A stretch of 64,000 nt of DNA, taken from Podarcis liolepis (lineage: Eukaryota). The notes beneath the pieces are model-generated. The model did no database searches, was not told the origin of the DNA, and saw nothing but the letters and a program-made list of their open reading frames with translations. The DNA lies in assembly GCA_965112155.1 (NCBI GenBank), contig OZ218100.1. One strand, given 5' to 3'. This document shows, piece after piece, positions 1 to 64,000 of this stretch. Both the position numbers and the translations under genes were made by a program. Positions within the stretch are counted from its first letter, which is position 1; each line of letters starts with the position of its first letter.

Positions 1-544
1 TGTGGGAATGTGATAACTGCCTGACAGGAAATGTCTAAGCAGTGCCATGTGGGAAATGGTTGACTGAACCTCACTCTTTGGACAAAGAAACCTTCTGCTA
101 ACTATTGTCATTCATGTCTTGGTGGCCTCTAGATTAGATTAATTTAATGAGCTCTAATTGGGCCTGGGCTTAAAAACAATCCAGAACTTTGGTTCAGAAT
201 TGGCTCATTCAACTATGGATGGGTTTAACCCGGCGCGGTGATATTACACCCATTCTGAAGCAGCTACTTTGACTCCCAATTTGTTTCAAGGCCCAGTTTT
301 GCTGCTTTACACCCTTAGTGCAAGGTGACTCAAGCTTTATGGAATTGGCTTCCAATCAAACAAGCACCTAATATTTTAGCTTGTAGGAGGTTGTTGAACA
401 CTTGTTTTTTGTTTTTAAAAAGGGCTTTCCCTGAAGAGTGTATACTAGGTAGAGTTTTGTAATTTGATGCTTCTAAATCATGTTTTTAGATTGTTATGTA
501 TTTTTATTTCTAATAGATAACGTTGGGCTTTTAAATATATATAT

Positions 545-546
545 GT

Positions 547-580
<34 letters not shown>
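545..580. repeat. (TG)n microsatellite
   Basis: Direct reading. Confidence 0.95.
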
Positions 581-1794
581 TGAGCACTGCTTCAGAAGCA
601 TTCATTGGGAAGTGGTTTCTAAATCCTTAAAGAAAATAAAGAAATGAAAGTGCCCCTTTCCCCTTAGAGACCTAAAATAAATGGGCTTTATAGCAACTTG
701 GCCTCTAATGCAGCAGGTGCAAGCAGCTACTCTCTGAGGCCCGCCCCTCAACCATCAGTTTTGCTCCATCATATTTCAACACCAGTTCCTTGAATGTCGC
801 TTCTTGGACTCTCCCTGAATAGATCATGATTTAAGTATGGCAGCCAGCAGAAATGGGAAGCTGATTTTTTGGTGACTTGTTTTAAGACGGTGAGAAGGAA
901 CTGAATGCCACAGCATTCTCTCCACTCATGAACCGACATCTGGAGTCCTGCTGCCACCAACAGTTGAGGTGGAACGTAGCCCTTGAGGCTAGCGGAGATG
1001 GACAGCCTTATCCTCCACGAATTTGTGGACTCCTCTTTGAAAACCATCCAAGTTGGTGGCCATCTTGTGGGAGAGGATTTCGTAGTTTAATCGTGGACTG
1101 TGTGAAGCAGTCCTTACTTCTGTCAGTGGGAAAGAGAGCACCGCCATCAAGATTAGTTGTCACTGATAGTCTTGAGCTCGTCAGCTTAAAAGGTTATATC
1201 CCAAATAAATCAGCAGCACTACCCTGGACTCATAGGAGCCAACTCCTAGAGGCTGAGGGGTCTTTGGTTCCCCCTGTAAAATATTCGAGGGGGTCGGGCC
1301 CCCCCAATTAATGGACATTGCCTTTCAAATGGTGTGTGCGCACCGCCTCATTTGGGTCGGGGCTTACCTGCCCCCCCATGTGTTATTCAAATTGGCATCC
1401 CTGCTTGGACTGACTTTTACTGTTACTTTGCATTCCTTTTATCTGAATCTGTTGCTCTACCTCCTATTCTTCAATTAACTCACAAACATCCATTTCTTTG
1501 AAAAGAGATGAATGAGGTAGATAAACTGGAGTGGTAAGACCAGGGAAATACTTCTTAAAATACAGGGAGAGACTCTTGGACCTTTCCTAGCCGTGCACAA
1601 GGAAAATGGCAGCAGCTATAACTTGTTCATGCAGCAATATGACAAGGCAAGCCATACCTATCTTCTTCAAAGGGGCCAGAACCTGTTACCTCACATTACT
1701 TTGCTCTTTTCCCTCTGGGATTGTTTGTGTGATGGACTGTAACAAGGGCAGCCAAGATGGTGCTCTCATAATATTTTGGGGGTTTTTTTATATA

Positions 1795-2232
1795 AATATT
1801 TTTTATTAATTTTCCAATATACATTTATAATATCCAATCTAAATTTATCACATATTTTCTCTTTTGGACTTCCTTCAGCCTCTCTAACAATCATCCATTA
1901 TTCAATTTTTTAATTACACATTTCCTAATTTTTATATTGCATTTTATATACCTACACCCTCTTATTTTTCTTCAACACAATCTTCCTCAAACATTCACAG
2001 AGCTTCTTGAAATCCCACTAGCGTTGTTTGCTCCTCACATATACATTTCAAATAATCTGAAAATTTCCCCCAATCTTCGATGAACTTTTGGTCACGTAAA
2101 TATCTGATCTTCCCCGTTAGTTTATCTAATTCTGCATAGTCCATCAGTTTCATTCTCCATTCTTCTAACGTCGGTAGTTGTTCCTGTTTCCATTTTTGGG
2201 CCAGTAGTATTCTCGCTGCAGTTGCGGTGCTC
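1795..2232 (-). mobile_element. L1-type LINE 3' fragment (ORF2 C-terminus plus 3'UTR)
   Basis: Encodes TATAARILLAQKWKQEQLPTLEEWRMKLMDYAELDKLT...; homologous to the peptide at 42272-42542; A-rich tail. Confidence 0.75.
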
Positions 2233-3044
2233 TCATAATATTTTGGACTGCCACCTCCCATCATCCCTGACCATTGCCCATGCTGGCCAGGACTGATGGG
2301 AGTTGTAGTCCAACAACATTGAGAAGGCATCCCATTGGCTACCCTGGACTGTAAGAAAGGGCAGAAATATCACTGTGTTGGACCTATTAAATTTCACTAT
2401 GCACTGAGTTCTGCAAAGCTTCTTTTTCACTTCCTTTCAGTCTTTTTCAGTTTTCAGAAAAGTGTATTGAGTGACCTGATCAGCTTTGTGAGTATCGACT
2501 CATATTACTACTGTCTTTTATTAATTTGATCCAACTATGTGGCGGCAAAGAACTCTAAAGGGCAGTTGTCCTTTTTCAAAACTATGCTCACTGTGTTGCA
2601 TGCTGATTTTCAGTGTGTGCTTTCACGTTGTGGAGTTAAGTGGGAGACTGAATAGTTTTCCTTATTCCTGTTACAAACCATCTGTGAAAACATTTAGGCT
2701 TCACATATCTCACTCTCATTTATATCCCAGCTTTTGGAGCTCAAGGTCGTGCAGTGTTCTTCAGCTTCTTTATGCCACACAACAGCCCTATGAAGTGGGT
2801 TAGACCAAGAGAGACACTGACTGGCCAAAGGTCATCCAGTTCGTTTCATGACTGAGCAAGGATTTGAACCCTGCTCTTCCAGGTCACAGTCTACACCCCA
2901 CTGATGTTTCCTCTTGTGCTGTGTCTCAGTGTAGATGAAGGTCATCAAAGATGTTGGTAGCTGTTGAACTATGTTCAGTATTCATTAATTGAAATATCAT
3001 TTGCTGGGGTGGGCTGGGGTCCTATCTCTTCCCCAACAAATCCC

Positions 3045-3290
3045 CAATACCTTGGTTTTTGAACAGCTTAGTTCTCAAACGTTTTGGCTCCTGGACGCTG
3101 CAAACCCAGAAGTGACTGTTTCGGTTTGTGAACTATTTGTGGAAGCCAAATGCCCAATGGCTTCCATGGCTTCTGATTGCCTGCAAGAGCTTCCTGCAGC
3201 CAAACAGAAGCTGCACTTCGGTTTTCAAATATTTCAGAAGTGGAGCGGACTTCTGGAACGGATTCCATCCAACTTCCAAGATACAAGTGC
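3045..3290. mobile_element. Degenerate Tc1/mariner-type MITE (same family as 11935-12185)
   Basis: Colinear similarity to 11935-12185; termini eroded. Confidence 0.65.
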
Positions 3291-4425
3291 ATTAGTTTTT
3301 TTATCAGTAGCGTCAATGCATTTACCAAAGAGAATTAGATGTACTGCTGGATAAGTGTTTGATGGTTCTTGCATTTGTTTAAAAACCAATAAAAATCGGT
3401 TATAAAAAGGTGTTTTTAATTTGTTTATTCAATTTAATTATTGTGAGTGGTATCCAACATTCATGTTCTGGTAGTGCAAGAGGTTTTAACGTTTTTGGAT
3501 CCACACAGTTGCAAACGTTTTCATGTGTGGTGGTGTTTGCGAGGGACGTATTCGTAGACTTCACAGAACAGAGTAAAATTCACAAAATGTGAGGTTATCT
3601 GGAGCTGAGGCATAAGTTGACGGACTAACCTACATTTCCCTCTGCTGACCTATAGCTAGAAAAGCCACTGTCACACTGTGAGGCACCTGTTGTGGTTGTG
3701 AAACCAATTACAGGCTCGCAAATTGCTGTGTAAATTTTGAAACATCCCATAAATCCAACTTAGCCGGCTCCTGCCAATGTCACTAAATGCCACTCTTGCT
3801 GCTGACAACGTGGTTCCCATAGTAACAAGGTGTTTTGGGAGGGAGGCAAAGGGGATCTAAGAAGGCAGAGACCGGCGAACAAAAGGCAAATTGTAGTTGA
3901 CTGAGCCCAATTGAGAACAGCCAAATAATAGCACCCTGTGAGGTACTATAAAGTAGTTTACTGCTGCAAGGTCTGAAACATTCTCATCCCAGACTTGTAT
4001 TAATAAAATTTTATAGCGCGAGCACACCTCAGTTTATTTGAAAATAGGTACGGTTCTGGAAACTGGGGAAATCTGAATGTCTTTAGGATTTGATATATGT
4101 AGCATTTCCAAACCCTCAGAAGCGATCCCTCACAGAGCTACAACTCCCGGCATCTTGAACAAACAACAGTTCTCAGGATTATTTGGGGGAAGTTGTGTGC
4201 ATTAAATGTGCATTTAATGGATGTATCAGTGGTATGGGCAATGCCCTCAATGTAGTCTTGTTCTAGCAAAGGGGCTAAACAAGCCAAAACTGGAAGGAAA
4301 TTTCAGCTAGAAAAGGCAGCTTCTGATGACGGGGAAGGAGAAACTTCTGGTGGCAAAAATAAAAGAATAGATCTCCCATACAGAGGGATCTGTGGCCTCT
4401 TAAAATCAGGGGCTGCAATCCTATA

Positions 4426-4667
4426 CAGTGGCACCTCAGGTTACATACGCTTCAGGTTACATATGCTTCAGGTTACAGACTCCGCTAACCCAGAAATAGT
4501 GCTTCAGGTCAAGAACTTTGCTTCAGGATGAGAACAGAAATTGTGCTCCGGCAGCGTGGCAGCAGCAGGAGGCCCCATTAGCTAAAGTGGTGCTTCAGGT
4601 TAAGAACAGTTTCAGGTTAAGAACGGGCCTGCGGAACAAATTAAGTACTTAACCCGAGGTACCACTG
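4426..4667 (+). mobile_element. Tc1/mariner (pogo/Tigger-like) MITE, about 230-bp family (orientation A)
   Basis: TIR CAGTGG(T/C)ACCTC...GAGGTACCACTG, TA on both flanks; near-identical copies elsewhere in the window. Confidence 0.9.
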
Positions 4668-5235
4668 TACTCACTGTCCTGGCCATAAATCTCTTTGGAC
4701 TGAAGTATGGGACTAACATCTCAGTAGACACGTCTAGGCATTCACTCCATATATTCAAACTGATTTAAGGTCATATTGCATTTGTTAGCGCAGTGTAGTT
4801 GTGCTTTCTGTGCATATTATTGAGAAGCAAGAATATCTATTTTAGTAAAGTGTGTTGCCAGGTCAGCACTTTTAAGATCACCGCTCAGGTCAAAATAAGG
4901 ACAATTGTACTGGTTTACATGGCTCTGTTTACGAGCTGCAGTCGGCATTTTTCAGTAGCTGACCCAATGCGCTGAAACCATGCAAAACATTGCACCCAAG
5001 AGAGGAATGTAAGCGAGGGACTTCACTGGTCCTTCCCTCCAGTACATGAACCACTGAAAAGGACCCGAAGAGCCAATGTATAGAGAAGAGCAACTCTCTA
5101 TGAGTGTGTTATGCATCTTATAACATGAATGTGCCTATGCACTCTTTAGGAAAGGGAACCTATTCTCTGATGTGACAAATTCAGTCCGCCTTCTTTTCTA
5201 TAAAGTGAGGGGAACAGCACTACAACATCAGCAAC

Positions 5236-5241
5236 TTTATT
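5236..5241 (-). terminator. Candidate GCM1 polyadenylation signal AATAAA
   Basis: First minus-strand AATAAA I found after the stop, about 225 nt downstream, followed by GT-rich sequence; more distal candidates at about 4033 and 3424. Confidence 0.4.
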
Positions 5242-5255
5242 TGCCTCAACTATAA

Positions 5256-5370
5256 GCATGAGTTTGACCAAACTGCGGGAGGCAGTGGAAGACAGGAGTG
5301 CCTGGCGTGCTCTGGTCCATGGGGTCACAAAGAGTCGGACACGACTAAACGACTAAACAACAACAAAAAA
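5256..5370 (+). mobile_element. RTE-BovB LINE 3' end, in the presumptive GCM1 3'UTR
   Basis: GCCTGGCGTGCT...GTCCATGGGGTCACAAAGAGTCGGACACGACT followed by a (CAA)n tail, the characteristic BovB 3' terminus. Confidence 0.85.
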
Positions 5371-5464
5371 GCATAAGTAACCACCCGAGGTTCAGGATAG
5401 CAGACAATCCGTGGCACTGCCAAGAGATACAGAGGAGGTGAGCGACAACGGAAAGGTGTCAGTG

Positions 5465-6199
5465 TCATCGCAAAGGGAAGAAGTTAAGAAACATCTCATT
5501 GTTGCAGTGGTCCAGATTTGTGTATTTCCTTTCTTCTTCAAAGTGCCACTCATTTCCTTTCAGGGGCAAGGAGCTCTGGTAATAGTGATGGGCAGCGTCT
5601 GCAATGAGGCAGGGCTCCTCTGGAGAGATCGGGCAGCAGGAGGAAGGAGCGTGGTTGCTGTTATAATGCAGGTGTGGCTTTCCTTCATACATGCCTTCTC
5701 CTCCGAATGTACCTACGTTAGATCTGAAGGACTGGTAGCCAACTTTTGCCATCGGGTCCCACTTGGTTGGAGCATGCTGGATGCCTGCATCAACCGCACT
5801 TATGGAAGCCAGGGTTTCACAGTGTAGACCCGCCAGGGCTGTCGGAGAGCCACTGCAGTATTTCTCTGCTAATGGGTTTCTTCCCAGGCCCACAGTCTTA
5901 TTCCAGGTTTGTTGCTCTCTGTATTCAGAATATGCAAATACTGAGGGTTCAGCTGGGCCTCTGTAGCTATATTCTCTGCTTCTGATCTGTTTGCACCTGT
6001 CCAGGTATTTGCTGCAGTCTACGTCCGGAGTGTGCTCTATTAGATAAGAGGATTTTCTTGAACTGTACCCTTTGGCAAGAGACAAGCAATCATTCAACAC
6101 CTGCTCTTGTCCCAAGAAGGTACTTTGTGACATAAGGTCTTCCTGTTTGGAGACTATTAATGGCAAAGTGTCCTGGTTTGGCTTCTCACCTGTCAGGGA
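5465..6199 (-). CDS. GCM1: GCM1 terminal coding exon (exon 6), transactivation region, ends ...FLNFFPLR-stop
   Basis: Acceptor TTTTTCTCTCTTAAG|TCC; 244 open codons continuing into track ORF 5465..6166; TGA at 5467-5465. Confidence 0.92.
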   Translation of the reverse strand, partial: SLTGEKPNQDTLPLIVSKQEDLMSQSTFLGQEQVLNDCLSLAKGYSSRKSSYLIEHTPDVDCSKYLDRCKQIRSREYSYRGPAEPSVFAYSEYREQQTWNKTVGLGRNPLAEKYCSGSPTALAGLHCETLASISAVDAGIQHAPTKWDPMAKVGYQSFRSNVGTFGGEGMYEGKPHLHYNSNHAPSSCCPISPEEPCLIADAAHHYYQSSLPLKGNEWHFEEERKYTNLDHCNNEMFLNFFPLR

Positions 6200-8792
6200 C
6201 TTAAGAGAGAAAAATGCATCATAATATCATGCAGCCAAACAAAAAGCCCTCTTAATTTCTCAGATTGATACTATTGAACTAGAAGGCTGCAGCTAAAGGA
6301 CTTTAGCTCGGTTGTTCAACTCTGTATGTGAAATTCATCGACCTTGTTTTCCCTTTTTGCCCCCTTAAGGTTGCCAGGTCACAAAGTAGCAGATTTCTCT
6401 TAGCCTGACATGCCTATGCAGGGCCATCCCAGGATATTCTACCGCTTGAGGCAAAGTAGAAAATGGCGTTCCCCCTGCTACTTCCTTCTCTACCCGCACT
6501 CTTCCACCTCCACCTGAGGGGACCAGAGGCAGCCCAGGGAAGCCCTGGTGCACTGAAGGTGGTGGGGAAGAAAAAAGGAGTCCAGAGAGGAGCAAATGGA
6601 ATTGGGGAGGTGGGAGCAGAGGAGACAGGTAACAAATGCAGGAGGTAGCATGCTGTGTGCTCCTCAGAGGCCTGGATCTGTGACCCCTCACAGCTGGCCT
6701 CAACCTGCCACCCGATACAACTGCCTCACCGAGCCTCAGGGGTGGGCCAGTCCTGTTCCTATGTCCTTATGCTTTTCTCTCTTGCAAACCTTATGGTTCT
6801 CAATCTTGCAAACAGTGCACAGCTCCTCCTAGCTCTTAGGCCAAGGATGGGGAACCTGAGCAAATTAAGCAGTAGCTCTCCAGATGTTTAGACAAGAATG
6901 CCATCAACCCCAGTCAATATCCCCAGTCAGGGATAATGTAATTCAACAACATCTGGAGGGCCACTAGTTCCTCACCCCGTCTTCATCTATGGGAATTTTG
7001 CTCCACTTCTACTTGGCCCCTCTTTTATTTAATTTCATGTCTCTACTGAATATTTGTTTCCTCAGGCCACTGCCTACTTTGCTCAAGTGTCACTTAGTAG
7101 CTGGGACAGTTGACCAGTTCTTCTAGCACTCTGTTTTCTCTCCAACCAAACCATGCAGCCCCTTCTCACTTTTAACACAGCTATGTTTATCCAGCATCAC
7201 CTCTCTGTTTTATTAGTTCTTCCTTGCCTTCAATCCCTTTCCTTAAGCTTCATTCTCATTTATCTTTCCTTCATCCCCCTCCCCCTTAGTACCTTTCATT
7301 CGGTTTCCCTTCCTCTGGGCTCTTCCTTCGTTATCTTCCCTACAGTGGTCCTTGTTCATCCTCTGTGTGAGAGTTTTTAATCCCAGCCAAACTGACAACT
7401 CTCCCTTCCCTCACAGAAACTAGACTGAAAATGATTTCCTTCCTTGAACAACTGGATATTCTGAACCGTCGCACAAGTTCAGCTTCACTGCCGCAGGCAC
7501 AAATAATAGAGACAGGTAGGAGCACCAACCAAATGGGCAAAGTGCTCCAGTTCAGGGTTCTGCCAGCCAGCCAAGCCCTCTTACAGAATACTCCATTGCA
7601 TCCCCTCTCCTCCCTCCCCCCACCAGATAGCATTCCCTGGCTAGTGACTGAGAATGCTCAGAGCTTTCTGGATATTTTTTCGGAAGGTTTTTGGGGTTTC
7701 TGCAAACCTTGGGGTTTTCCTAAGCCTGCTGATGCTCCTGCCTCATGTGTGGGTGATGCTGAATCAGCACTCACCCCCCAAAACATTGCTAATAGAGGGA
7801 ATTAAACAGTAAATATGATGTAGCATCACCACAAATTCTACAGTGCTGCTCATACAACTGACAGCTCTTCTTCCATGAACTGGAAAATTGCAATGTTGTG
7901 ATTTTCCAGTTTGCAGAAGAAGAAGAAGAAGAGTTTGGATTTGATATCCCGCCTTTCACTCCCCTTCAGGAGTCTCAAAGCGGCTAACAATCTCCTTTCC
8001 CTTCCTCCCCCACAACAAACACTCTGTGAGGTGAGTGGGGCTGAGAGACTTCACAGAAGTGTGACTGGCCCAAGGTCACCCAGCAGCTGCATGTGGAGGA
8101 GCGGAGACGCGAACCCGGTTACCCAGATTACGTGACTACCGCTCTTAACCACTACACCACACTGTAGTGTGGGGCGATCTTTTTTATGAATTAATTACTC
8201 CAATGTTACACTACTCATGTGGGTAAATCACTTGCATGAACAGCTGCTTTTGCAAAGTGTATTGCTTTTGCTAGTGTATTGTCACAAGTAACCCAGAGAT
8301 TCCAGGTCTGTTCCTTCCGCTCCAGCAGCTATGCAATGTAACCCAGAGAAACCCAGGGAGCCAAACAGTTCTCTAATCTAAAAAGGATTGCACCCCCTCA
8401 TCAGAACATATATTTTACAACTGCATAAATCAAAGTTATTTTGCCTGCATGTGGTTTGACCTACGTATGAAAAGAGACAAACGTGTCACTGCGGCTAGCA
8501 ACCTGTGTCTGGATTAGGGATGGCCAAGCCTATCAATTTCAGTCTTTCTCATTTTTCTCATTTTTCTCATTTTTCACATCTTCAGTTCTCCACATTTTAA
8601 GACAGTCTGCAAAGGCATAGCGTTTGCCTATATGGTTTGAACAAACACCAGTCATTTGCAAAACACCTCTCTTGGGCACAGAACAATGAATTTGCTTTGA
8701 ACACCACAGCTGTAGGATTATAACTGGGGGGAGTTTAATCCTCCACCCCCCAAAAAACACACATTGGGCCACTGATAAGAGACTTGCGGCTA

Positions 8793-8844
<52 letters not shown>

Positions 8845-11800
8845 CATATCAGTGTATTTTGATAATTAGTAGTAAATTACCGCTTGCAGAAATAAGACAT
8901 AGCAAAACACGCTTCTGCTGTATGGGGACTTTGTGAAGACATTTTGCTAGTGGCAAATTCTTTAGAGCCCATCCCTTTCTAAGTTAAAAAGTAATGTGAC
9001 ACTCCAAGGAAAATGTTGAAAATCCATCTAATTTTAGCCTGTTCTTTTTTTTTTAGGTCATGGAACATACTAGGGTAGTCTCCTTCCTTGTGCATAATTT
9101 AGGGGTGATTTCCCCCACTCCCTTTCCTAAGTTGCTCCACATCAGAAGTCAGTATTCTCTCACTTTGACAGCATTTACTGGTAGAAGTCAGAGAGATCAC
9201 TCAACTTGCTGCAGGTGCATTAAAGTGCAGTAAAACCCCATTGAAATTAACATAAATATAGATCAACGGGACTGAAGTTAGGTAAAATAATTTTAAACCT
9301 GCAGGCAACATATCTATATTGATACGGATATCTGTTTGTCAAGGCATTGAAAATGACGCACCATTTTCACAAAACCGAATTCTCATACCCAGCCTGTAGC
9401 TACGCCTAAGCATGTGTCACTGAAAAGCCAAGTAGGCTTAGTTAGACGCTTAGTTACAGTAGGTCAGCCTTCCCCAAGCTGGTGCCCTCCGTATGTTGTT
9501 GGAGTCTAGATCCCCCAATCAGCATCATCCATGGTCAGGGATGATGGAAGTGGTAGGGTTGCGGCATATCTTTAAAGCACTCTTATGCCACCGAAACCGT
9601 CATGGGTGCAGTTTAAGGGTGCTGCTTCCTAGACATACAATTCCCAGCACATGCAACAAACTACAGTGCCCAAGATTCTCCATTCCTGTTAAAAGTTGTC
9701 CAAGAGTGTTGTGGAAGTGACCACCAAAATCTGGAGGGCCACAGCTTTCCCTGCCCCTACTGTATTGCTACTCTGTTTGCCCAATCCCTTCTCTTCCTCC
9801 GTTGTTCCTCCAGTGTCTGAATTTAGAGTGTAAGCCCCTTGGGGCAGGGAACTGTTGTCCTCTACTCTGTCAAGCACCGTGCACACGATAGTTCACAGCT
9901 CTCGCACTGTCTGTACTCATATAAGACCCCCAAAAGTGAAGTACTTTATTTTTCCGTGTATAACATGACCCCATGTATCAGACGACCCCTATTTTTTGGA
10001 GCCCTCAATAGTTGTTGAGCTTCTTTTGTAAGTTCGCTGAGCTGTTGAGCAGTTTTTTTATGATCCCCCACTCTGGCTGACGGAACTGGTACCGTAATAC
10101 ACCGCATACTGGCGCTCACCAACTACTCTTCCTAAGCCGGGAAGAGCGGGTAAGCAGCCTCCTTTCCAACATTTCCCTGCTACCACCGCAGCACCAGCCC
10201 TCGCTTACTTAGCATATTAACCCGTGTATAAGACAACCCTCAATTTATCACAAAAAATTCAGGGGAAAAAGGTCATTTTATACATGGGAAAATACGGTAA
10301 TAATGAAACCTGAAGTCAGATTGAAAATACAGATACATGCAGGATACTGGCTTTTTATCCCAACATATATCCATATCTTCAACAACTTTCCAGTGTGACC
10401 AAGAAACAGAACCCAGGACAGGTGAAGAGTCACCAGGGGTAGAGAGCCCCCACTCTACCCCATGGTATCCCCAAATTACTATTTTCCATATGATTGAATG
10501 GTTGCTATTCACTCAGATGAGAGAATAGTACAGTGGTACCTTGGATTACAGACACTTCAGGTTACAGACTCCGCTAACCCAGAAATAGTACCTTGGGTTA
10601 ATAACTTTGCTTCAGGATGAGAACAGAAATAATGCAGCGGCAGTGGGAGGCCCCATTAGCTAAAGTGGTACCTCTGGTTAAGAACAGTTTCAGGTTAAGA
10701 ACGGACCTTTGGAATGAATTAAGTTCTTAACATGAGGTACCACTGTACACCACTGCAGTTGGGAGTACACTGCTACAGTGAGGGAGAAACCTGCCTAGCC
10801 CTCATTGATAGAGGTCCCTCAGCTGATACACTGCACAGCGCAGGGGTTCTTGCAGTCCTCGTTACCCTCCTTCAAGCCACCTGCCATAATGGCAGACATT
10901 TTGCTGCTAGTTAAAAAAACAAGCGTTTACCTCAGCATCTCTGCTCCGTTTAAGTCTCGGAGAACTTGGGGCGTGTGCTTTTTGTATCGATCGTCTCGCT
11001 TCGGCTTCCGATTTTGTTTCCGGCCTTGGATGATCGTGAGCCCCCTTTGACTTTATAACAGCAAGTGAAGAAGGCATAGGGGCATAAAACCACAAGGTAG
11101 TTTTCAACACAATGCTCGCTAGACAAGGGGTGTAAAATCCAAAATGGCTTCCCTGTCTCGTTGGATGTATAGCATAGCATAGGCTTTCTTCAGGCAACTC
11201 ATTACATTTTAGTTTAAAGTTTCAATTTAAATGGAAGTGGGTGGCCAAATTTGCTGAAATGGCAAAACCATCTCAAAAGATCCATGTACAGAATAGGTTA
11301 TTCTGCAGGGGAAATCTGGCTTCATAGACTAGTCAAAATTGGTGATTTTATCCTGAAACTGGTCATTGACCGCAATAAAACAACTTTATACTTAGTCAAA
11401 ATTAAGAGCCTGGTCATCTATAAAGACACAGGAATGATAATCTGAGTTTTCTATTTCTATTTCTAATTCTATTTTTTACTCCTATTTTCCCCGGAAGGTT
11501 ATGTGACTGAATTCTGACATACCTTTTTGAAATTCTATCTTGGAGGAAAATGCTACCATGATTTCCATGATGATTCCCATGTGGATGTTTAGTTGTCTTC
11601 TACATTCATATACCAAGGCTCATACCAATAGCTCATTTTTGCCTGTTTGTGACTGCAGTGCTCTGCATGCCATGGTGTTGACCTTTAAAGCCCTAAACAA
11701 CCTCGGCCCTGTGTACCTAAAGGAGCATCTCCACCTCCATTGTTCAGCTTGGACAGTGAGGTCCAGCTCCAAGGGCTTTCTGACAGTTCCTTCATTGTGA

Positions 11801-14800
11801 GAAGTGAAGTTGCAGGGAACCAGGCAGAGGGCCTTCTCAGTAGTCATGCCCATGCTATGGAACACCCTCCCATTAGCTGTCAAGGACATAAACAATTATA
11901 TGACCTTCTGTAGATATCTGAAGGCAGCCCTGTACAGTCGTATCTTGGTTTTCAAACAGCTTAATTCTTGAACGTTTTGGCTCCCGAATGCCACAAACCC
12001 AGAAGTGACTGTTCCGGTTTACAAACTATTTTCGGAAGCCAAACGTCCGACTGGGCTTCCGCGGTTTCTGATTGGCTGCAGGAGCTTCCAGCAGCCAATC
12101 AGAACCCACGCTTTGGTTTTCCAAATGTTTTGGAAGTCGAACGGACTTCTGGAACGGATTGCGTTCGACTTCCAAGGTACGACTGCATTGGAAAGCTTTT
12201 AATGTTTGATGTTTTGTTATGTTTTCTTATATTCTGTTGGAAGCTGCCCAGAGTGGCTGGGGCAACTCAGTCAGATGGGTGGGGTACAAAATAATAATAA
12301 TACTAATAATTCTAATAGTGGTTGTTGTTATTTTATTTATTTAAGAGTAAACACCATTGAACCCAGTGGGACTTACTTCTGAGTAAATGTGTAAGTAATG
12401 GAATTGTGACATGTGCTATGGACTTGACCATCTGGTTCAAAAAACCGAGGCAGATGTTTTCCTGGATTCAGCTGAAATAGCCTACTATTTTCATGTTTCT
12501 CTTTCTTAGTTCCTTTGCAGTTGGTATAGCTTAAAATGGTTGTTTTTATGCAATGCTATTTTTCTAGAGGTGTTGGAACTCATCCTGAACACCTCCCTAT
12601 TTTTTTAGAATGGCAATAGCGCCCACTTAAGAGGTGCCGGAACTGAGTTCCAGAGAGTTCCAGCTGGAAAAAAAGCTTGTTTTTATGTATAAGCATGGCC
12701 AACTGGTTAACTTTTGTGGATCCCCTTACCTGAGGTGTCATACCTCACTAACAATTTAAATACTCTCTTTGGCTCAGTGTGAAACATTTCCTGGTTTGCT
12801 CATCTTCCAAGCACAGTTCAGCTATAACAGCAGGCTTGCCTTGAATAAATCAGATACTCTTACCAACCTGGAAAAATATGAATGGTCCTTCATGTCTCCA
12901 GAAGTTTGTTACAGGGTATCCACCATGACCTCGGCAGGGAATAAGCTTCAAGGGCCCATAGCAGTTGGGACATGATTTTCCTGAAACAAGTGTACCATTA
13001 AATATGTTATTTTAAATTAACTTAGTTTTAAGATTATGTCATGTTAGAGGTTCATTGTGTAGGGTACAATATACTCTTTTCATGTTGGGTTATTGACAGC
13101 AGATATCTCTGTTTGTAGCAAAGGTGACTTCCAATAAAAGCAATGGGACTTGTGTCCAGGTAAAATATCTTTGGAAAGTGAAATGTGCTGTAGGCACAAA
13201 TGAAACCCAAAACCCAAACCTGTCTAAGGCTGTGAACCTATGTCCCCTTACCTGGAAGTAAGTCCCATTGAACTCAATGGAACATATTTCTGTGTAGAAA
13301 TTAGATTGTGCTGTAGGATTCTCAGCTTCAAATTGTAGTATAATATCTTGATCAAGCTTACTTACCTCTACTTGAAATAAAGTCCCATTTGATTTTATTG
13401 AGATTTTCTGAGTGTGCTTATTACCTTAGACTATAAGTTCTTATGTTTGCTATTACACCATCAAAAATATATACATGTTCACTTAGCCTGAATAATTTTG
13501 GTATTCCTCAGTAAAGGACCAATATATGATCCTTATCATTAGATATAGATACAATATTATCATTAGTGGAACTAATTCATTTTCTGCCCCAAATAAATTG
13601 CATTCTTTTGGGAAAGTTTCCATTTAGAAGATTATATGAATATTCTCTCCCCAAAACTTCATCAAATAATTAAGACTTCCGGAAATTAATTTATCTTCTG
13701 TGAGTGTCACAATCTTTCTTCCATGATTGTCCTAATCTTTGTCCTAATCCTTACCTTCCAAGTGCAAATTCTATTCTGTTCACACCTGCAGATCTGTTTT
13801 ACTGAATTACACGGGGCTCATGTTCAAGTAAGAATACTCAGGATCAGCTTGTAAACTAGGCTCACTTACTTTAAAGTAAACTCAGTGTACTTTTTTTAAA
13901 AAAATTGCACATATATTATATAAGGGGAACATGTACTTTTAAAAATGCATCCATTCGTGAAAGAAAATCACTTGCAAAATGTGTTTATTAGGGGAAATGT
14001 GCACTGGAAAAAGGAGAAAGAAACAAAAATGGCCATATTCGTCCATCCCTACAATTACATGTACAGTACTTAATGATGTGATACTTCCAACATGTGACTG
14101 GAGATGTACTAGTCTAATGCAAGTCAGGTTCTGAACCAGGATTACCCAGTACAGTGGTACCTCGGGTTAAGTACTTAATTCATTCCGGAGGTCCGTTCTT
14201 AACCTGAAACTGTTCTTAACCTGAAGCATCACTTTAGCTAATGGGGCCTCCTGCTGCTGCCGTGCCGCTGGAGCACGATTTCTGTTCTCATCCTGAAGCA
14301 AAGTTCTTAACCTGAAGCACTATTTCTGGGTTAGCGGAGTCTGTAACCTGAAGGGTATGTAACCTGAGGTACAACTGTAGATTTTTTTTTGTGGCAGCGG
14401 AAACCCAAATTTAACTACAAGGAGTCTAATGTAAGCCCTTTTCAAAGAAGCATACTTACTCTGCTGTTTTTGCCTGGCCTTGTCACATATAGCCGGCCTC
14501 AGATACATCTTTCCCCCATCTGAAGTTGAGCAATCATTGCTGCAGACGACGACTCCAAGGCAGGACTTTTTTAAGATGCGCGAGTTGTGATTGTTGGTGT
14601 TCCTCATTGCCCAGCTACTTAGGTGCCTCTGAGCATTTTTGTCATCAGAGCTATAGATGCATTTTACATAGGAATCTGGCCATTCCTGAAACCAGTCTGT
14701 TTGTTTCACGTCCTGTAAGGAACCCAAAGAATGTGATGTTTCAAACCTAGGAAACAAGTCCCCACCACACCTCCTCAATTCAAAGACAATGAATCAAGTC

Positions 14801-15275
14801 TGCAATACAGAGCTGCCTTATTTGTTTGCAATTATTAAGTCTACTTTACATTTATTGCAGAAACAATTATCTGCTCCCCTCTGCCCTAGCAAATATATTA
14901 ACCTGGCTGAATATACTTCTATATTTCATGGTAGATTCCACATGGCCGTGCATGACCCTTATTTATTTACAGTGGTACCTTGGCTCTCAAAAGCCTTGGT
15001 TCTGAAAAACCAAAAACCTGGAAGAAAGTGTTACAATTTCAAGCGTTTTTCGGAAGCCAAACTTCCAATGTGGCTGTTGGCTATTGTTACTGGGGTGCTT
15101 GCACCAATCAGAAGCCACGCCTTGGTTTTCAGACATTTTGGAAGTCAAACAGACTTCCGGAACGGATTAAGTTTGGCACTTTTGTTTTTGCTATTTACTG
15201 GTATTTTGCATTTTTGTTTTTGAGGCTTTTTTGGTTAATTTGTTTTTGTGACTGTGTGGAACCCAGTTCAGCTAC

Positions 15276-15314
<39 letters not shown>

Positions 15315-18300
15315 GTGACTGCGGAAATGGATCAAAGCCCCCCCGCCCCATCCAAACAATGACTATCATCAGTGCAGGTATGAAAAATATTTATTTTTAA
15401 TTTTTATCATCTACAATACTGTCTTATTTATTTTATAGTACAGTTCGATTACTGCTTTCATTTTATGGATCAATGGTCTCGATAGATAGTAAAATTCATG
15501 CTAAATTGCTGTTTTAGGGGTTGTTTTTAAAAGTCTGGAACGGATTAATCTGTTTTGCATTACTTTCTATTGGGAAAGTGCACCTTGGTTTTGGAACAGA
15601 CTTTTGGAATGGGTTAAGTTTGAGAACCAAGGTACCACTGTAATTAATTTGGATATATTTCTAAACTGCTCAGTGAAACCACTCTTGAAGAGATGTGCAT
15701 AATAATACTGTAGACGAAACACTGAAACCCACAAAACTATAAAGAAAACAATTACACATAAAATAATTATCATGCAAAGACAGACACAGTAAATTAAACT
15801 TTTCAAATGAAGGTAGGTCACTAAATTATATGTCTGGGTAGACTTGCTGAAATTAGAAAAAAAAGCCTCAGAAGATGTCTAAAATAACATAGGGGGTCTC
15901 TGCCTAATGTTAATAAAACTTTATAAACATTCAGGGCTGATGAATGGCTGAAGGTATCGTATTTTTCGCTCTATAACACGCACTCAACCATAACACGCAT
16001 GTAGTTTTTAGAGGAGGAAAATCCGTAGGCATGCCACCCGTAGGCATTCCCTCCATAACACGCAGACATTTGCCCCTACTTTTTAGGAGGAAAAAAGTGA
16101 GTGTTATGGTGCAAAAAATACGGTACATATCATTTTAATTAGAGCAACATGGAGGAGGATAACTGAGGCAGATAAGGGCTGCATATACACTCTGCCTTTA
16201 AAGCATAATTCTTTCCATCAAAGAATTCTGGGCACTGTAGTTTGTTGAGGGTTGCTGGGAATTGTAACTCTGTGAGGGGTAAACTACAGTGCCCATAATT
16301 CTTTGAGGGAAAGAATGTGCTTTGATATCAATGCTTGCTGTTTGGATGTACACATTTGCATAACACTCAACAATTTGTGCCATGAAGCAAAAGCCTAATT
16401 CCAGAACATCAAAGATGTCTCTTGGGACAAAACTGATGGTTTTCCTCCAATAGGGATGTGCTACAGCTGATCATATTCTAAAGGAGAGCAGTCACGCTCT
16501 ATCTTCAAAGTATTGTAGAGCAGGAGAACCCAGGCAGATATGGAGAGCAACAATGCTTGTTGTTTGCTTGTGGATATTTGCATATTGTGCATGATTTGTG
16601 CTGAAGGTTACATGTATAACATCAGAGATATCACCTTGGGACAAATGTGCATTCTTATGAATGGGCTGAACTGATCACATCACAGAGGGGACTGATTATT
16701 CATTTCCCGTTCATATCTGTGTGTTTGACTCTTGAAAGATTTTTTTGAAAGAAGAAAAAGGGAAAGAAATAGCATGCAAGTTCTGGTGGTTTTTCTCCCT
16801 TTCAAGATCACTTGCATAAAAATTACAAATTATTTTTTCAACTTACTTTACCCCAGTTCCACTGGTGTACTAGAACTATTTTTAAACGTGGAATTTTTAA
16901 AAAAATATTTGTATTGTTTTTATATATGGAAGTGTTTTCAATTTTTTGTGCTTTTCTATTTTATAATTTCATTTTTTATTGTTGCCACTCAACCTGGGAC
17001 TGTATGATAAAGAGTGGGTATGGAATCTAATCAAATAAAGAATTAAATTCAGGGGAAATGATCAAGCACTATATCTGTTCTGGGTAGAGCAACTTTTGAC
17101 ACAGAAATTCTTAGAAAAATATAGATACCTGTATATCCATTCACTGCACTGTGGCTTGCTAGTGGTTGGATCTTAGATACTGTCAACTGTTATCTAACCA
17201 CAAGTTGACAATATGAAAATTTATGGTTTCTGTGACATGGATGGTTGTAAACATGAATGAAACACTCCAGCTTCCATGTGCTACAGCTGATTGGAATCTA
17301 CCATAAATATGAGAATTTTGCATAGAAACCACAAGATGTCTTTGGAGGCATCAATCATTACTCCCACAGCAAAGATATCATTTGAACAAAGTCTACTTAT
17401 AGAGCTAAGATTGTTTTCTATACAAGGCATGATTCAAACAAAGCCTATAGGTTTTAACATCTCGATGGGTTTTTCACTTTCTTCACTCTCCTTAACTTTT
17501 TATTTCACAGGATTTATTTTTCCCCCACATTAGAATGAGCGTGATGCAAAAGCTCTTAACTTTTGCAAAGTCCAGAGGTCCCGGAACTAAGACCCTCACA
17601 ACGTATTTGCCAATAACACCTATCAAATTCCTGTTGCAACTTCATCTTAAGTTACCCTGTTAACATTTAGCTCTAATTACAGTCTAATAATGTTATCATA
17701 TATGTTTTATTTGACAATGTTTAGATATCTAAGACGTATTAAAAAATATTTCAGTTATGAGCAGTTATGGGTGGTACGTTTTCACGCACCTCCGTGAGGC
17801 TTGCACACTGCCCAGAAGTCCTGGTGGGATGCGGTCAAAGAAGGCAACACAATATATGTGCTGAATGACCAACCTTTGGTGGGAATCTCATTCAAGCTAC
17901 CGCCAAACCCGTTTTAACCAAATGAATTCAACTCAGTGAAAGGCAGTTGCAGCCACCCTATAGCACCAAAATCCATTAGGACCTGTTGCTCTTTCATTTT
18001 AGGTAACAGGCAAAAATTTGAATCTTCAAAAACTTTTGATGAATCTTTCCTTTTCTAGCCTTTTTTTAAAAGCACAGTTTGCCTTTTGACTGTTTCCAGA
18101 AATCGTCATTGTTGACAATTGTCATAGTAACATGGGTGGTTTTTTTTTATTACTGTTGCAATAAGTAAAAGTGGGTGGCATACTGGGTGGCATGCAACTA
18201 CATTTTACTCACTCAGAGTAGACCCATGAAAACTAATGCACACAACTATGCTACGACTATCCATTTCAATGGGTCTGCTTTGAGTAAAACTTAGTTGATG

Positions 18301-19011
18301 ACCACCCATGAGTTTTAAACATTGAATTGCTGTTGTTTCGCTTTGTTTGTCACCTTGAATTTCTTTTTTGAGATGGATATAATCTTTAAAAAAAAACTTC
18401 ACAGGTTTTATTATTTTTTTTGTTTCATCATCCTGTTGTCTGTGGATTTTTAAAAATGTACGCCACCTGGAGTTACAAATAATTTAGCAGTGTACAAATG
18501 ACTTAAATAAATAAATAAATAAATAAATAATATAGTAAAGAAATAAAAACAGTAAGTAATATTGTTAACATCTAGTCCAACCCCTTGAATATGCAGCTGA
18601 CCCACATGGGGATTGAACTTGCAGCCTTGGCATTATCAAAACCATGCTATAACCAACTGAGCCATCCAGGCTGAGCTAATACTGCTGAACTTCTGACTTG
18701 AGTTTCAAGAGTTTTCAACTGCAAGGGAATTATAAAGTACAATGGCAGCAAAGAGGTATTATCTGTTGTGCATACACTGATGGAATTATGCAAATGAATG
18801 ATCAAGTAAGCAAATCAATAATATATTATAATATATTATAATGACAGAATATGATGGTTTTTAGAGTAGCTGCAATTTCTACAATACTCTTGGAATTCTC
18901 TATACCTACCTTGGGGAGCTTGATGTCATTGATGTCCCAGCTGACCATCTCACCACTTTGAGAACCCAAGGCTTCCTGTTTCATGCTGACATCCTCTGCA
19001 GCTCCCAGCAT
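5465..19011 (-). CDS. GCM1: Glial cells missing transcription factor 1 (chorion-specific TF GCMa), spliced CDS join(18910-19011,14460-14712,12868-12980,10931-11050,5465-6199), 440 aa
   Basis: Exons join in frame through GT-AG introns (102+253+113+120+735=1323 nt). They give [25 protein letters not shown]...[24 protein letters not shown]...CPNC...[15 protein letters not shown]...[11 protein letters not shown], the GCM DNA-binding domain. Adjacency to ELOVL5 supports GCM1 rather than GCM2, which neighbours ELOVL2. Confidence 0.96.
7915..8164 (-). mobile_element. tRNA-derived MIR-like squamate SINE with (TTC)n tail (Squam3-like)
   Basis: Head CAGTGTGGTGTAGTGGTTAAGAG, B-box-like GGGTTCG; nearly identical to 60612-60872 and similar to 30145-30392. 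Confidence 0.8.
8797..8843. repeat. (TTA)n microsatellite
   Basis: Direct reading. Confidence 0.95.
9944..10297. mobile_element. CCGTA-TIR (Tc2/pogo-like) non-autonomous DNA transposon, diverged copy
   Basis: TA flanks; imperfect TIR CTTTATTTTTCCGTGTATAA / TTATACATGGGAAAATACGG. Confidence 0.65.
10531..10745 (+). mobile_element. Tc1/mariner MITE, about 230-bp family (orientation A)
   Basis: CAGTGGTACCT...AGGTACCACTG, TA TSD. Confidence 0.9.
10931..11050 (-). CDS. GCM1: GCM1 exon 5 (120 nt): [40 protein letters not shown]
   Basis: Acceptor TATAAAG|TCA, donor GAG|GTAAAC; HDH zinc ligands. Confidence 0.95.
11665..12300 (+). mobile_element. L2-type LINE 3' fragment interrupted by a MITE
   Basis: [19 protein letters not shown]...; same 3' end as 47468-48290; (TAA)n tail. 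Confidence 0.8.
11935..12185. mobile_element. Tc1/mariner MITE nested in the L2 fragment
   Basis: TIR CAGTCGTA(T/C)CTTGG at both ends; host sequence resumes after it. Confidence 0.8.
12868..12980 (-). CDS. GCM1: GCM1 exon 4 (113 nt): (R)[37 protein letters not shown]
   Basis: Not in the ORF track; read by hand on the minus strand. Acceptor TTGTTTCAG|GA, donor CAG|GTTGGT; phase matches both neighbours. Confidence 0.96.
14152..14377 (-). mobile_element. Tc1/mariner MITE, about 230-bp family (orientation B)
   Basis: Reverse complement of the 4426, 10531 and 51642 copies; TA TSD. Confidence 0.9.
14460..14712 (-). CDS. GCM1: GCM1 exon 3 (253 nt), N-terminal part of GCM domain
   Basis: Acceptor CCTTACAG|GAC, donor CAGA|GTAAGT; [15 protein letters not shown]...[13 protein letters not shown]. 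Confidence 0.97.
14970..15640. mobile_element. Longer Tc1/mariner non-autonomous element (671 bp) with internal (GATT)n
   Basis: TIR CAGTGGTACCTTGG(C/T)TCTCAAA, TA TSD; related to 31562-32114 in the opposite orientation. Confidence 0.85.
15957..16123. mobile_element. CCGTA-TIR MITE, short form (167 bp)
   Basis: TA-(T)CGTATTTTTCGC...GCAAAAAATACGG-TA; ends align with 54812-55509. Confidence 0.8.
18910..19011 (-). CDS. GCM1: GCM1 first coding exon (exon 2): [34 protein letters not shown]
   Basis: ATG at 19011-19009 (alternative in-frame ATG at 18984); WDINDIKLP motif; donor AAG|GTAGGT. Confidence 0.9.
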
Positions 19012-19659
19012 TTCCAAATCCCTTCCCTAGACTTAGCAACAGCAGTCTCTACTGCCAGACTTTGAAGCTGTCTGTCTGGCAGCCACTCAACTCGCAAGTG
19101 TTTAGAACCAGGAAGCTGCTTCCTGAAGCCAAATGATAGGCTGCTCAAGCACCATTAAAGATAAAAATCTGTATTCTTTTGCTAGAAAAACTTGTTCCAT
19201 CCAAAGTTTTGCAAGCGGCAACGATAATGGAAAGTATAGCTTCGAGACAAGAGTGTGGCCTTCTGGAGATGTCTGTAGCAGAGATAAAGCAAAGCCCCCC
19301 CCCCCCAAATGCAACTCCTTGTCCTCGTTCTAAAATTTATGGAGCCAAAGCACACCTGTTTCGTTCTAGTTAAACTTTCACATTGTAGTCAAGAGAAAGC
19401 ACACTATAAAAGGACACTTGTTGTTCTGCTCTGTGCTAGAAATATACCGTAAGAATTTAAACAACAGAAAATACAGTTATTTACTCATTTCCTCTGGGTG
19501 GAGGAATGTTTCACATACTGGGATGTTTCACAGCCTGGCCTCAATGTCTCCAAAGAAAATTGTGACTCCATTTACCTGGAGATAAGCCCCACCGAGTTCA
19601 ATATGATTGTTGTTATTATTACTCATTGATTTATTAATGATACTCCATGCAATCATTCC

Positions 19660-20290
19660 AAAGCAATTTACATATAAGATTATTACAAACAGTTAAAAAC
19701 ACAAATACAGCAAATATACTTAAGACTAAAAACCTAACATGTAGAAACTTGTGGTAAAGTCCCATTTACCCATCTGGGAAATCTTGTCAGAACGACAACA
19801 GAAAAGTCTTCAGTTGCTTCAGGAAAGTTTGGATAATGGGCATCTGTCGTATCGTGATGGGAATGCTATTCCACAGAACAACGGCAGCCACAATAAAAGC
19901 CCTGAGCTGGCTTTGAAGCTTTTAGGGAAAACTGTCTTGCATATTGCAGCAATCTACTGGGTGCATGAGAGATAGGGCAATAACTTGGTCCCAAGCTGTA
20001 AAAGGCCTTCAATATTAGTCCCAAAATATTCAACTTGGCTTGGTAGGAGAGTTGCAGCCCAGGTGAATCCTGCAAGCAGGATGTTATATGCTGGTGGTAG
20101 TAAGTTCACTGTATGTTCTGCACCAGCTGTAGCCTCCAGACCAACAGCCTACCACACCGTGGTAATCCAATGCATGGACAACTATGGCCAAGTTGTCCTC
20201 TTCTAGGAATGGCCACAGCTGTCAAACCAACCAAAGTTGGTAAAAAAGGCACTCCTAGCCACCGAGGACACCTGAGTGGGACACTTTGTC
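19660..20290 (-). mobile_element. Old L2-type LINE fragment
   Basis: Degenerate similarity to the L2 ORF (LILKAFYSLGPSY). Confidence 0.5.
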
Positions 20291-21001
20291 AACTGAAGAC
20301 TTCTGCTTGGCTAAGCTATTGACAGTGACAGCTACATACCTGCCTGGCCAATGCACTAGTGACCAACCTCCATGGTCAGAAGCATCATGCCCCTGAATAC
20401 CAGTTTCAGGGCATCAAAGGTGAGGAGAACGATGTCTTGCTCAGGTTCCGCTGGCAGCCTTCCCATCTGACGAGTCACTGTTAGAACAGAGTGCTGGATT
20501 AGACAGGTCCTCAGCCTTGAGTCACATCAGGGATCTTCTGATATTCTCACTCACCTTCGGGCGACAAAGATGGTGAGGGGATCTGAAAATCGAGTCCTAT
20601 GATTTACGGCTTAAGGGGTCAGACAGATCAATTCTGGAGATGAGGTGATTAAGAGGCAACGATAGACATCTTAAAATATTCGAGAGGCTGAAAACCCATC
20701 TATTTACTGAGGACTTTGACGCCTGAGATGTGTGTTTTCAGGGACCCACCCTATTCCCATGACTGTAACTGTTTTTAACTGTTTTTAATGCTGGATTTTG
20801 GGATCGGCCTGCCCTGTGAGAGGTAGGTAATAAATGATTGATAACAGATATGGAGTAGGGAACCTTTTGCCTGAGGGATGCATTGTCTCATGGGCAACCT
20901 AGTGATGGACGGGGCCAGAGGCAAAAGCAGGAAGAATAATGGCTGTGAGTGCCTACCTCTGTACAGTAGATGTTCCTCACAAAAGTCATAAGCTTCTACA
21001 C

Positions 21002-21137
21002 CAGGCATAGGCCAACTCGGCCCTCCAAATGTTTTGGGACAACAACTCCCATCATCCCTGACCACAAATCCTGTTAGCTAGGGATGATGGGAGTTATAGT
21101 CCCAAAATATCTGGAGGGCCATGTTGGCCTATGCCTG
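21002..21137. mobile_element. hAT-type fold-back MITE
   Basis: TIR CAGGCATAGGCCAAC; nearly the whole element is self-complementary; perfect 8-bp TSD TTCTACAC. Confidence 0.9.
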
Positions 21138-22422
21138 TTCTACACCCTCGCCTCTCTGTTCAAGGAGACACTTCAGCTAGGCAAAAGTCCTCTTAGAGGG
21201 CATGGAGCTTGGTCTATAAGAGGTAGGAGCCTGGGAGAGTCCTGAGCCCCAGCTCATGAAGCCTGGGCCTGATGTCCCCAACCTCTGAGACAGATGACCC
21301 AACCTATCCGTTCTCTCTTATTTATCAAAATAGGAATGATAGGGGAAAGGATTTTGATTTCCAGGTGGTATGAGCTTTTCAAACTAGGAAGCAACCTGCT
21401 TTGGAAATTGGCAGGCTCTCCTTTGTTAGAGGTATTTAAGCAGAGGCTGGATGGTGGCCACGTCTCTGGTTTCCTGCAGCAGATTTCTTGCAAGGGCAGC
21501 AGGTTGGACTAAATGAGCTCAAGTCAATGATTCTAAGCAGAAACTCTTTGGAATCCAGGACAAGCAACCTACAGGCCTGGTGATCTTGTAATGCATAACT
21601 ATGTCCAACACTCAGAAGAACTTCAAAGAGATTTAAGCAAGCAAGCAAGCAGAGCGCCTGCCTTGGGCACTCCGTACCCTTAAGCCAGTGACCTGGTGTA
21701 CTAGTGCTGAATGCTATTACTGCCCTGCAGATGCCTCAAGTGAAGCTGTCCTGGGAATTTCCACACTAGGTGTGCACACACACAATGCCTTCAAAGCACA
21801 ATCGGCGCACATTCTTTTCCTCCAAGAATTCAAAGGACTGTGGTTCACCCCTCACAAAGTTATATATGAAGTCGTTTTCAAATTATCGTTCTCCTATGCT
21901 TCTTTTGTTTCCTTTCTGGAGCTCACACAATCCTACCTTCTTCTCTCTCTTTTTTGCAGTGGAGAGAACCAGAATAGGAACGCAATCTCTGTAGGCTGTG
22001 GTAGATCATCTCCTGCCTCTTTGAAGATGTGTAGTTTAGAGGGGTGTGGTGATATTTCAGGCACCTGAGCCCTAGTTCATTCACCACACAATTTTCACTT
22101 CAAAAATATTCTCACTGTTAGCATTCTGGTCTGTGCCAAAGTTTGTTATTATTCTGATCAATTAAAAAAATACAATAAAAAGTTGGAGAAACTCTGCTAA
22201 GCCCTGTTAAGAGCCAAAGGAATAAGCTGTTTACTGCAGCAACCCAATCTCTTTGATTGTATCGGAGCTAAGAGCAAAGGTCACAGTTATGTTCCAGCCA
22301 CAGGACAGAGCTCCCGGGAAGCCTAAAAGGCTTTCAGATGGGGGGGGGGGGATAAATGCTACACTGGAGAAGTGTAGCTGCACCTGCTTCTTTTGTATTG
22401 ATGAGTCCTAGGAATAGGAATA

Positions 22423-22648
22423 CAGTGGTACCTCAGGTTAAGTACTTAATTCGTTCCGGAGGTCCGTTCTTAACCTGAAACTGTTCTTAACCTGAAGCAC
22501 CACTTTAGCTAATGGGGCCTCCCGCTGCTGCCACGCTGCCGGAGCACAATTTCTGTTCTCATCCTGAAGCAAAGTTCTTAACCTGAGGTACTATTTCTGG
22601 GTTAGCGGAGTCTGTAACCTGAAGTGTATGTAACCCGAGGTACCACTG
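22423..22648 (-). mobile_element. Tc1/mariner MITE, about 230-bp family (orientation B)
   Basis: CAGTGGTACCTC TIRs, TA TSD. Confidence 0.9.
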
Positions 22649-22957
22649 TACGTCCGTTTCAGCTCCTCATTTCTCCAGACCTCTAGGTTCAGTTCTCCAG
22701 AGTTTGTGATTTACTTATTTATTTTCAGGTGGTTAGTGTCTGTACATGGAATGGGGAGGGCACCATCTTATCCTTTGTCTTGGGTCTAGCTCTGATTGAG
22801 AGGGTAAACCCTGCTCTGTACAGCTTCAGACTGCCTGTAAATGTTCAAATGATGGAATAGCCCAAGTTCCTTCCACAAACAAGTACTGGTGCTGCCACTT
22901 CCCCTTTTGACTACCTTTTGACCCTTTTGACTAGAATTTTCCATCTCACCACATCAC

Positions 22958-22958
<1 letters not shown>

Positions 22959-23008
<50 letters not shown>
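22959..23008. repeat. (ATT)n microsatellite
   Basis: Direct reading. Confidence 0.95.
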
Positions 23009-23009
<1 letters not shown>

Positions 23010-23059
23010 TTGCTATTGGTGGCCATTGTTGATGGCAGCCCTTGTCTCCCTTGTTTGTA

Positions 23060-23418
23060 AAAAAGGTAAAGGTAAAGGGACTCCTGACCATTAGGTCCAG
23101 TCGTGGCCGACTCTGTGGTTGCGGTGCTCATCTTGCTTTATTGGCCAAGGGAGCTGGCGTACAGCTTCCGGGTCATGTGGCCAGCATGACTAAGCCGCTT
23201 CTGGAGAACCAGAGCAGCGCACGGAAACACCGTTTACCTTCCCGCCAGAGCAGTACCAATTTATCTACTTGCACTTTGACGTGCTTTCGAACTGCTAGGT
23301 TGGCAGGAGCAGGGACCGAGCAACGGGAGCTCACACCATCGCGGGGATTCAAACCGCCAACCTTCTGATTGGCAAGCTCTAGGCTCTGTGGTTTAACCCA
23401 CAGTGCCACCCGCGTCCC
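23060..23418 (-). mobile_element. Sauria SINE, full length
   Basis: Head GGGACGCGGGTGGCACTGTG, (ACCTTT)n tail, imperfect TSD TCCCTTGTT(T/C)GTA. Confidence 0.9.
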
Positions 23419-23504
23419 TCTTCCCTTGTTCGTAGGCTGCTGCAAAAAGACTTCCTGCCAGTACATGTCCCACACTGAAGCGCTGTGGCTGCCAACCTCT
23501 TTGG

Positions 23505-23755
23505 GCCTGCCATTTTCATTTAAACAATTCCAGACCCCGCCCACAAGAGTGATTGCGACCAATCGGCCAATCACATACTACCTTTAGGATCACAGAGCCA
23601 ATAAGAACATTGGGAGTGATGAAGGGAAGGGCTCAGGGAATGTTGACTTGCTCCTGACACTGCTCCGGTGCCTTCATTGGCCTTGTAACACACACACACA
23701 CCGCCCCTGGTGCCAACTGATTGGCAGAGCTGGCTGCTACTTTGAGATTGGAAAT
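23505..23755. promoter_or_regulatory. Candidate promoter: 7 CCAAT/ATTGG boxes, 2 GC boxes and a YY1-like GCCATTTT
   Basis: CCAAT at 23559, 23567, 23598; ATTGG at 23609, 23676, 23720, 23747; CCGCCC at about 23537 and 23701; about 4.5 kb upstream of the GCM1 ATG. Confidence 0.4.
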
Positions 23756-24632
23756 GATTTTGGTTCAAATGGTGGGCAGCTGAAACTTCAGCTGCCAATG
23801 CAGAGGTTTGCTTGCTACTATCCAGTCATGGTTGTTTGCTGGTTTCGGAGGCCTCCTGGATTTAGGTTGGCCTCTGGAGCTGTTCCTCAAACAAAACTGG
23901 TATCTCAGGAGAAGAAGCTGAAATTTTCTGGATAAGTGGTTTTCTGTGCGGAGGGGATGTTTGTGCATGGAGGAGCCCTCAGCTGTGTAAAACTCCAACC
24001 TGCCAGCTGAAAGGGAAGAGTTCAGAGACAGGTTTACCCCTTGAGTGAGAGACCGTATCCTTACATTTCATCTAGCATCAGCTGGGAACGCATTTTAAAG
24101 TTTAACATCTTTCCAGCAAATCAGGACGGCAAAGGCATGTGGTTATTAAAAGAGATCGCCTGGAGTTTGTCAAAAATGAAACAGCAGAGGGATGGAACAA
24201 GCCTCTCTGTAGTTTTGAATGTCTGGTGTCACACTTCCCCAAAGCCAACTAGAACCAAAGGGCAAAATTATTCACTGGCTATGTACAATGGATTTAAAGC
24301 CAGATCAAACAACTGCATTGAAAGCAAACCATAAACCAAGGCTGAGTAAAGTCCCCATCTGCTTTTGAAATAAATTATGTTTAATGAAAGACAAAGGGGG
24401 TGGAGTATTTCTGATGCAACAAAACTGACTAGGTTCAAGTAGCCTCCATAAGGCAAAGCAAAGTAGTGTTTACATTGAACCAGATGAGAATCCTGGGAAC
24501 CACAGTTTGCTAAGCATGCTGGGAATTGTAGCTTTGTGAGGGGTAAAATACAGTCCCCCTGTTGTAAGGATTGCTGAGATAATGTAAGCAAAGCACCTGT
24601 AAATATTCAATTTTTATTTTGTTCTTTATCTA

Positions 24633-25341
24633 CCTGGCTTGAGAGCAGTACATGTGAAAAGGATCTAGGAGTCTTGGTTGACCACAAACTTGACATGAGC
24701 CAACAGTGTGACGCGGCAGCTAAAAAAGCCAATGCAATTCTGGGCTGCATCAATAGGAGTATAGCATCTAGATCAAGGGAAGTAATCGTGCCACTGTATT
24801 CTGCTCTGGTCAGACCACACCTGGAGTACTGTGTCCAGTTCTGGGCACCACAATTCAAGAAGGACACTGACAAACTGGAACGTGTCCAGAGGAGGGCAAC
24901 CAAAATGGTCAAAGGCCTGGAAACGATGCCTTATGAGGAACGGCTAAGGGAGCTGGGCATGTTTAGCCTGGAGAAGAGGAGGTTAAGGGGTGATATGATA
25001 GCCATGTTCAAATATATCAAAGGATGTCACATAGAGGAGGGAGAAAGGTTGTTTTCTGCTGCTCCAGAGAAGCGGACACGGAGCAATGGATCCAAACTAC
25101 AAGAAAGAAGATTCCACCTAAACATTAGGAAGAACTTCCTGACAGTAAGAGCTGTTCGACAGTGGAATTTGCTGCCAAGGAGTGTGGTGGAGTCTCCTAC
25201 TTTGGAGGTCTTTAAGCAGAGGCTTGACAACCATATGTCAGGAGTGCTCTGATGGTGTTTCCTGCTTGGCAGGGGGTTGGACTCGATGGCCCTTGTGGTC
25301 TCTTCCAACTCTATGATTCTATGATTCTATGATTCTATGAT
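24633..25341 (+). mobile_element. CR1 LINE, 5'-truncated and probably young (intact ORF2 C-terminus, 192 aa)
   Basis: [19 protein letters not shown]...LFS-type [11 protein letters not shown] motifs; (ATTCTATG)n tail. Confidence 0.95.
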
Positions 25342-26559
25342 TTATTTGCAATAGTTATATACTGAAGTCTAAGAAAAAAAATAGTAGATTATATTAAGAA
25401 ACCTGTTAAAGAGGATGAAACTTGATATGAGGGAGTTTTAAAATGCAATCATATGTAATTACATTTATAAACCTCGAGCGTGGGTGAGCGGGAAGTCATT
25501 AATATTGTAGAATAGGATTATAATTATTGATTGTTAAATTGTAATTTAGAATCTTGAAACCACTCTCATCAGGATCGCTTCTTTGGACTTCTGAAGGGGC
25601 TTATATAAATTTAATTTTAGATGGAAGAACTGATAATTATTGCATTGCATCATGTATTCTCAATAACCTCTGAACCCCAAAGCTGGGAGCCTTCCTGTTC
25701 CATAAACTCAAAAAGCAGTGTAATGTAAGGTGCTCTTTCACAAACACGAAATATTGACCTACTTACTGTATAAGATTTATATTCTTTTCAGAATTACAGA
25801 ACTAACCAAACCTCTGTGTGGGAGATATGCAGGAGGAGTAAAAAGAAATGCTTCACTCGTGGCTATCTTGCACTAAGCAGGGAGACCGTCTAGATGACAT
25901 TCTAGGTCCCTGACAACTCAATTATTCTTTGTGAATAGTATTGGTTGCCCATGGAGTCAGTTAAGGGCTGTTAATGACACACCCTTAGCAGTAGTAATTT
26001 CCCAGCATTAAAAAAAATAAAAATTCCCAGCATTTTTGAACTTGAGTGAACATGGAAATCTTTCAGCACAACATATAACAAAAGGGGTTTTGTTAATGGA
26101 ATGTGTGTGTGTTGTGTGTGTGTGGACTTGAATATACATTTTGAATTAACAAAAACACTCTCCTTTACATATTGTATTTTTAACAGACCTTTTTTTGAGT
26201 AATCAAAACAATTTACAACACAGCAAAACGAAGAGCCAAGTGACAAATGGCCATTGTAAATCTGTACCGCATGCTTAGATATTTACATGTTGTATTAAGA
26301 GATTTCCATGTTCACTCAAGCTCAAAAATGCTGAGAAATCACTACGGTCAAAGGTGTGTTTCTGGGCCGCAACAATAAATGCTATTCTGAGTCTGATTCG
26401 ATTGAATTGACACAGAAATGGTTATATAAATAAACCTGACAAAGAGTTGGAATATATGGTTTAAGAAAATGTCTGTTGGCAAGGAAAGAAAACCATTGCA
26501 GCTGCTTATTGAAGCCAACAGGAAGAAATAGACGGCAGAAGACAAATGTTTGTTTGTTT

Positions 26560-27100
26560 GTTTGCAGCCTGATAACTATTTCATAAATATTTCTGGTAGT
26601 GTGAATCCTTTTGGAAGGATGTTGGCGTTTGTATGTTCTGCAGGATGCATCAGGTTTCTCAGCACGAGAGCAGAGAACGTGTCCCTGCACAGCTGAAGTG
26701 GCTACTCAATTAGTTTTAGAGCTCAGCCAGCTGTGAAGAAAAATCGCATTGGGAAATATATGACAGTTTGAAATAAAGCAAATTAACTTTGCCATAAGGC
26801 TGAAGGACATGGAGGACTGTGGCCTCTTCACATTATCAAAGTACCTGAACTAATCAGGAGATAAAGCAAAGCGCAGCAGGCATTAGGAGCTACATTAAGC
26901 AGCCATTTTGGAACCGGGCCCTGATAACAGCTGACATTTTCTGCCCAGTTACAATCGACGAGGGATCAATTTCCTTGGGAACACGGAATGACCTGTAACA
27001 TCCTCTTTGCATCTTTAACTCTCTTATCTTCAGATGCACAGTTATTGGCGCAAGCTTTTAACTTTTTTTCCTACCAGATTGACTTCCTTTATCAGCTTTT
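26560..27100. promoter_or_regulatory. Candidate GATA/E-box enhancer or promoter upstream of GCM1
   Basis: WGATAA at 26570, 26833(rc), 26859, 26922, 27024(rc), 27089(rc); CAGCTG at about 26689, 26728 and 26928; no recognisable TE. Confidence 0.35.
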
Positions 27101-27810
27101 AGAAAGTTCCTTGCTCATGAATTAATCACACTGATGGAATACCATCACTGCAATGGATCCCTGTTGCCCAACTGAAGCTACTCCTGCTGGCATGCTGATT
27201 GCAATAGCTTGTGTTCTTTGTGTTTATATTGATTTAAAAACAACACCATGGTGTATTTGGGCTATGAATACAGAGGCATACAGGTTTTAAATGTTCTGTT
27301 ACGAATTTTCATCCACGAATCCTCCATCTTGAACAGCCTGGCTTTCAGGCTATTGCCCCTGACTACATTTCTGCCCCTGTTATGACCCCTTTTTTAGACA
27401 CTGAGGAGAGTGATCTTCTTTGGGAGAAATCCAAACCTGATATCCACTGGGATGGGCAGAGTTCAGAATAGGTGGCATGCTGGTGAAGACCTTCATCCTG
27501 GCTTAGCTGGAGATATGCTGATCAACATTCTCTATACCAGCTCAGCCAAAGGCAGCTGACCCAAGGCTGGGGTTAGTCTGAGAAGAGAGGTGTGGTGGTG
27601 GAAGGATGAAAGGGAGACATTCAAGTATTTGAAACTCCTTTCAACTCAGTTATGTGACCTACCAAGTCAGCACGAGCAAAAAGGGTGTGTGTGTAAGTCG
27701 AGCACTATTTTAAAGACCTGTATTCACTCCTTGAGACTGGCCCAGATCTGCTACCAGTAGCCCTACTCCTGAACCAGGCCCCGCAACTGATTTAGTACTT
27801 TTGTATAAAA

Positions 27811-28686
27811 TTGTGCACTGCGGGGAGAAAGTGGATAAGAGAGAACTTTTTCTCCCTCTCCCATAGTGAACACTCACACGTTACACTGTGGGTGCACTTT
27901 GCGGGATCACGCACAGTGCTTCGGACCCCGGGGAACTTTCCAGTTTGTATGGGCTGGCCTGCCTCTCCGTGTTATTCTGTGGAGGCTCACGCCCAGCCTC
28001 AATAGTCAAGTTACACTGCTGGGAGGTGGGGCCAGTCATATAAATAGGGGGTGGAGTCGGCAGCAGCCAGGCAGTCGGCTCAGGAGCTTCAGCCACCCAT
28101 CCCTCCCTTTGTTTAATGTTTCTTGTTTACAGGTTAACCTTTTTCTTCCTGTTTAGCGGGCACTGCTACGGTCTTTTGACTGGTTGCTGTTGAAGAGCCG
28201 GGAAGAAATTTTCCTGCATTGACAAGCTTAGTCTTCCCCGTAGCAATTTGTCACAACTTTGGCGGTTTAAGGCCTTGGGCTTGGGCTTCCCTAAAATGGG
28301 GGGGGCATGAAGTGTTGACACCACCACCCCCTGCCTGTGGCTGCGATTCCAGGGTCCCCTCTTAAAGGGGTTGTAATATGAGTGTCACTGGCCATACACT
28401 GAAAGGTTGTCAGTGAACTACCCTGCGTGCGGGGATATGGGGTGGGCTGCCTGCGTACACATGCGTCTTGTAGAGCACCCCCATATCCCATTTACCTTTA
28501 GGAGCCCCACTTCCCCCGGGTGGGGGGCTGGGAGGGATACATGGCCAATGCCTAAGCCAAGGTCTTCTACATTTGATAGTTTAATAAAGTTGTGGCCAAA
28601 TTTTAATCCATAACAGATGGCCATGTGTCATTATTACTTACTGGTGATTCCTGGGGGCTGAGGTGGTTGCTGCCTGGTCACGCAAT
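27811..28686 (+). mobile_element. Putative solo LTR-like element (boundaries uncertain)
   Basis: GC/CpG-richer block with TATAAATA at about 28039, AATAAA at about 28583 and TTGTG...CGCAA imperfect inverted ends; no clean TSD. Confidence 0.45.
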
Positions 28687-30144
28687 ATAATATCCCTTTA
28701 TCTTTGCCACAAAGTGTGAGGAACTTGTTGTTTTCATCACACTTTCCTCCGAAGGACCTCAAGGGAACACTGCTCTATGTACTGACCAGAGACAGATCTG
28801 TTTAGCAGTAGAAAATGAAGCTGTGTCAGGTGAGTTCAGATGAGTCACTGGAGCAGGACAGATGATCACCTCCTTTCCATTTTAGGCACATTGGGTTAAT
28901 GCAAAGTGTCAGAGCTGCTGCCTTTGAAGGATGCTGTCTCTGTGCAGAAATAGGTGCCCTTCAGACCTGTCCTTTCAAATATTTGCATGAAGCTTAGACT
29001 GGTACCCTATTTGGAAAGTTACATTGGTCCTCTATAAGAAGCAGCTCAACTCCAAGGGCATTAGCATAATGTTAAAGCACTAACAATCTATCAAATACAA
29101 TGAGCTACATTCCCATTAATTTAAAACAAGACTTAATTCTCTACTAAGATCTTAAATTCAACCACACAATGGACAGAGGACCAGAATCCAGCTAATAGGT
29201 AAGCATAGAGTAAGTTGGTTAGCAGAGTGTGGAACTCAGAGCTTAAGAGTGTGGTAGATTGGGAAGATCTTTTCAGCTATGAATCTTGCTTACTGACCCT
29301 GGGGCAGCTGATTTATATCAGTCTTGCCCACCTTACAGACTTTTTTTGAAGGGCAAGACTGGAAAATTCCACATTTGAAATATAATATTCTGGGCTTCTT
29401 GGAGGAAGGACAAGTTATGAGTACAATAATTATAATTACAGTTTAAAAAATAGATGATGTGGTATGTCCACTATCAGTTTCTAAAGTGGGGAGAGGATTG
29501 TAGAGAACCAGTGGAATGGGAACAACCCCTCACTTCTCCCTATGCTTGTTATGGCCTATGATGTTTGGCATATCAACCATGGAAGTGTGGGAACTGTGGT
29601 CTGAAGGAACATGAGACATGCTGAAGTAAAGCAAGTCTGTGTCTGCTCAATGACTGAATGGGAACCTAATTTATGCTGCCTCACATTTAATGGATGACAG
29701 ACAGAATGCATCAGTCAACAATAGGAATAGCCCGGTTGCCATGGACAATTCATTGCAGGAAAAAGGAGGCAAACTTCTGCCTTTAATTTCCCTGACAGTT
29801 CATTGTGCAGGGTCCAGTTTGTAAAATTCGTTATCAAAATGTGAACAGCCTATAATCTAGTGGCAACTTGAATTACTCCCCTCTCCCTCAGTTTTCCCTA
29901 AGAGTTGCTACTGTATGCAAAGAGGTCTGACGAGGTAGCAAGGAAATGTGTTCTTCATTGTCTTGTCAGAGGACATTATATTCTAGCTGTCAGCACCACG
30001 GAGAACTCCTACAAGGGCATATCAAAATTGTTACCTTGCAAATAATTGATGACAGCTCTGTTTGCAGAAAATCCTTTCCCTCTCCTCTGCCAGACAAATT
30101 TTAGAAATTCTGGGAATGAGCTTCCTAAGATTCACAGTGGTGTT

Positions 30145-30392
30145 GAAGAAGAAGAAGAGTTTGTATTTGATATCCCGCTTTATCACTACCCGAAGGAGTC
30201 TCAAAGCGGCTAACAATCTCCTTTCGCTTCCTCCCCCACAACAAACACTCTTGTGAGGTGAGCGGGGCTGAGAGACTTCAGAGAAGTGTGACTGGCTCAA
30301 GGTCACCCAGCAGCTGCATGTGGAGGAGCGGAGATGCGAACCCGGTTCCCCAGATTACGAGTCCACCGCTCTTAACCACTACACCACACTGG
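30145..30392 (-). mobile_element. Squam3-like SINE
   Basis: Same family as 7915-8164. Confidence 0.8.
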
Positions 30393-31236
30393 TGGTGGGG
30401 GCAGACTTCCTCCTTAGTTCTGATACCATTCCTCCATTTGTAGTTTTATATATTGTTCTATACATCTTGCTGGCCGTGTTGGGTTCATGCCCCCCAGTCC
30501 ACAAATAGGCCTTCTGTGTACAGTACAGAATGACTGTATTCATGATATAGAACAGCTGACCAGCAGAGGCTTCAGCAAAAGATGAGCCAAGCACAGACTA
30601 GGTGACGATGTCTTATTGCACTGACTTGTCAGAGAATGTCTTGCAAGGTTCATTATCAGAGCAACAAAGAGAACAGGATATGTGTCTGAATAAGCAACCA
30701 AGTCTGGAGATAAAACCAAAATTTGCTCCCTGCTCTCAGACCCTGATAAAGAACATCCAGTTGTTTGAAAATGGATCCAGGGATATTCAGGGCTGTCCCC
30801 CGCTCCACCCCAAAACACCACTGCCTTTTTGGAGTATTAGAAGGGAGCCTACTGACTTAAAAAGTTCAACACAAAATTCAATGTATGCAATGGAAGCTAA
30901 CTCTCATATGTTGGGATTTTTATTTATATTTCTGAACAATTGAGTTTCAGTCAGTAGATGACGGTCAAACTAGGTGTCACATTATTCACATATTTATAAC
31001 CGGTGTTAATTGCAGACCCAGCTCCCACTTCTCCTACCACCTGTGTCAGGAAGGCAATGGAAGATGCATTCTTCATGCAAATAGCAGGTGTGGGATGGAC
31101 AAGTTCAGGACCAGAGCAGAGGGCAAAGAGTCTGATGGCCCGCCACAGTCCCTATCCCTGTCAGGATCTGGGTCTGGTCCTCCCACCTGCAATTTCACTC
31201 TAACAACAATGGCTGATAGTCAACTAAATTGGAGTA

Positions 31237-31413
31237 CAGTGATACCTTGGTAATCTGTTCTGAAAGTCTGTTCCAAAACCAAAGCGTTCCAAAACCAAGG
31301 CGTGCTTTCCTATAGAAAGTAATTCAAAATGGATTAATACATTCCAGACTTTAAAAAAACTCCTAAAACAGCAATTGAAGATGAATTTTGCTATCTAACG
31401 AGACCATTGATCC
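31237..31413. mobile_element. Truncated copy of the element at 31562-32114
   Basis: Diverged direct repeat of its first 180 bp or so, starting TA-CAGTGATACCTTGG. Confidence 0.75.
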
Positions 31414-31561
31414 AGGGATGGCCTGAGATGATGACAACCCTAGTCCAACAACATCTGCAGAGCACCAGGTTGGAGAAGGGAGGCAGACTTATGCAAGGAG
31501 AAAACCACTGAAATCAGAAGGTTAGGTCTTCACAAAACTGGGATCGCATGTGTATGTTTTA

Positions 31562-32114
31562 CAGTGGTACCTTGGTTCTCAAACTTAATCCATTCCAGAA
31601 GTCTGTTCCAAAACCAGTGTTCCAAAACCAAGGCGCACTTTCCCATACAGAGTAATTCAAAATGGATTAATCCATTCCAGACTTTAAAAAACCCCTAAAA
31701 CAGCAAATGAACATGAATTTTACTATCTAACGAGACCATTGATCCATAAAATGAAAGCAATAAACAATGCACTGCAGTCATCAGTAGCTGAACTGGGTTC
31801 CACACAGTTACAAAAAAACAAAACAAAAAAGGGCTGCAAAAACAAAAACGCCAAATAAATACCAAAAACAGACAGACCTCAGTGTAACACTCAAAACAGA
31901 AGTGTAGCACTCAAATCGTCAGCGTAACACTCAAATCCGAAGCGTAATACTCAAAACGGAAGCGTGGCACTCAAAACAGAAGCATAACGCTCAAAACGGA
32001 GCACGTTAGGCTTCTGAAAAAAGTTCGCAAGCTGGAACACTTACTTCCGGGTTTGCAGTGTTTGGGTTCCAAGTTGTTTGAGTACCAAGGCATTTGAGAA
32101 CCAAGGAACCATTG
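31562..32114. mobile_element. Tc1/mariner non-autonomous element with internal 6x20-bp minisatellite
   Basis: TIR CAGTGGTACCTTGGTTCTCAAA / TTTGAGAACCAAGGAACCATTG, TA TSD. Confidence 0.85.
31881..32000. repeat. 6 x 20-bp minisatellite, consensus about AGCGTAACACTCAAAACGGA
   Basis: Six consecutive 20-nt units in register. Confidence 0.9.
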
Positions 32115-32578
32115 TAATCCTATTGTAATGAATGAGCCTGACCAAGTTAGGGCCATTATTTTTAGTAGCTCTAGAATCATAGAGTTGGAAGGGACTCTGC
32201 AAAGCAGGAATACTTGGTTGAACGCCACTCTATAAATTCAATGGCTAATTGTGCAGACGAATGGTGTAGCACCCAATTTGCTCCTGATTTTAGGTACTAG
32301 TGTAAGTGGGTGAAGGCAGGTTAGGGTTTACATAACGAAATAATGATCAATATTACAAAGAAGAATCTTTATATTCTGATTTGGGGCAGAAAGAGGAGCA
32401 ATGCGGATATAACTTCCATAATATTATAAAATCCTGCAACCACTGGGTGTCAAACTGAGAGAACTGCCTGCTACTCCACACTTGGCTGGGCTTTTGATAC
32501 CCATCCCCAAAGCATTTTGAACTGTGTTTAAACTTCAGGAGGATTTCCAGCTCCCACACCCTCAGAAGAGTTTCAGTA

Positions 32579-33478
32579 CAGTGGAACCTCAACTTATGTA
32601 TGGCTCTTCTTACGTACGATTCCAGTTACAACCTTCAGTAGGTGCTTCAACTTATGAACTTTCCTCTAGATATGAACAGAGGCCTTGCTAGCAGCCTGGA
32701 GCTTGCCCGGCCAGCTGCGGAGCAGCACTAAGGCCTCTGCTGCTGAGAAGAGGGCCCCCACCCTACCCCCGAAGCTGTGGAAGAGGTGCTGCATACAAGA
32801 GGCACAGCAGGGCGCACTGCAGCCCCAAAGCCCACCGAGGAACTAACCTGAGGAAGTCCAGAGAAGAACTTGGCCTGGCAAGAAAAAAAGGGACCCTGGC
32901 CTTTACTGACCCTTGCCCCACCCCCAGCTTGAAGCCAGGTAAGCCCACCCACCCTCAGCACACATAAGGAAAAAAATAAATGTTTTCATCTACAACACTG
33001 TCTTATTTATTTTATAGTACAGTACATTGATTATTACCTTCATTTTATGGATCTATGGTCTCGTTAGTAAAATCCATGTTAAATTGCTGTTTTAGGGGGT
33101 GTTTTTCATCTTCTAGAATGGATCAATTCACTTTTCCATTACAGTGGTACCTCAGGTTACATACGCTTCAGGTTATATATGCTTCAGGTTACAGACTCTG
33201 CTAACCCAGAAATAGTACCTCAGGTTAAGAACTTTGCTTCAGGATGAGAACAGAAATCGTGCAGCAGCGGCGCAGCGGCAGTGGGAGGCCCCATTAGCTA
33301 AAGTGGTGCTTCAGGTTAAGAACAGTTTCAGGTTAAGAACAGACCTCCGGAACAAATTAAGTTCTTAACCAGAGGTACCACTGTACTTTCTATGGAAAAG
33401 TGCGCCTCTACTTATGTACGTTTCTAGTTATGACCGGACCTCCGGAACGGATTATGGTTGTAAGTAGAGGTTCCACTG
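32579..33478. mobile_element. Tc1/mariner non-autonomous element hosting a nested MITE
   Basis: TIR CAGTGGAACCTC...GAGGTTCCACTG, TA TSD; right part homologous to 15410-15580. Confidence 0.85.
33142..33383 (+). mobile_element. Tc1/mariner MITE, about 230-bp family, nested (orientation A)
   Basis: TIRs plus TA TSD; removing it restores CCATTACTTTCTATGG, as seen in the relative at about 15558. Confidence 0.9.
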
Positions 33479-35110
33479 TAGTAGGTTGTGATAGATGTGG
33501 AGGAGGAGGGAAGAAGAGAGGAATGTTGATGTCGAGATACCAGGAGGAACAGACGTCCCATTGAGTGTATGCGATCCTTGGCCAAGCCTCAAGTAGTTGA
33601 CTGGATTGTGGCCTGGGACTCCTACGTTAAACTTCCATGTTCACAAGACCAGCCCACATCTCTTAAGAAGAATATAGAACAGGAGTGTGCAGCATACAAT
33701 AAGACACCGTTCTTTCAGACAATTAGCAGACCTCTGTGAGAGTTAAGTGATGAAAGCTAATGAAGCAAGGAGGAAAAAGCAAAAATTATATAGATATACA
33801 ACCTGGTACCACAGTGGCTACAAGGGTTGATGACTCAGGGGGCTGTTGGAATCTGATTTTTTGTATGTTTATATTATCATTATTTTTAAGAAAGGAGAAG
33901 TTTGAATAGACCTGCGGTGGGGGAAATTGAGGGTCTCTTTGTGTTATGAGAAAAGGAATTTTATATACCAGGCAGCAAAGAAAAATGCTGGATCAAAAAA
34001 GTAACAAAACCTCCACTGAATGTTGCAGAATGTTAAGTGTACCTCAGAGTGATCTGAATTGTGTACCTCTGATAATTTTGAGAAGTTGATCTTTTTTTTT
34101 TATGCAGACATAATTTTTTATTGAACGCCATGAAGCCATACTGCAAATATTAATCACAACACAGCACATTATGCCTAGTTTGTCTCAGTTCAAACTACCA
34201 TGGCTTCTTCTCCTGAAGAAGTCTGAGAATTATGGTTTGGGGATGGTGTGGCGAATTCTCTACTTCCCAAAACCCCCTTAAACTTCCCCATTTCCCAGAA
34301 AGATGGTAAATGTTATGCACAGCAATACTTTACTTTTTATTTTAAAGTCTCCTTGGGATAGGGGTGTGTGTGTTGTGGGGGAAAGATACACAAAAGTAGG
34401 GCCGCTGAAATGTCCAAACTCCGAACTTCCTTAAAATAGAACTTGCAAAAAAAGCTCAACCACATTTTTTGAAATACGGACTTAAACTCTTATTGCTCCA
34501 TCTGCAACAGGATGTAATAAGGAGAAATCAAACTGATTTTGCTCGGTTTTGCACATCAAAAATTTTAAAATGGGTGCAGCTGAAACTCTATCATGTGCTA
34601 AATTATTCCCTTGAATTAGAATTTGTAGATAAATACCTAACAGTGCCTGCTACTGTGTAAGGGGGTGGGGGGTGGGGAATGTGATTTATATTCTAGGTCT
34701 CCTGTAAAAGATGCAAGCCATGGTCTAGTTTGCTGCGCAAAAGTAGCCCAAGTGAAGCTTTGGACTCATGCAATTCATGTAATGAGTTAGTGTAACAGAA
34801 TCAACAAATTAGAAGGCAGAGACAAATATAAAATGGGACACCTACTGGTATGAACGAGAAAGACCCAAGTTCCTCCTCATCTATACGTGCAGGTGTGGAC
34901 TACTTTGGTATAATTCGAAAGTGGGGGTGGAGGATGGGGTCAACAGCTAAATAATGATAAAATGTGGACAATCCCTTAGTGTTACGTATAAACTAGGAAT
35001 ATCCTGGTTTATAAAAAGCAGTGGCTGGTTTCTAAACAAGGCAACTTCAAACCCAAACATTATGAAGCTGGCTTGTTTAACTAACCATTGTTTTGTACAT
35101 AATACTTAGT

Positions 35111-35501
35111 GGGACGCGGGTGGCGCTGTGGTCTAAACCACTGAGCCTCTTGGGCTTGCTGGTCAGAAGGTCGGCAGTTCGAATCCCTGTGACAGGGTGA
35201 GCTCCTGTTGTTCGGTCCCAGCTCCTGCTAGCCTAGCAGTTTGAAAGCACAACAGTGCGAGTAGATAAATAGGTACCCCTGTGGCAGGAAGGTAAACGGT
35301 GTTTCCGTGCACTCTGGCTTCTGTCACGGTGTCCCGTCGCACCAGCAGCTGTTTAGTCATGCTGGCCCCATGACCTGGAAAGCTGTCTGGGGACAAACGC
35401 CGGCTCCCTCGGACTGAAAGTGAGATGAGCGCAGCAACCCCATAGTCACCTTTGACTGGACTTAACTGTCCAGGGGTCCTTTACCTTTTTTTTTTTTACC
35501 T
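35111..35501 (+). mobile_element. Sauria SINE, full length
   Basis: GGGACGCGGGTGGCGCTGTGG head, CCTTTACCTTT tail, TSD core TAATACTTA. Confidence 0.9.
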
Positions 35502-35815
35502 TAATACTTATGCAAAACTAAACTTAGGTAAATTACTTATCCAAGCCATGTGGCAGAAGGGACTACATGAGCCCAGTGTTTATAGGCTCATGCAGGCTCA
35601 CCTATGTAACACTAAGCCATGGTTTAGTGGTCAGTTGATGGCTTCATTTGCACATAACAGAACTGTTAATAATGAAAATTTCACTTCCACGGCAAAGCTT
35701 CTCAAATCCACTAAGATGCCACTGTATTGAAACGCAGGCACAGGTACTCAATAACAATTTAATGATTAAAAACACAAAATGTTGACAATGTCGATATTTC
35801 AGACAAGCTAGTTTT

Positions 35816-35821
35816 TTTATT
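35816..35821 (-). terminator. Candidate ELOVL5 polyadenylation signal AATAAA (implies a 3'UTR of about 2.4 kb)
   Basis: Minus-strand AATAAA followed about 35 nt later by a GT/T-rich tract (TTTTGTGTTTTT); a second candidate AATAAA at 34117-34122. Confidence 0.55.
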
Positions 35822-36434
35822 TTTAGCACACATGTTTAGACAGCATATTCTGAATGATGAAGCTGCTGTATGAAATATGTAAAGACTTTGCAAATCAGTA
35901 CCTAGAAACCAAGGACACATACACACAAGCTTTGAGAACATAAAGCAGACAAACATAAACTGGTTCTGCCTCTCGTTTCAAAAACAAGCAAAAAATAAAA
36001 AATAAAAATAATATGCGAGCCCATTAGGGAACACATTAATCTCCCCAATATCAGCTGTGCAAAAACATGGTAAAACAGATATTTGTATAAATATCAAATT
36101 ATAATTAATATATAAACTTGGGGGATGGAAGCAATAGGATGGCTTGAGACAAATGAATTTCAATGACCAACAAGTTAGTAGGCTAAAACTCCACCAAATT
36201 ACATAGTATATCCATTAAAGGTGCCTGTTTTATGACATTGCAAGTGTGTGTGGGGTGGGGGAGGTTTCCAACACACTTTATACAAGTTTCTTAATAAACC
36301 TTTAACAGGCCGAGGAAGTACAGGTGAAATACACAACACACACTAAGAAACAGACATTCATCACCAACCTATTTCCAAGGGTTTTTCGCATGACAACAAT
36401 AAAAGTCTGGCATGGCCCAATTTGCACACTTTCC

Positions 36435-36435
<1 letters not shown>

Positions 36436-36475
<40 letters not shown>
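36436..36475. repeat. (CA)n microsatellite in the presumptive ELOVL5 3'UTR
   Basis: Direct reading. Confidence 0.95.
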
Positions 36476-36477
<2 letters not shown>

Positions 36478-38197
36478 TTGCTATAGGCACATTTTTAAAG
36501 TCAATGGTTTGGATCTGAAGTCTGACTCCATATGAGTGAAGGGTATCTCGACTTGCTCTGAGGGAGCTCCCCATTTCCCCTCAGCTGTAGCCCCCCCTTG
36601 CCACAAGCCACACCCCATCCTTATCATTCTCCAGGATCCGCTGAACTCCGGGTCAGCTTTCTAAGGAAAAGGGAAGTGAAGGAAACCCTGTTCTGCCAGT
36701 GGCTGTTGGAATCCGACTCAAAGCTTTCTATGCAAACAGCAAGAAAAACACCAGCTAAGAATCACAAGTTGAGTTTTGTCAAACAATGGAAAACTGCTTT
36801 GCAGTTAAATTGTAGGTATGTCAATGGCTGACTGGCCAGGACGCAACCTGGCGATTCACTTTTACATCTTTAAAACTTTTAACAAACTGGGGGGATGAAC
36901 CAGCTGTGGCTTCTACACAGTTCCCGGTCAGAAGGATAGGGAAGAAAAATGCCGCAGGTGGTTCATCTCACACTTCTGTGGCAACTTTAAAAGGGACAGG
37001 CTACAACTTGGGGATGTCAATTTTTAAAGGGAGTAAGATGTCTCCCCCCTCCCCCCCATTGCATTCTCTAATGCTGAAAGAAGGGGAGAGAGTCAGCATT
37101 CAGGTACGGATGCTGCTTAAGTGCCAATTAACTTCCCCGTCACTTATGCAAATTAAAACCTAGTTGACAAAATCAAACTGAACCACCAAACTGCTGCAGA
37201 CTTGTGATAATGGAATTAAAAATACAGTAAGCACAATCAAACGTTTTTCTCCTGCACAAATCGTGACTGAAATGAAGAGTCCAGCTTTTTCAATGAATCT
37301 TTCATTTCAAAAAGATCACATGTGGGAGAATTACTCCAACTTCAGTGCAACACAGAGCAGACTTCTAGTTGACTCACAAAAGGAGCCCAACTCATCTAGG
37401 ATGGCTTCTCAATAGTCCATTTTGTTCTTGGGACTCTCAAATACAGGGGCACACAGAGACTGCATCATTGATCAAGAGTGCCCATGAGCATGTGCAAGCT
37501 GTCTTATCCCAGCCGCCACCCAACAAGCATTTTGAAGGGGGAAAGCCATTCTTTCTACACATGTGCACTGTTCACAACAGACACTATAGCATGTCTATTT
37601 GGTAACTGGGTGTCAGCCCCGTGAGAAGTCGCTCCCAGAGTCAAAACATTTCCATACATTTTCAAACCAGTATTAAGTTTTGGGCCCTGCTTTACTTCAA
37701 ATTTAAGGCAAGTGTGTTTTAAACTACTGGGGGAGGAAAAACACCTTAACACAGACAAAAAAACCTTTGTTGTACAAATCACAATCACATGCATTATCTA
37801 CAGTTAAAAAATATGAGTTTGGATTACAGTCTTGAAATTGTGAATCATAATTTTCAGCACCTATCATATTGACTAGTAAGGCAACTGCAGTGACGAATAT
37901 ATCTATGTATTTATATATAGATATATGCACACATACTACAATAATACTCCCTTCCACAGTTTACACTCGTGTCTGTGACCACCCAGTATGATCAACACCA
38001 TCAACTTGAGCCTATGGCTAGTTTCTAGGATGTTTTGCACTTGTTAAGTCCTACATAAATCAACACTATTCTAGGCAGGAATAGCTACAGTAGCTGTCAA
38101 GAATTATATCAGTGCACAACACATATTGTGCTTACAATCAGATGATTTTTGTTGTTGTTGTTGCCCGGAATATCAAAATGGCTTCTCAGTTTGGTCT

Positions 38198-38329
38198 TCA
38201 ATCCTTCCTTTGTTTTCTTTGCTTCACATTGTTCTCAAGGGAAGAAAAGCTATTTGTATACCCGTTCACAGCAGCCATGGAACCATTCTGATACTCTTTC
38301 CTTCTGGACGCTGCCTTTTTGTTGTAAGT
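38198..38329 (-). CDS. ELOVL5: ELOVL5 terminal coding exon (exon 8)
   Basis: [46 protein letters not shown]; TTTTTTTAG| acceptor. Confidence 0.95.
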   Translation of the reverse strand, partial: TYNKKAASRRKEYQNGSMAAVNGYTNSFSSLENNVKQRKQRKD

Positions 38330-40762
38330 CTAAAAAAATAATCACATAGGTCAGTAGTGAGCTTTCGCCCCACACAGCAACAAAGCAGCAAACTTGCCAA
38401 TTTAATTTTGTTATTTAACAAGCATCTTGCCCCTTCATATGGACGTAAGACTAGGAAGCATACACCCTATTCAGATTCAATGACAAAACATAACATCCCT
38501 TTTTGATATCTTGGTATGGGAGCAAGGTATGGTTTGTACAAACCACAACTTCCCATATAAAATGGAACAGGAAACTACAGTTTGTTTGCAAGGGAGGAAG
38601 AGTGGCCAAAGGAAAGGCAAGAATGAAACCAAGGGTCTTGCCTTTGTGCCCCTAAACTATGGTTAATGTTAACCACAGTTTGTTGAAACAAGCCAGTTTC
38701 TTAACCTATAAGCTGGCTTGGTTTCAACCTACCATAGTTAAGATTAACCAGTCTGCTGATGACACAGAAAGCTGTGGTTAATCTAAAACTGAAGTGGAAG
38801 TTTCCTAGCTCCCCATGTTTGGGCAATGCATGAGCTCATTTCTGCAACACTAAACTATGGTTTCATTTCATATGGCCAATGTCAGAGATGAAGGCAGTTG
38901 TAGTCCAGCAACATATGTAGAACATCAGTTTGGGGAAGGCTTGTTTAGCATTACAGCCAAACAAAACAAATATATATAGTATCTCTATCCGCTACTTATA
39001 GCTACTATTTTCTTATTAGAATAGAATGCTTTTTGGACCAACACTGGGGTGGGGGGGGAGTAAGTCAATAGGAATTGACTGCCCCTTGTATCTATTACGT
39101 AAGATTCTAGTGGCGACAGAGAAGGCCAATTCTCTCACACAGCAGCAAGTGCATAAGAGAGAGTGCAAGTTCCCATCTCCATTTTTTGCGTACGGTTGGC
39201 AGGCAGGGAATGCTTCCTGCTGCTGCATTACAACACCAAAATAATTATAAAATTGACTATTGGTGGTGGTCCTGGGAAGTTAACCATGTCTACTGCTAGG
39301 ATCCAACTGTCCACTAACTTTTGGAAGTGCATTCTGATACACAAACTTTCTAGTTGTTATTTTCTTCATCGACATTTGCAAAAAACAAAAACAAAAAAGA
39401 GGAATAAATCTTAATTTACCTGAATATAGAAATTTGTGAAAAGGATAATTAGGGAGATCATGTAGCCTATCTGGAAGTACAGCCATCCCAGGGGAAATGG
39501 ACAAGGATAAACCACTCCACAGCTTGTCTGGAAGATTGTCAGGACAAATTGAGTCTGTTAAAGGTAAAAAAAAAGAAAAAAGAAAAATGAAAGGATGAAC
39601 AAGAATACAGACAAACAAAGGAGTACATTGAACCCATTCCCTATGTAGCAGTATAGCTGGGTATGAATGTGGAGATTTTAAATTGCCTTTTGTACTTGGC
39701 TGTAAGAGACTGGTGGTTGTGCCCCTTGGAAGACCCCATTGCTCTCCAAGTGGGAGATGGGTAGGTACCGCACACCCTGTACAAGTTTGGCCCCTTAGCT
39801 GTGCCATTCAATTAAGCTCAAGTATTCGCAAGTAGAGAGCATGTCAATATTATGAAAGGGGGAGGAAAGACTACAAGTTTACTTCTGCATCTCAAAATCT
39901 ATCACCTTCCCAAGGCAGCTCACGTTGAAAACAAAGGAAGCTACTGAAATCTCTACTGTACGGTCACTGCTTAAAATATATATCATGTGGCTGGTCTTAA
40001 GTTTACAAGGGTTGAGTTAGACACTGAAAAGAGCTGAGTATTGCTCCCATTCCTCCATGGTTAGGAAAGCATAGTAAAGCGTGACTTACAAGTGACTTGG
40101 TGCACAAGTGAGAGGTTTGTAAGGAGTAGCTAGGGTATAAGTGGTTCTCTACTTCTGTTATATGTAGCTTCGTCATCTTAAAAAGATTGTGGCATCCAGT
40201 CTGAAGGGGGCATTATATAACTAAATGTCCCCCATTAGAGTAACACACAGGTCACCCAACAATCGACAGCACATGGTTCCTCGCCGAAGAGCATTTGATC
40301 CTTCCCACACAATATCTGCTAGCTTGAGTTAAAAAATAAGCAGCCACAATAAGCATATGAGGAAAAAAGAACGTACAGAGGCACCATTTACTCACCAGCT
40401 GCCCCTGCGTGATATACTTCTTCCACCAAAGATATGGACGCATGGATGGAACGGCCGATAACCCATAATAGGAATACATGAGGACATGGATAAAGCTGTT
40501 AAGGGTGGCACCAAAATAGGCTGGAAACAATAGAAAGAGATGGTAAGTGATTATTATTTTTTTGCAACAATATGCATTATAGCAAACATGCTTGAACTGT
40601 TGTTCTATGCAAGTTTAAACCACTAAACTGACCTGCTGAACTTTCCTTTTCTTTTTTGCCAATTAATTTTTTATTGATTTTCAAAGATTTTTTAACAATT
40701 TAACTTCAAATTTAATACAAATTTCATAGAAGAAGAAGAAGAAGAAGAAGAAGAAGAAGAAG

Positions 40763-40793
<31 letters not shown>

Positions 40794-43700
40794 TGTTGTT
40801 GACTTCCCGTTCTCCCTCCCTGGTGTTTCCATTCCTACCCTTTCCTTCTGCAATATATAACATACTTTTATCTATTACATTTCCCCATTTCCCCTTTATT
40901 ACAATTCATTATTCATTTATTTCCCAGCCCCTGCCCCATTTCAATTCCTCTGACCTGCTGAACTTTTCAAAAACTTAACACAAAACTGCAAAGGCAATGA
41001 TTGATATATATATATATAGATAGATAGATAGAGAGAGAGAGAGAGAATCACAGATGTCCAAAGTCAGATCTGCCATGCAAATTGAGTTTAACTGCCTTAA
41101 GAGCAATGTCTCTCCCCTCCTAAAACTGGCTTGGACTGTGTTTTTAAGAGGTGGGCTATGAATGGTAATCCCCTTCATGGATCACTGGCTTGTCATGGCG
41201 AAGGGGCTTGAATAACTCAGAGAAGCCATGAGCAATGCCATGCAGGGCCACCCAAGATGGACAGGTCATAGCCAAGAGTTTAGACTAAATGTGATCCACC
41301 TGGAGAAGGAACTGGCAAACCAGTATTTTGCCAAGAAAACTCCATGGACATAAAAAAGGAGAAGTTTTGAGAAGAAAGTAAGAGTTTCCAAAACTCTGGT
41401 TCATGGGGTCACGAACACGACTAAGACAATAAAACAACAACATGAATGGTAACAAGATTGCCAGCTCCTTCACAGGCTCTGATCCTGAATCTAGTTGCAT
41501 GCAACAACAAGCTTTCAGCCTTCAGGTTAGGGACATTCACTCCATCCGCATAGTAAGGCAGAGATGGAAACAGGAAGCCCTATCTGCACCAGGTTGTATA
41601 TGCAGAGGCTGCTGCACCCGATGCTTTCCAGCTGAATGAGTACCCCAATGTGAATTCACACCCAGATGTGCATCATCAAAGAATTGATGCCACCAAGGGC
41701 ATCAAAGCGCAGCAAGCAGCAACTGTTTCCTCATCCCTTTCTTTCAATGGGCTGGTGCAGCAGCTACAAACATTGGATTGCCAGCTCTGCATATTCTCCG
41801 TGCAGTTTGCAAGTGTCGTTGTTCATTCAAATTCATTTTCTCCTGCCTTTCCTTTAAAAGAAATGCTCAAATGTGGGCTTACAACTTAACCAGCACATTT
41901 TTTTAAAATGCAAAGATTAATTACAATAAAAAAGAGAACAGGCTGAGAGTGTGTTTGTTAAAAAATCAGAATCATAGAATCATAGAATCATAGAGTTGGA
42001 AGAGACCACAAGGGCCATCGAGTCCAACCCCCTGCCAAGCAGGAAACACCATCAGAGCAGAAGCGTTCCTATTGGGTATACAGTGGACCCTCCGGATACG
42101 AACTTAATTCATTCCAGGGGTGCGTCTGCAACCTGAAAAGTCCATATCTGGAGGTGCTGCTTCTGCACATGCATGCGGGGTGAAACCCGGAAGTATACAC
42201 TTCCGGGTTTGCCGCGTTCACACCCTGAAGTTTACGTATCCGGAGGGATACATAAGTAGAGGTATGACTGTAGTAGGTGAAGAAATGCCAAAGAGAGATC
42301 AAAAACTGTTGATGTATGCAACTACAGCAGCAAGGACTCTTTTAGCTCCCAGATGGAAACAACAAGAATTACTAACGATTGAAGAGTGGCAGACGAAGAT
42401 GATAGAATATGCAGAATTGGCAAAGCTGACCAGGAAAATAAGAAACCAGCATGATCAAGCTTTCCAAAAGGACTGGGGTAAATTTGTACAATATTTGAAG
42501 GACAATCGCAGAGAATTAACAACACTAGCAGGAATGATCTAAAAGGCTTGTAATGATTATGATTCATACCTTCTTATATTTATTTGAAAACGTGACAATT
42601 AAAATGATGAAAGATAAGTAGGAAAAAATACAAATGCTATGAGATAGAAAGGAAATGTGGTAACCATGAGGTGGGTGGGAGGGAAGTCGAATAGCTCGTA
42701 AGAGCAAAAAAATTACTGTGGAAAAATAAGGATGTATTTAAATGTTATAAAATGGAAAGTTAATAAACATTATATTTAAAAGAGAGAGAGCAGGCTGGAA
42801 GCAGGTAAAATAGTTCTACTGAGGCTGGTTATGATCACTTGGAACCACGACAGTTCCCATGCACTGTTCTTTGAAGACTTTTGGAGTGCCAGTTTCCCAC
42901 TGTACTTTAACAAATCCAGCTTGCCAGCCAACCACAGAGCAAGCTTGCAAGTAATATTTGGCCAGAGAACAAATTAAAAGGCCATGTCAGAGATCAGGAG
43001 CTTGATGGATGAAAGCTTTGGCTTCAAGTTATTAGAAATTTTGTATGCAGAGTCGATGGCTTGCTAAGAAAACCCTAAGAGCAGTTGGATAACAGCTGAA
43101 AGAACAGAGGGAGACACACAGAACTGACCCAGCTTTGCGGAGGAGGTTGCTGTAACAAGCTGCTGCCAAACCAGCACAACCCTACCCATTTCCAACCAAG
43201 GAGACTGTTTTCCCAAAAAGTGAAGGTGTGCATTAACACACCCTCTTCAAACAGAATGAGTCTTTCAGGAAATGCACACACGCACAGGTCTCTCGTCACG
43301 AATTACAAGAATACTTACAGTGGCCACAAGGCACCCAGTTCATAACAAACCACCAGATGTTAAGCATTGTTGCATGGTGATAGACATGAAGAACGGTGAT
43401 CTGGTGGTTATTTTTCCGTAATATAAAGAAGAAAGTATCCATGAACTCGATGAGCTTTGAGAAGTAGTACCACCAAAGGACACGTATGATCTAAAAGGAG
43501 GAGGAAAGAGGTCAGGCATTTGTTCCACAGAAGCAAATGAAATAAGACAGCTCATGGCAAATTCTACCAACCCAGCAAATAATCTCTCCCTGCCCTGCCC
43601 AGCCCCACAGATCCTGGTGATCAATAATCATTGCAATATAGGCCTAGTTCAAACAGAATGCTATGTCATTCATTTGAATCCAGCCTAGCATACTAACCCT

Positions 43701-44092
43701 GGTTATTTTGTAGCAACAAACCACTATTTAAAGCCATGGCTTGGCTGATGCATGTGAAGCCATGGCTTGCATTAAGTGCAGTGGAACACGCCAAGCTACA
43801 GAGGCATGAGGCAAGAGCAGGAGGTGGGAAACAAAGCTTTGCAGAAATAAATCATGGCTTGTCTGGCCTCTGAGGTTCTTTTAACCATGGTTTGTTCAAC
43901 AAGCCATGAGCAAATGATGGCTTAGTGTTACATAATATGCTTTGCCAATAACAGCACCATCATTCAGAAATGATGATCTCAGGAAGAGAGCCAGCAGAAT
44001 GCTTTAGCCAAGTTTGGTTGATGGTCAACAACCATCAGAGGCGACTGAAAATTGGGTTATTGGGTACTCACCCATACAGTGTGACAGTCATG

Positions 44093-44131
<39 letters not shown>

Positions 44132-47100
44132 ATCATCTATCAAAATGAATAAGCCACTTATTTTTTTTTAAAAAAAAACCACCTCTAAGCAGTTCACATA
44201 AAGTAGTCATAAGAAAATAGCAGTAAAGTCTACAGACTTGGAACTAAGTAGACATAATAAAATATAGATCACAGAATTGTACAGTCATAAGGGACCATGG
44301 GAGGGGTCTAATCCAACCCCCTGTAATGCAGGGATCTTTTGCCCAACGTGGCACTAAAACCCACAACCCTGAGATTAAGAGCCTCATGCTCAACAGACTG
44401 AGCTATCCCCAGGACCACTTTTAAAAACAAACTTAAAAGATACTTGAAGGCAGAAATACTTAGTGGCAGCTCCAGCCCAGTGTACCAGTGCTGCCTTCTT
44501 TCTGACCTGATGCAGCAAGTAGGCCATCAGGCTGGTACAGGCAGATGAGGAAGGTGGGAGTTGCATGAGGCAATGCTGACCGAGTGGCAGAGGAGGCCTC
44601 TCCATTCTTATCTCTAGATACTGAACATGGCCCCTTAAATGCTGACTCATGTGCCAGTCATGTCTGAGAGAAGGCCTCGTCCACAAAGATGTATAGTACC
44701 TCCTGAACAGGGTTTAATGTGCCCACACCCAATGATGTGCTGGCCCAGAGTACACAGCAGATGTACAGGTTGGTGAATGGGATATGTGGCTTTCTGACAC
44801 CCTTCTCTTTGTGCATTAGTTACCAGAACAGGGTAACTTGCTCCATGTTCTCAGCAGGGCTTTGGTCTTGACCTGAGAGTTGTTAGTTTTGCTAGGTTGA
44901 AGGCAGCTTCCTATGCTGTCCCCAAGACAGGGAAGTTTCGAAAACAGCTGGCAATGCATGTGTGCTGTTCAAAATAAAGTAAGGTGCTTTCTGGGAGGAC
45001 CTAAGTCCCCGGGCATGCTCTGGATTGTAGTCATAAAACCAAAACAGTGACTAAAGCAAAAGAGGCAATGATTTAGAAGCCTATTAAAGTGTACCTCAGG
45101 TGCACCAAGACACTCAGGGGAGAGGTTTTAATCTCTACACTGCTACTGTGATCTCCGAAGAACAATCTGAGCAACAAACAGAGGATTGTGCTACTGTATT
45201 CCCTAAAAGGAAATTGCTTTCCTCCAGGCTGGGGAGAATGAGGCACAGAAGATTGGGCTGATGTGGAAGGAGAGAAACGCTGCTGCAAGCAAGCAACCGT
45301 AATGTGAAATCACGAAGAATTCTTGTTCCACAAACATGCCAAAACCTGTGTTAAGATGATGTTACAGGACACGGAACTGTTCAACCTCGTACCTGACACT
45401 GAGAACTTGAAAACCAAACTGGAGTTCAGAAAGGTGAGCAAACAGATATCCACACTGTTGTATGGAGAAGAGCCAATTTTGGAAAAATTAGAACTTTTAT
45501 TTGGCGTGAAATCTTTCCCACATTTCTCTCCACAGGAAGTTGATTTTCAGTCCAATGCACATAAATCTGATGATGATGATACTGTCCCCCATTTTGTGGA
45601 ATCCCTCTCAACGTATAACATCATCTCTTCCCTAACATATTAATCTTATTTCTATAATGTCAATGAAAAGAAGAAGAAAGAAGAGTGTGTAGACTTCAGC
45701 TAACCTGCTGGTTGGAAGATGAAGAAAACAGCTAAGTCTACTTTCAATAAAGTGAAAGAACACTACTGTCCATTTTAAGCCCATACACTTCACACACAAA
45801 ATCCAAGACACCTCATTGTTTGGTGCTATGTCTCCTGGTTTGGTAAGAGCCTATCTGGTTCTTTGGTAGGAGCCAATCACCCTTTCTGGTTTGGATGACA
45901 CAGAGAACTCTGGTATAAGAAACCCAGACATCTGTTCTGAAGACAATCACCCAAGCAGGTGAGAGAATGTATACAGGGGATGGCTCATTCCCATTTGAAC
46001 AAAACATGGTTTATCAGGCCAAGATTGTGACATCTGAACTGGCCCCAAATTTCATAATAGGGAGATTCTGAAAGTTAGAAAGGAAACTCATTGGCATGAT
46101 TACATGGATTGACCTTTCAGTGATGTTTCAAAAGCTCTAGGCATGAGAACCCAAAAGGCATGTCGTATTGGACTTCTGGGACTACACCAGACCAAAAAGT
46201 CCTAAAGAAACTTGAAGGGCCACAATTGGCCCCTGGTCCTGCAGTTCCCCACCCTTGGCCTACTGGGTTTTGGCACCACTAACTAAATTAGCCGTCCAAA
46301 ATTTAGTTGAGTCAAGTTGGTGTCACCCATAACAGCGTCCTAAAGATACCTGGGTTGATATTGCTCATGCTTTTAACATCTACACATCTGAAATATCTTT
46401 CATTCTTTTCTTTTTTTAAAAGGTAACTTGTAAAAGCATAAGCTTATCGATTTGCATCAGCTAAAGCAAACTAACATGGAAAACAGAAGAAGACAGCTGA
46501 TTTTCCTGGGATGCCGCAAAACAACACAGAAGTGGAATCGTCTTGTAGCCTTCACTAAAGAAGTTACTCGCTGCTTTTGAAATGCAGACACTTGTAACAG
46601 GGTCATTTCTTTTCAGGTTTTAAAACACTGCTTCTGTCTGTGATCTAATTTTATCATTTTATATAATGAGTTGTGCACTACATCTGTCTCACAGTGTCCT
46701 CTCGAAGGATATGAGATACTTCATTCTTTGTCGCTAGTTATTACTGTTCCTCCATTCAAACTGTCACATGCAAATGTCAAAAAGTGTTTCCTTAGAAGTG
46801 TTCAGTACTATAAGAAATAAAGGAACTGAAAATGAGGGAATTAGGCAATTATGATTCTTATTTGTTCACTGGCTATAATGGGAGATGTAATTTTCAGGCA
46901 CTATGTTCCGAGGGAGAGACAAGTTAAAAATAGTTTCATGGTTTTCCAGTTCTTTTGACTGCAGGCCAATTTCAGATTTGCTTTTATAAGAACATTTTGC
47001 TTGCTGGACACTGACAGGTAAATAAATCTGTCTGGGATATCCTGGCAGGATTCAGAAATGTTCCAATAGGGTTCACTCTAAGAATTCAATATCTAACACC

Positions 47101-50100
47101 CCAGGAAAGAAAGAGCGTGGAGAAGCTCTTCCAGGATTCCCAATTTAGCCATGAACTTCACTGACTAATCTTGGGAAAGCTACTATTTCTTAGCCTATTC
47201 TACACCACATGAGCTTTTTTATTTGCTTTTTATTTAAGAGAACCTCTAAACTGCTCAGTATTTAAAAACATCTAAGTGGTGTCCAATAATGCAACATAAA
47301 AACAATAAAACAGTATCCTAAAAACAGAGATACAAACATAGACAGTCGTATAAAAACAAAAATCCAGTAATGACAAGGTCTAACCTTATTGGTCCAGAAA
47401 AGTCTGGGCAAAATTGTATGTATTTATAAGACACCAGAGGGAACCACTGGATGATGTTTCATATATTGAGTTTGAATCCTGACAAGACAAAAGTACTGTT
47501 TTGGGGGGACAGGCGGGTGTGGAGGACTCCCTGGTCCTGAATGGGATAACTGTGCCCCTGAAGGACCAGGTGCGCAGCCTGGGAGATATTTTGGACTCAC
47601 AGCTGTCCATGGAGGCACAGGTCAATTCTGTGTCCAGGGCTGTTGTCTACCAGCTCCATCTGGTACGCAGGCTGAGACCCTACCTGCCCTCAGACTGTCT
47701 CACCATAGTGGTGCATGCTCTAGTTATCTCCTGCTTGGACTAGTGCAATGCGCTCTACATGGGGCTACCTTTGAAGGTGACCTGGAAACTACAACTAATC
47801 CAGAATGCGGCAGCTAGACTGGTGATTGGGAGCAGCCGCCAGGACCATATAACACCGGTCTTGAAAGATCTACATTGGCTCGCAGTACATTTCTGAGCAC
47901 AATTTAAAGTGTTGGTGATGACATTTAAAGCCCTAAAAGGCCTTGGCCCAGTATACCTGAAGGAGCGTCTCCACCCCCATCATTCAACCCGGACACTTAG
48001 GTCTAGCACCAAGGGCCTTCTGGCAGTTCCTTCATTGCGAGAAGCAAAGTTACAGGGAAGCAGGCAGAGGGCCTTCTTGGTAGTGGCACCCACCCTGTGG
48101 AATGCCCTCCCATCAGATGTCAAAGAAATAAACAACTATCTGACATTTAGACGACATCTGAAGGCAGCCATGTTTAGGGAAGTTTTTAAGGACTGGTTTT
48201 TTAATGTATATTTAATCTTTTGTTGGAAGCTGCCCAGAGTGGCTGGGGAAACGCAGCCAGATGGACGGGGTATAAATAATAAATTATTATAATCATATTA
48301 TATTGTAGAAAAAAGGGTGGAAAACGTTCATAGTGATATTCCACAGGGTGCAGTGCTAGAAGCAAAATCTCCTCGCATATGTGCTCTACCCTGAGCTCCT
48401 TAGGGGAGAATTGTGCTAGGTAGATTAAAATTTCTATGGGCATAGTGGTTTCTATGCCACATTGCATTAACCACAAGCTTATGTTTCTAGCAACCATCTC
48501 CTAAGTTCCCATTCAGTTACTGTATAACGCAAACCAAGTCCCAGAAGTTCTCATGGTCAGCTGGAGAACAATGAACCCAGCCTGCCTCTTGACCACACTA
48601 CAATGCTAGGAGTGACAGCGTGCTGCTGGGAACAATGGTTACAGGAAACGGATCTCTTTCAGGAGGAACCGGGTCATTAAGAGAGCCAAGGATTGGATGA
48701 AGAACAACTCAACTCTCATGCAGGGGGGTGGGTTGTGTTTTGAATGGTTGCCCTTTCTCTCACCACTACCCATGGCAATGCCATTTGGCTGATTTTACTA
48801 GTCTAGCATCTCCTTCACCCTGTGACGAAGTGGGGCAAGGGGAGGGGAAGTGATAGCCAATAGCTGTGTTGGTCCATAGTGGGCGTGGTTGGAAATCCAA
48901 AAACCTACACCAGGGCAGTACCTTTATTAGGTCCAAACAATATCTTACAAAACAGTGAGCAAGTTTTGCAATTCAAGCTAGTGAAAAGCTTTCATGCTTT
49001 CTTTAAATTATCATTTCGTTTGCATAAGTTTGTATACCTCCAGCATCAAGAGCTCAAAATGGAAAACTGTGGAATGCCCAGAAATGTATACATTTCCTAC
49101 AAAAGAGACACAAAACTTTTGATTCTTGAGTATGCTAAAGCTATCCAATATTAGAAGCGGTGCCCCCCATTTTAGTCTCACAACAACCTTGTGCGGTAGG
49201 GCTAGGCTTATAGATATTGACTAACCCAAAACATTTAACCACCCTTCATTTGGCTCTATGCACAAGACAGAGTTAAGCCAGAGATTCATGGCTGGCTAAG
49301 TTGGGACAGTGCTTTCTATGTCTTGTCTAGCATCCTTTAATGCTAGAAATGAAAGCAGCTGACAGAAGGAGAACATGTTCAATTGCCTCCTGAATATTTA
49401 TCTGCATGGCTCCTAAACCAATGCAGTAACTTGGAGCAAGCACTGCCATCTCCATCTCCTTGTTAACGACGGAAGGGATGTGCACCAGTTTCTAAGTGCA
49501 CCAAATCACCCGTGGCACTGCCAAATGATGAATTCAACCAACTAAAGCACAATTTTATTCCAGGAAAGTATCTTTATTCAGTGCCAGTAAGCCAAATTAC
49601 AGTTACATGTATTTCCCACACACCCTACAGAGACAGGCTCCTCATAAAACGAGGGAGTTTCAAGGTAGGAATTTCAGAGAGATCCACTGAAAACATATGT
49701 TAAGTAGCAATACACAGAACAGAGCGGGCTGTACTTCTCACAAGCCTTGAGTTATCAACAATGGGTGCTTGCATTGCTCCTTTATGCTCAGATATGTCTA
49801 GATCAGGGTTTCTCAAACTTGGGCCTTCAGCTGTGTTTGGACTACAACTCCCATCACCCCTAGCTAGCAGATCAGGGATGGATGGGAGCTGTAGTCCAAA
49901 ACCAACTGGAGACCCAAGTTTGGGAAACTCTGGATGGACTAGATGGATTTAGTGACGATGCACTAACTTTCCTTTCAAGGCACTATCAAACCATGCAAAT
50001 TACAGCAAAGCCTTTCCTTTGGCAATAACAGAGAAGGGTACACGTCCTTCCCAAATATGTAAGAACTGTACTGACCTTCGCTCCAAATGCAAGAAGCAAA

Positions 50101-53100
50101 GCAAAACAGTAGAGTCAGCTTATAATGTTACCTTCATATCAGCTTCGCCTCCACTGTGCGTATCCTGACAGAAGAAATTGTATCCGCCTTCCCATACTCC
50201 TGTCACCAGCTAAATGAAGGAAGAAAAAGAAAGAAGCCCATTGACAACATTGCACATTTTTACAATACTTTATATATATATATATTAAAAAAATGAACTT
50301 AAAAGAATCAAAGTCATATTAACAAGACCTTAATGTAAAAGTCCCCCAAAAGCAGTTTCATTAGATGCTGGAGGCAAAAAACAGCTTTTAAAAGAGTGGA
50401 GAGTGAGAGGGGGATTTTTCTATTCTGGCTTGGTCAGACCACACCTGGAATACTGTGTCCAATTCTGGGTGCCACAATTTAAGCAGGATGTTGACAAGCC
50501 AGATTGTGAGCAGAGGAGGGTGATTGAGGGTCTGGAAGTCAAATGCTATGAGGGAATCTGGAATGTTTAGTTTGGTAAATAGGAGACTGAGAGTAGATAT
50601 GATAGCCAACTTCATATATCTAAAGGGCTGTGTGGCGTTTGCCCTCCTAGGTGTGTGACATCATACTGGGTTCATAAAGAAAGGGCTAACTAATTGTAAA
50701 ATGACTAACCAATGGGAACCCAAGGGGAGAAGTCAGGAGTTAGAGTTAGAGTTGCTGAAGAGACAGTCTGGAGTTAGGAGAGACAGAGAAGATAAGTCTG
50801 TGGGTTGGGCTAGTCTGGTGTGAGAGAGGGAGAGAATTTGTTAAGAGGAGTCAGTCAAACAGTTGAGATAATCAGTCAGAAGGTATTAGGAAGGTATAGG
50901 CTGGTAAAGAAATTAAAGTTAAGGTACTGACAGGAATATTATTTGAGAAACCATAAATTTGTTAATGTTTGTAAAATAAACTTGGGGTTTTTTTGGTTCA
51001 CTTTTAACAACTGACTAGACTCAGTGTTTTACCAGAGAGTAACTGGTTGGTGGCAGCGGGGAAGCGAGCACAGTGGTGGCACAGGGATCAATAGACTGTT
51101 AAACGTCCGGGGACCCTGTGCGATCACCACAGGCTGCCACATGGAAGACAGAGCAAGCTCCCGTTCCAGAGGGTAGGAGCTTGAAGTTACAAGAAAGGAG
51201 ATTCCAACTAAACATCAGTAAGAGCTCTTCGACAGCAGAATGGATTCTCTCGGAAGGTGGTGGACTCGCCTTCCTTGGAGGTTTTTAAGCAGAGATTGGA
51301 AGGCCATATATCATGGGTGCTTCAGTTGAGATTCCTGCATTGCAGCGAGGGTCATCTTGTCCAGCCTCCTGCAATGCAGGAATCTTTTTTCCAACGTGGG
51401 GCTTGACCCATGGCCCTGAGATTAAGATTATGACCCTCATGGTCCCTTACAACTCTATGATTCTACGAGTTCACTGAAGGAGCGCACAGAGTAGGGCTGC
51501 TGGTGGGTGTTGCCTCCCAAGGGCTGGACAGAGGGGCCTTTGGGCTTCAGATTCCCTATCATGCACTACTCAGTCAGGTTTTGGAAATGTCTGCTATCCA
51601 ATAACCTGCAAAACCTATCTACTAGAGGTAAAAGTGAGATACAGTGGTACCTCTGGTTACATACGCTTCAGGTTACAGGCTCCGCTAACCCAGAAATAGT
51701 ACCTCGGGTTAAGAACTTTGCTTCAGGATGAGAACAGAAATCGTGCTCCGGTGGCACGGCGGCAGCAGGAGGCCCCATTAGCTAAAGTGGTGCTTCAGGT
51801 TAAGAACAGTTTCAGGTTAAGAACGGACCTCCGGAACAAATTAAGTACTTAACCCGAGGTACCACTGTATGTACACATCACAGTGCTGAAATAGCCTGCA
51901 ACTCTTATGGGGGGGATTGATAATCTTTAAGAGGGCCTTCTATAAAAGCAGGATGAGAGTAGAGTCTGATTCAGAAACAGTCTTTCCATCAGACTTCTAT
52001 TTCAAGTCTTCTTGACTTGACCACAAGAAGCTTCCTTACAAGAAAACATGAAAATATAATTTTAGATTTGACAAAAATACTCATCAAATCTCAGGAGTAT
52101 TGACTTGGCTGGGGCAGCAAGCAAAACAAAACAAAACTCAATTCAAGGCAAGAGGCCAGGCTTTATAATTTAGATAACATCTTCTGAAAAATGTTTATCT
52201 AGAACTTCATGTAATATATCTTCCTTGACCCCCCCCCAAAAAAAACCCACACACAGCATTTTAAAATCAAAGGACTAACCTCAACATTTAGAGTGCACAT
52301 ATAGTGAATGTCAACTGGTTTCCATAAACAGTTCTAAATGTGCAAGACTCATTGCTTTAGCATGCCTGAGATTTCTCCAGCTGAGATTTCTGCATTTTTA
52401 TGAAATCAGATATAGCTCTTGTGGCTGAACCAGGACTTGGTCAGTTCATATTCACAAAGCTTAGTTGGTGGCCTAGAGGCAGTGACTTTCTATTGGGCTG
52501 GACTACCTAACAGGGCTGTTGGGTGGATAAAACTGCGGGGAGGGGGGCAGGAAAGATAAAATTAAATATGCTTTCCAAACTCTTTGGATGAAGAGGGTGG
52601 AACAAAAATATAAATGCAATGTAATAAGCAGCTCTCATTTGGCATTCCCCCCACCTAACCTCACTATAAAACTACTGCTTTGTTTCCAGTACAAAAATAA
52701 AAACATGCATTTTGAAAACAAGATACTCTAACTTTTTGTTGGGGAGTGGGGGTGGGAGTACTACCCAATGATAGCATAATCATTATCTGCAGAATTTCCG
52801 TTCAAACTTTCTCAAGAAACTCTGGCTTTGGGAATACCACAAACAATACGTTCTCCATTTATAGTTTGCAAGTTCCCCATAGCAACCTGCTGTCCATTCC
52901 TGTTGCCACTGCATTCAGTCTCTGCAGTTATCTCATCTTACATTTGAAATGACAAAGAGGCTTCAGCACACATGGGAAATAGGACTTGACCATTAATTGT
53001 TCCCTACAGGATTTCCCACAAGCTCTACAGCAGCAGCAGTTTGGTGTATGTGTGCTTTGTCTTTGCTGTCAAACAAAACAAAAGAAAACCCTTCTATACA

Positions 53101-56100
53101 TAATGCAGATTTGTGCCCACCATTTAGAAAGCCCCTTACTACTACAGCATCCTAAATTATTATCTGTTCACAGAAGTCAAGATTTCCCCACCTTTTCCAG
53201 TCTTGCAGATCACTGGCATTATTACCTAGTCTACTATATTCTGTTGAGCCTTGGCTACTGATTGAAGGGTCTAACCACACATTAGGTTAACAATGTGATT
53301 AGCAATGACACAAGGGATTTAAAAAAATAAAATAGCAGGTGGGTGGGTGTCACAGAGGGAGGAGCAGGTAACAGATTTTTATTTTGCTTTCAAAAAACAC
53401 ACAAAAGGTACATTTTAAAATGTACCATTTCTACTAAGGCAACATGACCTTGAAAGCCAAATACAGTATCTGAAGTTATTTGTTCGGCCAGATATTTCCC
53501 TTCAAATTAAAAATCAGAAGTGGGGGGGGTGCATTCCTGTGAGGTTCTAAAGGAGAAAGGATTGCGTAGATGTGTTCACTGCAAGTAATCCTGGTGCCAA
53601 AATATTTGCTCTGGAACACATGCCACAGATGCCGCTATCTCACTTGAAGGCCTACTTTGACACTGCAAGTATGTTCAAGTGGAAAAGGAAATGCAGACTA
53701 ATGATCTCTAAACAAATAAACTGCTCCTGTCATATCTGCAATAATTAGGCATTTCCCAAGCAATATAAAAAGTTAGGTATCTAACTTCCTGAGAGAAGTG
53801 CTGTTTGTTGTGAGGTTTTTCTGCAGGGAGAAGGCGTGGGGACAAACTGTTTAAGACTGTCATGCCACTTTTGTAGAAGATTCTGAACTCCTATTCTAGC
53901 ACATTTGCTCCTGTTCCCATTTTAGCCGGGATCTTTTAGAACACTTCGCATGAACATCCTACTCAGGTACCAACCAAAGCCAGAATAACTAGGCTACAGA
54001 GCCTCCAGACTTTTATAGAATGGGAAAACAAACCTTGTCTCCCCAGGTAAGGAAAGGCCATTCTGTGCAAACCAAGAACATGCCATGCCACCCCCCACCC
54101 CCCGGAAAGCAACTGATAATGGAACTGGAGAGCACTGGATGGAAGGCTGGAAAAACAAAATCTAGCAAGGGGAGGAATAATTGAATAACCTAGATTCAGC
54201 ATCAAGAAATATCTGACAGATTGGTAGCTGGAGGTCCTTTTATCTATTTCTTTCTTCTTTTTACTCTCTTTACTTTTATCTCCCTCGGTGGTTTATTGTT
54301 ATTCTCACATTATTATTCTATCTCCTTGTACTTTGGTAAGAACTGTATCCCCTTCATGGATCACTGCCTTGTTGTGGTGAAGGGGCTTGAATAACTCAAG
54401 AGAAGCTATGAGCTATGCCGTGCAGGGCCACCCAAGACGGACAGGTCATAGCCAAGAGTTTAGACTAAATGTGATCCACCTGCAGAAGGAACTGGCAAAC
54501 CACTCCAGTATTTTGCCAAGAAAACTCCATGGACATAAAAAAAAAAGAAGCTTTGAGAAGAAAGTGAGAGTTTCCAAGTCATGCTCTGGTTCATGGGGTC
54601 ATGGAGAGTCGAAAATGACTAAGACGACTAAACAACAAGAACTGTATACAGATAAGGGGGAGGACAGTTTGAGAACCCTGTGTGAGAGGTGGGTAAGGAG
54701 AGATACCACAGGGAGGAGAGGCTGTGGGAAGAGAGGGATGGGGCCAGGTGAGAGCTGGGAGGGCACACCTTCCTCTGTAGGTGATGCAAGTTACAATATA
54801 AGCAATGAGTACCGTATTTTTCGCCCCATAAGACGCACCGGCCCATAAGACGCACCTAGATTTTAGGGGGGAAATAAAGGAAAAAAATTTTATTTCCCCC
54901 CCAGGTGCGCTGCGCTACACCAGGAGCTTGGGGCGTGCGGAGCTCAGCGCGCCCCAAGCTTCTGCATGCCGGCAAGGTCTCCGCTAGCGTGGGAGAGCCG
55001 GGCGCCTCTCCCAGGGCTAGCGGACCCCTGCGCTAATCCAGAAGCTTGGGGCGCGCTGAGCTCAGCGCGCCCCAAGCTTCTGCATGCCGGCAAGCAGTCC
55101 GCTGCCGCCCCAAGCCTCCCGCACCCGGCAGGAGGTCCCGCCGGGTGCGCGAGGCTTGGGGCGGCAGCGGACTGCTTGCGTGCACCTAGAAGCTTGGGGC
55201 GTGCTGAGCTCAGCGCGCCCCAAGCTTCTGCATGCCGGCAAGCAGTCCGCTGCCGCCCCAAGCCTCCCGCACCCGGCAGGAGGTCCCGCCGGGTGCGCGA
55301 GGCTTGCAGACACTCGCCCGAAGCAGGGGGAGCCCTCCGGAGGGCTCCCCGTGCTTCGGGCGACAGGCTGCCGCCCCAAGCCTCGCGCACCCAGTGGGAC
55401 CTCCTGCCGGGCGCGCGAGGCTTGCAGGCATTCGCCCCATAAGACGCACCCCGATTTCCCCTTCATTTTTGGAGGGGGAAAAGTGCGTCTTATGGGGCGA
55501 AAAATACGGTAGTTGCTTTTTTCCTGTTCCTTCTTCCTTTAGTTTCTTTCTTTATTGTATTTCCTGTAGATTAGTTTGCTTTTTTATGGCATTGTGAAAA
55601 TGTCAATAATTCCCCCCCAAAACAACAACAACATGCGTTTCTAATATCATAGCATTCTACGTAACTATTATTCAAAGGATGTGTTTGCTAAAGACTCATT
55701 TCATGCAGTTTTCTAGTCTTCCGACCTGCTTGCCGTGCCATAGGAGCAGGTTATGGTCTCCGTCACTTAACCACACATCTCCCATAAAATGCGGCACAAG
55801 GGTTTTGTGCATTCAGCCAGGCGTGGAACAGCCCTGCTTGTTCACTTATTTCAGGAATGTATAAGCCACTTTCTCTGCCAAACCGCACTTGAGGTAAGTG
55901 CTACGGTCAAACATGCAAAGCTTTTGCAGGATAAGCTTAGAAGACTATGTTCCTCCGCCACCAGAAAGGCGTTGGTGGCCTGTAAATGTATGAACTGTGC
56001 GACTATAATGGTTAACTTTTTAGGAGTCTCAATTGGTCAAAGTTTACCAAAGCTGGGGGTGGGGGGAGAGAGACGGAAATATATTACAAGGATTGTGATG

Positions 56101-56187
56101 CCCAAGCTTCCAGACAAATATATCCACCTTGATCACTGATGGGGCATTTGCTGGTGGTCCCACACACCCCTGAGGTTTGACTGGCCT

Positions 56188-56223
<36 letters not shown>

Positions 56224-59200
56224 TGATATTGATTGATTCTATTTCTATGCTGCTTTTTATTCAAATAAATCCCAAAGAAGCTTACAAACAAAGGATAAAA
56301 ATAACATAATGGAACATCACGAATACAGCATAAATTGTATAGAATAGCAACAAAACAAAGCTCTGTTGAATTTGTACGAATATGCTCTCCCCTCCACCAT
56401 GACTCATAAACTTTTATTCTGTTCAATGCATCAGAATACACCTGCACATAATGTTCCTGGCAGCAACCCCCTTCTGAAGGATCCTTGTGATGGAGGTGAT
56501 CAGCACAAAGACTCTCTCCCCTCACATCCTTTCTGCCACCTTACCAGGGACCGAGCCTTTAGTGTGGCAGGCTCTGCCCTGTGGAACTCCTTGCAAAAAC
56601 AGAGATTTGGTGGGAGCCATTCCCAGTTGCTTTTAGAAGTCTTCTAAAACTGTATTATTCGGAGAGGCCTGATATTTTGTATGAAAGCATGGAACAAGCA
56701 ATGCGAGAAAAATGCACAGCCTCTTCATTTCTTACCTCATAAAACATATAGAGGGACAGAAGCGTAAGCCCGAGGTTATAGACCACTAGAATACCCCTGA
56801 AGGTGAACGGCTGCCTGTTCCGCATGTACTTTGGTCCTAACCATACGATTAATAAGTATAAGACGGTGAAGATGAAGGTAGGTGTGTAATTGGTCAGGAG
56901 AAACCATCCTTTTACTCTGGGATCTGAAATGGAACACAAAGGCAACATTTTTATCTGGATTAAGGCAATTTCAAAGACTTCTGAGATTTAAGACTGGCAG
57001 AATATTCATTGTTAGGAAAGGCAGGGTGCACATTTATGCACGTTGTGGAAGCAGTTGCTCCAGAGCGTCTGACCAAATTCAATACCAACATTTCAGACCA
57101 AAGGAAGTTGAGAGGACAATCTGTGCTAGTGGTTTCTGGTGTGTGCGGAGATTTGGTTCCCCCTTTAGCGAGGCTTTCCTAAGAGAAGCCAAAGGAATAA
57201 TAGCTGGGAGATACAGTGAGAAAAGCCCGTTGCTCTGAATTGCACACAAACCCCCACACCCGTGGCGAGGTTTTATTTAATTGCTCAGTTGCTAAACAAC
57301 TAATTATGCTTCCTTTACAAAAGTGCTGTTCCCTGAAGGAGCACCTGACACACTAGCCTTTCCTACTTCTCTCTCAAATCTTGATACCCGGTGCTTTTAT
57401 ATTCCAAGTTACTGTACTTTTAATTCTCTCCTTCCTGACATCTCCATTACTCCCATTATCTGAAATTAGACGGGTTTTGTGAGAGCCATGACGCTCGCCT
57501 CACCTTTCAAGTTGGCACTTCCTCAGTTTTATTGATTCCCACCCATCTGAACTACCAGGCTTTGTGGCAAAATAAGGAGAATGTAAATATTTTAAATAGT
57601 GCTTAAATATTATAAAGAGATCCGAGATCCCATGTTCGCACAATTAAGCTTTGCTGATGAATCTGAAAAATATATTCCGAGGAGTTGCACTTTCTTGGGG
57701 GGGGGGGCCTTTAATGTTTTGGAAACCTGGGGATGATCCAAGAAAATTGGAGAATCTTTCATTCCCATGGGTGTGTCATAGTAGAGTTAAGGAAATTGAT
57801 GATATGATGCTGCTTTATACCAGGGATGGGGAACCTGGTGCCCTCCAGATGTTATAGCACCCCCATCAGCCCCAGCCAGCATGGCCAATGGGCAGAGCTG
57901 ATGAGAGCGGAAGCCCAGTCACATCTGGAGAGCCCAGTCTTACACCATCACAACTTTGGTCCAGCTAGGATAATGCTATCTGTTCTAATGCGCAGCAACA
58001 TGCACAGGTCATAAGCAGAAGCCTCCTCAGATCTTATAAGTGGAAACACCAGGAAGCAAACTTGGGCAGTGCTAGAAACTAGGTGCCAAATGGCTCCTTA
58101 AACCAAGATTACAGTCATCAAAACAATGTCTAGTTGCCATTTTTGAGCAAGATGGCTCTAAAGCAGGGTTTCCCAAATGTGGGTCTCCATCTTTTTTTTG
58201 AACTACAATTCCCATCATCCTTGACCACTGGTCCTTCTAGTCAGGGATGATGGGAAATGTAGTCCAAAAACAGGTGGAGACGCAGGTTTGGGAAACCCTG
58301 CTCTAAAGTCTTATTTTTCAAAGGATGGAAATGACTGGGATTGTTTCTCAGTTAAACATCTGGCTAGCTCAGATGACAACCCTGACCTAGGTTAAGAGCT
58401 TTGAGAACTTAAAGAAGAAAAGTCACTTGATTCAGGGACAGCCCACATATATATTAACCTATTCCAACCTCTTTTTCTTAATGGTGACACAGACCATTCA
58501 TAATGTAGGGATATTCTTCACAACTGTGAGCAGGGCAGTGGGGTGGGCTCAGTGAAGACAAACTGCAACAATTAACTATGATGTTTTTCACTGCTCCTGC
58601 TGCACAGAAAGAGCATTTTGGTTCCTGAAATTCATTCTGACTGTGCAGATATTCTACAACTGATAGAATTCTACAGCCAAGATCCAATGATCCCCAAGCA
58701 TGCACCTCCAGATGGTGAAGATCTCAGGTGCTTTCCTGGTGCTCAGGACATCTTCACTTGGTTGCAAGTGGTCAAAAGTCAGGCGCAAAACATGCCGGGT
58801 GCCTGGCTAAATTCGAACACCAAACTTGGGGGTTACTTCATGCAGGATTGTGTGTTCTGTCATTTAAGCTACACTATGAGCTTTTATCTTTCCCACAGAT
58901 ATCAATGGCATTTCAGTGGTTCAGTTTGGATAGATTGCTTCCACATACGCCAAATGCAAGAGCAATTTCATATTTTCTGATAGCTGTAAAACTGTCTTGT
59001 TATGTTTAGGAGTCTATTAACTGACAGGAGTTTTTGAACATATGCTAATATAAATGGGCTGCCTCATTCATGTGTTTTCCTTTCTGACGTCAGGACCAAA
59101 TGTCACTACAGAATTCTCACCCCGCAGGGTCACTGGAACATGCGGGCTCAATTTTTGTGCCAACTCAGCTGATGCAGAGGGTGAGATCAGCAAGGGTGCC

Positions 59201-59754
59201 TCAAATGCAGTATGTCTAAGCAAACACACCAAAAGGGCAACTGTTTCATTTTGTTCGTGACTGTGCTTTCCATGGGAACGGAACCACAGAGGCAGAGTCT
59301 TAAAAGGAGCTATTTTGTACACAGAAGAATTCAGCGCAGAAATATGCCAGCTGCTCACTGACGCTGCTGCTGGGGAGTTTATTTATTAATGTAATTATAG
59401 GCCACCTCTCCAAAAGGTATAGCTACCTAAAGTGGCACAAATCAGAACACCCCTTGTATTGAATTCCAACAATGATACAAGTATATATCTAATAAAGCAC
59501 TTGTATCCATTGCAAGCCAAAGCAAAACAAAGCAAAAAAACCAACCATGCAGGGATTTCAGTCCTCATTCCAGTGACTACTACACAACATCTTAATTAAG
59601 AGGTTTTTTTAAATGTCACTGTATTCAGAGACATAAAAACCTTTGGCAAATAATCTGGAACTAGGTAGCCCACCCTCTCCCAAATAAACCACCTACCTCT
59701 GGGTCCAAGCCAAACGTCCAGGTAGCTATTGATTGTTTCATCCAGAGACGTCAT
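38198..59754 (-). CDS. ELOVL5: ELOVL fatty acid elongase 5, spliced CDS join(59697-59754,56736-56923,50132-50209,43319-43490,40396-40520,39420-39554,38198-38329), 295 aa
   Basis: 58+188+78+172+125+135+132=888 nt in frame. Carries the ELO-family motifs [25 protein letters not shown] and TQGQL, plus a C-terminal basic ER-retention-type tail KQRKQRKD. Trp at the position equivalent to human W231 (Cys in ELOVL2). Confidence 0.97.
39420..39554 (-). CDS. ELOVL5: ELOVL5 exon 7 (135 nt)
   Basis: [45 protein letters not shown]; TTTAACAG| and |GTAAAT. Confidence 0.96.
40396..40520 (-). CDS. ELOVL5: ELOVL5 exon 6 (125 nt)
   Basis: (S)[41 protein letters not shown]; TTTCCAG| and |GTGAGT. Confidence 0.97.
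40728..40791. repeat. (GAA)n pure trinucleotide tract, about 21 units
   Basis: Direct reading. Confidence 0.95.
41169..41441 (+). mobile_element. Short non-autonomous retroelement with BovB-type tail
   Basis: 11-bp TSD ATGAATGGTAA; tail CATGGGGTCACG...CACGACTAA-(CAA)n; paralogue at 54349-54636. Confidence 0.8.
41968..42058 (-). mobile_element. CR1 extreme 3' end
   Basis: By eye, an exact reverse complement of about 25245-25335, including (ATTCTATG)n. Confidence 0.9.
42058..42780 (+). mobile_element. L1-type LINE 3' fragment interrupted by a MITE
   Basis: Removing 42081-42270 plus one TA restores [28 protein letters not shown]...; AATAAA at about 42762. Confidence 0.8.
42081..42270. mobile_element. 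Tc1/mariner MITE nested in the L1 fragment
   Basis: TA-CAGTGGACCCTC...GAGGTATGACTG-TA. Confidence 0.75.
43319..43490 (-). CDS. ELOVL5: ELOVL5 exon 5 (172 nt), contains the HVYHH catalytic histidine box
   Basis: [57 protein letters not shown]; CCTTTTAG| and |GTAAGT. Confidence 0.97.
44094..44130. repeat. (TCTA)n microsatellite
   Basis: Direct reading. Confidence 0.9.
44268..44410 (-). mobile_element. tRNA-head/CR1-tail SINE (Squam2-like), within an old L2-like fragment (about 44150-44760)
   Basis: Reverse complement resembles 63848-63981. Confidence 0.7.
47468..48290 (+). mobile_element. L2-type LINE 3' fragment
   Basis: LNPDKT...[18 protein letters not shown]...[11 protein letters not shown], with a premature stop; (TAA)-rich tail. 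Confidence 0.9.
49804..49932. mobile_element. hAT-type fold-back MITE
   Basis: CAGGGTTTCTCAAACTTGGG / CCCAAGTTTGGGAAACTCTG; same family as 58164-58300. Confidence 0.75.
50132..50209 (-). CDS. ELOVL5: ELOVL5 exon 4 (78 nt): [26 protein letters not shown]
   Basis: CATTTAG| acceptor, AAG|GTAACA donor. Confidence 0.96.
50420..51466 (+). mobile_element. Older CR1 3' fragment split by a solo LTR
   Basis: Homologous to 24790-25330 on both sides of 50631-51131; ATTCTA-type tail. Confidence 0.8.
50631..51131 (+). mobile_element. Solo LTR (501 bp)
   Basis: TGTGG...CCACA termini, 5-bp TSD GGCTG, AATAAA at 50975; cleanly interrupts the CR1. Confidence 0.85.
51642..51867 (+). mobile_element. Tc1/mariner MITE, about 230-bp family (orientation A)
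   Basis: CAGTGGTACCTC TIRs, TA TSD. Confidence 0.9.
54349..54636 (+). mobile_element. Short non-autonomous retroelement with BovB-type tail
   Basis: 11-bp TSD AAGAACTGTAT; colinear with 41169-41441. Confidence 0.8.
54812..55509. mobile_element. CCGTA-TIR (Tc2/pogo-like) non-autonomous transposon with GC-rich palindrome-array interior
   Basis: Perfect 27-bp TIR CCGTATTTTTCGCCCCATAAGACGCAC, TA TSD, subterminal CCCATAAGACGCACC repeats. Confidence 0.9.
56736..56923 (-). CDS. ELOVL5: ELOVL5 exon 3 (188 nt)
   Basis: (D)[15 protein letters not shown]...LSLYMFYE; ATTTCAG| acceptor, GAG|GTAAGA donor. Confidence 0.97.
58164..58300. mobile_element. hAT-type fold-back MITE
   Basis: TIR CAGGGTTTCCCAAA, perfect 8-bp TSD CTCTAAAG. 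Confidence 0.9.
59697..59754 (-). CDS. ELOVL5: ELOVL5 first coding exon (exon 2): [19 protein letters not shown]
   Basis: Acceptor CCACGCAG| before 59762, 8 nt UTR, ATG at 59754, donor AGAG|GTAGGT. Confidence 0.93.
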
Positions 59755-60611
59755 TGTGCAACCTGCGTGGAAGATGGGGAGAAAACAGTTATTTTGCTCT
59801 TTTCTATGGAAATGCTGCTATCGGGAAACAGTTTAAACTAGCATGAGATACGTTTGTGGGTGTGGGAATCCATGGCTCCCTAGATGGTGCTAGACTGCAA
59901 CACCCATCATCCCTGTGAATTGACCGCACTGCCTGTGGCTGATGGGAGTTGGAGTCCAGCAACAACCAAAAGGCCACAGGCTCCCCAAGTATTCCTCTGA
60001 ACACTTGGCAGATTTTTGCAGGAATATTTGGGGGATTGCAGCCCATCTTTGGCACTGAAGGCTGCTCCACTGTCAGTATACCTCTGAATCACAGGTGGAA
60101 AGAGTGCTGTTGCACTCACATCGTGGTATTAACACGACTTTCTGCATTTCCCAAAGCCAGGACACAAATAAGGAGCCTATACTAGTTCAAATGTGCATTT
60201 ATAAATGGTATCCTTCTACTTATCGCAAGAGAGGCTTAAAGGAGATTTAGGGAAATTCCACAAAACGTTATGTTAGATACACATTTCCTTATGGAGTTTC
60301 AAATGCTTAAAGCATGGTGTAACTTTGTAAGACTTCTTTTGCATTCAGTAGTTAAGAGCTGCAGGAAGACCGCAAATAATGGGAGAAGACACTGACGCTG
60401 AACAGAGCACATCATAAAGTTTACATCCCTAAAGACGTATTTAAAAACATCTCCCGCCATCTTGAAGGCAGCATACAAGGAAAGAGATAAAATGGAAGCC
60501 ATCTCTACTTTACTTGGATACTGAAAAACAATATTCACAAGTCAAAGCCTGAAACAGATGCAGCAGGAACTTGTTTTATAGCTCGTAGCTACACAGGAAA
60601 TACTTATAATT

Positions 60612-60872
60612 AAGAAGAAGAAGAAGAAGAGAAGAGTTTGGATTTGATATCCCGCCTTTCACTCCCCTTCAGGAGTCTCAAAGCGGCTAACATTCTCCTT
60701 TCCCTTCCTCCCCCACAACAAACACTCTGTGAGGTGAGTGGGGCTGAGAGACTTCACAGAAGTGTGACTGGCCCAAGGTCACCCAGCAGCTGCATGTGGA
60801 GGAGCGGAGACACGAACCCGGTTTCCCAGATTACGTGACTACCGCTCTTAACCACTACACCACACTGGCTCT
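60612..60872 (-). mobile_element. Squam3-like SINE
   Basis: Only a few substitutions relative to 7915-8164. Confidence 0.8.
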
Positions 60873-61660
60873 TCACCTGCCTTCCTCCTCTCCTACTTTA
60901 TAAATAATCCTGAGTCACTTTTTGGCCTCTCTCTCTCTCTCTCTGTGTGTGTGTCTGTATGCACAAAACAAAACAAGTCTATGTACAGCGAAACCATAGA
61001 AGCAGCTCATTTAACCAAAAGATGAGAGTTGCCAAATAAAGCTTACCCGCAGCCCTGATATTTCAGACCAAGTTTAAACACAGCAGAATAAACAGTGTCT
61101 TATAATGACTTAATGCCACCTTCCAAATAAGCACAGCAGAACCAAGCTTGCCAAGTAAACTCCTCCTGGGACTTCACCTTTCGACAGTATGCATAGAGGA
61201 GGGGTGACACTGTCAAAACCATGCAGCTCTGCAGCATCTGAAAGTGAGGGTACTCTTTGCTGCCTGCTTCGGCACCAATGTTCAGAGGTGGGTGGGTGTG
61301 TTTAAGGGGAAAAAGAGAGAGATCAGGTCTCCAGTTACCAGGTCAGCACCAACACTTGTGGTGCTGTGTTGACATCTTCCTAACCGGCAGAGACCAAAGC
61401 GCAGTCAAGAACCATTTCACTGCATTCAGAGACTCAAGCTTTGGCATCCTCAGTTCAAAGGATCCCAGGCAACTGGGAAAACTTCTGCCTTGATGAAGCA
61501 TTGCTAAGCAGAGTACATAATACCTTCATTGGAAGTTTTTAAGCAGAGGTTGGATGGCACCTGCTATGGAAGCTTTAGTTGAGTTTCCTGTATTCCTTGG
61601 GTTCCGTCCAACTCTAAAATTCTATTATTCTACTGGAATAGATGGACCAGTATAAGGCAG

Positions 61661-61662
<2 letters not shown>

Positions 61663-61692
<30 letters not shown>
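61663..61692. repeat. (AC)n microsatellite
   Basis: Direct reading. Confidence 0.95.
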
Positions 61693-61695
<3 letters not shown>

Positions 61696-62817
61696 ATCTA
61701 TCTACTAAATGGGATGCAGGCACAGAATAATAAAGCACAATCAACATGGAGGTTAATAAGAAAATACTCCTCTTTGTAAAGCGTTCCAGAACTACATTCT
61801 TTCCCTAAAGTAGTCGCACTGTATCTCCCAGGTCTGTCCCATATATTGTGCAAGTTTGCAACTTTTGAGCTGTTCACACTGCTAGAGTTGCCTTATTTGG
61901 AAGAGCAAAAAAAGAGGATACGTTTGCAGACTTTCTGCTTTTAACTACGGATCGCTATGACGACTCTCATTTTACAAACCCACAAGAAAGAGGGCGTGTC
62001 CTGGAAAAGGAGGACATATGGCAACCCCTCGTCACGGCCACCAATTCCCAGTTACTGAGGCACAAGGGAGTCCTGCTCCTACCCCCCGCCAACCCTGAAC
62101 TATGCAAAGAACTCACATTTCATGGAGCTGTAGAGTTATTTTACTGAGATCTCTCAGTAGCCAGCAATGCTACATTCAGACAAGACCAGGCAGGGCATAT
62201 CAAACAGGGTGTGTGTATCAGAATAAATGGCATGATTCGCAGCAACAAAAGGTTTCACAGGCCCATGCTGAGATAAAATCAATATTAAATTGTTAAAAGG
62301 AAAGCAGCGTATTCCAAGGGCATTTGTTGCAGTTGTTTATTCACACATCACAATAACCTCAGCGATGTTGTTTCAGCTGCTTCAAACTTTGACACGAACA
62401 TTTCCATATACCCACCCCAAGCATCTCCTGTTCTCCCCCCCCCTCTTGGGTGGGAAAGCAAGTATTCATCCCTTCTCACTGTGAGAAGTATTCAAAGCAA
62501 GTATTCATCCCTTCTCACTGTGTTTCTCTAAACAACAACAGCCACCACCCAATGCTGGATAATGCCACAGAACTACCATGCCCTTTCTTAGCTCTGCTCT
62601 GCTCAACCCAGGAATAAGAGTATGCAACTGGCTACTTTAATAAGATTGACATAATCCACACTATCAGTAATATGGCTATACTAAGGATGGTTTCCCCCCC
62701 AGATTTGCATTAGTAGGTTCCCCTCACCCTACACACACACACACACACACACTCAGGAGCCGGAATATCACTTTTTTTTTGCATGAAATGAAACTCAGGT
62801 AATGATGATGATGATGA

Positions 62818-63570
62818 TTTATTATTTATACCCCACCCATCTGGCTGGGTTTCCCCAGCCACTCTGGGCATCTTCCAGCAAAATATTAAAAACATGATAA
62901 AACATCAAACATTAAAAACTTCCCTAAACAGGGCTGCCTTCAGATGTCTTCTATAAGTCAGATAGTTGTTTATTTCTTTGACATCTGAGGGGAGGGTGTT
63001 TCACAGGGCGGGCACCACTACAGAGAAGGCCCTCTGCCTGGTTCCCTGTAACCTCACTTCTCGCAGTGAGGGAACCGACAGATGGTCCTCACCGCTAGAT
63101 CTCAGTGTCTGGGCAGAACGATGGAGGTGGAGACGCTCCTTCAGGTATACTGGACCGAGACCATTTAGGGCTTTAAAGGTCAGCACCAACACTTTGAATT
63201 GTGCCCAGAAACGTACTGGGAGCCAGTGTAGGTCTTTCAGGACCAGTGTTATGTGGTCTCAGTGGCCACTCCCAGTCACCAGCCTAGCTGCCACATTCTG
63301 GATTAGTTGTAGTTTCCAGGTCACCTTCAAAGGTAGCCCCATGTAGAGCGCATTGCAGTAGTCCAAGCAGAAGATAACCAAAGCATGCACCACTCTGTCC
63401 AGACAGTCCACGGGCAGGTAAGGTCTCAGCCTGCGTACCAGATGGAGCTGGTAGACAGCTGCCCTGGACACAGAATTGACCTGCACCTCCATGGTCAGCT
63501 GTGAGTCCAAAATGACTCCCAGGCTGCGCACCTGCTCCTTCAGGGGCACAGTTACCCCATGTCAGGACCA
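62818..63570 (-). mobile_element. L2-type LINE 3' fragment
   Basis: PLKEQVRSLGVILDSQL...[12 protein letters not shown]...; inverted relative to 47468-48290. Confidence 0.9.
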
Positions 63571-63847
63571 TGACACTTCTAGATGGTCACTAATTTCAGG
63601 TAGTATCGAATCACATGCTGGCAAATTAAGCTTGGATGATTAAAGGTGATTTGAAGCTCTTGCACAACTAACCAATTCCTCCTCTCTCCCGAAATCCCCC
63701 CCCAACTTTTAGCTGTAAGGAAAGTGACAGGAAAATGAAGTGGGCAGTGTGGGACAACGACTGCTTTGATGGAACACTGTCTTAGCCTCCCCACAAACAA
63801 ATCAGAATGAATGATCAATAAACAGGTCATCTGGAAGTACTCTTATG

Positions 63848-63981
63848 GCTCAGTGGGTAAAGCATGAGAATCTTTACCTCAGGGTTGTGGGTTCGAGACC
63901 CACACTGGGCAAAAGATTCCTGCATTGCAGGGGGTTGGACTAGATGACCCTCGGGATCCCTTCCAACTCTACAGTTCTATG
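63848..63981 (+). mobile_element. tRNA-head/CR1-tail SINE (Squam2-like)
   Basis: A-box-like GGCTCAGTGG and B-box-like GGTTCGAGACC, then a CR1-type GGGGGTTGGACTAGATGACC...TTCCAACTCT tail. Confidence 0.75.
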
Positions 63982-64000
63982 GTTTTTACAAAGAGCATGA

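Follow-up and report, generated by a model that had tools for sequence, protein, structure and literature searches.

Our analysis of a 64,000-nucleotide stretch of Podarcis liolepis DNA (hereafter the window) revealed a non-autonomous DNA transposon of 698 bp at positions 54812-55509, with no gene inside it (Table 1). The perfect 27-bp terminal inverted repeats (TIRs) predicted for it were confirmed, positions 54810-54838 and 55483-55511 being 100% complementary over 29 nt, i.e., the TIR plus TA. The inner copy of part of the left TIR is likely to be a second, putative transposase-binding site. Logan contigs of related organisms from three of four runs contain an empty site, in which the flanks are joined and 700 bases (the element and one TA) are skipped, while the junction is present in the fourth run; such contigs do not extend across the arrays. 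Because the flanks are joined without the element in contigs of three related organisms, the insertion in the window, at TA, is recent. The element is located between two exons of a minus-strand gene of the ELO family and is thus intronic. We take the host gene to be ELOVL5 and the intron to be its third, which fits the structure of the human gene. Nothing in the analysis shows an effect of the element on this gene. A look-up of the locus listed no RNA run containing it, a result that has no bearing on whether it is expressed. Just upstream of the element, at 54350-54640, there is a fragment of a high-copy repeat, presumably RTE/BovB-like.

Table 1. Features of the transposon and of the neighbouring host gene, in window positions.
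Feature	Position	Strand	Remark
TA target-site duplication, left	54810-54811		Empty site omits 700 bases
27-bp TIR, left	54812-54838	+	Corresponds to the parent's 3' end (downstream of the transposase)
Inner direct repeat of a TIR segment	54839-54857	+	Found in the parent too
Subterminal hairpin	54866-54901		Common to the parent lineage
Module A, first imperfect copy	54921-54964		Fixed anchor in most copies
Module C hairpin	54975-55029 (about)		Loop never observed in reverse
Module A, perfect 44-bp palindrome	55039-55082		0 mismatched pairs
148-bp A+B unit, head-to-tail duplication	55040-55306	+	1.8 copies, 99% identical
Module B, 90-bp near-perfect palindrome with asymmetric core	55090-55179		3 mismatched pairs
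Module A, third copy	55188-55229		Variant of the palindrome
Module B inner part, forward core	55259-55306		Reversed core here in most copies
Module D, 50-bp palindrome	55314-55363		One mismatched pair
Terminal module B, reversed core	55377-55424		Inherited; in nearly all copies
Inner copy of the TIR, opposite in orientation to the right TIR	55431-55449	+	Forms a pair with the right TIR
27-bp TIR, right	55483-55509	-	Corresponds to the parent's 5' end
TA target-site duplication, right	55510-55511		Agrees with the empty site
Upstream exon of the host gene (ELO family)	56718-56924	-	ELO-family match

The original prediction described about 520 bp of the interior as consisting almost entirely of back-to-back hairpins. 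The hairpins are real, but the eight of them sum, by their coordinates, to only about 410 of 531 interior bases, roughly three quarters. The central copy of module A is indeed a perfect palindrome, and both of its variants are present, although 1-2 nt away from where they had been placed. The near-perfect symmetry of module B, the single mismatch of module D and the 148-bp period were all reproduced, while module C was found to be the weakest hairpin, with 14-nt arms at 86%. The predicted reversed B core at 55377-55424 also exists and is 92% complementary to the forward core at 55259-55306. DNA folding gave -335.8 kcal/mol, against -163.9 +/- 6.8 kcal/mol in 20 shuffles (z -25). No Rfam family reached its gathering score; all 48 matches at E <= 1 fell below it, as is usual with generic hairpins. 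We considered whether the perfect centre of module D in the window copy is a new correction but rejected this, since the same centre occurs in older subfamilies too.

Only one full-length element with exactly these ends was found (L151:1978 to L171:612, contig C5). This presumptive parent has a length of 3935 bp and TA on both sides, and it carries an intact ORF of 425 aa with the domains BrkDBD, HTH_Tnp_Tc5 and DDE_1. The catalytic residues of the encoded transposase are D172, D279 and D315, the spacer of 35 corresponding to DD35D. Between its 5' TIR and the ORF the parent carries an array of its own, consisting of 12.4 copies (98%) of a 119-bp two-hairpin unit. Judging from the ends, it is likely that this parent moved the window element. 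The DDE_1 loci with such a TIR, including the parent, came from lower-ranked matches, whereas the 30 best DDE_1 loci were rejected as parents, as they have no such TIR and belong to another pogo family with 566-aa ORFs. The latter family (L160, L161, L162 and many further matches), which we take to be Tigger-like, comprises dozens of open copies that are nearly identical and seems to have been active recently.

According to the available parts of two descriptions, the Passer (PS) family of pogo transposons is characterized by a TA duplication, TIRs under 30 bp, a length of 1.6-4.0 kb and a transposase of 400-500 aa with BrkDBD, HTH_Tnp_Tc5 and DD35D, and its range includes reptiles (PMC7386202, PMC9976928). 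The lineage of the window element shares the TA duplication, the short TIR (27 bp and perfect in the window) and the transposase domains. On the basis of domains, catalytic spacing and sizes, on which membership rests, the window element can be classified as a young non-autonomous Passer derivative. Several other loci touch on this family. The window also contains, at 15957-16123, an older Passer-type MITE of 167 bp that has no array, and an internally deleted Passer family (L191-L197, L199, L200) has retained about the last 50 transposase codons. The 646-aa frame at L159, in which a pogo transposase is fused to a zinc-finger-like sequence, is probably a domesticated gene of the TIGD type; a small Passer MITE follows immediately downstream. 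Finally, a young copy at L227, apparently cut off on one side, lies beside an older, oppositely oriented copy with hairpins.

Hairpins are not a general property of such elements. When 18 Passer-type elements were scored, hairpin cover was 0.33-0.62 in four and none in the other 14, which include full-length elements with intact ORFs (mean of 20 background stretches, 0.003). The arrays therefore belong to one lineage and are not needed for mobility. Two-hairpin units are also found in other subfamilies with these ends, and they differ from one subfamily to the next. Nine such loci (L210, L212, L209, L222, L218, L228, L231, L195:3097-3696 and L010:2595-3230) share the ends and a terminal hairpin and have differing GC-rich two-hairpin units, so that the modules are replaced while the grammar is conserved. 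Across subfamilies the stems are 81-100% paired though their sequences differ, in hairpins that were chosen for pairing. Between subfamilies, homology of the modules is no more than suggestive and is weak against the arm identity of shuffled controls (mean 0.58, 95th percentile 0.75). Covariation of arms across subfamilies (66 and 117 double changes) was rejected, since the hairpins had been pre-selected for pairing and the identities overlap the shuffled range. In the sister Passer lineages L153, L155 and L199, GC-rich direct repeats without strong hairpins are found near the 5' end, at the same position.

The family is a large one. Exact matches in the genome number 296 for the left 38 bases and 397 for a motif of 24 bases close to the right end, whereas the reversed control of either motif has no match, so that at least 296 copies exist. 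We parsed 121 distinct loci, namely the 30 best matches to the interior of the window element, which are a biased sample, and pattern matches taken in contig order from contigs C1-C4. Both TIRs were present in 116 of them, and TA on both sides in 109 of these 116. After exclusion of one 5484-bp copy from the architecture counts, 115 complete copies of 315-2446 bp remained. Tabulation of module order and orientation across these copies refuted a single fixed order, an outcome that would have spoken against the original prediction: global alignment yielded 105 architecture groups, 98 of them singletons, and therefore no fixed consensus explains the family. In the position-ordered subset, 81 of 87 copies were unique by a token test, which overcounts slightly (110 architectures versus 105 by alignment). 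There are also 14 colinear pairs of copies, and variants diagnostic at the termini define nested subfamilies, which the array types track. The family is thus short, non-coding and present in many copies, as a classical MITE would be, but it lacks the uniform length and sequence expected of one.

The variants within the arrays are informative about how they grow. Eight private non-CpG variants are repeated within one copy, and seven of these recur on a single strand at distances of whole units; the eighth is a symmetry effect in a loop. Head-to-tail duplication is therefore the main mode of growth, and the 148-bp repeat of the window is an instance of it. Among shared non-CpG variants, 30 of 80 occur in both orientations, some of them by recurrence. 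Indivisible derived features occur both ways as well, with counts in the two orientations of 160/131 for an A-less spacer, 8/57 for a 1-bp deletion, 53/3 for a core deletion, 186/231 for an arm variant, and 12/17, 8/5 and 8/5 for three junction substitutions; recurrent mutation, especially at CpG, can account for some of the variants found both ways. L140 and L175 are mirror-image arrays, a forward array being followed by an inverted one, and perfect mirror stretches have arms of up to 90 bp. Derived arm variants are found in both arms of one hairpin, as with allele b1 (62 occurrences at 26 loci). A motif-free test (k=26) identified private reversed blocks beyond one substitution in three of the 121 copies, L092, L165 and L179, the last having an 87-bp block reversed in this single copy; most other reversed runs in that test are explicable by one recurrent substitution.

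Inversions are thus real and recurrent, yet they are a minority of events and limited to the repeated zone. Anchors near the ends are fixed in orientation (50/0, 74/0 and 83/0), and the arm of module D nearly so (96/1). The original prediction had compared the reversed core with the flip and flop isomers of parvoviral hairpins. A process of this kind acting on every hairpin does not fit the loops of module C, reversed in 0 of 159 cases (78/0 and 81/0), and of module D, reversed in 0 of 92 outside one block inversion. Because C and D, with arms of 21-25 bp, present no loop flips, turning inside a single short hairpin is rare, and inversion needs more than one such hairpin. The reversed terminal core of the window is an inherited feature of the family and not a fresh flip, because it is present in nearly all copies.

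The CpG content of the element has also been considered. As predicted, it is CpG-rich in a CpG-poor window, with an observed/expected ratio of 0.77 inside it and 0.28 in the rest of the window; for the whole 698 bp the GC content is 0.67 and the ratio 0.84, values that pass the content thresholds usually given for CpG islands. The idea of a portable CpG island holds as regards this richness, but the element is decaying at CpG. In the fixed termini, CpG transitions amount to 0.016 per site, as against 0.004-0.006 for all other changes, i.e., they are 3-4 times faster. Judged from these substitution rates, the protection from methylation-driven decay that is expected of a functional CpG island is absent. 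Since CpG decays faster than other sites, the richness reflects youth.

Taken together, we consider it probable that a young Passer element, likely moved by the transposase of the parent, carries an unstable palindrome array, and that this array likely owes its remodelling to polymerase slippage and, more rarely, to template switching. The array would become single-stranded at a stalled fork or during post-excision gap repair, and hairpins would then fold. Slippage, or unequal exchange, between identical units could add or remove whole units. Every module being its own reverse complement, the array is both a direct and an inverted repeat, and the new strand may turn at the centre of a palindrome or switch to an inverted unit and, after copying in reverse, return. 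Such backward copying would produce mirror-image blocks and flipped spacers or cores and would carry new mutations from arm to arm, and later direct duplication would propagate both orientations. The array would require no function and could simply be carried along between the TIRs.

Template switching is known to yield arm homogenization and spacer inversion, according to the available text of PMC8604942. The variable number, order and orientation of modules and the repeated inverted copying fit with it, because both are predicted by template switching. In this respect the originally proposed growth by template switching or hairpin priming is supported in part, but most of the growth is head-to-tail duplication. 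We infer the switching step, and recombination between inverted units would give identical inversions.

When the arrays change is a related question. Amplified private variants make up 8-10 of 103 in the repeated units, a fraction that a simulation matched with about 0.5-2 in-place events per copy. On the other hand, private point mutations are absent from 20 of the 115 copies, of which 19 are of unique architecture by the token test. The former observation fits in-place change, while the latter suits change at transposition. The strongest competitor of our preferred reading, which we regard as possible though clearly less likely, accordingly ties remodelling to transposition itself: the gap left by excision would be repaired off the sister chromatid with strand switches, so that a new array arises at each round. 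Besides the mutation-free copies, it draws on gap repair as the accepted origin of internally changed copies, as put in the part of PMC3014272 available to us, and, weakly, on contigs from two presumed-RNA runs of a related organism that cover the transposase-coding sequence. However, about one in-place event per copy would account for the amplified fraction with no need of transposition, and the uniqueness count inherits the slight excess of the token test. A broader version, in which the Passer lineage would be a mobile palindrome factory, with transposition-linked fold-back repair inventing modules, hairpin-bearing donors favoured for mobility and invertible, cruciform-prone arrays seeded by the hundreds, appears to us rather improbable.

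We think it unlikely that the hairpins are under selection, either by boosting transposition through bending and synapsis or by serving the parent as a promoter or RNA signal. The two-hairpin array that the parent has upstream of its ORF, the different two-hairpin units of the subfamilies with the same ends, and the well-paired stems despite divergent sequences would agree with selection, the stems having been picked for pairing. However, 14 of the 18 related elements, intact ones included, do without such hairpins, a 315-bp copy with two modules has moved, and CpGs decay; moreover, template switching keeps stems paired without selection.

Even less credit can be given to the view that present-day change is confined to direct slippage or unequal exchange, the two orientations going back to one ancestral fold-back that has been reshuffled. 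It would account for the predominance of same-strand duplication and for the terminal anchors that are almost never reversed, and palindromic arms do allow direct exchange to join any core with any spacer, thus generating mosaics without inversion. Nevertheless, direct exchange cannot reverse a new indivisible feature, and deletions and substitutions of successive subfamilies occur both ways. The private reversed blocks of single copies (L179 and L165) contradict it as well, unless they are assembly errors. That the variation as a whole is an assembly artefact of palindromic DNA seems highly improbable: GC-rich palindromic arrays are difficult to sequence, but sister copies on different contigs share orientation patterns that follow the terminal diagnostic variants, the colinear pairs exist, and the module sequences and their variants are present in contigs of four independent runs.

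In parvoviruses the terminal hairpins have an asymmetric core in two orientations, flip and flop. Window element and parvovirus have such a core in common, and many arrays alternate head-to-head and tail-to-tail half-units, but rolling-hairpin replication is hardly credible here, since the ends, the TA duplication and the DDE parent indicate cut-and-paste mobility, the hairpins are internal and do not serve as terminal origins, the termini are constant TIRs without variation, and nothing points to a partner of the Rep type. Like the family of the window element, Foldback elements, among them Galileo, are TIR transposons of variable structure with internally repetitive inverted sequence. Their variation sits in long TIR arms that pair end to end, whereas the TIRs of the window family are short and constant and its symmetry is local.

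Non-autonomous elements with central tandem repeats have been described in bivalves (Cg_HINE, Pearl, DTC84, MgE) and in a Xenopus model, as far as the accessible text indicates (PMC7492417). Elements of the HINE/Pearl type likewise have fixed ends, a short array with a variable number of 100-180-bp units and turnover of units between families. In the same text, however, Cg_HINE are Helentrons and the orientation of their array is constant "without exception", whereas the units studied here are palindromic and partly inverted, between pogo-type TIRs and TA (PMC7492417). Quasi-palindrome correction, spacer inversion and ODIRA inverted triplication are forms of template-switch mutation at inverted repeats (PMC8604942, PMC8794818, PMC4689423). 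In the parts of these papers available to us, such systems share arm homogenization, inversion of cores or spacers and mirror duplications centred on palindromes, but they concern individual events, each at a unique locus, or engineered reporters, while the present family has hundreds of dispersed copies spread by transposase.

As for Passer itself, the accessible portions of its descriptions include neither internal palindrome arrays nor MITEs (PMC7386202, PMC9976928), in contrast to the hypervariable, invertible arrays found here in one lineage; a term search of the available text of PMC9976928 returned no mention of MITE, and a similar search of the available text of an Anolis DNA-transposon paper returned none of palindromes or minisatellites. 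In the literature covered, palindromic invertible arrays were not found for Passer or squamate elements, although Repbase/Dfam or further literature may describe the family. The class of element and each of the mutational processes are known, and what is unusual is their combination in a dispersed vertebrate family.

A single consensus cannot annotate such a family. Its central array inverts as well as expands, nested subfamilies date the events, and the arrays of sister lineages are non-palindromic. The family thus offers hundreds of natural replicates in which the contributions of template switching and of slippage in a germline can be measured, and it also allows one to ask whether transposition itself drives the turnover of the array.
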